Assembly: GCA_004297645.1 (NCBI GenBank)
Contig: SCUG01000462.1
Coordinates: 1-32,653, forward strand
Direction of reading: 5' to 3'
Origin: Saprospiraceae bacterium
GTDB lineage: Bacteria > Bacteroidota > Bacteroidia > Chitinophagales > Saprospiraceae
DNA length: 32,653 bases
The translations under genes were made by a program, and so were the position numbers. The notes beneath the pieces were generated by a model. The model did no database searches. It was not told the DNA's origin and worked only from the letters and a program-made list of their open reading frames with translations. Below, one piece after another: positions 1 through 32,653 of the stretch. Within the stretch, counting starts at the first letter, position 1; every line of letters starts with the position of its first letter.

Positions 1-477
1 TCAAAGCGCCGCCAAATCCAGTTGGATAACATCGAAAAACTGCCCATCCAAATGGTGGAAATCGTGGTCGGTGGTGAGCAAAGTCAAGCCAAGCACGGAG
101 GCAGTGGCAGCAATCCAGAGAGCCTGCCCCGAATTTTCGGGGTCGTTCTTTCCCATGTTTCGGGCGCTTGTTCCGAGTGGCCGCCCTGGCAGGCGACCCT
201 GGCTGAAAGCATCAATTTCGGCGTATCGCTGGATGATGGTTTCCACGTGAATGTCAGTAATGGGAAATTTTTGAACGAATTGAAACAGCCTTGAAATTCT
301 GGCGACGCCCCATTGGCTTTGAATGGCGATGGAGCGAATTTCACCGGCGGTCACGACGGACAACACGGAAGTGTTCGGAGCGGCGAGCGGGGCGTGAAGC
401 GCATCAATTTGGGCAGCCAGCCGCTGGTTTTCCCTGAGATAAAGGAGGAGGATGTTGGTGTCGAGGAGGAAATTCAT
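1..477 (-). CDS. PIN-domain (VapC-like) toxin ribonuclease
   Basis: 158-aa ORF. It has 'LLDTNILL' at the N-terminus, 'AGEIRS', 'KND...LWIAATA' and 'LLTTDHDF', which match the four acidic positions of PIN domains. Its ATG (475-477) overlaps a TGA (474-476) that closes the upstream antitoxin-like frame (ATGA coupling). Confidence 0.85.
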   Translation of the reverse strand: MNFLLDTNILLLYLRENQRLAAQIDALHAPLAAPNTSVLSVVTAGEIRSIAIQSQWGVARISRLFQFVQKFPITDIHVETIIQRYAEIDAFSQGRLPGRPLGTSARNMGKNDPENSGQALWIAATASVLGLTLLTTDHDFHHLDGQFFDVIQLDLAAL

Positions 478-826
478 GCGCTGAGCATCGCCAAAAGTTC
501 TTCAATGGGTTCCTGCACGTTGATTTCTGCAATCAACTTGTCCAATTCTTGCCGGTCAAAACCTTTGAAGTTTTGTTCCGTCAGAATTCTTCAAGCGTCA
601 GGTTCTTGCGCAACGGCCTCATGGCATCGGCAAAAATGGCAATTTCATTGGGCTGTGCAACTGGCTCGACAGGTTTGTTGATACCTTTGGAGGAGGGTTG
701 GCCGTTCCGGGCAGTTTTGCGGGCGGGCTTTTTTTCAGCCGAAATGACTTGCAAGACCTGGAGTCGCTCCAAACTGCGTAGCAGCGGCAGTGCTTCTTCC
801 CTCAATAATTTTACGGTGATGGTCAT
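474..826 (-). pseudogene. Putative antitoxin of the PIN toxin, reading frame broken near 581-590
   Basis: The ORF from ATG 826 stops at TGA 581-583 (...RKNLTLEEF*). A second frame is open from 590 and reads RILTEQNFKGFDRQELDKLIAEINVQEPIEELLAMLSA*, ending at TGA 474-476, which overlaps the toxin start. Joining the two pieces gives one antitoxin of about 117 aa. Confidence 0.55.
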
Positions 827-833
827 TGCTTCT

Positions 834-970
834 AAATTTTCTCAAAAGTACGGGAATTTCGTTGCAGTCGTTTCACAAAATCAACCTGAGGCCGGTGCAA
901 AGCCACCTGGTGCTTCCGCCACCGCATTTTGCAGGCGTATTTTGCCAGTCATTTGGAAGGAAGAAGAAAC
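834..970. repeat. Inter-module repeat, copy R1
   Basis: The core ggtgcttccgccaccgcattttgcaggcgtattttgcc (909-946) matches the R2 core at 35 of 38 positions, counted by eye. The left arm (834-908) also aligns with R2 (aaatttYctcaaaaRtac..gaatttcgtt..acctga). The right arm ggaaggaagaagaaac resembles ggtaggagaaagatgaaac in R2. Confidence 0.8.
843..850 (-). promoter_or_regulatory. Bacteroidota-type -7 box (TACTTTTG) inside R1, facing the antitoxin/PIN operon
   Basis: The reverse complement of caaaagta is TACTTTTG, which fits the TAnnTTTG consensus. It lies 17 nt upstream of ATG 826. Confidence 0.4.
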
Positions 971-1046
971 CGGAAGGCATACGAATTAATCCCAAATCAT
1001 GGCAGCAGACTCCCTTTTCGGTGCAAGGTTCATGGGTGATTATCCG

Positions 1047-1607
1047 TCAAGAAGGTAAAACCAGCATCGCTCCCGTCCAATTACCGGACTCCGGGTCGGG
1101 GTCTTCAAAAAACATGGCTGGCGGCTGATGGGCGAGTGCTTTGGCGATTTTTCTAACCCAAAGCGGGGCAGGGGATTCAGGTTCGGGGATGAAATCGAAT
1201 ACAATATCGGCGTGCATGGGCAGCCCTGCGTCAGCGGAAAAAACGGGGGCATCCGTTCTGAGTTGCCCCTTGTCGTCCAAAGGCGTAAAGGCAACCCGGA
1301 CTTTTGGCAACTCCTCGCCTAAGCTCTGGTCGGCTACTTTGGAGGGAATATCTTCGACATCTCCTGCTTTGATTAATGCCATGCCACAGTAGGCATGAAA
1401 CCCTACGACTAAAGATTTGAAGTGCTTCTTGCAAAAACCGGCGCCGGCGTAAAGAAGACGGAGCACGGAAACGTCATTTCTGCCGGGTGGCGGCTTGAAG
1501 GCATTCTCTTTCAATTGCCCGGCAGATTTCGAGTACATCAAAGGGTGTACGATGCCCCTGGCGAGCACTTCCTGAAAGGTGATAATGGGGGAAACCTCGA
1601 TATTCAT
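1047..1607 (-). CDS. Hypothetical protein, 186 aa (candidate toxin/effector of an unknown family)
   Basis: Long ORF with ordinary amino-acid composition. Its ATG (1605-1607) overlaps the TGA (1604-1606) of the upstream gene by 4 bp. I recognise no family motif. Confidence 0.7.
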   Translation of the reverse strand: MNIEVSPIITFQEVLARGIVHPLMYSKSAGQLKENAFKPPPGRNDVSVLRLLYAGAGFCKKHFKSLVVGFHAYCGMALIKAGDVEDIPSKVADQSLGEELPKVRVAFTPLDDKGQLRTDAPVFSADAGLPMHADIVFDFIPEPESPAPLWVRKIAKALAHQPPAMFFEDPDPESGNWTGAMLVLPS

Positions 1608-2116
1608 TGAGTAGGTGACAAATGGGCGAACAAGTGTTGCAAGGCTTCGAGCAAGTCAGCAGGAAAATCCTTTCCGGCGAGGTCGAGATGCTCATTTTCC
1701 ATTGTTTTCCCGGATGGCAATTGCGCAAAAAAATTAGCCTTGCTTTTGCCGATTTCGACGGTAACGAAGTGACTGTCTCCATGTTCCCAGTCTATCGTAA
1801 CCGTGCTATAAGGGGTGGGGGTTATGTTTTCCGGTTCTAAATGTTCGAGGAAGGATTCGGGCAATAGTCTCAGGAAGTTAAGGCAGGCATCCGCTACTTC
1901 CGGGCTGACAGGAATGGCGCCGTACCCGTCCCAATTGTTTTTTAGGCGAGTGAAGGACTGGATTTTCGTCCGGACGGCGCTCCAACGGTCTTTTCTTTTG
2001 AAAGCCTTTTTTTCCGGGCTGTTGCGATGCAGGAACTCATAGACTTTGGGGAGCCATTTCTCGTCCAATTGGTCAATGAGCCGGTGCAATTCTTCCCGTT
2101 GATAAGATATAGTCAT
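1604..2116 (-). CDS. Hypothetical protein, 170 aa (antitoxin-like N-terminal helix plus an unknown C-terminal domain)
   Basis: The N-terminus REELHRLIDQLDEKWLPKVYEFLH resembles the 'L..LI..LPE..L..V..F' helix of DUF2281-type antitoxins. The C-terminal 'NNWDGYGAIPVSPEVADACLNFLRLLP' domain is uncharacterised. The gene is translationally coupled to 1047-1607. Confidence 0.7.
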   Translation of the reverse strand: MTISYQREELHRLIDQLDEKWLPKVYEFLHRNSPEKKAFKRKDRWSAVRTKIQSFTRLKNNWDGYGAIPVSPEVADACLNFLRLLPESFLEHLEPENITPTPYSTVTIDWEHGDSHFVTVEIGKSKANFFAQLPSGKTMENEHLDLAGKDFPADLLEALQHLFAHLSPTQ

Positions 2117-2184
2117 CGTTCATTCAAGTTTTGAAAACAGCGCTTAAAGATAGCGCCTTCGATTAGTGAATGGTCTTCGCTCAA

Positions 2185-2324
2185 AAATTTCCTCAAAAAT
2201 ACATGAATTTCGTTTCCATTGTTTTTCAGATTTTACCTGAAATGAAACGGGGTATCGTGGCGCTTCCGGCACCGCATCTTGCAGGCGTATTTTGCCGGGC
2301 GGTGGGTAGGAGAAAGATGAAACA
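2185..2324. repeat. Inter-module repeat, copy R2
   Basis: Core ggcgcttccggcaccgcatcttgcaggcgtattttgcc (2259-2296). Both the left and right arms align with R1. Confidence 0.8.
2194..2201 (-). promoter_or_regulatory. -7 box (TATTTTTG) inside R2, facing the 2116-1047 gene pair
   Basis: The reverse complement of caaaaata is TATTTTTG, which fits TAnnTTTG. It occupies the same position in the repeat as the box in R1, 78 nt upstream of ATG 2116. Confidence 0.4.
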
Positions 2325-2349
2325 GCCTCCTCCATTTTCACCTTTTCCA

Positions 2350-2357
2350 TACCTTTG
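2350..2357 (+). promoter_or_regulatory. -7 box (TACCTTTG) upstream of the 4-Cys gene
   Basis: Exact TAnnTTTG match 15 nt upstream of ATG 2372, just to the right of R2. Confidence 0.35.
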
Positions 2358-2371
2358 GAATCAAAAATTCT

Positions 2372-3130
2372 ATGGAAGAAAACGAACACTTCATCGAGGG
2401 CATCTACAACTGGTGCGACCGCTGGTGCGAGCGCTGCAAATACACTGACCGATGCTATAGTTTTCAAATGGACGTGGAAGACGGCTTCGACCCGCTGAAC
2501 CGGGACCTCTCCGGCGAAGAGGTCTGGGCGCACGTCGGCAAGCGCTTTGCCCAGGCGCTCGAAATGCTTCGCAAACACGCCGCCGAACAGGGCATTGACC
2601 TCGACAACCTGCCCGATGTGGAAGAAGAACCGCCCAGCGAAAGGGCTGCCCGGCTGGAGGCGCTCTGCGAAGAAATCCACGAAGAATACATCGAACGCAG
2701 CCACTCGTTTTTCGAAGAAAACAAAACCTATTTTGAGGACAAAGGCCACGAAACCATCAGTTGGGTGCAGATGGGATTGTCTGGCGAAGAGGAGGTGCTG
2801 GCAAAATGGGAAGAGGTGAACGACCAGGCCGAAGTCATTCAGTGGTACACTTATTTTGTCGGGGTGAAAATACGCCGGGCTATAAACGGCCTCGACGACA
2901 TGCACGAAGACCACTGGGGCAGCCCTGAACAAAGCGACGCCAACCGCACGGCCCGCGTCGTCATGCTGGCCATCGAACGGAGCATGGCCGGCTGGCAGGT
3001 GATGCTGCATGCTTTTCCAGAAAAGGAGGACGGCATCATCCAACCCCTGGCACTGCTGGCCAGGTTTCGCCGGATGGTAGTGACGACCTTCCCACGCTGG
3101 GCTGAGGCGGGGCCAGACGTGGTGTGGTAA
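2372..3130 (+). CDS. Hypothetical acidic helical protein with an N-terminal 4-Cys cluster (C-x3-C-x2-C-x5-C)
   Basis: 252-aa ORF with 'NWCDRWCERCKYTDRC' at residues 13-28. The rest is Glu/Asp-rich. The overlapping 299-aa minus-strand ORF has antisense-shadow composition. Confidence 0.75.
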   Translation: MEENEHFIEGIYNWCDRWCERCKYTDRCYSFQMDVEDGFDPLNRDLSGEEVWAHVGKRFAQALEMLRKHAAEQGIDLDNLPDVEEEPPSERAARLEALCEEIHEEYIERSHSFFEENKTYFEDKGHETISWVQMGLSGEEEVLAKWEEVNDQAEVIQWYTYFVGVKIRRAINGLDDMHEDHWGSPEQSDANRTARVVMLAIERSMAGWQVMLHAFPEKEDGIIQPLALLARFRRMVVTTFPRWAEAGPDVVW

Positions 3131-3170
3131 GGCGTTCTACGCCGGGGGTGCTGCCCCTGCGCCTCATCCA

Positions 3171-3292
3171 TTTCCTCCACGAAACGCCCGCCCGCCACCG
3201 CCCCGAAACGGACGGTGCGACCTGGCGGTTTCGGCATCGGATATTGCAGGAGCATTTTGCGGGGCAGTGGAAAGAGAATGAAGCAATAAACC
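3171..3292. repeat. Inter-module repeat, copy R3 (more diverged)
   Basis: The core ggcggtttcggcatcggatattgcaggagcattttgcgg (3224-3262) matches the R2 core at about 32 of 40 positions by eye. The right arm gtggaaagagaatgaagcaataaacc resembles R2 ggtgggtaggagaaagatgaaacagcc. The left arm contains ccgccaccgcccc (3192-3204) and gaaacgg. Confidence 0.65.
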
Positions 3293-3294
3293 AG

Positions 3295-3302
3295 TAGCTT
3301 TG
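3295..3302 (+). promoter_or_regulatory. -7 box (TAGCTTTG) upstream of the antitoxin gene
   Basis: Exact TAnnTTTG match 27 nt upstream of the TTG start at 3329. Confidence 0.35.
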
Positions 3303-3328
3303 TAAATAATCCATCAACCATAACCGCT

Positions 3329-3541
3329 TTGGCACTGAAAGAAGAAGTCCGCAGACTAAGCGCCGTTGAGCGCATCCTTTTCGTGCAGTACATCCTCGAC
3401 ACGCTGCGGGAGGATGCGGGCGAGTTCGAGTTGAGCGAAGAATGGAAGCAGGAACTCGACCGCCGCACCACCTCCTACCTCGATGGCACTGCAAAAACCT
3501 ATGCTTGGCAGGAAGTCCGGGCAAAAGTGCAGCAGCAATGA
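3329..3541 (+). CDS. Addiction-module antitoxin (the small 'putative addiction module component' type that pairs with ParE/RelE)
   Basis: 70 aa. 'LSAVERILFVQYILDTL...ELSEEWKQELDRR' fits the small helical antitoxin pattern. TTG is the only start available, because the frame opens at 3290. The stop overlaps the next ATG (ATGA at 3538-3541). Confidence 0.7.
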   Translation: MALKEEVRRLSAVERILFVQYILDTLREDAGEFELSEEWKQELDRRTTSYLDGTAKTYAWQEVRAKVQQQ

Positions 3542-3711
3542 ACCACACGCTCGTTTTCCACCAAGAAGCGCTGGAGAAAATCCAGGATGCTCACGACTGG
3601 TACGAACTGCAAAGGAAAGGGCTTGGCTTGGAGTTCATGGACGCCATTGGCAAAGTGGTACAGCGCATTTTGTCAAATCCGAACGATAAGACCGACCGCC
3701 ACCTCCCCTAA
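3538..3711 (+). pseudogene. ParE/RelE-family toxin truncated after about 57 aa
   Basis: MNHTLVFHQEALEKIQDAHDWYELQRKGLGLEFMDAIGKVVQRILSNP matches the N-terminal half of ParE-like toxins. The C-terminal beta-sheet/'FPY..Y...H..R' half is missing. The last codons (DRHLP*) lie in the ccgccacctcccc box of repeat copy R4. Confidence 0.6.
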
Positions 3712-3760
3712 ATAATTGGCGCTTCCGCCCACCTGCGCCATTGGAATATTTTCAGGCAGA
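3693..3760. repeat. Inter-module repeat, copy R4 (degenerate)
   Basis: ccgccacctcccc (3696-3708) matches the R3 left-arm box. ggcgcttccgcccacctgcgccattggaatattttcaggc (3718-3757) aligns with the R2 core if gaps are allowed. Confidence 0.5.
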
Positions 3761-3784
3761 AGTTGCAAAAAGTTTTCCCCACTC

Positions 3785-3792
3785 TATATTTG
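3785..3792 (+). promoter_or_regulatory. -7 box (TATATTTG) upstream of the ATP-grasp gene
   Basis: Exact TAnnTTTG match 29 nt upstream of ATG 3821. Confidence 0.35.
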
Positions 3793-3820
3793 CCCCCCGA
3801 TTCTAATATTCAACCTTAAA

Positions 3821-5110
3821 ATGGAAAAAACCACGCGCAAACGGCGCTTTCTTTTTGTCTCCCGATGGGGTGACTTGCTCGACATAGTGAATGCAGTGCA
3901 GGAAGAAGGCAACGATGTAAAAATGTTCATCGAATACAAGCCCTGCTTAGAAGTCGGCGACGGCTTCGTCCCCAAAGTTAGCGAATGGCAAAGCCACATC
4001 GCCTGGGCCGACATCGTTGTGTTCGACTACACGGGCTACGGGAAAATAGCCGAAGAATTGCGGGCCACCGGCAAGCCTGTCTTCGGGGGCAGCGAGTACA
4101 CCGACAAGCTGGAGATAGACCGCAGTTTTGGGCAAGATGAACTGAAAAGGCACAAAATCAACATCCTGAAATACAAGGAATTTCAGACCTTCAGCGAAGC
4201 CATCGCCTATGTGGAAGCACACCCGAACTCCTACGTGCTCAAACCCAGCGGCGAGACGCAAGATTTTAAACAGCTCCTGTTTGTGGGCAAGGAAGACGAT
4301 GGTAGTGACATCGTACGGATGCTAAAGGCTTATGAAAAAAGCTGGGGCAACATGGGTGCCTTTCAACTGCAACGCCGGGTGAGGGGCGTGGAAGTAAGTG
4401 TATCTGCCTATTTCAACGGCAAGGAGTTCATCAAACCCGTCAACATAACTTTCGAGCACAAAAAACTTTTCCCCAAAGAACTCGGCGTCTCCACCGGAGA
4501 AATGGGCACCAGTATGTTTTGGACGGACGACAACCCCATCTTCGACGCCACCCTTGGCCGCATGGAAAAAACCCTCGCCAAAGATGGCTTCACCGGCCAC
4601 ATAGACATCAACTGCATCGTGAATGGAAAGGGCATTTATCCCTTGGAATTTACCTCTCGCTTTGGCTATCCGCAAGTGTACATTCAGCGGGAAGGCATCA
4701 GTGAACCTTTCGGCGACATGCTGTTCAAGCTGGCCACCGGCCAATCGTTCAAGCTAAAAACCAAACCCGGCTTCCAGGTCGGGGTTTACATGGTCGTGCC
4801 GCCTTTCCCTTACAACGACGACAAAACCTTCGAGCTTTTTTCCAAAGATGCCGTCGTCGTTTTCAAAGACAAAAGCATGAAGGGTATCCATCCGGTCCAC
4901 CTCCAGCAGGTAAACGGCGAATGGCTTATCACCGGCGACGCGGGCATGCCTATTCTCGTCGTGGGCACGGGTATCACCATGAAGGAGGCTCAACACCTGG
5001 CTTACAACCGCATCTCCAACGTCTTTATAAACAATTCCTACTACCGCACCGACATCGGCGACCGATGGACGGAGGATTCGGACAGGTTGTGGGCCTGGAA
5101 GTTCCTGTAA
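3821..5110 (+). CDS. ATP-grasp enzyme, PurD-like (paralog of phosphoribosylamine-glycine ligase)
   Basis: The ORF opens at 3716, but the sensible start is MEKTTRKRRFLFV at 3821. ATP-grasp-like core (YVLKPSGE..., GVEVSVSAYFNG, EMGTSMFW) and a PurD C-domain-like end (AYNRISNVFINNSYYRTDIGDRW). It lacks the housekeeping PurD 'GGREHA' N-terminal motif. Confidence 0.8.
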   Translation: MEKTTRKRRFLFVSRWGDLLDIVNAVQEEGNDVKMFIEYKPCLEVGDGFVPKVSEWQSHIAWADIVVFDYTGYGKIAEELRATGKPVFGGSEYTDKLEIDRSFGQDELKRHKINILKYKEFQTFSEAIAYVEAHPNSYVLKPSGETQDFKQLLFVGKEDDGSDIVRMLKAYEKSWGNMGAFQLQRRVRGVEVSVSAYFNGKEFIKPVNITFEHKKLFPKELGVSTGEMGTSMFWTDDNPIFDATLGRMEKTLAKDGFTGHIDINCIVNGKGIYPLEFTSRFGYPQVYIQREGISEPFGDMLFKLATGQSFKLKTKPGFQVGVYMVVPPFPYNDDKTFELFSKDAVVVFKDKSMKGIHPVHLQQVNGEWLITGDAGMPILVVGTGITMKEAQHLAYNRISNVFINNSYYRTDIGDRWTEDSDRLWAWKFL

Positions 5111-5118
5111 AAGGATGA

Positions 5119-5628
5119 ATGATGCCTTTACATTTCAAAGAAATCACCGAAGCCCCCGCCCCATTTTTCAACCTGCTGCCGCCCGACTGGCAGGAGGGCA
5201 TTGTGCCACAATGGCCCATTTATCAATCTACGGCTCGAATTTTCGCTTTGAAAAAAAAAGGAGAAATCCATTGCGGTGGCATCGTCTTTCCCACCGTTTC
5301 TCCCGACACCCAGGCCTACCGGGAAGAGGCACAGGGCTGGTTCGGCCGCGGGTTCCTTTACATCGGGTTCCTTTTTGTGCCGGAAAAGTACCGAGGCAAA
5401 CGCTATGGAACGACGTGGCTGGAGGCGTTGGAAAAGCAATTTCCCGGACAGGCTTTTTGGCTGGCCATTGACGAATACGGCTTGCACAACTTTTATGAAA
5501 AAAACGGCTTCCAACTGGTAAAGCAGGTAACGGGAGAATTTGGCCCCGAATGGATTTTGGAAAGAGCTGCAAATGCCGGCATCACTACCCCGCCTCCCGC
5601 ACCGCCCCCATTTTCAAAGAGACGCTGA
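5119..5628 (+). CDS. GNAT-family N-acetyltransferase with a Pro-rich C-terminal tail
   Basis: Acetyl-CoA motif A-like 'FLFVPEKYRGKRYGTTWLEALE' followed by 'YGLHNFYEKNGFQLV'. It starts 8 nt after the ATP-grasp stop. The tail TTPPPAPPPFSKRR is encoded by sequence resembling the repeat box. Confidence 0.8.
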   Translation: MMPLHFKEITEAPAPFFNLLPPDWQEGIVPQWPIYQSTARIFALKKKGEIHCGGIVFPTVSPDTQAYREEAQGWFGRGFLYIGFLFVPEKYRGKRYGTTWLEALEKQFPGQAFWLAIDEYGLHNFYEKNGFQLVKQVTGEFGPEWILERAANAGITTPPPAPPPFSKRR

Positions 5629-5692
5629 AACGACAAAAACGATAGCGCCGCCATCTTTGAATTGTGCGGGAATAACGCCATATTTGTCACCG
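5590..5692. repeat. Possible fifth, highly degenerate copy of the inter-module repeat (R5)
   Basis: ctcccgcaccgcccccattttcaaagagacgc (5594-5625) resembles cttccgccaccgc-attttgcaggcgtat of the R1 core. gaaacg and catatttgtcaccgg follow. This alignment is weak and made by eye only. Confidence 0.3.
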
Positions 5693-5836
5693 GACATCTA
5701 TTCACTTAGAAAGCTTTCCCATTTCTTCACCTTGTGCCTGTCAATGAACCGGAGTTCGGTTTTCGACCCATTCAACAAGTGTCCCTGACCTGCCCCCGGC
5801 ATTGCCGGTGCATAACCTTACAAAATTCCTCACGCC

Positions 5837-8800
5837 ATGAAAACCCGGTTTACCCTCGTTTTTCTTGCGCTGCTCCTGGCTGCTACTTCCCGTGCTCAAT
5901 TCAACTGGCAACACACCGGCGGCCCTAACGGCGGCTCGCTTTCCCGGATTTATTCCAACGACGAGTACGCCTTTTACCCCGATGAGTATTTTCTATACCG
6001 AACCTCCGACGGTATGCATTGGGAAAAATTGCCCGAAGCGGATATCTGGCCCCTTGCCGCCAACGGAAGCAACTTAGTCGCTCAGGCGTTGGCAAATCAT
6101 TACTCTAATTCGGTCCCTGCCAAACTTATTATCAGCCACGACAACGGCGAAACCTGGACGGAAGGCAACATGCCACCCGGCGGCGAGCATTTTTCAGAAA
6201 TAGTATGGTGCAGTCACGGGATTTACATTCCCAACGGTCAGGAAAATTTCATCTTTCGCTCAGTAGATGAGGGGCAGACGTGGGACTCTATTTTTCCTCC
6301 ATTTCAATATGGCTATGACATCTGGGAGTTTGATGACAGGCTTTATGGTAGTAGTTCATCCGGCATCTGGCGGACGGACACCAACGGGGAGAACTGGACA
6401 TCCCTCACCGTACCGCTCGGTGCGAGCGAATATATCAGGACTATTTTTGCAAACGGCCAGCACATCCTGGTAGGAACGGAATCCAATATATGGCAATCCC
6501 ACGACGATGGACAGACGTGGTCGAACCAGAGCAAGCCCTGGGCAGAAAACTTCACTGCTTTTCAATTGGCGGGCGATAAAGTTTATGTTGCAGGAGGCGG
6601 AGGCAACCTGGCCCGCTCGGATGATTTTGGCGTGACGTGGGAGGCTCTATTTCTTGACGATACCTACCAGTTCAACTTTTATTATACGGCCACAGCAGGT
6701 GGGCAAATCCTTGGTAGTACTTACAACAGAGGCGTTCTGCGGTGGGACGAGGCATCGGGCACGATAGTTCAAGCCAACGAGGGCTTGGGGTCCGGTGCTG
6801 TTTACATTCTTGCAGCAGGTGGCAACCGGGTTTGGGCGGGCGCTGGAAATGGCGTTTTCCAATTCGATTTGTCGCAGGAAAACTGGAGCGCCAATTCACC
6901 TTTGCCAATACCAGAGTACTTTTACGAATCCATCGCTACCCCTGACAACGGCCTTGTTTGCGCCGCCGAATGGCTCACGGACCACTTTTTCCTGTCCACT
7001 GATTTCGGGCAAAGCTGGGACACCATTTACCCATTCACCGAACCCTGGGAGTTCGGCTATATTTCCCGCCTAATGCTTAGTGATGAAGTAATTTTCTTTT
7101 GGAATGGAGAATCTGACTACTCCCTGTGGCGCTCGGATGATTTAGGACAAAGCTGGCAACAGGTTGATGTTCCTTTTTATATTAGCAGTATCATTAAGTT
7201 CAATGGCCTGCTGTTGGGAAATACCAATCAGCAAATCTATTCTTCCTCAGATTTAGGGATGACCTGGGAGGTATTTTCAGATTTTCCCTATGGCAATATA
7301 CTTTCGATGTTCACTTCGGGCGACCGCTTGATGGTAGGAGTTTCAGTGAACATCAATGGGCAGTATCACCAGCGGCTCTATACTTCGACCGATGGCATCA
7401 ACTGGGCCTACGCGCACGATGGGCTGCCGGAGGTGAGTTTGTACATTGACCCTGACTCCGAGTATTCTCTACCCGGTTTCTACTACTATCAGGAAGAATA
7501 TTTCCTTTACACCCCATCCACGGGTTTTTTCGTTTCACAAGATTCCTGCAAGACATGGTTGCCGCTCGAAAATCGGAACGGGTATGCCGTCACTATGACC
7601 GATGGCAAGTTTTACGCAGGCAGTTTCGGAGGCGGGGTTATCAGGGCAGACGTTCCGGTCAATGCCTATGGCGAACTTGCAGAGGGTACGGTGTACCTCG
7701 ACGAAAACAACAATGGCGCGTTCGATGCCGGAGAAAACCCCATTCCGAACGTGAGGGTCAGTGTGGAACAGCCGGGCACATGGTATCCCTTTTATTTTAC
7801 CACCACTGCTGAAGACGGTTCCTGGTCGCTCGGCATCACGCCAGGTTTGCAGGACACCCTGCGCCCTTTGATTCAGTCGCCCCATTTGGAAAGCATCAAT
7901 CCGCCCTGGTACCTGGCAAACATGGGTGGCACAGGCAAAGATTTTGGTATTCATCTAACGCCGGGCATCACTGACCTGTCGGTGGCGGGCGGCTACATTT
8001 TCAGACCCCGGCCGGGCTTCGATTTTCGGATTTATGCCCACTACGCCAACGACGGAACAACGGACCCTGGCGCAGTTGTATCGCTCAAGCTCGACCCGAA
8101 CCTGACCTACTTACAGGCCACTCCTTCGCCAACTGCTGTTTTTGGCGATAGCCTTGTTTGGGACGTTGGCCAACTGCCCGTGCTGAATGGTGGAAATATC
8201 TGGGTCGGGACCAACGTTCCTGCCACTACCCCGCTCGGAACTTTGGTAAAAAGCACCTGGCACATTTCTTCCATCGCTACCGATGCAACGCCCGATAACA
8301 ACCTCTTGGTTTTATGCGATACCGTCGTCGGTTCTTATGACCCCAATGAAAAAAGAGTGCAACCTGCCGAAGGCCTCCGGCCCTCCGAAATTGCCGAAGG
8401 CAAAGACCTGCTCTACACCATCCAGTTTCAAAACACCGGCAACTACCCGGCGGAGCGCGTGCGCATCACCGACATGATCGACACGGCGCTGTACCTGCCG
8501 TCGCTGCGCTTTGTGGCGGCAAGCCACCCCGTCACCTCGTTCCAGCTCAGGCCGGGCGGCCTGCTCGAAGTCGTTTTCGACGGTATTCAACTGCCCGACA
8601 GCACGAGCGATGAAGCTGGGAGCCACGGCTTCGTCACCTTCGCCATTCAGCGGAAAAAGGCATTCGACCCCACTTACCGGGTGCGCAACATGGCGGCCAT
8701 CTATTTTGATTTCAACGAACCGGTTTTTACCAACGAGGTGAGTTTCACCATCAACGATACGCCCGTTTCCGTGCATGAAACGCCGGGGAAAACGGCCACC

Positions 8801-9052
8801 CAATTGCTCATTTTCCCCAACCCGGCGGAGCAGGAGTTTACCATTTTTTCAAACGGCCAACTGCATGGCAGCGGCACGATGACCCTCCAAAACGAGACTG
8901 GCCAAATACTGCTGCAATTGGCGGTGGAAGATTTGGGCAGGCCGCTCACCGTGCAGGCGGCGCAACTGCCGGACGGCCTGTATTTCGTCCACCTTTCGGG
9001 CGACACGGAGCGGATGGCCGGTAAGGTGGTGATTCAGAGCAGCAGGAATTGA
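5837..9052 (+). CDS. Secreted BNR/Asp-box repeat protein with a T9SS C-terminal sorting domain
   Basis: Signal peptide MKTRFTLVFLALLLAATSRAQ. At least 8 Asp-boxes (SHDNGETW, SVDEGQTW, SHDDGQTW, SDDFGVTW, STDFGQSW, SDDLGQSW, SSDLGMTW...). A 'YDPNEK...YTIQFQNTGNYPAERVRITD' domain. The C-terminus 'LIFPNPAEQEFTI...GLYFVHLSGD...GKVVIQ' is typical of a T9SS CTD. Confidence 0.9.
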   Translation: MKTRFTLVFLALLLAATSRAQFNWQHTGGPNGGSLSRIYSNDEYAFYPDEYFLYRTSDGMHWEKLPEADIWPLAANGSNLVAQALANHYSNSVPAKLIISHDNGETWTEGNMPPGGEHFSEIVWCSHGIYIPNGQENFIFRSVDEGQTWDSIFPPFQYGYDIWEFDDRLYGSSSSGIWRTDTNGENWTSLTVPLGASEYIRTIFANGQHILVGTESNIWQSHDDGQTWSNQSKPWAENFTAFQLAGDKVYVAGGGGNLARSDDFGVTWEALFLDDTYQFNFYYTATAGGQILGSTYNRGVLRWDEASGTIVQANEGLGSGAVYILAAGGNRVWAGAGNGVFQFDLSQENWSANSPLPIPEYFYESIATPDNGLVCAAEWLTDHFFLSTDFGQSWDTIYPFTEPWEFGYISRLMLSDEVIFFWNGESDYSLWRSDDLGQSWQQVDVPFYISSIIKFNGLLLGNTNQQIYSSSDLGMTWEVFSDFPYGNILSMFTSGDRLMVGVSVNINGQYHQRLYTSTDGINWAYAHDGLPEVSLYIDPDSEYSLPGFYYYQEEYFLYTPSTGFFVSQDSCKTWLPLENRNGYAVTMTDGKFYAGSFGGGVIRADVPVNAYGELAEGTVYLDENNNGAFDAGENPIPNVRVSVEQPGTWYPFYFTTTAEDGSWSLGITPGLQDTLRPLIQSPHLESINPPWYLANMGGTGKDFGIHLTPGITDLSVAGGYIFRPRPGFDFRIYAHYANDGTTDPGAVVSLKLDPNLTYLQATPSPTAVFGDSLVWDVGQLPVLNGGNIWVGTNVPATTPLGTLVKSTWHISSIATDATPDNNLLVLCDTVVGSYDPNEKRVQPAEGLRPSEIAEGKDLLYTIQFQNTGNYPAERVRITDMIDTALYLPSLRFVAASHPVTSFQLRPGGLLEVVFDGIQLPDSTSDEAGSHGFVTFAIQRKKAFDPTYRVRNMAAIYFDFNEPVFTNEVSFTINDTPVSVHETPGKTATQLLIFPNPAEQEFTIFSNGQLHGSGTMTLQNETGQILLQLAVEDLGRPLTVQAAQLPDGLYFVHLSGDTERMAGKVVIQSSRN

Positions 9053-9113
9053 CTTTTTATCCGGGGAACCGGCGGTCTTTCATTGCCACACCAATCATTA
9101 AAAGCGGAGCAAC

Positions 9114-10034
9114 ATGAAAATTTCTCGTAGCCCTTTGTCCTGTTTTAAGCTATACCATTGGCTGCCAGTGGTGGCTATAATTTGCTTTTCCTCAACCATT
9201 CAAGGTCAATCATGGCTGACAGACGGGCAGGTTTGGCTTTACAAAGTTCAGGGAGGCTGGATACCTGGAAATTATGGTATCCACACTTTAGAAGTAACCG
9301 GCGACACGGTCATCCAAAACATTCCGTGTAAGATTGTTACTCACTATCCTATTGTCACCCAGCCCTCTCGCATGTACGCTTATTCCAGCCAGCATGCGGT
9401 CTATTACTATGATTCGTTCGATGATGTTTTTTGGAAAATGTATGACTTCGATTTGCAGGCAGGCGATACGTTGGCCATGAAATTCAAAAAATACCGCATT
9501 GACAGCACAGGCATCATGGAAATCGGCGGTGCAAATGTGCATTATCAATACATTACTTTTTTCGGCGGCAACTGGTTTAACGGGAGTTATTTAGTCCTGG
9601 AAGGCATTGGTTTGGCAGGAAGGCCCATAGAAAACGATACAACGGTGTGCAGCTATTTTTTTCTGGACGAAAGTTTTTGTGCCTCAGCAGTGGATGGTTG
9701 GGACATTTTCTTCCGGTGTTTTTCGGACGATTTTTTTTTGTATGACCCGTTTGGCACTTGCAGCCCGACAGATATTCCCGGTGTTTTCAAAAAAAATATC
9801 GAACTCTACCCAAATCCTGTTGCCGATTGGCTTACGCTGAAATCCGATACCGGGATGGCTGCCCATTGGGTCGTTCTATACGACTGGCAGGGCAGGGCAG
9901 TTTGGCAAGGCAGCCCTGCCGGTGCTGCCATTGACGTAAGGGATTTTCCACCGGGTCTGTATATGTTGAAAGCCCGGTGGGAAGATGGAGGATTTTATTT
10001 TGGGAAGGTGATGATTCAGAGATATAAAAAGTAA
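9114..10034 (+). CDS. Secreted hypothetical protein with a T9SS C-terminal sorting domain
   Basis: N-terminal hydrophobic signal. The C-terminus 'IELYPNPVADWLTLKS...PPGLYMLKARWEDGGFYFGKVMIQ' fits the T9SS CTD pattern. Confidence 0.8.
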   Translation: MKISRSPLSCFKLYHWLPVVAIICFSSTIQGQSWLTDGQVWLYKVQGGWIPGNYGIHTLEVTGDTVIQNIPCKIVTHYPIVTQPSRMYAYSSQHAVYYYDSFDDVFWKMYDFDLQAGDTLAMKFKKYRIDSTGIMEIGGANVHYQYITFFGGNWFNGSYLVLEGIGLAGRPIENDTTVCSYFFLDESFCASAVDGWDIFFRCFSDDFFLYDPFGTCSPTDIPGVFKKNIELYPNPVADWLTLKSDTGMAAHWVVLYDWQGRAVWQGSPAGAAIDVRDFPPGLYMLKARWEDGGFYFGKVMIQRYKK

Positions 10035-10121
10035 CCGGTCCGTGATGCGTAGCACCCGCCAATGAGCACCTTGCTTAGGCGCTAAAAACGATTTGCACTT
10101 CCCAATCCCCGTACAAACAAA

Positions 10122-10156
10122 CGTGCCCCTGCCGCTCGCATAGCAGCAGGGGCACG
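10122..10156 (-). terminator. Intrinsic terminator after the 10178-13972 gene
   Basis: cgtgcccctgc (10122-10132) pairs with gcaggggcacg (10146-10156). On the minus strand the hairpin is followed by TTTGTTTGT. Confidence 0.65.
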
Positions 10157-10177
10157 CTCATTCTACAGTTCGCCGGT

Positions 10178-13100
10178 TTACATTTTCACGATTCGTTCTC
10201 TCCAGACCCAGCCATTCGGGCCGCCGTTTTTCAGCACCACGAGGTACACGCCCGAAGGCAGCCCGCCGAGGTTCAGCGGCCAGGGGGTTTCCGCTTCGGG
10301 AGGCCTGTGTTGTTGCAACACCTGTTTTCCATCGAACGACCAGAGTTCTGCCGTCCATTCGCCGGGTACCGGCAGGACGACGTACAACTGGCCGGACACA
10401 GGATTCGGGAAAATCTTCGGAGCAGAGAGTTCCTCTATTTCGCCGGCAGGCGTACCCGTGCAATCCACGTCAAACGCAACTGACAAACCCAAATCGAAAC
10501 AGGCATGGCCGGGAGAACTGTATTCGACGGCCCCCAGGTTGATGATGTAGCTGCCGGTTTGCGCGTAGGTATGCATGTACATACCGTCGGCATAAGGGCC
10601 AAAATCCAAATTGCCGTCGCCCCAGTCGATATAAGTAATGGAGTCGCAGGGTGGCAGGCCGCTGACGGTCAATATCGCCTTGCACAGCGAATCCACGATG
10701 GTGATGCTAACAGCGTTTTGCACGTTCTGGACGAACAGTTCATAATCGAGGCAACAACTGTCAACGGGGCATTCATTCTGGAACCAGGCCAGGTTGCAAA
10801 CGCAGGTGTCGCTGCCGCAAATGGTGCTCATGCTCAAAGAGTACCACCCTGCCAGGAACGGCGAGGGCAGCGTGATGAAAATGTTGCCCGGGGAAGTAAT
10901 GCCCGTGATGGAATTGTTAGGCCCGGTGAGTTGCCAATTTATAGGCGCCGCCAGACAGGAGTCTTCCAGACAACTGAAACTGCCGGTAATAATGGCACCA
11001 ACGATCGGTGGGCACTCGAAGTACATCGTGTCGCCGCAATCCACCGGAGTGGCGATGCCAGCATAGTTGAAGTTGAGATTCCAATCGCCGCAATGGCACT
11101 CGCAGTTTAAGGTGATGGTATCCGTCAAAAACTTTTCAAAGCAAATAAGACCGGTGTTCGGATCTCTCTCAATGGCTAAATAGGAAATTACGTAGGTACC
11201 GCTTTGCGAGTACGTGTGCATAATCATGGCACCAACGCCAAACGGCCCATAGTCCGTATTGCCATCTCCCCAATCGACATACTCGAAGGAGTCACATTCG
11301 GGCAAAGTACCAATATTGACGGCCGCCTTGCACAGCGAATCCACGATGGTGATGCTAACAGCGTTTTGCACGTTCTGGACGAAGGCCTCATAATCCTGGC
11401 AGCAGGCCACAGGGCAGAAAAAACAAAGGGTGTCGGTACAAACGAGGTCAGCGCCATCGAACGCATTAGGCCCCGAATACCAGCGGATTACCACACACTG
11501 AGGTACCTGGGAAGCATTGGTAATGTTGGAGAGGCAAAATTGGAGAAGACCGGGATAGTCACCTAAAGGTATAGAGGCATGGGGTGTAGTGTGGATAGTC
11601 AACAAGGTGCCGGCCGGCCCTCCATCTAATAGCAGACCACTGGGTGAAATAGAAGCATTGCTGAACCCAACACCTGGCGTGAGACTTTCCACTTGAATGA
11701 ATTGGATAGGTGCGGCGTGTATGCCGAAATTCATGCTGTAACAACAAGAATCAGAATCCAAAGAGTCCTTCGTCACCCAAAGCGAATCACAAGGGAAAGG
11801 GCAGTAAGTCACGCCGCCAGCCACGTTTAACCCGGTGACTGCTCCGGTGATATCGCTGTACTTTACCATGAGGCAGTTCTGTCCTGCCGCGAAATGCGAC
11901 TGCATGCCATCGGTGATAATCAGCGGAGGGCCGGCAAAACCTCCTGTTGCCGGGTAAGGAGGATAAGTAGGTACTGTGTAAATATTGTTGCTTCCCAGCC
12001 AGACTTCATCTATTACCTCATCAGCGCGGAGCTGTAGTGAAAGATTTGCGTCGGAGAAGCCTGGCGGCAGGTTGAAGCACACCTCATAGGTAAACTGTTG
12101 CGGTGTCCCTGGCAGTTGGCCGTTACACCCTAAGGGGCAGGCTGAAATCCATTGACTATTTGAGAATGGTAAGGCCCAAAGTGGATGGGCAGGTGCAATA
12201 ACATCAGCCGGGCGAGGCGTCGGTATCGTGGTTACAGGGTCGGCTATTACCCACCAGTCGAGGTCAGGCGCATTATCCACGTCCATACCTGGCGTATTTA
12301 TAACCGTCGAATTCTGGTTATCCCATCCCGTGTTGAGCACTATTGTAGCAGTGTCGCAACCGCAATTCACCGTCACCGGCGTGCACATTTGCTTGTACCA
12401 GCAAAAGTCCCCGCTTCCATTTTGCTCATAAACGGTTACGCAAATATTGTAGGTGCCGCTTTGTGCGTAAGTGTGCATCCACATCCCGTTGGCGGGCACG
12501 AGCACTTGCAGCACAGGTGTCCCGTCGCCAAAATCGGGCGGCGTACCAAACCAGTGGCAGGAGTCGAACTGCGGTGCGGTTACCGTCACTTTGCAAGAGT
12601 CGCCTATGGCGACCGTGAAGCCCTGGTTCACCAAGTTGCAAAAGGCATCGAAGTCGGCGCAGCAAGAGTCATGCGAACATTCAGCAGGGGCCAAACACAC
12701 GTCATCCACGGCAATGTAAACCCCTCCAAAAGCGCTATCCGTCCGGGTGATAAAAATCCGGTCAATACCGGCAGCGGGCAAGGCGGATGAATTAAAATTG
12801 AAGCTGATGGTTTGAAAATTTTCGTCGCAGGTACCCGGAATGGCGTAGGTGCCCAGCAGGATGGCTGGCGGCGAAAACAAATTCGGATTGGTTGGAGCCA
12901 ACGCGCCGGGCGTCCCGGTGCTTGCTGCACCCACCGGCACGCCAAAGACGCTGACGCCGGGCGTCCCAAAATAGAAGCCTAAACAGGCCAGCTTTAGGGA
13001 AAGCTGGTAACAACCTGAATTTTGAGCAATGGCCGCGCCCAATTGGTTCATAATCCCTTCACGCCATACCGGCTGGTTGGCTTGAAGCCTGCACCAAAAA

Positions 13101-13972
13101 CTGCTAAAATTGCTTTGCGAAAGCGGCAAAGGAGGCGTGCCAGGCGGCAGTGGCGATACGGTATTGTAAAAATCGCCCGTGCTGCCCCCTGTCCAGATGC
13201 CGCTCCAGTTGGTTGCCAAGCTGATGCTCTCGTCATTACCGTTGGGCGTTCCCAGTTCGAAAGAACCGTTTTGAACAATATTGCCGGGACAGACGTCCAC
13301 CACCGGGCAGGAAAAGACGAAGCTCGTATCGCAAGTCGCGATGGCGCCGTTTGCTGCGTACTGAAAGTTCACCGTTAGCGTGTCGGGGTTCGAGCCACCC
13401 GTGACACACCAGCTCAGTGCATTCTGGAAGAAGCCAACGGGGATGAAGCCGGAGTTGTGCGTCAGCACGAGTTCACCCGCATTGGGCTGGCTGACCGACC
13501 AGCCGTTGAAGTTGTCCACACTCAGGCCGGTAAACGTGGCGCTGTTGAGTTGCAGGTGGATTTGGGTAAAACAACTGTCCACCTGGTTGTCAAAAAACAG
13601 GAGGGAGCAGCAGTTGGGCGGGATGGTGTGCAATTGCTCCACGAACACGGAGAGGCTATCGCATTTTGAAGCCACCAGACTTGATGGGTGTGTGGATAAA
13701 TTCAGGCTAAAATCTGCCGGGGTTTCCGGGCATTTAGGGCTTGTAGGGTGCGCAACGTCTTCTTTCCCGGCGCCGGTGCCAAACTGCGCTCCGGGAGAAA
13801 TAGTAAGGCACGGGAATAAGTAATTCTCAACGAGGTCATATGTCGGGTCGTTGTGCACCCGGCCTGAAAACAGGGTGGCAACGGCCTTGCCATTTTTAAT
13901 GAAAGAGAAGTGAGGGCCTGCGGCCAGTAATAACAGTGCGGCCAGTAATAAGTAGTGTAAAAAATTTTTCAT
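10178..13972 (-). CDS. Very large Cys-rich secreted protein with PKD-like modules and a T9SS C-terminal sorting domain
   Basis: The likely start is MKNFLHYLLLAALLLLAA (ATG 13972; the ORF opens at 14002). There are three 'CC.D[YF][ED].F...(D)[WF]GDG...MHTY[AS]Q[ST]G[ST]Y' modules (PKD-like). The C-terminus 'KIFPNPVSGQLYVVL...SGVYLVVLKNG...RIVKM' fits a T9SS CTD. Confidence 0.85.
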   Translation of the reverse strand: MKNFLHYLLLAALLLLAAGPHFSFIKNGKAVATLFSGRVHNDPTYDLVENYLFPCLTISPGAQFGTGAGKEDVAHPTSPKCPETPADFSLNLSTHPSSLVASKCDSLSVFVEQLHTIPPNCCSLLFFDNQVDSCFTQIHLQLNSATFTGLSVDNFNGWSVSQPNAGELVLTHNSGFIPVGFFQNALSWCVTGGSNPDTLTVNFQYAANGAIATCDTSFVFSCPVVDVCPGNIVQNGSFELGTPNGNDESISLATNWSGIWTGGSTGDFYNTVSPLPPGTPPLPLSQSNFSSFWCRLQANQPVWREGIMNQLGAAIAQNSGCYQLSLKLACLGFYFGTPGVSVFGVPVGAASTGTPGALAPTNPNLFSPPAILLGTYAIPGTCDENFQTISFNFNSSALPAAGIDRIFITRTDSAFGGVYIAVDDVCLAPAECSHDSCCADFDAFCNLVNQGFTVAIGDSCKVTVTAPQFDSCHWFGTPPDFGDGTPVLQVLVPANGMWMHTYAQSGTYNICVTVYEQNGSGDFCWYKQMCTPVTVNCGCDTATIVLNTGWDNQNSTVINTPGMDVDNAPDLDWWVIADPVTTIPTPRPADVIAPAHPLWALPFSNSQWISACPLGCNGQLPGTPQQFTYEVCFNLPPGFSDANLSLQLRADEVIDEVWLGSNNIYTVPTYPPYPATGGFAGPPLIITDGMQSHFAAGQNCLMVKYSDITGAVTGLNVAGGVTYCPFPCDSLWVTKDSLDSDSCCYSMNFGIHAAPIQFIQVESLTPGVGFSNASISPSGLLLDGGPAGTLLTIHTTPHASIPLGDYPGLLQFCLSNITNASQVPQCVVIRWYSGPNAFDGADLVCTDTLCFFCPVACCQDYEAFVQNVQNAVSITIVDSLCKAAVNIGTLPECDSFEYVDWGDGNTDYGPFGVGAMIMHTYSQSGTYVISYLAIERDPNTGLICFEKFLTDTITLNCECHCGDWNLNFNYAGIATPVDCGDTMYFECPPIVGAIITGSFSCLEDSCLAAPINWQLTGPNNSITGITSPGNIFITLPSPFLAGWYSLSMSTICGSDTCVCNLAWFQNECPVDSCCLDYELFVQNVQNAVSITIVDSLCKAILTVSGLPPCDSITYIDWGDGNLDFGPYADGMYMHTYAQTGSYIINLGAVEYSSPGHACFDLGLSVAFDVDCTGTPAGEIEELSAPKIFPNPVSGQLYVVLPVPGEWTAELWSFDGKQVLQQHRPPEAETPWPLNLGGLPSGVYLVVLKNGGPNGWVWRERIVKM
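10676..10735. repeat. 60-bp perfect direct repeat inside the Cys-rich gene (partner at 11324-11383)
   Basis: cgccttgcacagcgaatccacgatggtgatgctaacagcgttttgcacgttctggacgaa is identical at both sites, offset 648 bp (216 codons). It encodes FVQNVQNAVSITIVDSLCKA in both modules. Confidence 0.9.
11324..11383. repeat. Second copy of the 60-bp perfect intragenic repeat
   Basis: Identical to 10676-10735 by direct reading. Confidence 0.9.
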
Positions 13973-14230
13973 GGCAAGGATTTTATTGGTTACATAGAAC
14001 ATGCTGCTGCAATTGCAACCCCGTAGCTCTGTACACTCCCGCCAAAATCCCGGAACTGCACTTCCCGCCTCCGGATTTGTGTTTGCAACTACTTCAAATA
14101 TACGCTTTGTTTAATCCAATGTCAAGTGGGGCTTCGGTAAATAGAAATCCCTGCTATGGCCATCGGAGTATCCCTGCCTTGCGGCGAATCCTATTCAGGT
14201 GTAGGCAGTAAATGCCCCTTTAATAAAAAG

Positions 14231-14266
14231 CCGTGCCTCCGGTGAATAATTCAGCCGGAGGCACGG
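14231..14266 (-). terminator. Intrinsic terminator after the DUF2911 gene
   Basis: ccgtgcctccgg (14231-14242) pairs with ccggaggcacgg (14255-14266), a 12-bp perfect stem. It is flanked by an A-run and a T-run, and on the minus strand it is followed by CTTTTTATT. Confidence 0.75.
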
Positions 14267-14311
14267 TGTTTTTACAGCGGCGAAACTGCCTCAAAGACAT
14301 CCATTGAATCC

Positions 14312-14854
14312 TTAGAAAACAAAGGGCACACTGACCATCGTGTCATCCCACGCCATGACCATGTTGGCGCCATTGTCAGTTTTTTCAAAAACGATGGAAA
14401 AAGCCTCGACGGTGGATGCTGTCTTTTGCACGGGAACTTCGTAACGAAGCACATCGGAAGATTCCTTGTACTCGTAGGCCCCCCATTGGTTCAGTTCAGA
14501 ATTCAGGATTACCGTCCACTTATCTTTTTCGGGAATAGTGAACAGGCTGTAAGTACCTGCTTTGATGGCCTTGCCACCGAGAGTCGTGTTTTTATAAAAA
14601 GTGATTTCGGTGGCTTCGTTGGCGCCTGTGCGCCATACTTTGCCGAGGGCCTCCAGGCCGCCGAAGATTTCTCTTCCGTTCTTTTGCGGGCGGCTGTACA
14701 CTACTTTCACGGCTTTATCAGAGCCGCGTGCCGGGAAGGACGCAATGTCCATAGGGCTTTTGTCCAAAGGCGGAAATTCTTGAGCCGTAGCTGTTTCGGA
14801 GGTAAATAGAATTGCTGCGCAAGCTAACAATCCGGGGAAGAATAATTTTTTCAT
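14312..14854 (-). CDS. DUF2911-family secreted protein
   Basis: Signal peptide MKKLFFPGLLACAAILF. 'VVYSRPQKNGREIFGGLEALGKVWRTGANEATEITF...GKAIKAGTYSLFTIPEKDKWTVILN...WGAY' matches my memory of the DUF2911 pattern. The ORF opens at 14872, but MKK at 14854 is the likelier start. Confidence 0.75.
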   Translation of the reverse strand: MKKLFFPGLLACAAILFTSETATAQEFPPLDKSPMDIASFPARGSDKAVKVVYSRPQKNGREIFGGLEALGKVWRTGANEATEITFYKNTTLGGKAIKAGTYSLFTIPEKDKWTVILNSELNQWGAYEYKESSDVLRYEVPVQKTASTVEAFSIVFEKTDNGANMVMAWDDTMVSVPFVF

Positions 14855-14872
14855 GCTAAAGGTTTTAATCAA

Positions 14873-14928
14873 GGTTTAGACGGTTTAGGAGGTTTAGGAG
14901 GTTTAGCCGGGTGCAACACCTGCTAAAC
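14873..14928. repeat. Tandem 9-mer (GGTTTAGNN x4) running into a hairpin; GGTTTAG family
   Basis: ggtttagac ggtttagga ggtttagga ggtttagcc (14873-14908). gtttagc (14901-07) pairs with gctaaac (14922-28), with an inner ggtg/cacc stem. It shares GGTTTAGGAGGT and GGTTTAGC...GCTAAAC with 29626-29688. Confidence 0.8.
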
Positions 14929-15076
14929 TTTTTCACCCTTCTCTCAACCTTCCGAACCTGAATAGTGATGTTAAAAAATGAAGGCGTATGCCGGATAATG
15001 TTCCATTAACACGGGTAAAACAATTTAGTTATCCCATCTTTGGTGAAAAATTTTTTCGAACCCAAGCATTTTGACC

Positions 15077-15667
15077 ATGCCGGAGTTTTTCACTTTCGTA
15101 CACGTTGGTTTCCGGCACATCGCCGATGTGGAGGCCTACGACCACTTGCTTTTCGTCATCACGCTTTGCGCCGTGTACCGGCTACAGGAGTGGAAAAAGA
15201 TACTCGTCCTCGTCACGGCCTTCACCATCGGGCACTCGCTGACCTTAGTGCTGTCTGCACTCGACATCATCCGGGTGCCGCCCGGCGTGGTGGAGCTGCT
15301 GATACCCGTTACGATTCTGCTCACGGCGCTGCACAACATTGGGATGAAAAGCACCGGTGGGAGCACCTTTTCGCGGGTCGTCTCCGTCAACTACTTTCTT
15401 GCCCTGTTTTTTGGTCTGATACACGGCATGGGATTCTCAAATTACTTCCGCACATTGATGGGGGATGCGGGAAATATTACCTTGCCGCTGTTTTCATTCA
15501 ACGTGGGCATCGAGTTGGGGCAGATGATGATAGTGCTTTGCTTCTTCGGCGCGCTGCTGCTGCTGACGCAGTTTTTGAAAATAAAACACCGGGAGTGGAC
15601 CCTGTTTTTTTCCGGCGCCGGCGCCGGCGTGGCCATCATTCTGATTTTGAAAGGGCTGAATGCCTGA
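15077..15667 (+). CDS. HupE/UreJ-family membrane protein
   Basis: 'GFRHIADVEAYDHLLFVITL...VTAFTIGHSLTL' together with multiple TM helices fits the HupE/UreJ_2 pattern. ATG at 15077 (the ORF opens with TTG at 15071). Confidence 0.75.
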   Translation: MPEFFTFVHVGFRHIADVEAYDHLLFVITLCAVYRLQEWKKILVLVTAFTIGHSLTLVLSALDIIRVPPGVVELLIPVTILLTALHNIGMKSTGGSTFSRVVSVNYFLALFFGLIHGMGFSNYFRTLMGDAGNITLPLFSFNVGIELGQMMIVLCFFGALLLLTQFLKIKHREWTLFFSGAGAGVAIILILKGLNA

Positions 15668-15700
15668 GCATCCGAAACATAAAAAGCCGTACATCGCAAC

Positions 15701-16198
15701 ATGGTATTTCTGAGATTCATCCTACTGTTGTGCCTTGATTGGGGCACTTTGCCGCAGGCCGCAACACCAGCGTGGCACGACCTTAAAATGAGCGTCTGCG
15801 AAATAGCCTTCGTACCAGAATCCCAGATTTTCGAAGTGAAATTTTACCTCTTTGAAGATGACTTGAAAGCCACGCTTTACCCCCTCATGCACAGCGGGCA
15901 GGTAGCCGCCTCTGACGCCAGCGCATACATCCTGAAACACTTTGCGCTAAAGGCAAACAACCAGCCCCTGCCTCTGACCTACGCCTCCATGCGCGAGAAA
16001 AACGACCAGGTGCTCGTGCAGTTCTCTTCCCCTAAAATTCCGGCCGGAAAGCTGCGCACCCTCTTCGTGCAAAACGATTTGCTGACGGAGCAATTCAGAC
16101 GCCAGGTCAACATGGTGTACGTGTATTACCCCACCCAGGACTCCCGTAAAACGGAAATGCTGGATGCAACTAAAACTCGAACGGAGTTTTCTTTTTGA
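15701..16198 (+). CDS. DUF6702-like protein (commonly found next to an M1 peptidase)
   Basis: 'HDLKMSVCEIAFVPESQIFEVKFYLFEDDLKATL' fits the remembered DUF6702 N-terminal pattern (H..S...I.y....leI..kif.DDLe.aL). It sits between HupE and the M1 peptidase. Confidence 0.6.
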   Translation: MVFLRFILLLCLDWGTLPQAATPAWHDLKMSVCEIAFVPESQIFEVKFYLFEDDLKATLYPLMHSGQVAASDASAYILKHFALKANNQPLPLTYASMREKNDQVLVQFSSPKIPAGKLRTLFVQNDLLTEQFRRQVNMVYVYYPTQDSRKTEMLDATKTRTEFSF

Positions 16199-16224
16199 GT
16201 CAAATCACAAAATCACTTTTCGAT

Positions 16225-18567
16225 ATGAAACTGAAATCTACGCTCACCTCTCTGGCCCTATTGATGTTCGCCACAGGCGCAGTCTCCGGCCAAAGCACTT
16301 CCAACCACGGCAACAAATTTGAACAACTCGGCCCTATGCTCCCCGGCGCCTCGCCTTACCGCGGCATGGACGGCGCCCCCGGCCCCGATTACTGGCAACA
16401 GCGCTGCGACTACGACATCGCCTGCACCCTCAATGCCGGTGAGCAGCGGCTGCACGGTGAAGAACTCATCACCTACCACAACCAATCGCCACAATCACTG
16501 AACTACCTCTGGCTCCAGCTTGATGAAAACCAGCACCGCGGCAAGCTCGACAACCACCACTTCAACGAGAGTTCCATGCAGGAAATCATGAACCAGCAGG
16601 CACTGTACATGCTCGAACAATGGAAAGACCTCAACGAATACGGCCACAACATCGAGGCTATCACGGATGCCAAAGGCATACCCCTCGATTACACCATCAA
16701 CCAAACCATGATGCGGGTGGAATTGCCCCAAAAACTAATGCCCGGCCAGGATTTTTCTTTTAAGGTAAAATGGAATTACAAACTCGTGCCCCGAACGAAA
16801 GGCCCCTGGGGCCGCGGCGGCTATGAGTATTTTGAAAAAGACGGCAACTACCTCTTCACCATTTCCCAATGGTACCCCCGCCTCTGTGTTTTCAACGACG
16901 CCGAAGGCTGGCAAAACCACCAGTTCACCGGCCGCGGCGAGTTTGCTCTCACTTTCGGCAACTTCAACGTGAAAATGACCCTCCCCGATGACTACATGGT
17001 AGGCTCCACCGGCGAGTGCCAAAACTATGACAAGATGCTGACGCCCACACAACTGAAACGCTGGACCCAGGCGCAAACAGCCACTGAACCCCTCGAAATT
17101 GTCACCCTCGATGAGGCGGTAAAAAACGAGCAAAGCTCGAAGCGCAAGAAAAACAAAACCTGGATTTACAAAGCTGAAAACGTGCGCGACTTCGCCTGGA
17201 CGGCCAGCCGCAAATTTATCTGGGACGCCATGCCTCATTACAACGAAAATGGCCAAAAGGCCATGTGCATGAGCTATTATGGCAAGGAGGCCTACCCCAT
17301 TTACAGCCGCTATTCCACCAAAGTGGTAGCTCATACCTTGCAGACTTACTCCAAATTTTCCATCCCTTACCCTTACCCCGTGGCCATTTCCGTAGAGGCT
17401 GCGAGCGGCATGGAGTACCCCATGATTTGCTTCAACTTCGGGCGGGCCGAAGAGGACGGCACCTACACCGAAGGCCAGAAAAACGGCGCCATCTCCGTCA
17501 TTACCCACGAAGTGGGCCACAACTATTTCCCCATGATTATCAACAGCGACGAGCGCCAATGGTCGTGGATGGATGAAGGCCTCAACACTTTCGTCCAGTT
17601 TCTCGCCCTTTCGGAGTTTGACAACAACCTCGAACAGCGCAGAGGCCCGGCCCATAAAATCACAGACTACATGAACATGCCCCCAAACCAGCTCGAACCC
17701 ATTATGACCAACAGCGAAAACATCATCGAATTTGGAATGAATGCTTACGCAAAACCCGCCACCGCTCTCAACATCCTCCGCGAAACTATCATGGGCCGTG
17801 AGCTGTTCGACTACGCTTTCAAGGAATATTGCCGCCGCTGGGCCTTTAAACACCCTACCCCTGCCGACTTCTTCCGAACAATGGAAGATGCCAGCGGCGT
17901 GGACCTCGACTGGTTCTGGCGCGGCTGGTTTTACGGCATTGACAAGGTGGACATCGCCATGGATAGCATCGCCTGGCACAAGGTGGATCTGAACAACGAC
18001 CCAGAGAAAAAAACCGTGACCAACACAGACCGGCGGGAAAAGCCTTCCGACGACATCTCCAAAATCCGCAACCGCCAATCAGGCATGACCTTCGCCGTCG
18101 GGAAAGACCCCGAACTTAAGGATTTTTATAGCTCCTACCGCCCCTGGGAAACGGAGGACTCCGTGCAAACCACCACTACCCACCTTTACGACATGACCCT
18201 CGAACGGGCACAAAAGGACTCGCTTTTCAGCAAGAAAAACTATTACGAGCTATTCTTCCACAACAAGGGTGGCCTCGTGATGCCCATCATCCTCGAATGG
18301 ACTTTCGACGACGGCACTACTGAAGTGGAGCGCGTACCCGTAGAAATCTGGCGCAAAAACGAGAACAACGTCACCAAGGTCTTCGTCAAAGACAAACCCG
18401 TGACCTCCGTGCGCCTCGACCCCTTCCGTGAAACCGCCGATGTGGACGAAACCAACAACACACGCCCCATGCCCACCACCCCGCATTTAATAAAAGTGTA
18501 CAAAGAAAACCGGCAGGAAGAACAACTCAATCCCATGCAAAAGGCAAAGGGGAAGATTAAGCCGTGA
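16225..18567 (+). CDS. M1-family zinc metallopeptidase (aminopeptidase N-like)
   Basis: HEVGHNYF (HExxH) followed by WMDEGLNTF (the third zinc ligand, Glu). Signal peptide MKLKSTLTSLALLMFATGAVSGQ from ATG 16225 (the ORF opens with TTG at 16195). Confidence 0.9.
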   Translation: MKLKSTLTSLALLMFATGAVSGQSTSNHGNKFEQLGPMLPGASPYRGMDGAPGPDYWQQRCDYDIACTLNAGEQRLHGEELITYHNQSPQSLNYLWLQLDENQHRGKLDNHHFNESSMQEIMNQQALYMLEQWKDLNEYGHNIEAITDAKGIPLDYTINQTMMRVELPQKLMPGQDFSFKVKWNYKLVPRTKGPWGRGGYEYFEKDGNYLFTISQWYPRLCVFNDAEGWQNHQFTGRGEFALTFGNFNVKMTLPDDYMVGSTGECQNYDKMLTPTQLKRWTQAQTATEPLEIVTLDEAVKNEQSSKRKKNKTWIYKAENVRDFAWTASRKFIWDAMPHYNENGQKAMCMSYYGKEAYPIYSRYSTKVVAHTLQTYSKFSIPYPYPVAISVEAASGMEYPMICFNFGRAEEDGTYTEGQKNGAISVITHEVGHNYFPMIINSDERQWSWMDEGLNTFVQFLALSEFDNNLEQRRGPAHKITDYMNMPPNQLEPIMTNSENIIEFGMNAYAKPATALNILRETIMGRELFDYAFKEYCRRWAFKHPTPADFFRTMEDASGVDLDWFWRGWFYGIDKVDIAMDSIAWHKVDLNNDPEKKTVTNTDRREKPSDDISKIRNRQSGMTFAVGKDPELKDFYSSYRPWETEDSVQTTTTHLYDMTLERAQKDSLFSKKNYYELFFHNKGGLVMPIILEWTFDDGTTEVERVPVEIWRKNENNVTKVFVKDKPVTSVRLDPFRETADVDETNNTRPMPTTPHLIKVYKENRQEEQLNPMQKAKGKIKP

Positions 18568-18602
18568 GGGCGCAGGATGAAGCATTGACGCTATTGCAAA
18601 AA

Positions 18603-19736
18603 ATGAAAAAATACGACATCATCACCAAGACCCTGTTCGGGTTCGAGGAATTGCTGGCCACCGAGCTTCGGGAGTTGGGAGCCACGAACATCGAGGTGCT
18701 GAACCGGGCCATAAAATGCAGCGGCAGTCAGGAGCTGCTTTACAAAATCAACCTGCTGTCGAGGACGGCCCTGCGGGTGCTGGTACCTATCGCCACCTTC
18801 GCCGCCAGCAACGAAGACAAACTATACAAAAAGGTACGGGACATAGACTGGAGCACCTACCTCGGCGTGGACCAGACTTTCGCCATAGACGCCACCACGC
18901 ACAGCGAGATATTCAACCACTCGAAATACGCAGCGCTGAAATGCAAAGACGCCATCGCCGACCAGTTCCGCGACAAAACCGGCCGCCGCCCCTCCGTGAA
19001 CACCGAAGACCCGGACCTGCGCATCAACGTCCATATCGCTGACAAATTAGTGAACATCGCCCTCGACAGTTCGGGGGAGCATCTCGACCGGCGCAGCTAC
19101 CGCCTCTCCCGCACCGAAGCCCCTATCAACGAAGTGTTGGCGGCGGGCATCATCCTGATGACCGGCTGGGATGGGAAAAGCCACTTCATAGACCCGATGT
19201 GCGGCTCCGGCACTTTTGCCATAGAGGCCGCCATGATGGCCAGCCACCGGCCGCCCGGCATGTTCCGGCATTTTGCTTTCGAAAAATGGAGCGATTTCGA
19301 TGCCCGCCTTTGGCGAAAAATCCGGGCGGAAGCAGAAGCAAACATTTGCACGCCAACCTCAAAAATCGTGGCCAACGACTTAGATGCTCACGCCGTGAGC
19401 ATGGCCCGTCAAAATGCGGCACGCGCCGGTGTGGGCAAGCTGATAACTTTCGCCAACCAGGACTTCCTCGCCACTCACTCCGAGGCCGGAGCCGGAGTAG
19501 TCGTGATGAATCCGCCCTATGGCGAGCGGCTGCAACACGACGGCCTCACCGCTTTTTACAACGAAATTGGCACCCGCCTGAAACATTTTTACGAGGGCTT
19601 CGATGCCTGGATTATCAGCGCCGATTTGCGGGCGTTGAAATTCATCGGCCTGCGGCCCTCCCGCAAGGTAGCTTTGTTCAATGGCTCGTTGGAGTGCCGC
19701 CTGCACAAGTTCGAGCTGTACAGCGGAAGCAAGTAA
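18603..19736 (+). CDS. THUMP-domain class I SAM-dependent RNA methyltransferase (RlmL/RlmK N-terminal-like, UPF0020)
   Basis: 'TLFGFEELLATELRELGA' THUMP-type N-terminus, 'DPMCGSGTFAIEAA' SAM motif I and 'VMNPPYGERL' motif IV. ATG at 18603. Confidence 0.85.
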   Translation: MKKYDIITKTLFGFEELLATELRELGATNIEVLNRAIKCSGSQELLYKINLLSRTALRVLVPIATFAASNEDKLYKKVRDIDWSTYLGVDQTFAIDATTHSEIFNHSKYAALKCKDAIADQFRDKTGRRPSVNTEDPDLRINVHIADKLVNIALDSSGEHLDRRSYRLSRTEAPINEVLAAGIILMTGWDGKSHFIDPMCGSGTFAIEAAMMASHRPPGMFRHFAFEKWSDFDARLWRKIRAEAEANICTPTSKIVANDLDAHAVSMARQNAARAGVGKLITFANQDFLATHSEAGAGVVVMNPPYGERLQHDGLTAFYNEIGTRLKHFYEGFDAWIISADLRALKFIGLRPSRKVALFNGSLECRLHKFELYSGSK

Positions 19737-19755
19737 CACGGACTGGCAGTCCGTG
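19737..19755 (+). terminator. Hairpin immediately after the methyltransferase stop (no U-tract)
   Basis: cacggact ggc agtccgtg forms an 8-bp stem that starts 1 nt after TAA 19734-36. No T-run follows it. Confidence 0.3.
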
Positions 19756-19848
19756 CTACATCCGGTCAATTCCCCGGTTAAGAGAATAAAAAATCAAAGA
19801 CAATAATGTACTTTTACCCCATACAGACACATTTTCTCACTAAAAAAA

Positions 19849-20355
19849 ATGATTATGGAATTCAACTGGTTAGCAATTATCGTAGCGGCATTCGTGCCAA
19901 CAGTATTGGGCTTTATCTGGTACAACCCGAAAGTATTCGGCACGGCCTGGATGAAAGCCGCCGGTATGACGGATGAAAAAATCAAAGGAGGCAATATGCC
20001 GCTCATCTTCGGTCTCTCCTTACTGTTCAGCGTCATGCTCGCCATGAGCATGAACATGATCACCATCCACCAATCCGCTATTTATTCGGTGCTGATGAAC
20101 GAGCCGGGTTTTGGCGACCCGGCCTCCGATACCGGTAAATTTATTGCGGACTTCATGAGCAAGTATGGCCACAATTTCCGCACATTCGGCCATGGCGCCT
20201 TCCACGGCATCCTCGCGGGAATTTTCATCATTCTGCCCGTACTCGCCACCAATGCGATGTTCGAGCGCAAAGGGTTCAAATACATTTTATTGAACGCCGG
20301 GTACTGGGCTGTGTGCCTCGCCATTATGGGTGGCATCATCTGCGGCTGGATGTAA
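19849..20355 (+). CDS. DUF1761-family membrane protein
   Basis: 'NWLAIIVAAFVPTVLGFIWYNPKVFGTAWMKAAG' matches the DUF1761 N-terminal signature. The protein has 4 TM-like segments. Confidence 0.7.
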   Translation: MIMEFNWLAIIVAAFVPTVLGFIWYNPKVFGTAWMKAAGMTDEKIKGGNMPLIFGLSLLFSVMLAMSMNMITIHQSAIYSVLMNEPGFGDPASDTGKFIADFMSKYGHNFRTFGHGAFHGILAGIFIILPVLATNAMFERKGFKYILLNAGYWAVCLAIMGGIICGWM

Positions 20356-20569
20356 TCGTTTCGGGCAAAGTTTCAAGCTGCCGGCCTCCACGCCGGCGGC
20401 TTGAAACACCCCCGTCGGTGGAAAGCTTCTCTAACCATCCGGCCACCTTCGCCGGCACGAGTGCCTGAACCTCCCGCGGGGGCACCTTTCGTGGCACCCT
20501 ATTTGTTTTTTGCAAGTCACTTCCTCTCCTCATTTTACATACACCATCCTCTCCCCGCACTGTGGATTT

Positions 20570-21886
20570 ATGTTTGATAAAGGCTACAAGGTTACCGAAC
20601 TTTTCTGGTACCGGATGATACTATGCACAGGCGTCATTGGCATTCCGCTATTCGGCTATCTGGCCGTTCAGTCGGCGCCTGGCAGCGTGGAGTTCATGTC
20701 GCACCGTTACTTCATGGCGGCGGTATGGGGACTAATATTTGCATTTTCATTCGTCAGCTTTTACATAAAAGAGCAACTCGTCATCATCACCTGCTGGCTG
20801 TCTTTACTGCTTCATATCTGGGTCATTTGGATCGTTTATTTAAACAACTTTTCCAGTGAATACGTCACTGGGCTGGTCACCACATTTAGTGTGCTGAACA
20901 TTTCGGTGCGCCGCCCGCGGCTTTACTATTGGTTCTTTCTGTCGGCCGTGGTACTCACCGAGATGGCTGTTTTTGCTGCCCCTCAACCCGAAATATCGCC
21001 GGGCTTGGTCAGCTTTACCATTATCATTCTGGCTATGGCATTCATGCTCGCCGGCAGCGCCGTGCTTACCAACGAAAGGAAACTGAGCGAGCTAAACGAA
21101 ACCTTAGAGAAAAAGGTGGCAGAGCGCACCGCCGAGGCCGAAAACCGCTCGCACGAGCTTGCCTTGAAAAACCAGGAGTTGGAACAATTCGCCTTCGTGG
21201 CCTCCCACGACCTGAAGTCGCCGTTACGCAATATCGGCAGCTTCGTGCAGCTCATTCAGCGCAAGCTGAACGGCACCACCGACAGCGACTTGAACGACTA
21301 CTTGTCGTTTGTGGTGAACTCCGTGAAAAAGATGAATGACATCATCAACGATGTACTGCTTTACTCCCGTTACGGCCACCAGGCCGCAGCCTTCGAAATG
21401 GTGCCCATCAGGGAAGTAATAGACGAGATATGCCAATTGATGGCCCACGAATTGAAACAGAAAAAGGTTCTTATTCACTGCAACATACAGGCACGGATGG
21501 TGTATTGCGACCGCCGGCAAATGGAACAATTGCTCCGCAACCTGGTAGAGAACGCCATGAAATACAACGAATCGCCACACCCCGTCATCGAAATAACGGC
21601 GGTGGAAAAGCGCTCGGAGTACCTGTTTTCCGTGAAAGACAACGGCATCGGAATCCCGTTGGAATACCAGGCCAAGATCTTCAAAATGTTCCAGCGGCTA
21701 CACACGGAAGATGAGTACCCCGGCACTGGCGCCGGGCTTGCCGTTTGCAAAAGAATCGTCGAAAACCACCAGGGCGAAATTTGGGTGCACTCCCGGCCCG
21801 GCGAAGGCACGACCTTGTTTTTCACACTCGAAAAATTACCGGCCACCACCCTTCATAAGGCACATCTGGCGGAAGCCTTGCACTAA
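20570..21886 (+). CDS. Membrane-bound sensor histidine kinase (no adjacent response regulator)
   Basis: About 180 aa of N-terminal TM helices, a coiled linker, the H-box 'FAFVASHDLKSPLRNI', the N-box 'LLRNLVENAMKY', and G-boxes 'DNGIGI' and 'GTGAGLAVCKRIV'. ATG at 20570 (the ORF opens with TTG at 20510). Confidence 0.85.
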   Translation: MFDKGYKVTELFWYRMILCTGVIGIPLFGYLAVQSAPGSVEFMSHRYFMAAVWGLIFAFSFVSFYIKEQLVIITCWLSLLLHIWVIWIVYLNNFSSEYVTGLVTTFSVLNISVRRPRLYYWFFLSAVVLTEMAVFAAPQPEISPGLVSFTIIILAMAFMLAGSAVLTNERKLSELNETLEKKVAERTAEAENRSHELALKNQELEQFAFVASHDLKSPLRNIGSFVQLIQRKLNGTTDSDLNDYLSFVVNSVKKMNDIINDVLLYSRYGHQAAAFEMVPIREVIDEICQLMAHELKQKKVLIHCNIQARMVYCDRRQMEQLLRNLVENAMKYNESPHPVIEITAVEKRSEYLFSVKDNGIGIPLEYQAKIFKMFQRLHTEDEYPGTGAGLAVCKRIVENHQGEIWVHSRPGEGTTLFFTLEKLPATTLHKAHLAEALH

Positions 21887-22081
21887 TTCTTGCACCGCCA
21901 ACTTTTGGGCAGCAGCTTTTATTATACTTTTGAACGCCAGGTTTTGTCCATTTGACAATTGCTATTAAACTTTACCCATCCGGGTAATCGGGATGCAGCC
22001 AGAACCAAATAGGCTTAGTACAAATAGTGAGGGCAATGAATTTCGATGGTTTGATACTACACTAACACTTGACTTTGTGTG

Positions 22082-22132
22082 CCCCGGCGGTGCCGGGGGG
22101 AGGGGATATTGGGGGCTTCGCCCCCAAACCCC
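22082..22132. other. Cluster of GC-only hairpins in a 430-bp intergenic region
   Basis: ccccggc ggt gccgggg (22082-22098). gggg atatt [gggggc ttc gccccc] aaa cccc (22102-22132) forms a nested stem. Confidence 0.5.
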
Positions 22133-22192
22133 TAAGCCAGTGAAGTCAGCGCCAAATACCCGGGATGGACAAAACCTAACGCTCGACAGTAT

Positions 22193-22242
22193 CCCTTGCA
22201 CCCTTGCGTTATTCTACAACGCAAGGACGCAAGGACGCAAAG
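22193..22242. repeat. Hairpin whose arms are tandem 8-mers (CCCTTGCR x2 / ACGCAAGG x3)
   Basis: cccttgca cccttgcg (22193-22208). ccttgcgtt (22202-10) pairs with aacgcaagg (22218-26). acgcaagg acgcaagg acgcaaag (22219-22242). Confidence 0.75.
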
Positions 22243-22319
22243 TAGTACAAGGATACCTTCATGCCCAAAACCTGGTGGTGAGAAGTATAAATTGCGCCTA
22301 AGCGCCTAAAGAATTATTC

Positions 22320-22829
22320 ATGCAATTCAGCGCCATTCTTGAAAAATCTGATTCCCCGCTTTGGGGTCATTACATCAGCGTGCCGGATGTTGTGGCCCAA
22401 GTGTTTATTTCCGAAGGCACAAAGAGAGTTGTTTGCACACTCGCCAATACACTGGTATTTCAATGCGCCCTAATGCCAAAAGGCGACGGCACCTACTTCA
22501 TCAATATCAATAAAAAAAGGCAGGAGGAAACCGGCCTCAAACCGGGTATGTCCATTCAGGTGGCCCTTAAAAAAGATGATAGCAAATACGGCCTGCCCAT
22601 GCCTGAGGAACTGGCGGAGTTGCTCAAAATGGACGAAGAGGGCAACCGGCTGTTTCACGCCTTGATGCCGGGCAAGCAGCGCAATCTGCTGTACATCGCC
22701 GGCCAACCAAAAACTTCGGACGCCCGCATAAAAAGGGCCATCGTCTGCATGGAGCACCTCAAAGCGAATGATGGGAAGATTGTCTTCAAACGGCTGAATG
22801 AGGAAATGAGAGAAGCCAACAAGCTCTAA
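22320..22829 (+). CDS. DUF1905 + YdeI/OmpD-associated family protein
   Basis: The N-terminal 'WGHYISVPDVVAQVF...GTKRVVCTL...CALMPKGDGTYFININKK' fits DUF1905. The C-terminal 'PEELAELL..DEEGNRLFHALMPGKQRNLLYIAG.PKTSDARIKR' fits YdeI-like proteins. Confidence 0.75.
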   Translation: MQFSAILEKSDSPLWGHYISVPDVVAQVFISEGTKRVVCTLANTLVFQCALMPKGDGTYFININKKRQEETGLKPGMSIQVALKKDDSKYGLPMPEELAELLKMDEEGNRLFHALMPGKQRNLLYIAGQPKTSDARIKRAIVCMEHLKANDGKIVFKRLNEEMREANKL

Positions 22830-22851
22830 AGCTGCCGGTACCCTGTGAGGG

Positions 22852-23760
22852 TTATGCCTTGGTCACCTCGTGACCACCGAACTCATTCCGCAGCGCGGCC
22901 AGCACCTTCCCGGCGAACGTATCGTCCTGCATCGAGCGATAGCGCATGATGAGCGACAGTGCAATGACCGGCGTGGGTACGCCGAGGTCGAGCGCCGTTT
23001 CGAGTGCCCATTTGCCCTCGCCGGAGGAGCGCACCTCGCCCCGCAAACCGCTGAGGTCTGCATCTTTTGAAAAGGCAGACTGGGTAAGTTCGATGAGCCA
23101 CGAGCGGATGACGGAGCCGTGGTTCCAAACTCTCGCCACCTCTTCTAAGTCCAGGTCGAATGGGCTTTTTTCCAACACCTCGAAGCCTTCGGCAATGGCT
23201 TGCATCATGCCGTATTCGATGCCGTTGTGCACCATTTTCACAAAATGGCCGCTACCCCCGGCCCCGGTGTAGAGGTAGCCGTTCTCCACCGAAATGGCTT
23301 TGAACACGTGCTCGCATTGCTGAAAAACCTCCGCATCGCCGCCCACCATCGTGCAGGCTCCGCCGAAGGCTCCGCTCGTGCCGCCGCTCGTGCCGCAGTC
23401 AAGGAAACCGATGCCCTTGACTTTCAACTCCCGGTACCGGCGCTGTGAGTCTTTGAAATTGCTGTTGCCGCCGTCAATGACAATGGCCCCGGCTGGCAGC
23501 AGCATTTTCAGTTCCAGTACGACCGATTCGGTGACCGCCCCGGCGGGTACCATCAGCCAAAGGACTTTTTTTTCGGGCAATGTTTCCACCAAGCCAGCCA
23601 GCGAGGCACAGGTCTTCACTCCGTGGCCTTCGGCCAAATGGCGGTTCTCCTCCGATACGTCGAAGGCAAAGACTTCGAAGCCGTTGCGTTTCAGATTTTG
23701 CGCAAGCGGGAAACCCATTTTCCCCAAGCCCACCATTCCTATTGTGTTGATTTTTCCCAT
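22852..23760 (-). CDS. gnd: 6-phosphogluconate dehydrogenase, short (about 300 aa) decarboxylating type
   Basis: 'IGMVGLGKMGFPLAQNL' Rossmann motif, 'IDGGNSNFKDS', 'GTSGG', 'GSGHFVKMVHNGIEYGMMQAIAEGF' and 'WNHGSVIRSWL'. Confidence 0.9.
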   Translation of the reverse strand: MGKINTIGMVGLGKMGFPLAQNLKRNGFEVFAFDVSEENRHLAEGHGVKTCASLAGLVETLPEKKVLWLMVPAGAVTESVVLELKMLLPAGAIVIDGGNSNFKDSQRRYRELKVKGIGFLDCGTSGGTSGAFGGACTMVGGDAEVFQQCEHVFKAISVENGYLYTGAGGSGHFVKMVHNGIEYGMMQAIAEGFEVLEKSPFDLDLEEVARVWNHGSVIRSWLIELTQSAFSKDADLSGLRGEVRSSGEGKWALETALDLGVPTPVIALSLIMRYRSMQDDTFAGKVLAALRNEFGGHEVTKA

Positions 23761-23762
23761 GT

Positions 23763-23837
23763 TTGTTGGCGTATTGGCGTGTTGGCGTGTTGGCGTGTTG
23801 GGCCTACAATGCCAACGCGCTAACGCTCCAACACGCC
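23763..23837. repeat. Hairpin whose arms are tandem 8-mers (GTRTTGGC x4), between gntP and gnd
   Basis: gtattggc gtgttggc gtgttggc gtgttggg (23771-23802), loop cctacaat, then gccaacgcgctaacgctccaacacgcc (23811-23837) as an imperfect complement. It fills the whole 76-bp gap between gntP and gnd. Confidence 0.75.
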
Positions 23838-25153
23838 TAAATAAAAATATCGAGCACCAGACATCCGGCGAGGCCCACGAGGGAAACGATGGTTTCCATC
23901 AGTGTCCATGAGCGCAGGGTTTGGCCGATGCTCAGGTTGAAATATTCTTTAAAAAGCCAGAATCCCGTGTCGTTCACCTGCGAGCAGGTGAGGCTGCCGG
24001 CGCCGGTGGCCAGCACGAGTAATTCGGCATTGACGCCGGTGGTGGCCACCATTGGTGCCACGATGCCTGCCGCTGTCAGGGCCGCCACAGTGGCAGAGCC
24101 GAGGGCAATGCGCAACGCCGCCGCAATGCTCCACGCCATGACTAAAGGCGGCACCGCCGTGCCTTTCATCAGACCCACGATATAGTCGCTGGTGCCACTG
24201 TCCACGAGCACCTGTTTTAGCGCACCGCCACCGGCGATGATGAGCATAATCATGGCAATGGCCCCTACTGACTCGGTCATACTTTCCATCACCTGCCGCA
24301 CCGTGCGGCCCATTCGCACACCGAGGGTGTAAACGGCCACGAGGAGGGCGAGCAGCAGCGCCACCATGGGGTGCCCCAAAAATTGGAAGGCAAGGAAAAG
24401 CTCACCCTCGTGCGGCAGCAGCATTTTGGCCACGGCTGCCAGCGCCATCAAAAGCACGGGAATCAGCGCCGTGAGAACGGCTACCCAAAATGCTGGCCGT
24501 GGCTGGTCTTCTGCTACGTCAAGCTTATAAAGTCCTTTGGGCGGTGCGGCGTCTATATTTTTCAAGGTGGAAGCAAACAAAGGCCCGGCGAGCACGACGG
24601 CCGGTATGGCCAGAATGAGTCCGTAAAGCAACGTCAGGTGGATGTCGGCCCCGTAAAATTCCACGATGGCGGCAGGTGCCGGGTGGGGCGGCAAAAACCC
24701 ATGCGTCACCGAAAGGGAGGCTATCATTGGCACGCCCACGTACAGCAAAGGAAGCCGCGTGGATGCCGCCACAGCAAAGATGATGGGGATGACCATGAGA
24801 AATGCCACGGTGTAAAACAATGGCAGCCCGACGATGAACCCCGTCAGCACCATCGCCCATTGCACCCGCCGGACGCCAAATACAGCGATGAGCTTGTCTG
24901 TAATGCTCTGCACTGCGCCGCTCTCCGCCACAAGCGACCCCAGCATAGCACCGAATCCGAGAATCAGTGCCAGCGAGCCAAGGGTATCGCCAATGCCCTT
25001 CTCAATGGTGGTCACGACCTCCATCACCTGCATGCCGATGGCAACGCCAATACCCAATGCCACGCATATCAGCGCTATGAAGGCATTGATGCGAAAATAC
25101 ATGATGAGCACGAGCAGGCTGGCGATGCCGAGAGCGACGATGAGTAGAGGCAT
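23837..25153 (-). CDS. gntP: Gluconate:H+ symporter (GntP family)
   Basis: 438 aa and about 12 TM segments. The N-terminus 'MPLLIVALGIASLLVLIMYFRINAFIALI' and the 'GSALGSATVAAL'-type segments are typical of GntP/GntT permeases. It is flanked by a gluconokinase and a 6PGDH. Confidence 0.85.
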   Translation of the reverse strand: MPLLIVALGIASLLVLIMYFRINAFIALICVALGIGVAIGMQVMEVVTTIEKGIGDTLGSLALILGFGAMLGSLVAESGAVQSITDKLIAVFGVRRVQWAMVLTGFIVGLPLFYTVAFLMVIPIIFAVAASTRLPLLYVGVPMIASLSVTHGFLPPHPAPAAIVEFYGADIHLTLLYGLILAIPAVVLAGPLFASTLKNIDAAPPKGLYKLDVAEDQPRPAFWVAVLTALIPVLLMALAAVAKMLLPHEGELFLAFQFLGHPMVALLLALLVAVYTLGVRMGRTVRQVMESMTESVGAIAMIMLIIAGGGALKQVLVDSGTSDYIVGLMKGTAVPPLVMAWSIAAALRIALGSATVAALTAAGIVAPMVATTGVNAELLVLATGAGSLTCSQVNDTGFWLFKEYFNLSIGQTLRSWTLMETIVSLVGLAGCLVLDIFI

Positions 25154-25182
25154 AATGGTGGTTGGTGGTTAGTTGATTTTTG

Positions 25183-25289
25183 GTATCCCCTCAAAAAATG
25201 CTGGTATTTCGAGCGGCAGGGTTCAAAACCCTGCCGCTCGAAAAAACTGCGTAATTTTGGAAGACTCCCATTAATTTATGAGGGGATAC
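25183..25289. repeat. REP/MITE-like element, copy 1 (11-bp terminal inverted repeats plus an internal 14-17 bp hairpin)
   Basis: gtatcccctca (25183-93) pairs with tgaggggatac (25279-89). The internal hairpin is cgagcggcagggtt caa aaccctgccgctcg (25210-25240). The reverse complement matches 32550-32623 with 3 mismatches in 74 nt, counted by eye. Confidence 0.8.
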
Positions 25290-25420
25290 GATTTTTGTTT
25301 GATTTGGGGTTTCGGGGTTCGGGGCCTCACCCACCTTTCCATTCCCGCAGGGAGCCCGTCCTGGCCACGTTGGCTGCCAGCCCCCGGTTTGGGCGAGCCA
25401 AAGTAGGAAATTCCGGGGAA

Positions 25421-26875
25421 TCAAAAGAGCGGGGCAAGACGGGCAGCCGCTTTTTCATAGTTTCGGAGACAGGCTTTATAAACCTCGTGCCGCTCTGCAT
25501 CGGGGATGTATAGTTGTTTTGTTTTTAAAAACGGGCGGGCGGCTTCGAAATCCGGGAGAATGCCCAGCGCCTTCATGCCGAGCAGCACGGCGCCGAAAGC
25601 GGCACTGTCGCCGCTCTCCCGCACCAACACGTCCACGCCTGAAACATCGGCCATGATTTGCACCCACACGGGCATTTTAGTGAAACCGCCGTTGGCGTAA
25701 ATCCGCTGAATACCCACCCCCAATTCGCCCACTATTTTCCCAATTTGACAGAGATTGAAAACCACGCCTTCGAGCACGGCACGGCAAAAGTGCGCCTGAC
25801 GGTGCTGCGCAGATATGCCGAGGAAAACGCCCCTCGCCGCTTCGTTCCAAATGGGTGCCCGCTCGCCCTGTAGCCACGGCAAAAACAGTAGCCCGCCAGC
25901 GCCAGGGGGCGCCAATTGCGCAAGCCGGGCCACCTCAGCAAAAGGTATTTTCATAAAGTCCTCGCAAAACCACTGCAACGCACTGCCACCGTTGTTGGAT
26001 GCCCCGCCCGAAACGTACCAGCCCTCTGCGAGGAGGTAGTTGAAAATGCGGCCCTGGCCGTCGGGGAGCGCCACCTTTTGGCTCACGCGCAGCGCCGCAC
26101 TCGTGCCGATGGTAATGACCGCCTCGCCCGGAGCTGTGGCCAATTCGCCAAGGTTGGCAAGGCAGCCGTCGCTGGCGCCGGTGACCACCGGCGTATCTGC
26201 CGCAATGCCCAACGTTTCGGCAACGCCGGGCCGCCATTTTCGAAAAACATGATACGGCGAAACGGGAGCAGAAAGCCTTTCGGGCCGGAGGCCCGCAAAA
26301 TCGAGCGCTTCGGCGTGCCAGTGCAACGCCGCATGGCCGAACAAACCAGTGGCCGAGGCCAATGAGTAATCTATCGCCCATTCGCCGGTCAGGTGGAAAA
26401 TGAGATATTCTTTGATAGACACGAATTTGTGTGCCCGCTTGAAAAGCTCCGCTTCGTGGTCGCGCAGCCAGGCTATTTTACACAGTGGACTCATGCTGTG
26501 GAGCGGGGTGCCGGTGTGCCGGTAAATCGAGGCACCCACCGGGCTGGATTTCAATTGCGAAGCATAACCACTGCTGCGGTTATCGGCCCAGATGATGCAA
26601 CGGGAAAGCGCCCCGCCCGCTGCATCCACGGCCAATACACCGTGCATGGCGGCGCTCAGGGCGATGCCCGCCAATTGCCTCCCCGGCCGGGCGGCCTTCT
26701 TCAGCACTTCCAGGCAGGCGGCTGCTACCACATCCGCGTCCTGTTCGGCATAGCCGGGCTGCGGCGAGGCAATGGGATAAGATGCACTTTCGGAAGCCAG
26801 CAGCCGGCCCTGTGCCGAGACGGCGATGGCCTTTGCGTTGGTGGTGCCGATGTCGAGTCCGATGAGGTATGGCAA
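25421..26875 (-). CDS. gntK: Gluconokinase (FGGY carbohydrate kinase family)
   Basis: 'YLIGLDIGTTNAKA' is the FGGY N-terminal motif, and 'GGASNNGG' and 'IYANGGFTK' are C-domain motifs. Substrate specificity is inferred from the operon context only. The start codon is TTG (26873-75), with no in-frame ATG nearby. Confidence 0.8.
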   Translation of the reverse strand: MPYLIGLDIGTTNAKAIAVSAQGRLLASESASYPIASPQPGYAEQDADVVAAACLEVLKKAARPGRQLAGIALSAAMHGVLAVDAAGGALSRCIIWADNRSSGYASQLKSSPVGASIYRHTGTPLHSMSPLCKIAWLRDHEAELFKRAHKFVSIKEYLIFHLTGEWAIDYSLASATGLFGHAALHWHAEALDFAGLRPERLSAPVSPYHVFRKWRPGVAETLGIAADTPVVTGASDGCLANLGELATAPGEAVITIGTSAALRVSQKVALPDGQGRIFNYLLAEGWYVSGGASNNGGSALQWFCEDFMKIPFAEVARLAQLAPPGAGGLLFLPWLQGERAPIWNEAARGVFLGISAQHRQAHFCRAVLEGVVFNLCQIGKIVGELGVGIQRIYANGGFTKMPVWVQIMADVSGVDVLVRESGDSAAFGAVLLGMKALGILPDFEAARPFLKTKQLYIPDAERHEVYKACLRNYEKAAARLAPLF

Positions 26876-26910
26876 TGGTTTTGGATTGAAATTGGTAAAA
26901 GCCCCAAAGT

Positions 26911-26945
26911 AAAAAAGCTCCGGGAAATTTGGTACCCCCGGAGCT
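26911..26945 (-). terminator. Intrinsic-terminator-like hairpin 36 nt upstream of the gntK start
   Basis: agctccggg (26916-24) pairs with cccggagct (26937-45), a 9-bp stem. On the minus strand it is followed directly by TTTTT. No minus-strand gene lies upstream of it. Confidence 0.5.
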
Positions 26946-27321
26946 ATTTACCCGGCATGGCGGCATTACATTCGCTGGCAGTGGATAGATGGGAAAACCG
27001 AAGCACTGTTTCAAGCGGCAACAGGGGTGGTGCAACCTCCTTTTTACACCTGCCCCTGTTAATGAGTGTCATATTATTTGTACGATTTTCCATTGCACAG
27101 ATCAAACCAAACCCTTCTTTTGGAGAGCCGGAAATGAACGCGAAAGTCGCAATTACAAAAAAAATACAGCCTGGAAAAGCCCGGAAAAAATAGCCAAAAG
27201 CTGTAACCTTAGAAGTGTGAACTTCACCAGCTAAATTGCCAAAAATCATTAGGGGACTGCTGGAAAAATGCTCACCTTTGTGTCCTCAAAATTCGATGCA
27301 CTATCACCTAACAAATGAATT

Positions 27322-29622
27322 ATGAACCAGTCAGATAAAACCAAAGACGGCCTGCGAAAAGCAACCCTGGATTACCACGAATTCCCGCGCCACGGCAAAA
27401 TAGAAGTGCGGCCTACCAAACCCTGCGTCACCCAGGAGGATTTGTCAATGGCCTACACCCCCGGCGTCGCCGAGCCATGTTTAGACATCGCCAAGGACCC
27501 CTCGCTGGCAAGGCGCTACACCGCAAAAGGCAACCTCGTCGCCGTGGTCAGCAACGGCACCGCCGTGCTCGGCCTCGGCAACATCGGCCCCCTCGCCAGC
27601 AAACCCGTCATGGAGGGCAAGGGCGTACTCTTCAAAAGATTCGCCGACATAGACGTGTTTGACATCGAGGTGGACTCCGAAGACCCCCAACAAGTCATCA
27701 ACACCGTGCGCAATATCGCACCGACTTTTGGCGGCATCAACCTCGAAGACATCAAAGCGCCGGAGTGTTTTGAAATTGAGGAGACCCTGAAACGGGAACT
27801 CGACATCCCCGTCTTTCACGATGACCAGCACGGCACGGCCATCATCTCCGGGGCAGCCCTGCTCAACGCATTAGAATTGGTGAAAAAAAACATCGCCAAA
27901 GTCACCTTAGTCGTCAGTGGCGCCGGGGCAGCCGGCATCGCCTGCGCCAACTTTTACATCAGCCTCGGCGTGAAATTAGAGAACATCCTGATGGTGGACA
28001 GCAAGGGTGTGCTTTGGACTGGCCGCGGCGACGACGACCGCAACAAATACAAAAAGAAATTCTTCCGCCAAACCAAAGCCCGTACCCTCGGCGACGCCGT
28101 CCGCGGCGCCGACGTATTTTGCGGCGCTTCTACAAAGGATATTTTAAAACCCGACATGGTGCGCCTCATGGCCGACAGGCCCATCATCTTCGCCTTGGCA
28201 AACCCCGACCCGGAAATCAGCTACGCCGCCGCCAAAGAGGCCCGGCCCGACGCCATCGTCGCCACCGGCCGCAGCGATTATCCCAACCAGGTGAACAACG
28301 TGCTGGGCTTCCCTTCCATCTTCCGCGGCGCCCTCGACGTGGAAGCTACCGCCATCAACGAAGAAATGAAAATGGCAGCGTCCAAGGCTCTCGCCGCCTT
28401 GGCAAAAGAAGAGGTGCCCGACGCCGTGAAAAAGGCTTACGACGACATGGATTTCTCTTTCGGCCCCGACTACATCATTCCAAAACCCTTCGACCCCAGG
28501 GTGCTCGTCTGGGGTGCTACGGCAGTAGCGGAGGCCGCCATGCGCAGCGGCGTTGCCCGCAGACACCTCGACTTAGATAAATACCGCGAGTCGCTCAAAG
28601 TAAAGATGGACTGGTCGCGGGAGTTCATGCGCAAGATTTACATCATGGCCAAAAAAGACCCCAAGCGCATCGTGTTCCCAGAAGGCGACCATCCGAAAAT
28701 TATTTGGGCTGCCAGCGAACTGGCGCAAGAAGGCTACGCCATACCCATCCTTTTAACTAAAAACAAGAAGGCATTGCTGACCAAGTTCAAAGAACTGCAC
28801 CACGACGCCAAAAATATCGAAATCGTAGAACCGGGAAATTGGCCCTACCTCGACGACTATGCGCAGGAATACTACCGCCTGCGGCAGCGCAAAGGCAAAA
28901 CCAAAGATGGCGCAGTGCTCAGCATGGAAAACTTCTTCTACTTCGGTACCATGATGGTGCACATGGGCCATGCCGACGGCCTCGTGGCCGGGGTCAGCGT
29001 AAGCGTGCCATCTGTGCTGCGCCCTGCGCTGAAAATCATCGGCCCGCGGAAAGGCGGCAAAATCGTGGGTGGCATGTACCTGCTCCAACACGAGGGCAAG
29101 AGTTACTTCTTCGCCGACTCGGCGGTGAACATCAACCCCACGGCCGGCCAGTTGGTGGAAATCACGCTGATGGCAGCCGATGAAATGGAACGCATGCAAA
29201 TAGAACCACGCGCGGCCATGCTCTCGTTTTCCAATTTCGGCTCGGTGCGTTCTCCCGAAACGGAGAAAATGCGCGAAGCCGTGGAGCAGGTGCGGCAACT
29301 GCGGCCCGCCATGACCATAGATGGGCCTATGCAACCCGACGTAGCGCTCAATCCCAATTTCAGGGCCGAACATTTCCCGTTTGCCGAGCTTAACCGGGAA
29401 CCTAACCTGCTGGTGTTCCCGAACCTCGATGCCGCCAATATCAGCTTGCGCTTAGTGCGCCAACTGAGCAACGCCCATATCATTGGCCCTATCATGTTCG
29501 GTATGGCCAAGCCCATCCAAACCTTGCAAAAGGGCACCGAGGTCAACAACATTGTGAATGTGGCTGCCATTGCCTGTGTGGATGCTCAGAAAATAGAAGC
29601 ACAAAAATTGGCGGCTGTTTAA
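27322..29622 (+). CDS. maeB: NADP-dependent malic enzyme (malic enzyme domain fused to a PTA-like domain)
   Basis: 766 aa. '[11 protein letters not shown]', '[17 protein letters not shown]', '[15 protein letters not shown]', '[12 protein letters not shown]' and 'SGAGAAG', followed by a C-terminal domain of about 330 aa that resembles phosphate acetyltransferase. Confidence 0.95.
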
Positions 29623-29625
29623 ACT

Positions 29626-29688
29626 GAGGTTTAGGAGGTGTAAGAGGTTTAGCTCCAAACGTGCTAAACCTCTTACACCTCCTTAAAC
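29626..29688 (+). terminator. Long hairpin of the GGTTTAG family directly after the maeB stop
   Basis: ggaggtgtaagaggtttagc (29634-53) pairs perfectly with gctaaacctcttacacctcc (29663-82). The loop is tccaaacgt. The stem extends by gttta/taaac with one bulge. No U-tract follows, so a terminator function is presumed rather than shown. Confidence 0.5.
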
Positions 29689-29730
29689 TTCACACAACTC
29701 AACCGCCCGGCAACGAAAATCTTAGCTCCC

Positions 29731-30753
29731 TTGAAACTGAAACTGCACCCCTTCACCTTAGTTTTGAATGAGCCTTTCACCATTTCGAGGGGTTCGTATT
29801 CTCAGCGCAAAGCGCTGTTCGTCGAGTTATTATCGGGAGATAAAAGCGGTTTTGGCGAAGCCTCGGAGCACGCTTACTACGGCGTAAATTTCGACGATTT
29901 GCAGGCCAAAGCTGCTGCCATACAGCCCATCGTCGAAGGGTATGCCTTCGACAATCCCGCAAATTTTTGGGAATACATGCGGCCTCATTTAGCAGGCGCC
30001 CCTTTTCTGCAATGTGCGCTCGACGAAGCCGCCCACGACTTGTACGGTAAGCTCTGCGACCGGCCTTGCCAGGAGCTTTGGGAAATGCCGAACGATGGCC
30101 CGCTCCCGAAAACAAGTTTCACCCTGAGCATGGACACCACGGAAAATTTAGTGGAAAAGGTGAAATCTCACCGTTTTGAAATTTACAAAATCAAGTTGGG
30201 CACCTCAGATGATTTGGCCGTTCTGGCGGCACTGCGCCCTCACACCAAAGCGGTGTTTCGGGTGGATGCCAACTGCGCCTGGACGGCGGAGGAAGCCGTC
30301 ATGAATTCCATCAAAATGAAAAACTTAGGCGTGGAATTCATGGAGCAGCCCCTGCCCGCCGGCGATTGGGAAGGCATGGAAAAAGTGTACGCCGGTTCAG
30401 CACTCCCCGTCTTTGCCGACGAGGCCTGTGTTGGCGAAGCGGATGTTGGAAAATGCGCCTCCTCCTTCCACGGCATCAACATCAAGTTGATGAAATGCGG
30501 CGGCCTCACCCCTGCCCTTCGCATGATAAAGCAGGCCCGCACCCTCGGACTGAAAGTGATGTGCGGCTGCATGGTGGAAAGCTCAGTGGGCATCTCGGCC
30601 ATCGCCCAGTTACTGCCCTTGCTCGATTATGTGGACATGGATGGGCCGCTGTTTTTGAAAAACAACCCCGCCAGGGGTGCCCGTATTCTGAACGACGGAA
30701 CCATCGTCCTGCCTGCCTCGCCGGGGTTGGGTATTCATTTTCTAAAGGCTTAG
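29731..30753 (+). CDS. Enolase-superfamily dipeptide epimerase (L-Ala-D/L-Glu epimerase-like)
   Basis: 340 aa. 'FEIYKIKLG', 'FRVDANCAW' and 'FMEQPLP', with 'ADE' and 'INIKLMKCGG' typical of the MR/MLE subgroup of dipeptide epimerases. The start is TTG at 29731 (no nearby ATG). Confidence 0.75.
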   Translation: MKLKLHPFTLVLNEPFTISRGSYSQRKALFVELLSGDKSGFGEASEHAYYGVNFDDLQAKAAAIQPIVEGYAFDNPANFWEYMRPHLAGAPFLQCALDEAAHDLYGKLCDRPCQELWEMPNDGPLPKTSFTLSMDTTENLVEKVKSHRFEIYKIKLGTSDDLAVLAALRPHTKAVFRVDANCAWTAEEAVMNSIKMKNLGVEFMEQPLPAGDWEGMEKVYAGSALPVFADEACVGEADVGKCASSFHGINIKLMKCGGLTPALRMIKQARTLGLKVMCGCMVESSVGISAIAQLLPLLDYVDMDGPLFLKNNPARGARILNDGTIVLPASPGLGIHFLKA

Positions 30754-30794
30754 AAAATTCTACCTGCCACAGCCGTGTTTGTCCTGGCACATTC

Positions 30795-30840
30795 CAAAAA
30801 AAAAATCGTGGCAGCACCGGTACTCCGGCACTGCCACGAT
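30795..30840 (-). terminator. Intrinsic terminator after the carbonic anhydrase gene
   Basis: atcgtggcag (30805-14) pairs with ctgccacgat (30831-40), a 10-bp perfect stem. On the minus strand it is followed by T10 (30795-30804). Confidence 0.8.
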
Positions 30841-30876
30841 ATTGCAAGCGTGCTATCTAAGAGAGAGAAAACACGC

Positions 30877-31788
30877 TTATTGTGCCCTTACAAGGCGGGA
30901 ATTCAACGGCTCTACCGGGCGATAGTTTTCGTGAAGGATTTCTTCCAATTCCACGAGTTGCTCATGGGAAGCGTGGATGGTGCTTGACCATACCATCCAA
31001 CTGACAATTTCAGAGCAGGGCGGTGTAGTCAGGGAGCCTTCATACCACCAGAAATGTTGCTTCAACCAATGGTTGTAATTCTGCGGCATCAGCTCGTTGG
31101 CGTTGTAAGAATCGGCAGATTCATAATCGCCTTCGCTATGCGGGAAATGCTCCAGGAAATCAGCAAAGAAGGGGTTTTCGGCACCTTCTTCGATGAAAAC
31201 GCCGATGACTGCCAGCTTGCCGGTGCTCAGGTTTTTGTGCACGAAGTGAATCTCCGCAGGGAAATGCTCGCCATTCACTGTGTGCTCAGAGGCAGCATGT
31301 AAGTGGAACTGCAACAGGTGGTACTTCTGCCCATTGAGCGTGATGTAGCTGCCCTGGTTGTGGTTTGTAGCCAAATCGCCGGGCTGGTCGTAGTTGAATT
31401 GAATGGTGTGACCATTGTTGACGATGTGGGTTTCGGAGTTCTCCCAATAAAAATAGAGGGATTTAGATTTTTTCCGGGCTGGTGGCGGCACAATGTTTAC
31501 CGGAGACTGTGCCACGCCGCCGCACGACCACTCGGGGCAAAGCTCAGCCCAATGGTCAGGACCTTCCGGGCCTTCGTAATGCCAATGGATTTCGTCGCCA
31601 TTACAATCTGTGCGCAGAGAAATGCTGCCGTCGTTGCCGGGCGTGTAAACCGAAGCGGTGCCTTCGTCTGCCACGTTCACGGGGGGAGAAATATCCTGCG
31701 TCGCATTCGAGCAGGAGCTAAAAGTGAGGGTAGCCAACATAGCAAAGGCCAGCGCTGGCACCAGGAAAAAAGTTTTAAATGACTTCAT
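30877..31788 (-). CDS. Alpha-class carbonic anhydrase, probable lipoprotein
   Basis: 'HWHYEGPEGPDHW', 'QSPVNI', 'QFHLHAASEHTVNGEHFPAEIHFVH' (zinc His triad) and 'YEGSLTTPPCSE'. The signal peptide has a 'TFSSC' lipobox. Confidence 0.9.
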   Translation of the reverse strand: MKSFKTFFLVPALAFAMLATLTFSSCSNATQDISPPVNVADEGTASVYTPGNDGSISLRTDCNGDEIHWHYEGPEGPDHWAELCPEWSCGGVAQSPVNIVPPPARKKSKSLYFYWENSETHIVNNGHTIQFNYDQPGDLATNHNQGSYITLNGQKYHLLQFHLHAASEHTVNGEHFPAEIHFVHKNLSTGKLAVIGVFIEEGAENPFFADFLEHFPHSEGDYESADSYNANELMPQNYNHWLKQHFWWYEGSLTTPPCSEIVSWMVWSSTIHASHEQLVELEEILHENYRPVEPLNSRLVRAQ

Positions 31789-32217
31789 GATATGAAAGGT
31801 TTAAGTTAAGAAATACAACGCATAGCATCCATGCCGTGTATCGGGCCTTATAGTTCGCAAAGCATAGAGTTGACCTATAAGCTATCTCAAGAGTATAAAA
31901 GTAGCAGGATGTGTGAATGAAATTGCGTAAAACGCCGGCTGAAAGTTGGGATGGAAATATTCTTTAGAGGTCTATCAAACACTAATTCAAGTTGACAAAT
32001 GTAATTTTAATTTTTGTTTTCCAAACAACCTTGCAGATTTTTTTTGCGTACAAATTTCATGGCTTTGAGCTGGCATTTATTTTCAAGGGTAAGCCTGCGG
32101 CTGGCAGCGCAAACCAACCGTCATAGCGCACTAAATTTATAGCAATAATAGTTGGGGAAGTTGCCGCTCATTGCTAATTTGGCAACAAAATAAACTGGCT
32201 GCATTTTCATAATCAAC

Positions 32218-32568
32218 ATGACCCTCAACCTGCGAACAATAGTACGAGTGCCACAGCGAATGCTGTGGGCCTTCGTCATGGAGAGCAAAGAGACGAAGGA
32301 GATGCTGCACATCTTTGCCCGGCAGGGCAAAAAGATACTGATAGTGCGGTCAGCGGAAGGGCCATCGGAGGAGGAAATGAAAAAGGCCGTCGAACAGCTC
32401 AAGGACATTCCACGGATTCTTCCTTTCTTCATTCTTATCGTGGTGCCCGCACCCGGAGTCACCGAAGGTTATGTTTTACTGGCCATAACACTGGAAAAAT
32501 GGTTGGGGCAAAAGGTGAACCTGCTGCCCAGCCATTTCAAAAATATTTTGTATTCCCTCATAAATTAA
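32218..32568 (+). CDS. Hypothetical small protein (116 aa) with a hydrophobic segment
   Basis: It is the only sizeable ORF after a 430-bp AT-rich region. 'PSEEEMKKAVEQLKDIPRILPFFILIVVPAPG' suggests a membrane anchor. The last 6 codons lie inside REP-like copy 2. No family recognised. Confidence 0.45.
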   Translation: MTLNLRTIVRVPQRMLWAFVMESKETKEMLHIFARQGKKILIVRSAEGPSEEEMKKAVEQLKDIPRILPFFILIVVPAPGVTEGYVLLAITLEKWLGQKVNLLPSHFKNILYSLIN

Positions 32569-32653
32569 TGGGAGTTTTCCAAAATTACGCAGTCTTTTCG
32601 AGCGGCAGGGTTTTGAACCCTGCGTTTCAGATACGAAAACGCAGGGTTCAAAA
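32550..32653. repeat. REP/MITE-like element, copy 2 (opposite orientation, runs off the window end)
   Basis: gtattccctcataaattaatgggagttttccaaaattacgcagtcttttcgagcggcagggttttgaaccctgc matches the reverse complement of 25216-25289. It then continues as overlapping hairpins gcagggtt/aaccctgc (32605-23), ctgcgttt/aaacgcag (32620-44) and gcagggtt again (32641-). Confidence 0.8.

Follow-up and report, generated by a model that had tools for sequence, protein, structure and literature searches.

An accessory region at the left end of a 32,653-nt stretch of Saprospiraceae DNA (contig SCUG01000462.1, referred to below as the window) is probably a cassette array, built and shuffled by homology-driven recombination at displaced, 5′-truncated fragments of a NACHT gene end. 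By sequence comparison, the repeat that separates the modules was identified as a leftover of the final 30-125 bases of the gene for a NACHT (STAND) NTPase, an immune-type ATPase. The array unit is best explained as an own promoter, one or more genes and a NACHT-end fragment, with the fragment oriented like the gene that heads the array.

Origin of the repeat

A degenerate 27-nt core pattern was searched for in GTDB species-representative genomes, where it hit 25 stretches, and in metagenomes, where it hit 12. True copies were present in 31 loci (numbered with the prefix L), nearly all of them from Saprospiraceae or Lewinellaceae. Among the 61 copies, nine were intact gene ends and 52 were truncated fragments. 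The intact copies end open genes of 650-750 aa with a Pfam NACHT domain and, in some, EAD11. The parent gene thus encodes a membrane-associated NACHT (STAND) NTPase of this size, and its 3′ end codes for ...LPLRLVHFLNEMTARHLLETDGATWRFRHRILQEYFAGQWKE*. Variation among the 52 fragments was codon-periodic (0.10, 0.08 and 0.24 at codon positions 1, 2 and 3), and the third copy in the window, R3, was 87% identical to the consensus of the intact gene ends. Distant NACHT homologues that lack arrays retain the identical C-terminal motif. Therefore, it is unlikely that the intact genes gained their ends from the repeat. An earlier note on this DNA had raised a new kind of cassette recombination site as one possibility. 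The repeat is no free-standing site of this kind: the copies are truncated 3′ coding ends of a NACHT NTPase gene.

A dispersed intergenic repeat of the REP or MITE type, or a mobile promoter spacer, related to no gene, would likewise be short, intergenic and recurring, with promoter-like boxes adjoining it. However, in nine loci the repeat forms part of an intact gene's coding sequence. It has no terminal inverted repeats or palindrome and is confined to arrays; the other 27 kb of the window hold no significant copy, and it is not a genome-wide REP. The promoter boxes also lie outside the conserved part and differ from module to module. This explanation is refuted for practical purposes. Plus-strand modules carry their own TAnnTTTG box 14-40 nt past the repeat (26 of 57 fragments versus 78 of 2268 background windows). 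R1 and R2 do have the reported minus-strand TAnnTTTG boxes, which lie in their left arms, but these belong to the inverted modules and not to the repeat, so the idea of a promoter-bearing spacer stood only in part.

Modules and repeat copies in the window

The leftmost module is on the minus strand and comprises a PIN-domain toxin gene (1-477, 158 aa; Pfam PF01850, E = 8e-8) and a frameshifted antitoxin gene (478-826; the ORF at 581-826 encodes 81 aa, and intact homologues have 117 aa). The antitoxin is intact (117 aa) in L019 and L031, with 88-95% amino acid identity across the first 81 residues. Counterparts of the module in L019 and L031/L045 have 88-94% amino acid identity and the same flanking fragment types. 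The R1 left arm (819-884, minus strand) holds the promoter and 5′ region of the inverted antitoxin gene, with a -7 box TACTTTTG at 843-850 on the minus strand. It is not NACHT-derived and is conserved together with the module in L019 and L031. R1 (885-962, plus strand) is a NACHT 3′-end fragment that reads ..ATWCFRHRILQAYFAS.. in the old frame. Its junction type was also found in L019 and L031, with a different downstream module in each.

Two overlapping ORFs (1047-2116, minus strand) come next, one of 186 aa (1047-1607) and one of 170 aa (1604-2116). This module had no Pfam match and no counterpart among the other sampled arrays, and the 170-aa protein gave only a weak PADLOC match (PDC-M32A, E = 2.5e-4). 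The R2 left arm (2170-2234, minus strand) is a copy of the inverted-antitoxin promoter arm. It has a -7 box TATTTTTG at 2194-2201 on the minus strand and keeps a relic of the antitoxin start, ATGACCAT having become AAGACCAT. R2 (2235-2312, plus strand) is a NACHT 3′-end fragment by translation (..SWRFRHRILQAYFAGRW..).

All further modules and repeat copies of the array are on the plus strand. In the module of the four-Cys protein (2350-3130), a -7 box of its own, TACCTTTG (2350-2357), precedes a 252-aa ORF (2372-3130). The same gene occurs in the arrays of L031/L045 (88% amino acid identity) and L041 (82%), with a fragment upstream every time and different downstream sequence every time. R3 (3135-3283) is the longest NACHT 3′-end fragment, with about 50 codons (..PGVLPLRLIHFLHETPARH.PETDGATWRFRHRILQEHFAGQWKE), and its relic ORF continues to the original stop at 3295-3297. 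The following module (3295-3711) has a -7 box TAGCTTTG (3295-3302), an antitoxin gene (Unstab_antitox, 3329-3541; Pfam PF09720, E = 6e-12) and a ParE gene (3538-3711) that is cut after about 50 codons. As noted earlier, the truncation falls at the start of R4: residues 1-50 align to ParE proteins of 97-108 aa, and the final codons (TDRHLP*) are repeat sequence; the truncated gene takes its end and its stop from the first codons of R4. In L012 a ParE_toxin homologue has its full length (97 aa, PF05016), and the antitoxin-ParE module lies behind a fragment or an intact NACHT gene in L011, L012, L013, L019, L022, L036 and L041. R4 (3691-3762) is a decayed NACHT 3′-end fragment with an internal deletion. 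The last unit (3785-5628) has a -7 box TATATTTG (3785-3792), an ATP-grasp gene (3821-5110; Pfam GARS_A/GARS_C) and a GNAT gene (5119-5628; Acetyltransf_1), and no fragment behind it. In the related strain L029 the ATP-grasp gene (98.6% amino acid identity) stands behind an R4-type fragment, with another module upstream of that fragment.

The similarities among R1, R2 and R3 that the earlier note described were confirmed. The 38-nt cores of R1 and R2 (909-946 and 2259-2296) differ at three positions, in agreement with its count of 35 of 38, and the flanking arms (819-889 and 2170-2240) align with 73% identity (repeat family D4). R3 is 65% identical to R1 across 60 nt (family D1). An 18-nt core, with at most three mismatches allowed, matched four times in the whole window against 0.08 expected. 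Three of these matches are R1-R3; the fourth is at 8900-8917 on the minus strand, with three mismatches, beyond the array. A repeat profile built from more than 40 related copies was searched with nhmmer. It matched R1 at 898-959 (profile positions 63-124, E = 3e-17), R2 at 2207-2309 (33-124, E = 8e-21), R3 at 3153-3275 (3-125, E = 6e-32) and R4 at 3668-3728 (E = 3e-4), with no further significant match in the rest of the 32.6 kb (next best E = 0.15). R4, weak in the window and previously called degenerate, is a decayed yet real copy: its local alignment score of 40 was above all 65 control windows, and a fuller counterpart precedes the ATP-grasp gene in L029.

A possible fifth copy, R5 (5590-5692), was rejected as indistinguishable from chance. 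With filters off and a threshold as loose as E ≤ 100, the profile still gave no match there. Its best local score was 22, compared with 20.7±2.3 in shuffles, and scores as good were obtained in 57 of 200 shuffles and 32 of 65 control windows. The suggestion that the Pro-rich tail of the GNAT protein derives from the repeat was likewise not supported.

Arrays in the same organism and its relatives

Inspection left of position 1, as had been advised, showed that the array continues. Contig L001, from the same organism, extends 881 bp in that direction and adds two repeat copies and one module (77 aa + PIN_2). The array head was not found in the window's own organism, which counts against the explanation given above.

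Several copies were present in 13 loci, and all 30 adjacent pairs were on the same strand. The 52 truncated fragments are uniformly oriented and separate modules of 0.1-4.6 kb (median about 0.7 kb), and toxin-antitoxin pairs (PIN/PIN_2, ParE, DUF433+DUF5615) make up about 19 of 30 modules. An intact gene heads the array in L012, L020, L003, L041 and L045. In the Saprospiraceae/Lewinellaceae lineage the head gene adjoins clpB, often behind xisI. The closest relative, L045, has 90-94% nucleotide identity in shared modules. Its order, clpB-XisH-XisI-HNH-NACHT-[252 aa...]-F-[PIN+AT(-)]-F (F, fragment), differs from that of the window. The variation of module content and order between related genomes, with the repeats constant, bears out the proposal of a cassette-like array with repeats as junctions; this comparison had been advised in the earlier note as a check.

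The fragments might also be remnants of tandem paralogues, that is, several NACHT genes, each with a downstream module, of which deletions left only the 3′ ends. Long fragments of 57-79 codons (R3; L020 4059; L041 12640) and the presence of more than one NACHT locus per genome are consistent with this history. However, it requires dozens of independent 2-kb deletions, each sparing the last 30 or more nucleotides, and it leaves unexplained that a module keeps its fragment boundary but stands beside different neighbors in different genomes. Nor does it account for fragment-only alleles (Glu to Ala, Tyr to His), which are common to several genomes and missing in all nine intact genes. This history is very unlikely and is disfavored by the assortment of neighbors described next.

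Independent assortment and the exchange point

The upstream and downstream neighbors of fragments assort independently. Among pairs of fragments from different loci with a common upstream flank, the downstream flank was also common in only 2 of 43; among the 63 pairs with a common downstream flank, the upstream flank was also common in only 2 of 55. The left end of the fragment goes along with the upstream module, and 39 of the 47 pairs with a common upstream flank had the same left boundary. Identity linked to the upstream module was raised only in profile columns 34-59 (85% versus 75% background), and the clearest rise linked to the downstream module was in columns 112-125 (84% versus 73%). 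Both classes stayed at the background level in columns 85-111 and close to it in columns 60-84. Core similarity was 0.829 within one array and 0.833 between genomes. Fragments are thus no closer within an array; therefore, a simple local history of successive displacement fails, and horizontal exchange of units must be added.

The left ends of the fragments lie anywhere between profile positions 3 and 97, which fits homology-driven joining, and fragment lengths run from 29 to more than 120 nt. The shortest, of 29-37 nt (L011 4303; L041 15804 and 17337), all retain the right-hand core (profile positions 89-125, 91-125 and 97-125). Such lengths are short for RecA-type recombination and nearer the size of a recombinase site, which speaks against the homology-driven explanation. 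The last stop codon of the module lies only a few bases from the module end at several independent junctions, tidier than random illegitimate joins predict, which also speaks against it.

In an integron-like explanation, a dedicated recombinase, encoded elsewhere or unrecognizable, would use the conserved 30-40 nt of the NACHT end as its site and insert or excise module plus site at the gene end. The single site per junction, the strictly uniform orientation, the independent assortment of neighbors, the right-hand core kept even in the shortest fragments, an exchange point inside the conserved core and the tidy module ends all fit. So does the position of xisI, which in four of the five heads examined for it immediately precedes the head gene, sometimes together with xisH and a gene for an HNH nuclease. 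However, no tyrosine or serine recombinase or transposase domain was found in the window, in the Pfam-scanned subset of neighbors and module genes at the 8-kb loci, within 10 kb on either side of the L041 head gene, or on the whole 12.5-kb contig L045. The earlier observation that the window has neither an RYYYAAC...GTTRRRY pair nor an integrase was correct; no attC boxes were found at the repeats, no single-strand DNA hairpin was found in them (z-scores -1.0 to +1.0), and the core has no convincing dyad symmetry. The fragments decay like pseudogenes with codon-periodic variation, which is not a pattern of DNA-level conservation, and their left ends are very variable. On balance, a dedicated recombinase seems rather unlikely.

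Comparison with known systems

Like integron arrays and CALINs, these arrays consist of ordered, small, independently assorting units in one orientation, each with one common end sequence. Both abound in toxin-antitoxin pairs, GNAT genes and orphans, and in both the order and content vary between close relatives. Unlike in integrons, the common sequence is a gene remnant of variable length (29 to more than 120 nt) without attC, R''/L''/L'/R' boxes or a single-strand hairpin; the array has no IntI, attI or Pc, and its units are self-promoted.

Tandem islands bounded by tRNA gene fragments, of the tycheposon type, are mediated by an integrase. There too, repeated 3′ fragments of a single target gene punctuate an island of variable cargo, but the NACHT array has no integrase, a protein-coding target, a variable repeat length and far smaller units. 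Its units could still be tandem remnants of integrase-bearing islands that targeted the NACHT 3′ end and duplicated it on insertion, and the direct gene-end repeat behind every unit is the classic target-restoring footprint. The modules examined contained no integrase or remnant of one, units are just 0.1-4.6 kb, and the duplicated length is not constant, all of which makes such an origin highly improbable. In the minimal mobile elements of Neisseria, cassettes between conserved flanks are swapped by transformation and homologous recombination. Small cargo is likewise exchanged via homology alone, without a mobility gene. However, the homology there comes from two different flanking core genes with a single cassette per site, whereas one portable repeat is reiterated within the NACHT array.

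The orphan arrays of rhs, CDI (cdiA-CT/cdiI) and Vibrio T6SS effector-immunity genes, formed through C-terminal or sequential displacement (PMC2935791, PMC5361080), also have an intact head gene. Downstream of it, in the same orientation, its conserved part recurs in copies that are truncated to varying extents on the 5′ side but share one 3′ limit. These arrays likewise have no recombinase, and homology-anchored insertion has been proposed for them. What varies in them is the tip that codes for the toxin, joined in frame with the conserved piece, together with its immunity gene. In the NACHT arrays, by contrast, the conserved piece closes the ORF, and what varies is a set of unrelated, separate operons located past the stop codon. 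The array head encodes a NACHT NTPase instead of a polymorphic toxin, and fragments are no nearer to the local head gene than to foreign ones.

Proposed mechanism

For T6SS effector-immunity arrays and rhs, sequential displacement via homology-facilitated illegitimate recombination has been proposed (PMC5361080). In the NACHT arrays, new units may arrive by homology-facilitated recombination with the conserved gene end as anchor. On entry, the previous gene end and its module would be displaced downstream, which would set the direction of growth. The left end of each fragment, fixed per module, presumably reflects a once-only illegitimate join, and the conserved right part (...CACCGCATCTTGCAGGAGTATTTTGCGGGGCAGTGGAAGGAG) would be the shared sequence where units join, are lost and get exchanged. 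Units might then be reshuffled within and between genomes via RecA-type recombination at the fragments. Resistance to deletion between direct repeats may explain the enrichment of toxin-antitoxin cargo. It seems probable that in Saprospiraceae the leftovers of a gene end mark the joints of modules that genomes exchange, much in the manner of integron cassettes, though without the integron parts.

Repeat copies in the window

We listed ORFs and repeats over positions 1-6600 of the window, where the earlier note had read a cassette array (834-5692) of five gene modules, each followed by a repeat copy (R1 to R4 and possibly R5). The homology of R1 and R2 was confirmed. Three positions separate their 38-nt cores (909-946 and 2259-2296), and identity is 73% between the flanking arms said to align (819-889 and 2170-2240). 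R3, 65% identical over 60 nt, was also detected by a DNA profile of 126 positions, built from the retrieved repeat copies. An 18-nt core had four matches with at most three mismatches in the window, where 0.08 were expected. Three of them are R1-R3; the fourth, at 8900-8917 on the minus strand, is a stray match with three mismatches outside the array.

R4, described previously as degenerate, is a genuine copy. Its local score of 40 exceeded all controls, and in a five-way alignment it has TGGCGCTTCCGCC(C)ACC and an upstream box in common with the other copies. In a related strain, L029, the ATP-grasp gene is 98.6% identical and has a fuller R4-type fragment before it; the module upstream of that fragment is a different one. 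R5, proposed at 5590-5692, did not hold up. It has very little in common with the other copies and was missed by the profile, and its best local score to any copy, 22, was equalled or beaten in 57 of 200 shuffles and 32 of 65 control windows. The profile search of the 32.6-kb window found R1, R2, R3 and R4 and, with filters off, no significant match beyond them. Rfam searches of positions 1-7000 (E ≤ 10) and of the whole window (gathering score) returned nothing relevant.

Other repeats were seen in the window. A second, unrelated family of about 92 nt has two hairpins (GCAGGGTT..AACCCTGC and CTCCC..GAGGG) and forms an intergenic inverted pair at 25216-25307 (plus strand) and 32532-32623 (minus strand), 89% complementary and 7.2 kb apart. 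An exact 40-nt match to it lies in the array of L029 (1716-1755), just upstream of the R4-type fragment. This element had no Rfam match and looks to be of REP or MITE type. An 81-nt direct repeat (10676-10756 and 11324-11404; 91% identity, 648 nt apart) sits inside the minus-strand gene of a 1274-aa T9SS/PKD protein and is most likely an internal domain duplication. A 9-nt tandem unit of the GGTTTAGGA/GGTTTAGAC type occurs at 14873-14916, and a near-perfect 27-nt hairpin of the same motif follows the malic enzyme gene at 29627-29689, perhaps as a terminator or as part of a small repeat family.

The repeat is the 3′ end of a NACHT gene

A degenerate core, CAYCNNMTHTTGCAGGMGYATTTTGCS, was scanned against one genome per GTDB species and then against metagenomes. 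The species scan gave 25 stretches, almost all from Saprospiraceae and Lewinellaceae MAGs and Flavilitoribacter nigricans, and the metagenome scan gave 12. Aligned in register and translated, the copies read as a protein segment ...ILQHWLLRWQLYRAGVLPLRLVHFLNEMTARHLLETDGATWRFRHRILQEYFAGQWKE, followed by a stop codon. At nine loci the repeat is the C-terminus of an open gene of 650-750 aa with transmembrane stretches. Pfam NACHT was found in the four intact genes tested (E 4e-8 to 3e-5), two of which also have an N-terminal EAD11 domain, and a protein search gave 114 homologues, many annotated as NACHT. The motif WRFRHRILQEYFA sits at the C-terminus of the intact NACHT proteins; we take F-x-H-x-x-x-Q-E-[FY]-x-A to belong to their C-terminal winged-helix region. 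The few DNA matches outside the family (Competibacteraceae, Desulfobacterales) are other proteins with H-Q-L-L-Q-E-Y-F-A. Distant NACHT homologues (40-46% identity; L042-L044 and L016) keep the C-terminal motif and have no array.

In the old frame, R0 (an extra copy to the left of the window) reads MTARHLPETHGATRRFRHLLLQAHFAGR and then a stop, R1 ATWCFRHRILQAYFAS, R2 SWRFRHRILQAYFAGRW, R3 PGVLPLRLIHFLHETPARH.PETDGATWRFRHRILQEHFAGQWKENEAINQ and a stop, and R4 TDRHLP, stop, ..WRFRPPAPLEYF. Because the copies translate in this frame into the NACHT C-terminus, the repeat is the 3′ end of a NACHT gene, retained as 5′-truncated fragments. Their lengths range from 29 to more than 120 nt. The left ends fall anywhere from profile position 3 to 97 and the right ends at 122-126 in nearly all copies, and the relic ORFs stop 0-20 codons past the conserved piece.

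Over columns 59-126, variation at the first, second and third codon positions of 52 fragments was 0.10, 0.08 and 0.24, the same pattern as in nine intact gene ends (0.07, 0.08 and 0.22). The excess at third positions indicates that the differences mostly arose while the sequences were working gene ends. Two replacements that none of the nine intact genes has are common among fragments: Glu to Ala in QEYFA, carried by R0-R2, and Tyr to His, carried by R0 and R3. In several fragments a short palindromic insert, tcccgatagctatcggga, replaces the 'DGATW' codons and shifts the old reading frame; it was seen in fragments only, never in intact genes. Inserts of this type lie in L019 (1562-1655, 2380-2487 and 3065-3192) and L007 (2275-2388), and similar ones in L013 (5692-5797) and L003 (copy at 7901-7992, in repeat orientation).

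Two other candidate features were rejected. The supposed conserved hairpin CCGAAAC/GTTTCGG, for which R0 seemed to show a compensatory change, folds no better than shuffles, and the segment is coding. A former fusion of the 252-aa gene to R3 was discarded since the L031 and L041 genes share the stop codon and have other sequence after it.

Extent of the array and its counterparts in relatives

The sequence left of position 1, where the earlier note had suggested looking, does hold more of the array. An exact look-up of the 252-aa protein gave a 4.1-kb Logan contig, L001 (SRR8426588), which overlaps the window and adds 881 bp with one further module (77 aa + PIN_2). It starts inside a repeat core identical to that of R3 and ends inside R3. 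In this contig PIN_2 and the window's PIN gene converge, and R0 lies between their ends. The organism's array thus has at least six repeat copies. With F for a fragment and (-) for inverted modules, the order is F, [77 aa + PIN_2], R0, [PIN + antitoxin(-)], R1, [186 + 170 aa(-)], R2, [252 aa], R3, [antitoxin + truncated ParE], R4, [ATP-grasp + GNAT]. A fragment is the leftmost element reached, 881 bp outside the window; JGI metagenomes gave no match to a 32-nt pattern specific for the left junction. Beyond the array, the window holds ordinary chromosomal genes for T9SS cargo proteins, an M1 peptidase, RlmL, a histidine kinase, gntP and gntK (gluconate), 6-phosphogluconate dehydrogenase, malic enzyme, an enolase-superfamily protein and carbonic anhydrase.

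Exact look-ups of three window proteins gave only two short Logan contigs (SRR8426588), both broken inside the repeat; the second, L002, begins inside R3. The breakpoints (L001 1-40 and 4116-4142; L002 1-39) all lie in one 30-nt stretch that R3 and the leftmost copy share. Short-read assembly therefore fails at the fragments, and module order calls for caution when it is read from short-read MAGs of this clade.

In total, 61 copies were found over 31 loci, all of them gene ends or array members. Between two and six copies occur at each of thirteen loci, and in every one of the 30 adjacent pairs both copies lie on one strand. An intact NACHT gene (head gene) opens the arrays of L012 (five copies), L020, L003, L041 and L045. 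L041, a 719-kb MAG contig, reads clpB, xisI, NACHT and then five fragments, with [antitoxin + ParE], [sulfatase], [antitoxin + PIN_2], [DUF6155] and [252 aa] as the modules between them. L045, from the closest relative of the window's organism, has the order clpB(-), xisH, xisI, 81 aa, HNH, NACHT, [252 aa + 270 aa(-) + 116 aa], F, [PIN + antitoxin(-)], F of R1 type; L031, 99.7% identical to it, goes on with [antitoxin + PIN], F. The modules shared by L045 and the window are 90-94% identical in nucleotides and stand in another order beside other neighbors, the kind of variation that the earlier note had proposed to look for. The groundwater MAG L019 has R0-[PIN + antitoxin(-)]-R1 in common with the window, and then its array ends.

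A xisI homologue lies directly upstream of the head gene in four of five heads examined (L014 4014-4355, L020 609-950, L041 9621-9962, and L045 5685-7162 together with xisH, the 81-aa gene and an HNH nuclease gene). The L012 head has no xisI; its NACHT protein has the EAD11 N-terminus instead. Conflict-system genes (STAND-TPR, AAA_15, SEFIR/TIR, PIF1) adjoin arrays. At some loci a different large gene is found where the NACHT gene would be, with a long NACHT-end fragment behind it: an AAA_16-TPR STAND gene (L023 361-3078), an AAA_15 ATPase gene (L011 839-3746) or a T9SS protein gene (L035 235-3672). The head gene is therefore replaceable while its last ~120 nt stay.

Modules assort independently with the fragment that follows them

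We clustered the 150 nt on either side of every copy and scored left boundaries as the same when they fell within 8 positions. Among 47 inter-locus pairs with a common upstream flank, the left boundary of the fragment was the same in 39, and the downstream flank was also common in only 2 of 43. Conversely, 63 pairs had a common downstream flank, and only 2 of 55 also had a common upstream flank. The left boundary falls at profile positions 3-4 after DUF433+DUF5615 (three genomes), 16-20 after the PIN_2 with 'VKIVVDTN' (three genomes), 12-16 after the PIN_2 with a 77-aa partner (two genomes) and 63-66 after the inverted PIN + antitoxin (three genomes). Past ...CAGTGGAAGGAG the sequence turns module-specific. 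As the boundary is set by the preceding module, the mobile unit is the module plus the following fragment, which formally resembles the ORF + attC unit of integrons.

Identity between pairs with only the upstream module in common was above background in columns 34-59 (85% vs 75%), and identity between pairs with only the downstream module in common was most clearly raised in columns 112-125 (84% vs 73%). Columns 85-111 were at background in both classes and columns 60-84 nearly so. Exchange therefore falls within the conserved core. Core identity of fragments was 0.829 within arrays and 0.833 between genomes, so the units evidently travel between genomes with their own fragment and are not cut from the local gene. 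Simple sequential displacement, with each fragment derived from the local head gene, is insufficient for the same reason. Identity to the head gene falls only weakly along the L012 array.

Modules and their predicted promoters

The window's modules encode a PIN toxin with a frameshifted antitoxin, the 186/170-aa pair, a 252-aa four-Cys protein, Unstab_antitox with a truncated ParE, and ATP-grasp with GNAT. Cargo at other loci includes ParE, PIN_2, DUF433+DUF5615, DUF6155, SWIM, SEC-C, Thg1-like, sulfatase and a T9SS protein. Of 30 modules, about 19 are toxin-antitoxin pairs. Scanned with PADLOC, the NACHT proteins and the module proteins that lack annotation gave marginal P-loop matches only. 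The antitoxin of the PIN module (478-826, minus strand) is frameshifted to an 81-aa ORF ending at 581, where its homologues in L019 and L031/L045 have 117 aa; the PIN toxin gene seems intact.

A TAnnTTTG motif (Bacteroidota-type -7 box) follows the fragment within 7-68 nt, mostly 14-40, in 26 of 57 cases, compared with 78 of 2268 background windows (3.4%). In the window, such plus-strand motifs lie at 2350, 3295 and 3785. The minus-strand boxes that had been assigned to the repeat (843-850 and 2194-2201) are present; they go with the inverted modules and do not belong to the repeat. Judged by this motif, the modules probably carry their own promoters. The left arm of R2 copies that of R1 as far as the opening codons of the inverted antitoxin (2170-2177 and 819-826), whose start relic changed from ATGACCAT in R1's arm to AAGACCAT in R2's. 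The 186/170-aa pair thus seems to have displaced the coding portion of a former inverted PIN/antitoxin module, whose promoter was kept.

Comparison with known systems and possible mechanism

The array behaves as an integron array yet fails the defining integron features. As in integrons and CALINs, the units assort independently, with one site per unit and uniform orientation. As the earlier note had observed, attC cores are missing: no RYYYAAC...GTTRRRY pair at 30-130 nt was found on either strand of 701-5800 (0.8 expected by chance). Folded as single-stranded DNA, neither strand of R1-R3 did better than shuffles (z from -1.04 to +0.96), and no IntI, attI or Pc was seen in the scanned DNA. 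Integron cassettes are mostly promoterless and expressed from Pc, whereas the modules here have their own TAnnTTTG motifs. The lack of an integrase was likewise borne out, as no recombinase or transposase Pfam domain is present in the window. Nor was any such domain found in the Pfam-scanned subset of neighbor and module genes of related loci, within 10 kb on either side of the L041 head gene, or anywhere on the 12.5-kb contig L045. Nothing indicates a classical site-specific system.

Other known elements fit less well. A genome-wide REP, the reading that might have undone the array, is contradicted: in the window, significant copies are confined to the array, and no significant fold was found. 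REPs and MITEs have many dispersed intergenic copies with palindromic or terminal inverted repeats, unlike this repeat. Integrase tandem islands have an integrase and att duplications of constant length; here no integrase was found in the scanned genes and the length varies from 29 to over 120 nt. The orphan arrays of rhs, CDI and T6SS loci (PMC2935791, PMC5361080) resemble ours in that the copies are truncated to varying extents at the 5′ side, end at a shared 3′ limit and all point one way. Such arrays begin with an intact gene, as do those of the relatives L012, L020, L003, L041 and L045; in the window's organism the array was followed leftward as far as a fragment. In contrast to them, the head gene in these relatives encodes a NACHT NTPase. 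In orphan arrays the variable part consists of a cognate immunity gene and a toxin tip that is joined in frame to the conserved piece, whereas here separate operons of unrelated families stand behind a stop codon. A full-text literature search found no description of such arrays.

The mechanism proposed for T6SS/rhs-type orphan arrays is illegitimate recombination facilitated by homology, with ordinary homologous exchange afterwards (PMC5361080). Since the geometry matches and no site-specific system is indicated, we favor the view that insertion and shuffling of modules at NACHT-end fragments would be driven by homology. Toxin-antitoxin pairs might then be kept because deletion between direct repeats is resisted, by analogy with integron toxin-antitoxin cassettes (PMC13108822). 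An unlikely alternative is that the last 30-40 nt of the NACHT gene are the true recombination site of an undescribed cassette system, in which a dedicated enzyme, maybe encoded elsewhere or acting with xisI/xisH/HNH, would insert and excise [promoter + genes + site] units at the gene end. Some fragments of just 29-37 nt, the tidy module ends and the recurrence of xisI, at times with xisH and HNH, just upstream of the head gene keep this model alive. Homology-driven exchange is still the reading we prefer.

Variable toxin-antitoxin and defence islands are mostly explained by mobile elements or integrons. The arrays described here represent a third pattern, in which small modules with motif-predicted promoters of their own are joined by repeated copies of a NACHT gene end. 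At least 13 arrays in Saprospiraceae and Lewinellaceae species show it; from genome to genome their modules assort independently, and the scanned DNA contained no mobility gene. This descriptive result is solid and recurrent across many species. In practice, the fragments create spurious small ORFs and chimeric gene ends, such as the truncated ParE. If a dedicated enzyme were involved, this would be a new cassette-capture system, a functional integron analogue in Bacteroidota with coding sequence as its site. If the process is homology-driven, as we favor, the displacement model of polymorphic toxins would extend to ordinary operons behind a defence gene, and these arrays would be a sequence-defined case of short portable homologies building defence and addiction islands.

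Follow-up and report, generated by a model that had tools for sequence, protein, structure and literature searches.

What kind of genetic module is formed by two small overlapping genes that lie, between copies of a repeat, in an island of toxin–antitoxin (TA) genes in a Saprospiraceae genome? The two genes, here called A and B, are located on contig SCUG01000462.1 (assembly GCA_004297645.1), which was analysed over its stretch of 32,653 nucleotides (the window). The original prediction, made from the sequence, was of a self-contained type II TA or abortive-infection pair with a DUF2281-like antitoxin encoded first and an effector outside the known toxin families encoded second.

The A-B pair and its repeat-delimited cassette

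The features of the locus are as follows.

1047..1607, minus strand: gene B, predicted enzymatic component, 186 aa, ATG start (ORF list)
1604..2116, minus strand: gene A, 170 aa, ATG start (ORF list)
1604..1607, minus strand: ATGA overlap of the A stop codon (TGA) with the B start codon (ATG), read from the sequence
Residues 1 to about 45 of A, minus strand: N-terminal helical extension, clade-specific, with an ELHxxIDxLDE motif
Residues about 50 to 165 of A, minus strand: A-like conserved core, with NWDGYGA, PTPYxT and EIG motifs
819..967, no strand assigned: repeat R1, downstream of B, with its core at 917-945
2170..2317, no strand assigned: repeat R2, its left part (2170-2240) being the leader and candidate promoter region of the A-B operon and its right part containing the conserved core (2267-2295)
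2194..2201, minus strand: TATTTTTG, match to the Bacteroidota -7 consensus, 78 nt upstream of the ATG of A
1-477, minus strand: PIN domain neighbour (E 8e-8)
3329-3541, plus strand: Unstab_antitox neighbour (E 6e-12)

The plus-strand letters at 1604-1607, TCAT, read ATGA on the coding strand, so that the TGA of A overlaps the ATG of B. This 4-nt overlap is also kept in the close homologues at loci L010 and L011, and 4-nt overlaps are conserved across the module loci of further relatives. Both genes are under purifying selection, as evidenced by dN/dS ratios against L010 of 0.22 for A and 0.16 for B. Open reading frames, sequence, homologues and substitution rates all agree with a coupled pair of 170 and 186 aa, as predicted, and every peptide string quoted with that prediction was found in the translations. 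The repeat coordinates likewise confirm that the pair is flanked by R1 and R2. TA modules had been claimed on both sides, and both the PIN gene on the left and the Unstab_antitox gene on the right are present, but the right-hand module is not adjacent, being separated from A-B by a 252-aa gene (2372-3130) and a further repeat, R3. This divergent 252-aa neighbour has no TIGR04255 match and is not a homologue of the gene T described below.

R1 and R2 were assigned to repeat families D1 and D4, and the window contains three copies of the 20-nt repeat core, where 0.03 would be expected. R1 contains the promoter and the start of the neighbouring PIN-antitoxin operon. Within R2, TATTTTTG matches the Bacteroidota -7 promoter consensus, TAnnTTTG, and on this resemblance is a candidate operon promoter for A-B; a leader of about 110 nt around it is common to the window and L010. 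A sigma-70 promoter and terminator scan gave no useful signal, which was to be expected in a genome of Bacteroidota type, and a search of positions 1-6000 against Rfam returned no match. On a related contig (L044), which carries modules of the window in a different order, the same PIN and 252-aa modules are present with A-B absent between them. Combined with a genomic context that differs in every relative, the absence of the pair from between the same flanking modules supports the claim that A-B occupies its own cassette. The arrangement is reminiscent of integron-type arrays with TA cassettes in that a short conserved repeat divides small modules, several of them TA-type. It differs from such arrays in the mixed orientation of its modules and in a repeat made up in part of promoter and leader sequence.

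Relatives of A-B and the three-gene module T-A-B

An A-like gene lies directly upstream of B in 15 of 15 independent loci found through B, and again immediately upstream of B on B-containing viral contigs, so that the predicted A-first gene order proves strictly conserved across relatives. A third gene, T (about 270 aa, TIGR04255 family), precedes A in 11 of these 15 loci; Hymenobacter cyanobacteriorum DH14 and Imperialibacter offer examples of the full T-A-B operon. Wherever it was scored, T reached 32.7-82.7 bits against a TIGR04255 cut-off of 30; in loci lacking a TIGR04255 scan, a local profile made from these T sequences served to assign T. The T profile detected no T-like ORF in the window, L010 or L011, and at L051 the genes upstream of A encode other enzymes. 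Since a TIGR04255 gene that passes the curated cut-off lies ahead of A-B in its relatives, A-B belongs to a TIGR04255-associated module, from which the window differs in having the A core followed by B and no TIGR04255 gene upstream of A. A-B is a two-gene, reduced member of a sporadic T-A-B module whose ancestral form has three genes; in the clade of the window T has been lost, and the A proteins there carry an extra N-terminal helical segment. The view of the pair as a self-contained novelty therefore gives way to that of a cut-down form of a conserved TIGR04255-A-B module, with A proteins of about 160 aa (NWDGYGA/PYGT core), B proteins of about 180 aa and T as above. NCBIfam describes TIGR04255 as a "sporadically distributed" family, and we found no mention of it in the full-text literature searched. 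T has no Pfam, PADLOC or PDB relative, and hhalign comparisons among T, A and B revealed no mutual homology.

In a local hmmsearch, the A protein of the window matches the A profile at 6e-99. Neither Pfam nor NCBIfam contains a domain matching A, the only Pfam entry listed by hmmscan at E<=1 being BET (E 0.067); DUF2281 (PF10047) is not among the matches at that threshold, and the predicted DUF2281-like N-terminus is unsupported. The region of about 120 aa that had been read as an extra domain is in fact the conserved core, and it is the N-terminal helix that is the addition: the ELHxxIDxLDE helix is common to all A proteins of the T-less clade and confined to that clade. Profile searches of the PDB with whole A and with the N-terminal helix segment found nothing relevant, and neither Pfam, NCBIfam nor the N-terminal profile against the PDB revealed a DNA-binding or known antitoxin domain in A. 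The AF2 model of A has a pLDDT of 78, with values of 80-92 in the core. The structural check proposed with the original prediction lent it no support for A, as a Foldseek search of the PDB with this model gave nothing significant and HicB-type TA chains appeared only at E about 0.5. Searched against BFVD with Foldseek, the same model matches small uncharacterised phage proteins at E 4e-7, including a Tenacibaculum phage PTm1 protein (E 4e-7, TM 0.73) and the phage protein A0A345BPV0 (E 1e-5).

The core of A also shows a weak likeness to PDC-M32, a two-gene PADLOC defence candidate cassette that is embedded in known defence systems and has candidate status only (bioRxiv 10.1101/2024.01.29.577857), and that has been reported in Sinorhizobium prophages (PMC12429752). 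In the literature searched, PDC-M32 appears only as a candidate two-family cassette. The cores of four divergent A proteins align weakly to the C-terminal ~115 residues of PDC-M32A (257-372 of 375) at E 3e-5 to 3e-4, and the A protein of the window matches this C-terminal third weakly at E 2.5e-4. PDC-M32A is, however, a protein of 375 aa whose N-terminal 250 residues are unmatched by A, and B matches no PADLOC model including PDC-M32B, with T also unmatched. As judged from these alignments, A and PDC-M32A would at most share a homologous domain, not represent the same system.

As a unit, the module changes its genomic surroundings from relative to relative. No two of the close relatives L010, L011 and L051 share a context: L010 lies between proline racemase and DAO oxidase genes, L051 is set among genes for a lipase, a nucleoside hydrolase and an amidohydrolase, and at L011 the gene directly downstream encodes a 1470-aa SNF2-family helicase. 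Elsewhere the module is found between RecR, E1 dehydrogenase and PheS genes (L014), beside the prophage and IS remnants Mu Gam, S24 repressor and IS1595 (L015), adjoining AbiH, HNH, AAA_15 and PDDEXK genes (L017), and on viral contigs. With so sporadic a distribution of homologues, A and B are not housekeeping genes; conserved housekeeping homologues would have spoken against the original prediction. Among 133 neighbours scanned with PADLOC, two match DpdE/ZorD/DrmD (SNF2) models and are the only clear defence-type helicases in the top list; the association of the module with defence islands is anecdotal. At L049, A is kept without B, at L050 B is frameshifted, and no orphan B was seen among the relatives examined. 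This asymmetry of loss, which comes from two loci, one of them possibly an assembly error, is as expected of a TA pair and may reflect one.

Conservation and candidate chemistry of B

The B family comprises 581 representative clusters at the 50% identity level, mostly from Bacteroidota, and the B protein of the window matches the B profile at 1.7e-58 in a local hmmsearch. A genome scan with a 12-sequence B alignment yielded only five loci, and tblastn searches of 50,697 GenBank phage records and 72,556 plasmids, with the B protein of the window and the B-like protein of L025 as queries, returned no match. Across 96 sequences, residues S47, R50 and H132 never vary, and E13 and R17 occur in 95; the near-invariant residues are E13, R17, P39, C59, G75, P109, P130 and D134. 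The AF2 model of B is confident (pLDDT 87, pTM 0.84).

B has no relative in Pfam, NCBIfam, PADLOC, PHROGs or a PDB sequence-profile search, and Pfam searches with 96 family members gave only stray DUF6062 matches (best E 0.0035). A Foldseek search of the PDB with the B model, the structural check suggested earlier, was equally negative (best E 0.41), which upholds the view that B lies outside the known toxin families. From the invariant polar set (E13, R17, S47, R50 and H132, plus C59 and D134) and a compact alpha/beta fold without known relative in the model, we predict that B is an enzymatic effector. Inspection of the sequence suggested several candidate chemistries. One of them, an ADP-ribosyltransferase or RES-like enzyme with strand 1 supplying Arg, strand 2 Ser and strand 5 H-x-D, was rejected; no ART or RES structure is found among the best 50 of 91 Foldseek matches, and B matches neither family in Pfam. 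The others were an HxD metal site and catalytic triads of the Ser-His-Asp or Cys-His-Asp type, and no tool supported any of these ideas. The canonical module has three genes, and the effector could also be T rather than B.

Possible roles of the module

A cut-down form of a sporadic three-gene module with an enzyme-like last gene makes a TA or phage-defence role plausible. Our favoured reading, which we hold tentatively and at somewhat less than even confidence, is that A-B is a TA-like or abortive-infection/defence module with B as its enzymatic effector and A as an obligate partner. A would be co-translated with B in stoichiometric amounts and would bind it, either restraining or directing it. 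If A were lost or sequestered, for example upon phage infection or element loss, B would be released to attack a substrate essential to the cell. A regulatory or sensing role of T may, in the T-less clade, have passed to the N-terminal helices of A. Against this reading, many loci are set amid genes of ordinary metabolism or housekeeping, as at L014 and L051. Like type II TA systems, A and B are adjacent, co-oriented small genes with a stop/start overlap, also in L010 and L011; unlike them, A has no recognisable DNA-binding or antitoxin domain and B falls outside the known toxin superfamilies.

Epsilon/zeta-type TA systems offer an analogy of architecture only. They occur in a tripartite omega-epsilon-zeta form and a bipartite PezA-PezT form, and the putative exchange of T for the helices of A would parallel the replacement of omega by PezA, which combines an HTH with an epsilon-like domain. 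Both groups consist of small co-translated genes with the effector, in our module a predicted one, last, are sporadic and linked to mobile elements, and exist in a three-gene form and in a two-gene form with an extended middle protein and the first gene absent. They differ in that there is no sequence or structural relation between them, T is a TIGR04255 protein of about 270 aa and not a small repressor, and B is not a zeta kinase.

A bolder version, which we regard as doubtful, is that TIGR04255-A-B constitutes an undescribed three-component anti-phage or abortive-infection system in which B is a Ser/Arg/His(+Glu/Arg) enzyme effector of new fold and A an adaptor or inhibitor copied by phages as small stand-alone decoys. 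The window would then contain a form with T replaced by the helices of A, a two-gene TA-like cassette shuffling in a repeat-delimited array. Should B prove to be a toxin or defence effector, its family of about 580 clusters would be new among effectors and would have no relative that could be detected in solved structures, and the module would give a first functional handle on TIGR04255, a family widely annotated by NCBI. The two-gene and three-gene forms would provide a natural experiment on the simplification of multi-component conflict systems, and the small phage proteins with the fold of A might act in counter-defence. Should the module turn out to be an ordinary accessory enzyme, its interest is modest.

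That last case supposes a non-toxic system in which B, with T where present, performs dispensable biochemistry, for instance the modification or salvage of small molecules, nucleic acids or proteins, A serves as a structural subunit or specificity factor, and occasional usefulness explains horizontal spread. The metabolic and housekeeping neighbours at L014, L051 and L010 fit such a role, but these neighbours are not conserved. Three tightly coupled genes with conserved overlaps would suit a multi-subunit enzyme, searches with Pfam, NCBIfam and PADLOC found no toxin or antitoxin family, and B is lost or broken at L049 and L050 without obvious replacement. Against this stand the extremely sporadic distribution with a different context in each relative, the presence of the module on viral contigs and next to genes of the Abi, HNH or SNF2 type, and the position of the window copy in a TA-rich, repeat-delimited cassette island, and we consider a plain accessory enzyme rather unlikely. 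Less credible by far is the specific form of the original prediction, a classical type II TA pair with a DUF2281-family protein, extended by a further domain, as its antitoxin. It agrees with the order of the genes, antitoxin first, with their ATGA overlap and with the TA neighbourhood, and by eye the helix pattern L..LIDQLDE..L..V.EFL resembles the start of short antitoxins. This reading is nevertheless very improbable given that Pfam reports no DUF2281 match at E<=1, that the N-terminal profile has no relevant PDB match, that the helix occurs only in the T-less clade and the conserved partner of B is the supposedly added core domain, and that the ancestral form has three genes.

It has also to be considered that the module belongs to phages or mobile elements and acts in superinfection exclusion, anti-defence or element maintenance, with the A-like fold being primarily that of a phage protein, for example an inhibitor or decoy, from which A-B would derive in domesticated or prophage-borne form. 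The empty tblastn searches with the B proteins of the window and L025, and the chromosomal position of most B loci without adjacent phage genes, make this distinctly unlikely, even with the matches of the A model to the PTm1 protein and A0A345BPV0, the phage-derived neighbours at L015 and the presence of PDC-M32 in Sinorhizobium prophages (PMC12429752) in its favour. Further in its favour, A-like core genes occur on 23 IMG/VR viral contigs, many of them without B, but these contigs include host DNA flanking prophages. The IMG/VR A-like genes without B often adjoin integrase/DUF6378, MazG-like or DHH genes.

The coupled A–B pair and its three-gene form

The original prediction placed two overlapping ORFs at an ATGA in 1604-1607, and both the ORF list and the sequence bear this out: the plus strand reads TCAT at these positions, hence ATGA on the coding strand, and the stop codon of A overlaps the start of B.

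Genes of the pair (ORF list)
2116→1604, minus strand: gene A, 170 aa, ATG start
1607→1047, minus strand: gene B, 186 aa, ATG start

Based on the presence of close homologues (12 for B and 7 for A among 5.8 billion clustered proteins), an identical overlapping-pair layout on contigs L010 (80-84% identity) and L011 (56-66%), and low Nei-Gojobori dN/dS ratios (A 0.22 and B 0.16 against L010; A 0.12-0.14 against L011), we regard A and B as real genes on sequence grounds. A gene encoding the A core lies immediately upstream of B in all 15 independent loci recovered through B by local hmmsearch (L001/5, L002-4, L006-L012, L014-L018 and L051), and no B was seen without A. Directly before A, 11 of the 15 loci carry a further gene, T, which encodes 240-283 aa and frequently overlaps A by 4 nt. 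The A–B adjacency is obligate, with translational coupling, and the architecture is modular, T being present or absent. T belongs to the “sporadically distributed” NCBIfam family TIGR04255 (scores of 32.7-82.7 bits, above the cut-off of 30), a name absent from 8.3 million full texts searched, and is without relatives in Pfam, PADLOC or the PDB; hhalign detected no mutual homology among T, A and B, and all three families are uncharacterised. The A–B observation stands firm and is now more sharply defined than originally described.

The window belongs to a T-less clade together with L010, L011, L050, L051 and, with A only, L049. No T-like ORF was found in the window, L010, L011, L049 or L050, and the genes upstream of A in L051 encode other enzymes. 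Every A of this clade has an N-terminal ELHxxIDxLDE helix, while the A N-termini in T-containing loci are unrelated and variable, and gain of the helix thus coincides with loss of T. A further T-less locus, L006, is without the helix. Two loci hold A relatives of the T-less clade whose functional partner is lost: L049 (212-1032), where a DUF6155 gene comes after A and B is absent, and L050 (6001-7010), where B is split by a frameshift that may be an assembly error.

Predicted proteins B and A

Searches of Pfam, NCBIfam, PADLOC and PHROGs returned no match for protein B. Among 1.84 billion representative proteins, a profile built from 12 family sequences recovered 581 clusters at E<=1e-3, of which 349 reach E<=1e-10; the best 150 of the 581 matches are without exception single-domain and no longer than 225 aa, mostly ~150-210 aa. 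All 96 sequences of an alignment have S47, R50 and H132, accompanied by E13 and R17 (95/96 each), P109 and P130 (94/96 each), P39 (93/96), G75 (91/96), C59 (89/96) and D134 (85/96), a conservation pattern that points to an active site. Pfam gave no credible domain for the 96 members, and the family profile no match among PDB sequences. The AlphaFold2 model (pLDDT 87, pTM 0.84) comprises six strands and three helices, and Foldseek found no PDB counterpart (best E 0.41, TM<=0.2). Since all of these searches were negative, the earlier statement that B resembles no recognisable toxin family holds. The active-site-like conservation, the confident model and the lack of detected relatives together suggest that B is probably an enzyme of uncharacterised fold and family. 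The C-terminal tail of B (…NWTG…, residues 174-179; window 1047-1100) resembles the NWDGYG motif of A (residues 60-67); W177 of the tail occurs in 84 of the 96 sequences, and hhalign pairs tail and motif without significance (E 0.23).

Protein A has a conserved alpha+beta core from ~50 to 165, with motifs NWDGYGA, PTPYxT and EIG and modelled at pLDDT 80-92, preceded by two helices (residues 1 to ~45) of low model confidence. Foldseek against the PDB, a check proposed with the original prediction, returned nothing significant for A, as for B. Among predicted viral structures the A model matched small uncharacterised phage proteins, namely a 122-aa protein of Tenacibaculum phage PTm1 (E 4.4e-7, TM 0.73) and A0A345BPV0 (E 1.3e-5). 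The core also matches, weakly but repeatably, the C-terminal part of PDC-M32A (~115 residues; E 3e-5 to 3e-4 for four divergent A proteins). The corresponding system, PDC-M32, is one of 145 PADLOC “phage defence candidates”, selected for homologues that sit inside BREX, DISARM or type I R-M systems (bioRxiv 10.1101/2024.01.29.577857). This weak shared domain is the sole link of T, A and B to catalogued systems, and PDC-M32 is a candidate only.

Mobility, viral relatives and possible roles

The module is mobile. DNA homology of the window with L010 and L011 stops at the B stop codon in alignment; upstream, it stops at about the ATG for L011 and reaches ~110 nt into the leader, the left part of repeat copy R2, for L010. 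The flanking genes are unlike among L010 (proline racemase and DAO oxidase), L011 (a 1470-aa SNF2-family helicase) and L051 (lipase and amidohydrolase). As for three-gene loci, L017 adjoins AbiH, HNH, AAA_15, PDDEXK_3 and DUF4143 genes, L015 adjoins IS1595 and genes for Mu Gam and an S24 repressor, L002 is part of a heavy-metal island, with a PDDEXK_4 gene beside it, and L014 sits amid housekeeping genes. In a PADLOC scan at least 2 of 133 neighbours, among the matches listed, match DpdE/ZorD/DrmD models (E down to 4e-199). The named hosts belong mostly to the Bacteroidota (Hymenobacter, Imperialibacter, Membranihabitans, Sediminibacterium and Cyclobacteriaceae), and one host MAG is labelled Hyphomicrobiales. 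The module is a sporadic, horizontally shuffled accessory, a picture typical of TA and defence genes, with defence genes beside individual loci.

A search of IMG/VR started from A recovered A-core genes on 23 viral contigs, eight with a B-like gene downstream and eight with a TIGR04255 gene above cut-off upstream; among the latter, L023 and L032 form a third subfamily in which the downstream gene (~155 aa) is marginally B-like. The rest are small phage ORFs without B. On seven phage-like contigs (L037-L041, L027 and L035) proteins of 108-125 aa consist of the A-like core alone, with no B or T, beside a tyrosine integrase and DUF6378, a MazG-like PRA-PH gene or a DHH phosphoesterase; here phages may carry the A fold as an independent protein. 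Searches by tblastn with the window B and the B-like protein of L025 found none in GenBank phages or PLSDB plasmids.

We tentatively favour a reading in which B would be an enzymatic effector restrained or directed by A, the pair acting as a TA-like or abortive-defence module, and in which the N-terminal helices of A would replace a regulatory or sensing role of T in the T-less clade. PezA, compared with omega-epsilon, is a parallel for a middle protein taking over the role of the first gene. B might instead belong to a non-toxic accessory enzyme complex, which we consider somewhat unlikely. The viral occurrences are to be set beside the possibility, decidedly less probable, that the module serves phages or mobile elements, anti-defence included. 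The DUF2281-type TA pair specifically proposed for this locus is very improbable: Pfam at E<=1 lists no DUF2281 match for A, and the PDB gave no relevant match to a profile of its N-terminal segment. Should the TA or defence reading hold, the module would bring both a new effector family and a new architecture; otherwise it counts among the many conserved hypothetical operons.

The repeat-separated island of the window

The pair lies between repeat copies R1 and R2, as originally proposed. TA modules had been placed on both sides, and a PIN gene to the left and an Unstab_antitox gene to the right were confirmed, but the right-hand module is not directly adjacent.

Features of the island
1-477, minus strand: PIN gene (E 8e-8)
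474-826, minus strand: antitoxin upstream of PIN, frameshifted near 581-590
819-967: repeat copy R1 (direct-repeat families D1/D4)
843-850, minus strand: TAnnTTTG match
2170-2317: repeat copy R2 (direct-repeat families D1/D4)
2194-2201, minus strand: TAnnTTTG match upstream of A
2350-2357, plus strand: TAnnTTTG match
2372-3130, plus strand: 252-aa ORF with Cys-rich N-terminus (CDRWCERCKYTDRC), divergent from A–B
about 3150-3290: R3, third, partial repeat copy (direct repeat around 3223-3282)
3295-3302, plus strand: TAnnTTTG match
3329-3541, plus strand: Unstab_antitox gene (E 6e-12)
3538-3711, plus strand: 57-aa ORF overlapping the Unstab_antitox stop codon, ParE/RelE-like, no Pfam match

The repeat (~60-150 nt, core CGNCANCGNATNTTGCAGGNGNATTTTGC) separates small gene modules. 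The window holds exactly three copies of its 20-nt core ATNTTGCAGGNGNATTTTGC, where 0.03 would be expected, and the repeat core is present on seven metagenome contigs (L042-L048). Two copies bracket a single 272-aa ORF on L043, and two bracket cassettes on L044, a contig of an organism closely related to that of the window. L044 carries the window's 252-aa gene, highly conserved (228-986), behind a repeat copy, and also the window's PIN gene, here with an unbroken 117-aa antitoxin (2937-3290), its modules standing in another order than in the window, with other genes between and no A–B. Given this bracketing and reordering, the island consists of shuffled modules separated by the repeat, A–B being one of them. 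The split PIN antitoxin of the window reads MTITVKLL…LTLEEF (stop) in one frame and continues …ILTEQNFKGFDRQELDKLIAEINVQEPIEELLAMLSA (stop) in another. The 252-aa gene has no family, with a weak DUF3549 match only (E 9.5e-4), and is not a TIGR04255 homologue; the 57-aa ORF looks like the first half of a ParE/RelE toxin and then stops short, so that it probably encodes a truncated form.

The repeat consists in part of leader and candidate promoter sequence. TAnnTTTG is the Bacteroidota -7 promoter consensus, and such boxes lie 15-78 nt upstream of the starts of all four island operons; the window-wide count (22 versus 16.7 expected) is not clearly above expectation. The core could fold into a hairpin (CTTCC…GGAAG, CAC…GTG; TTTC/GAAA in R3) with thin covariation support, and the repeat has no Rfam match. 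It may be a recombination site such as attC, or merely shared promoter and leader sequence. Elsewhere in the window there are two further direct repeats, an 81-nt pair of 91% identity lying 648 nt apart (10676-10756 and 11324-11404) and a 28-nt pair (TTTCGAGCGGCAGGGTT…AACCCTGC; 25207-25234 and 32596-32623) with a short palindrome.
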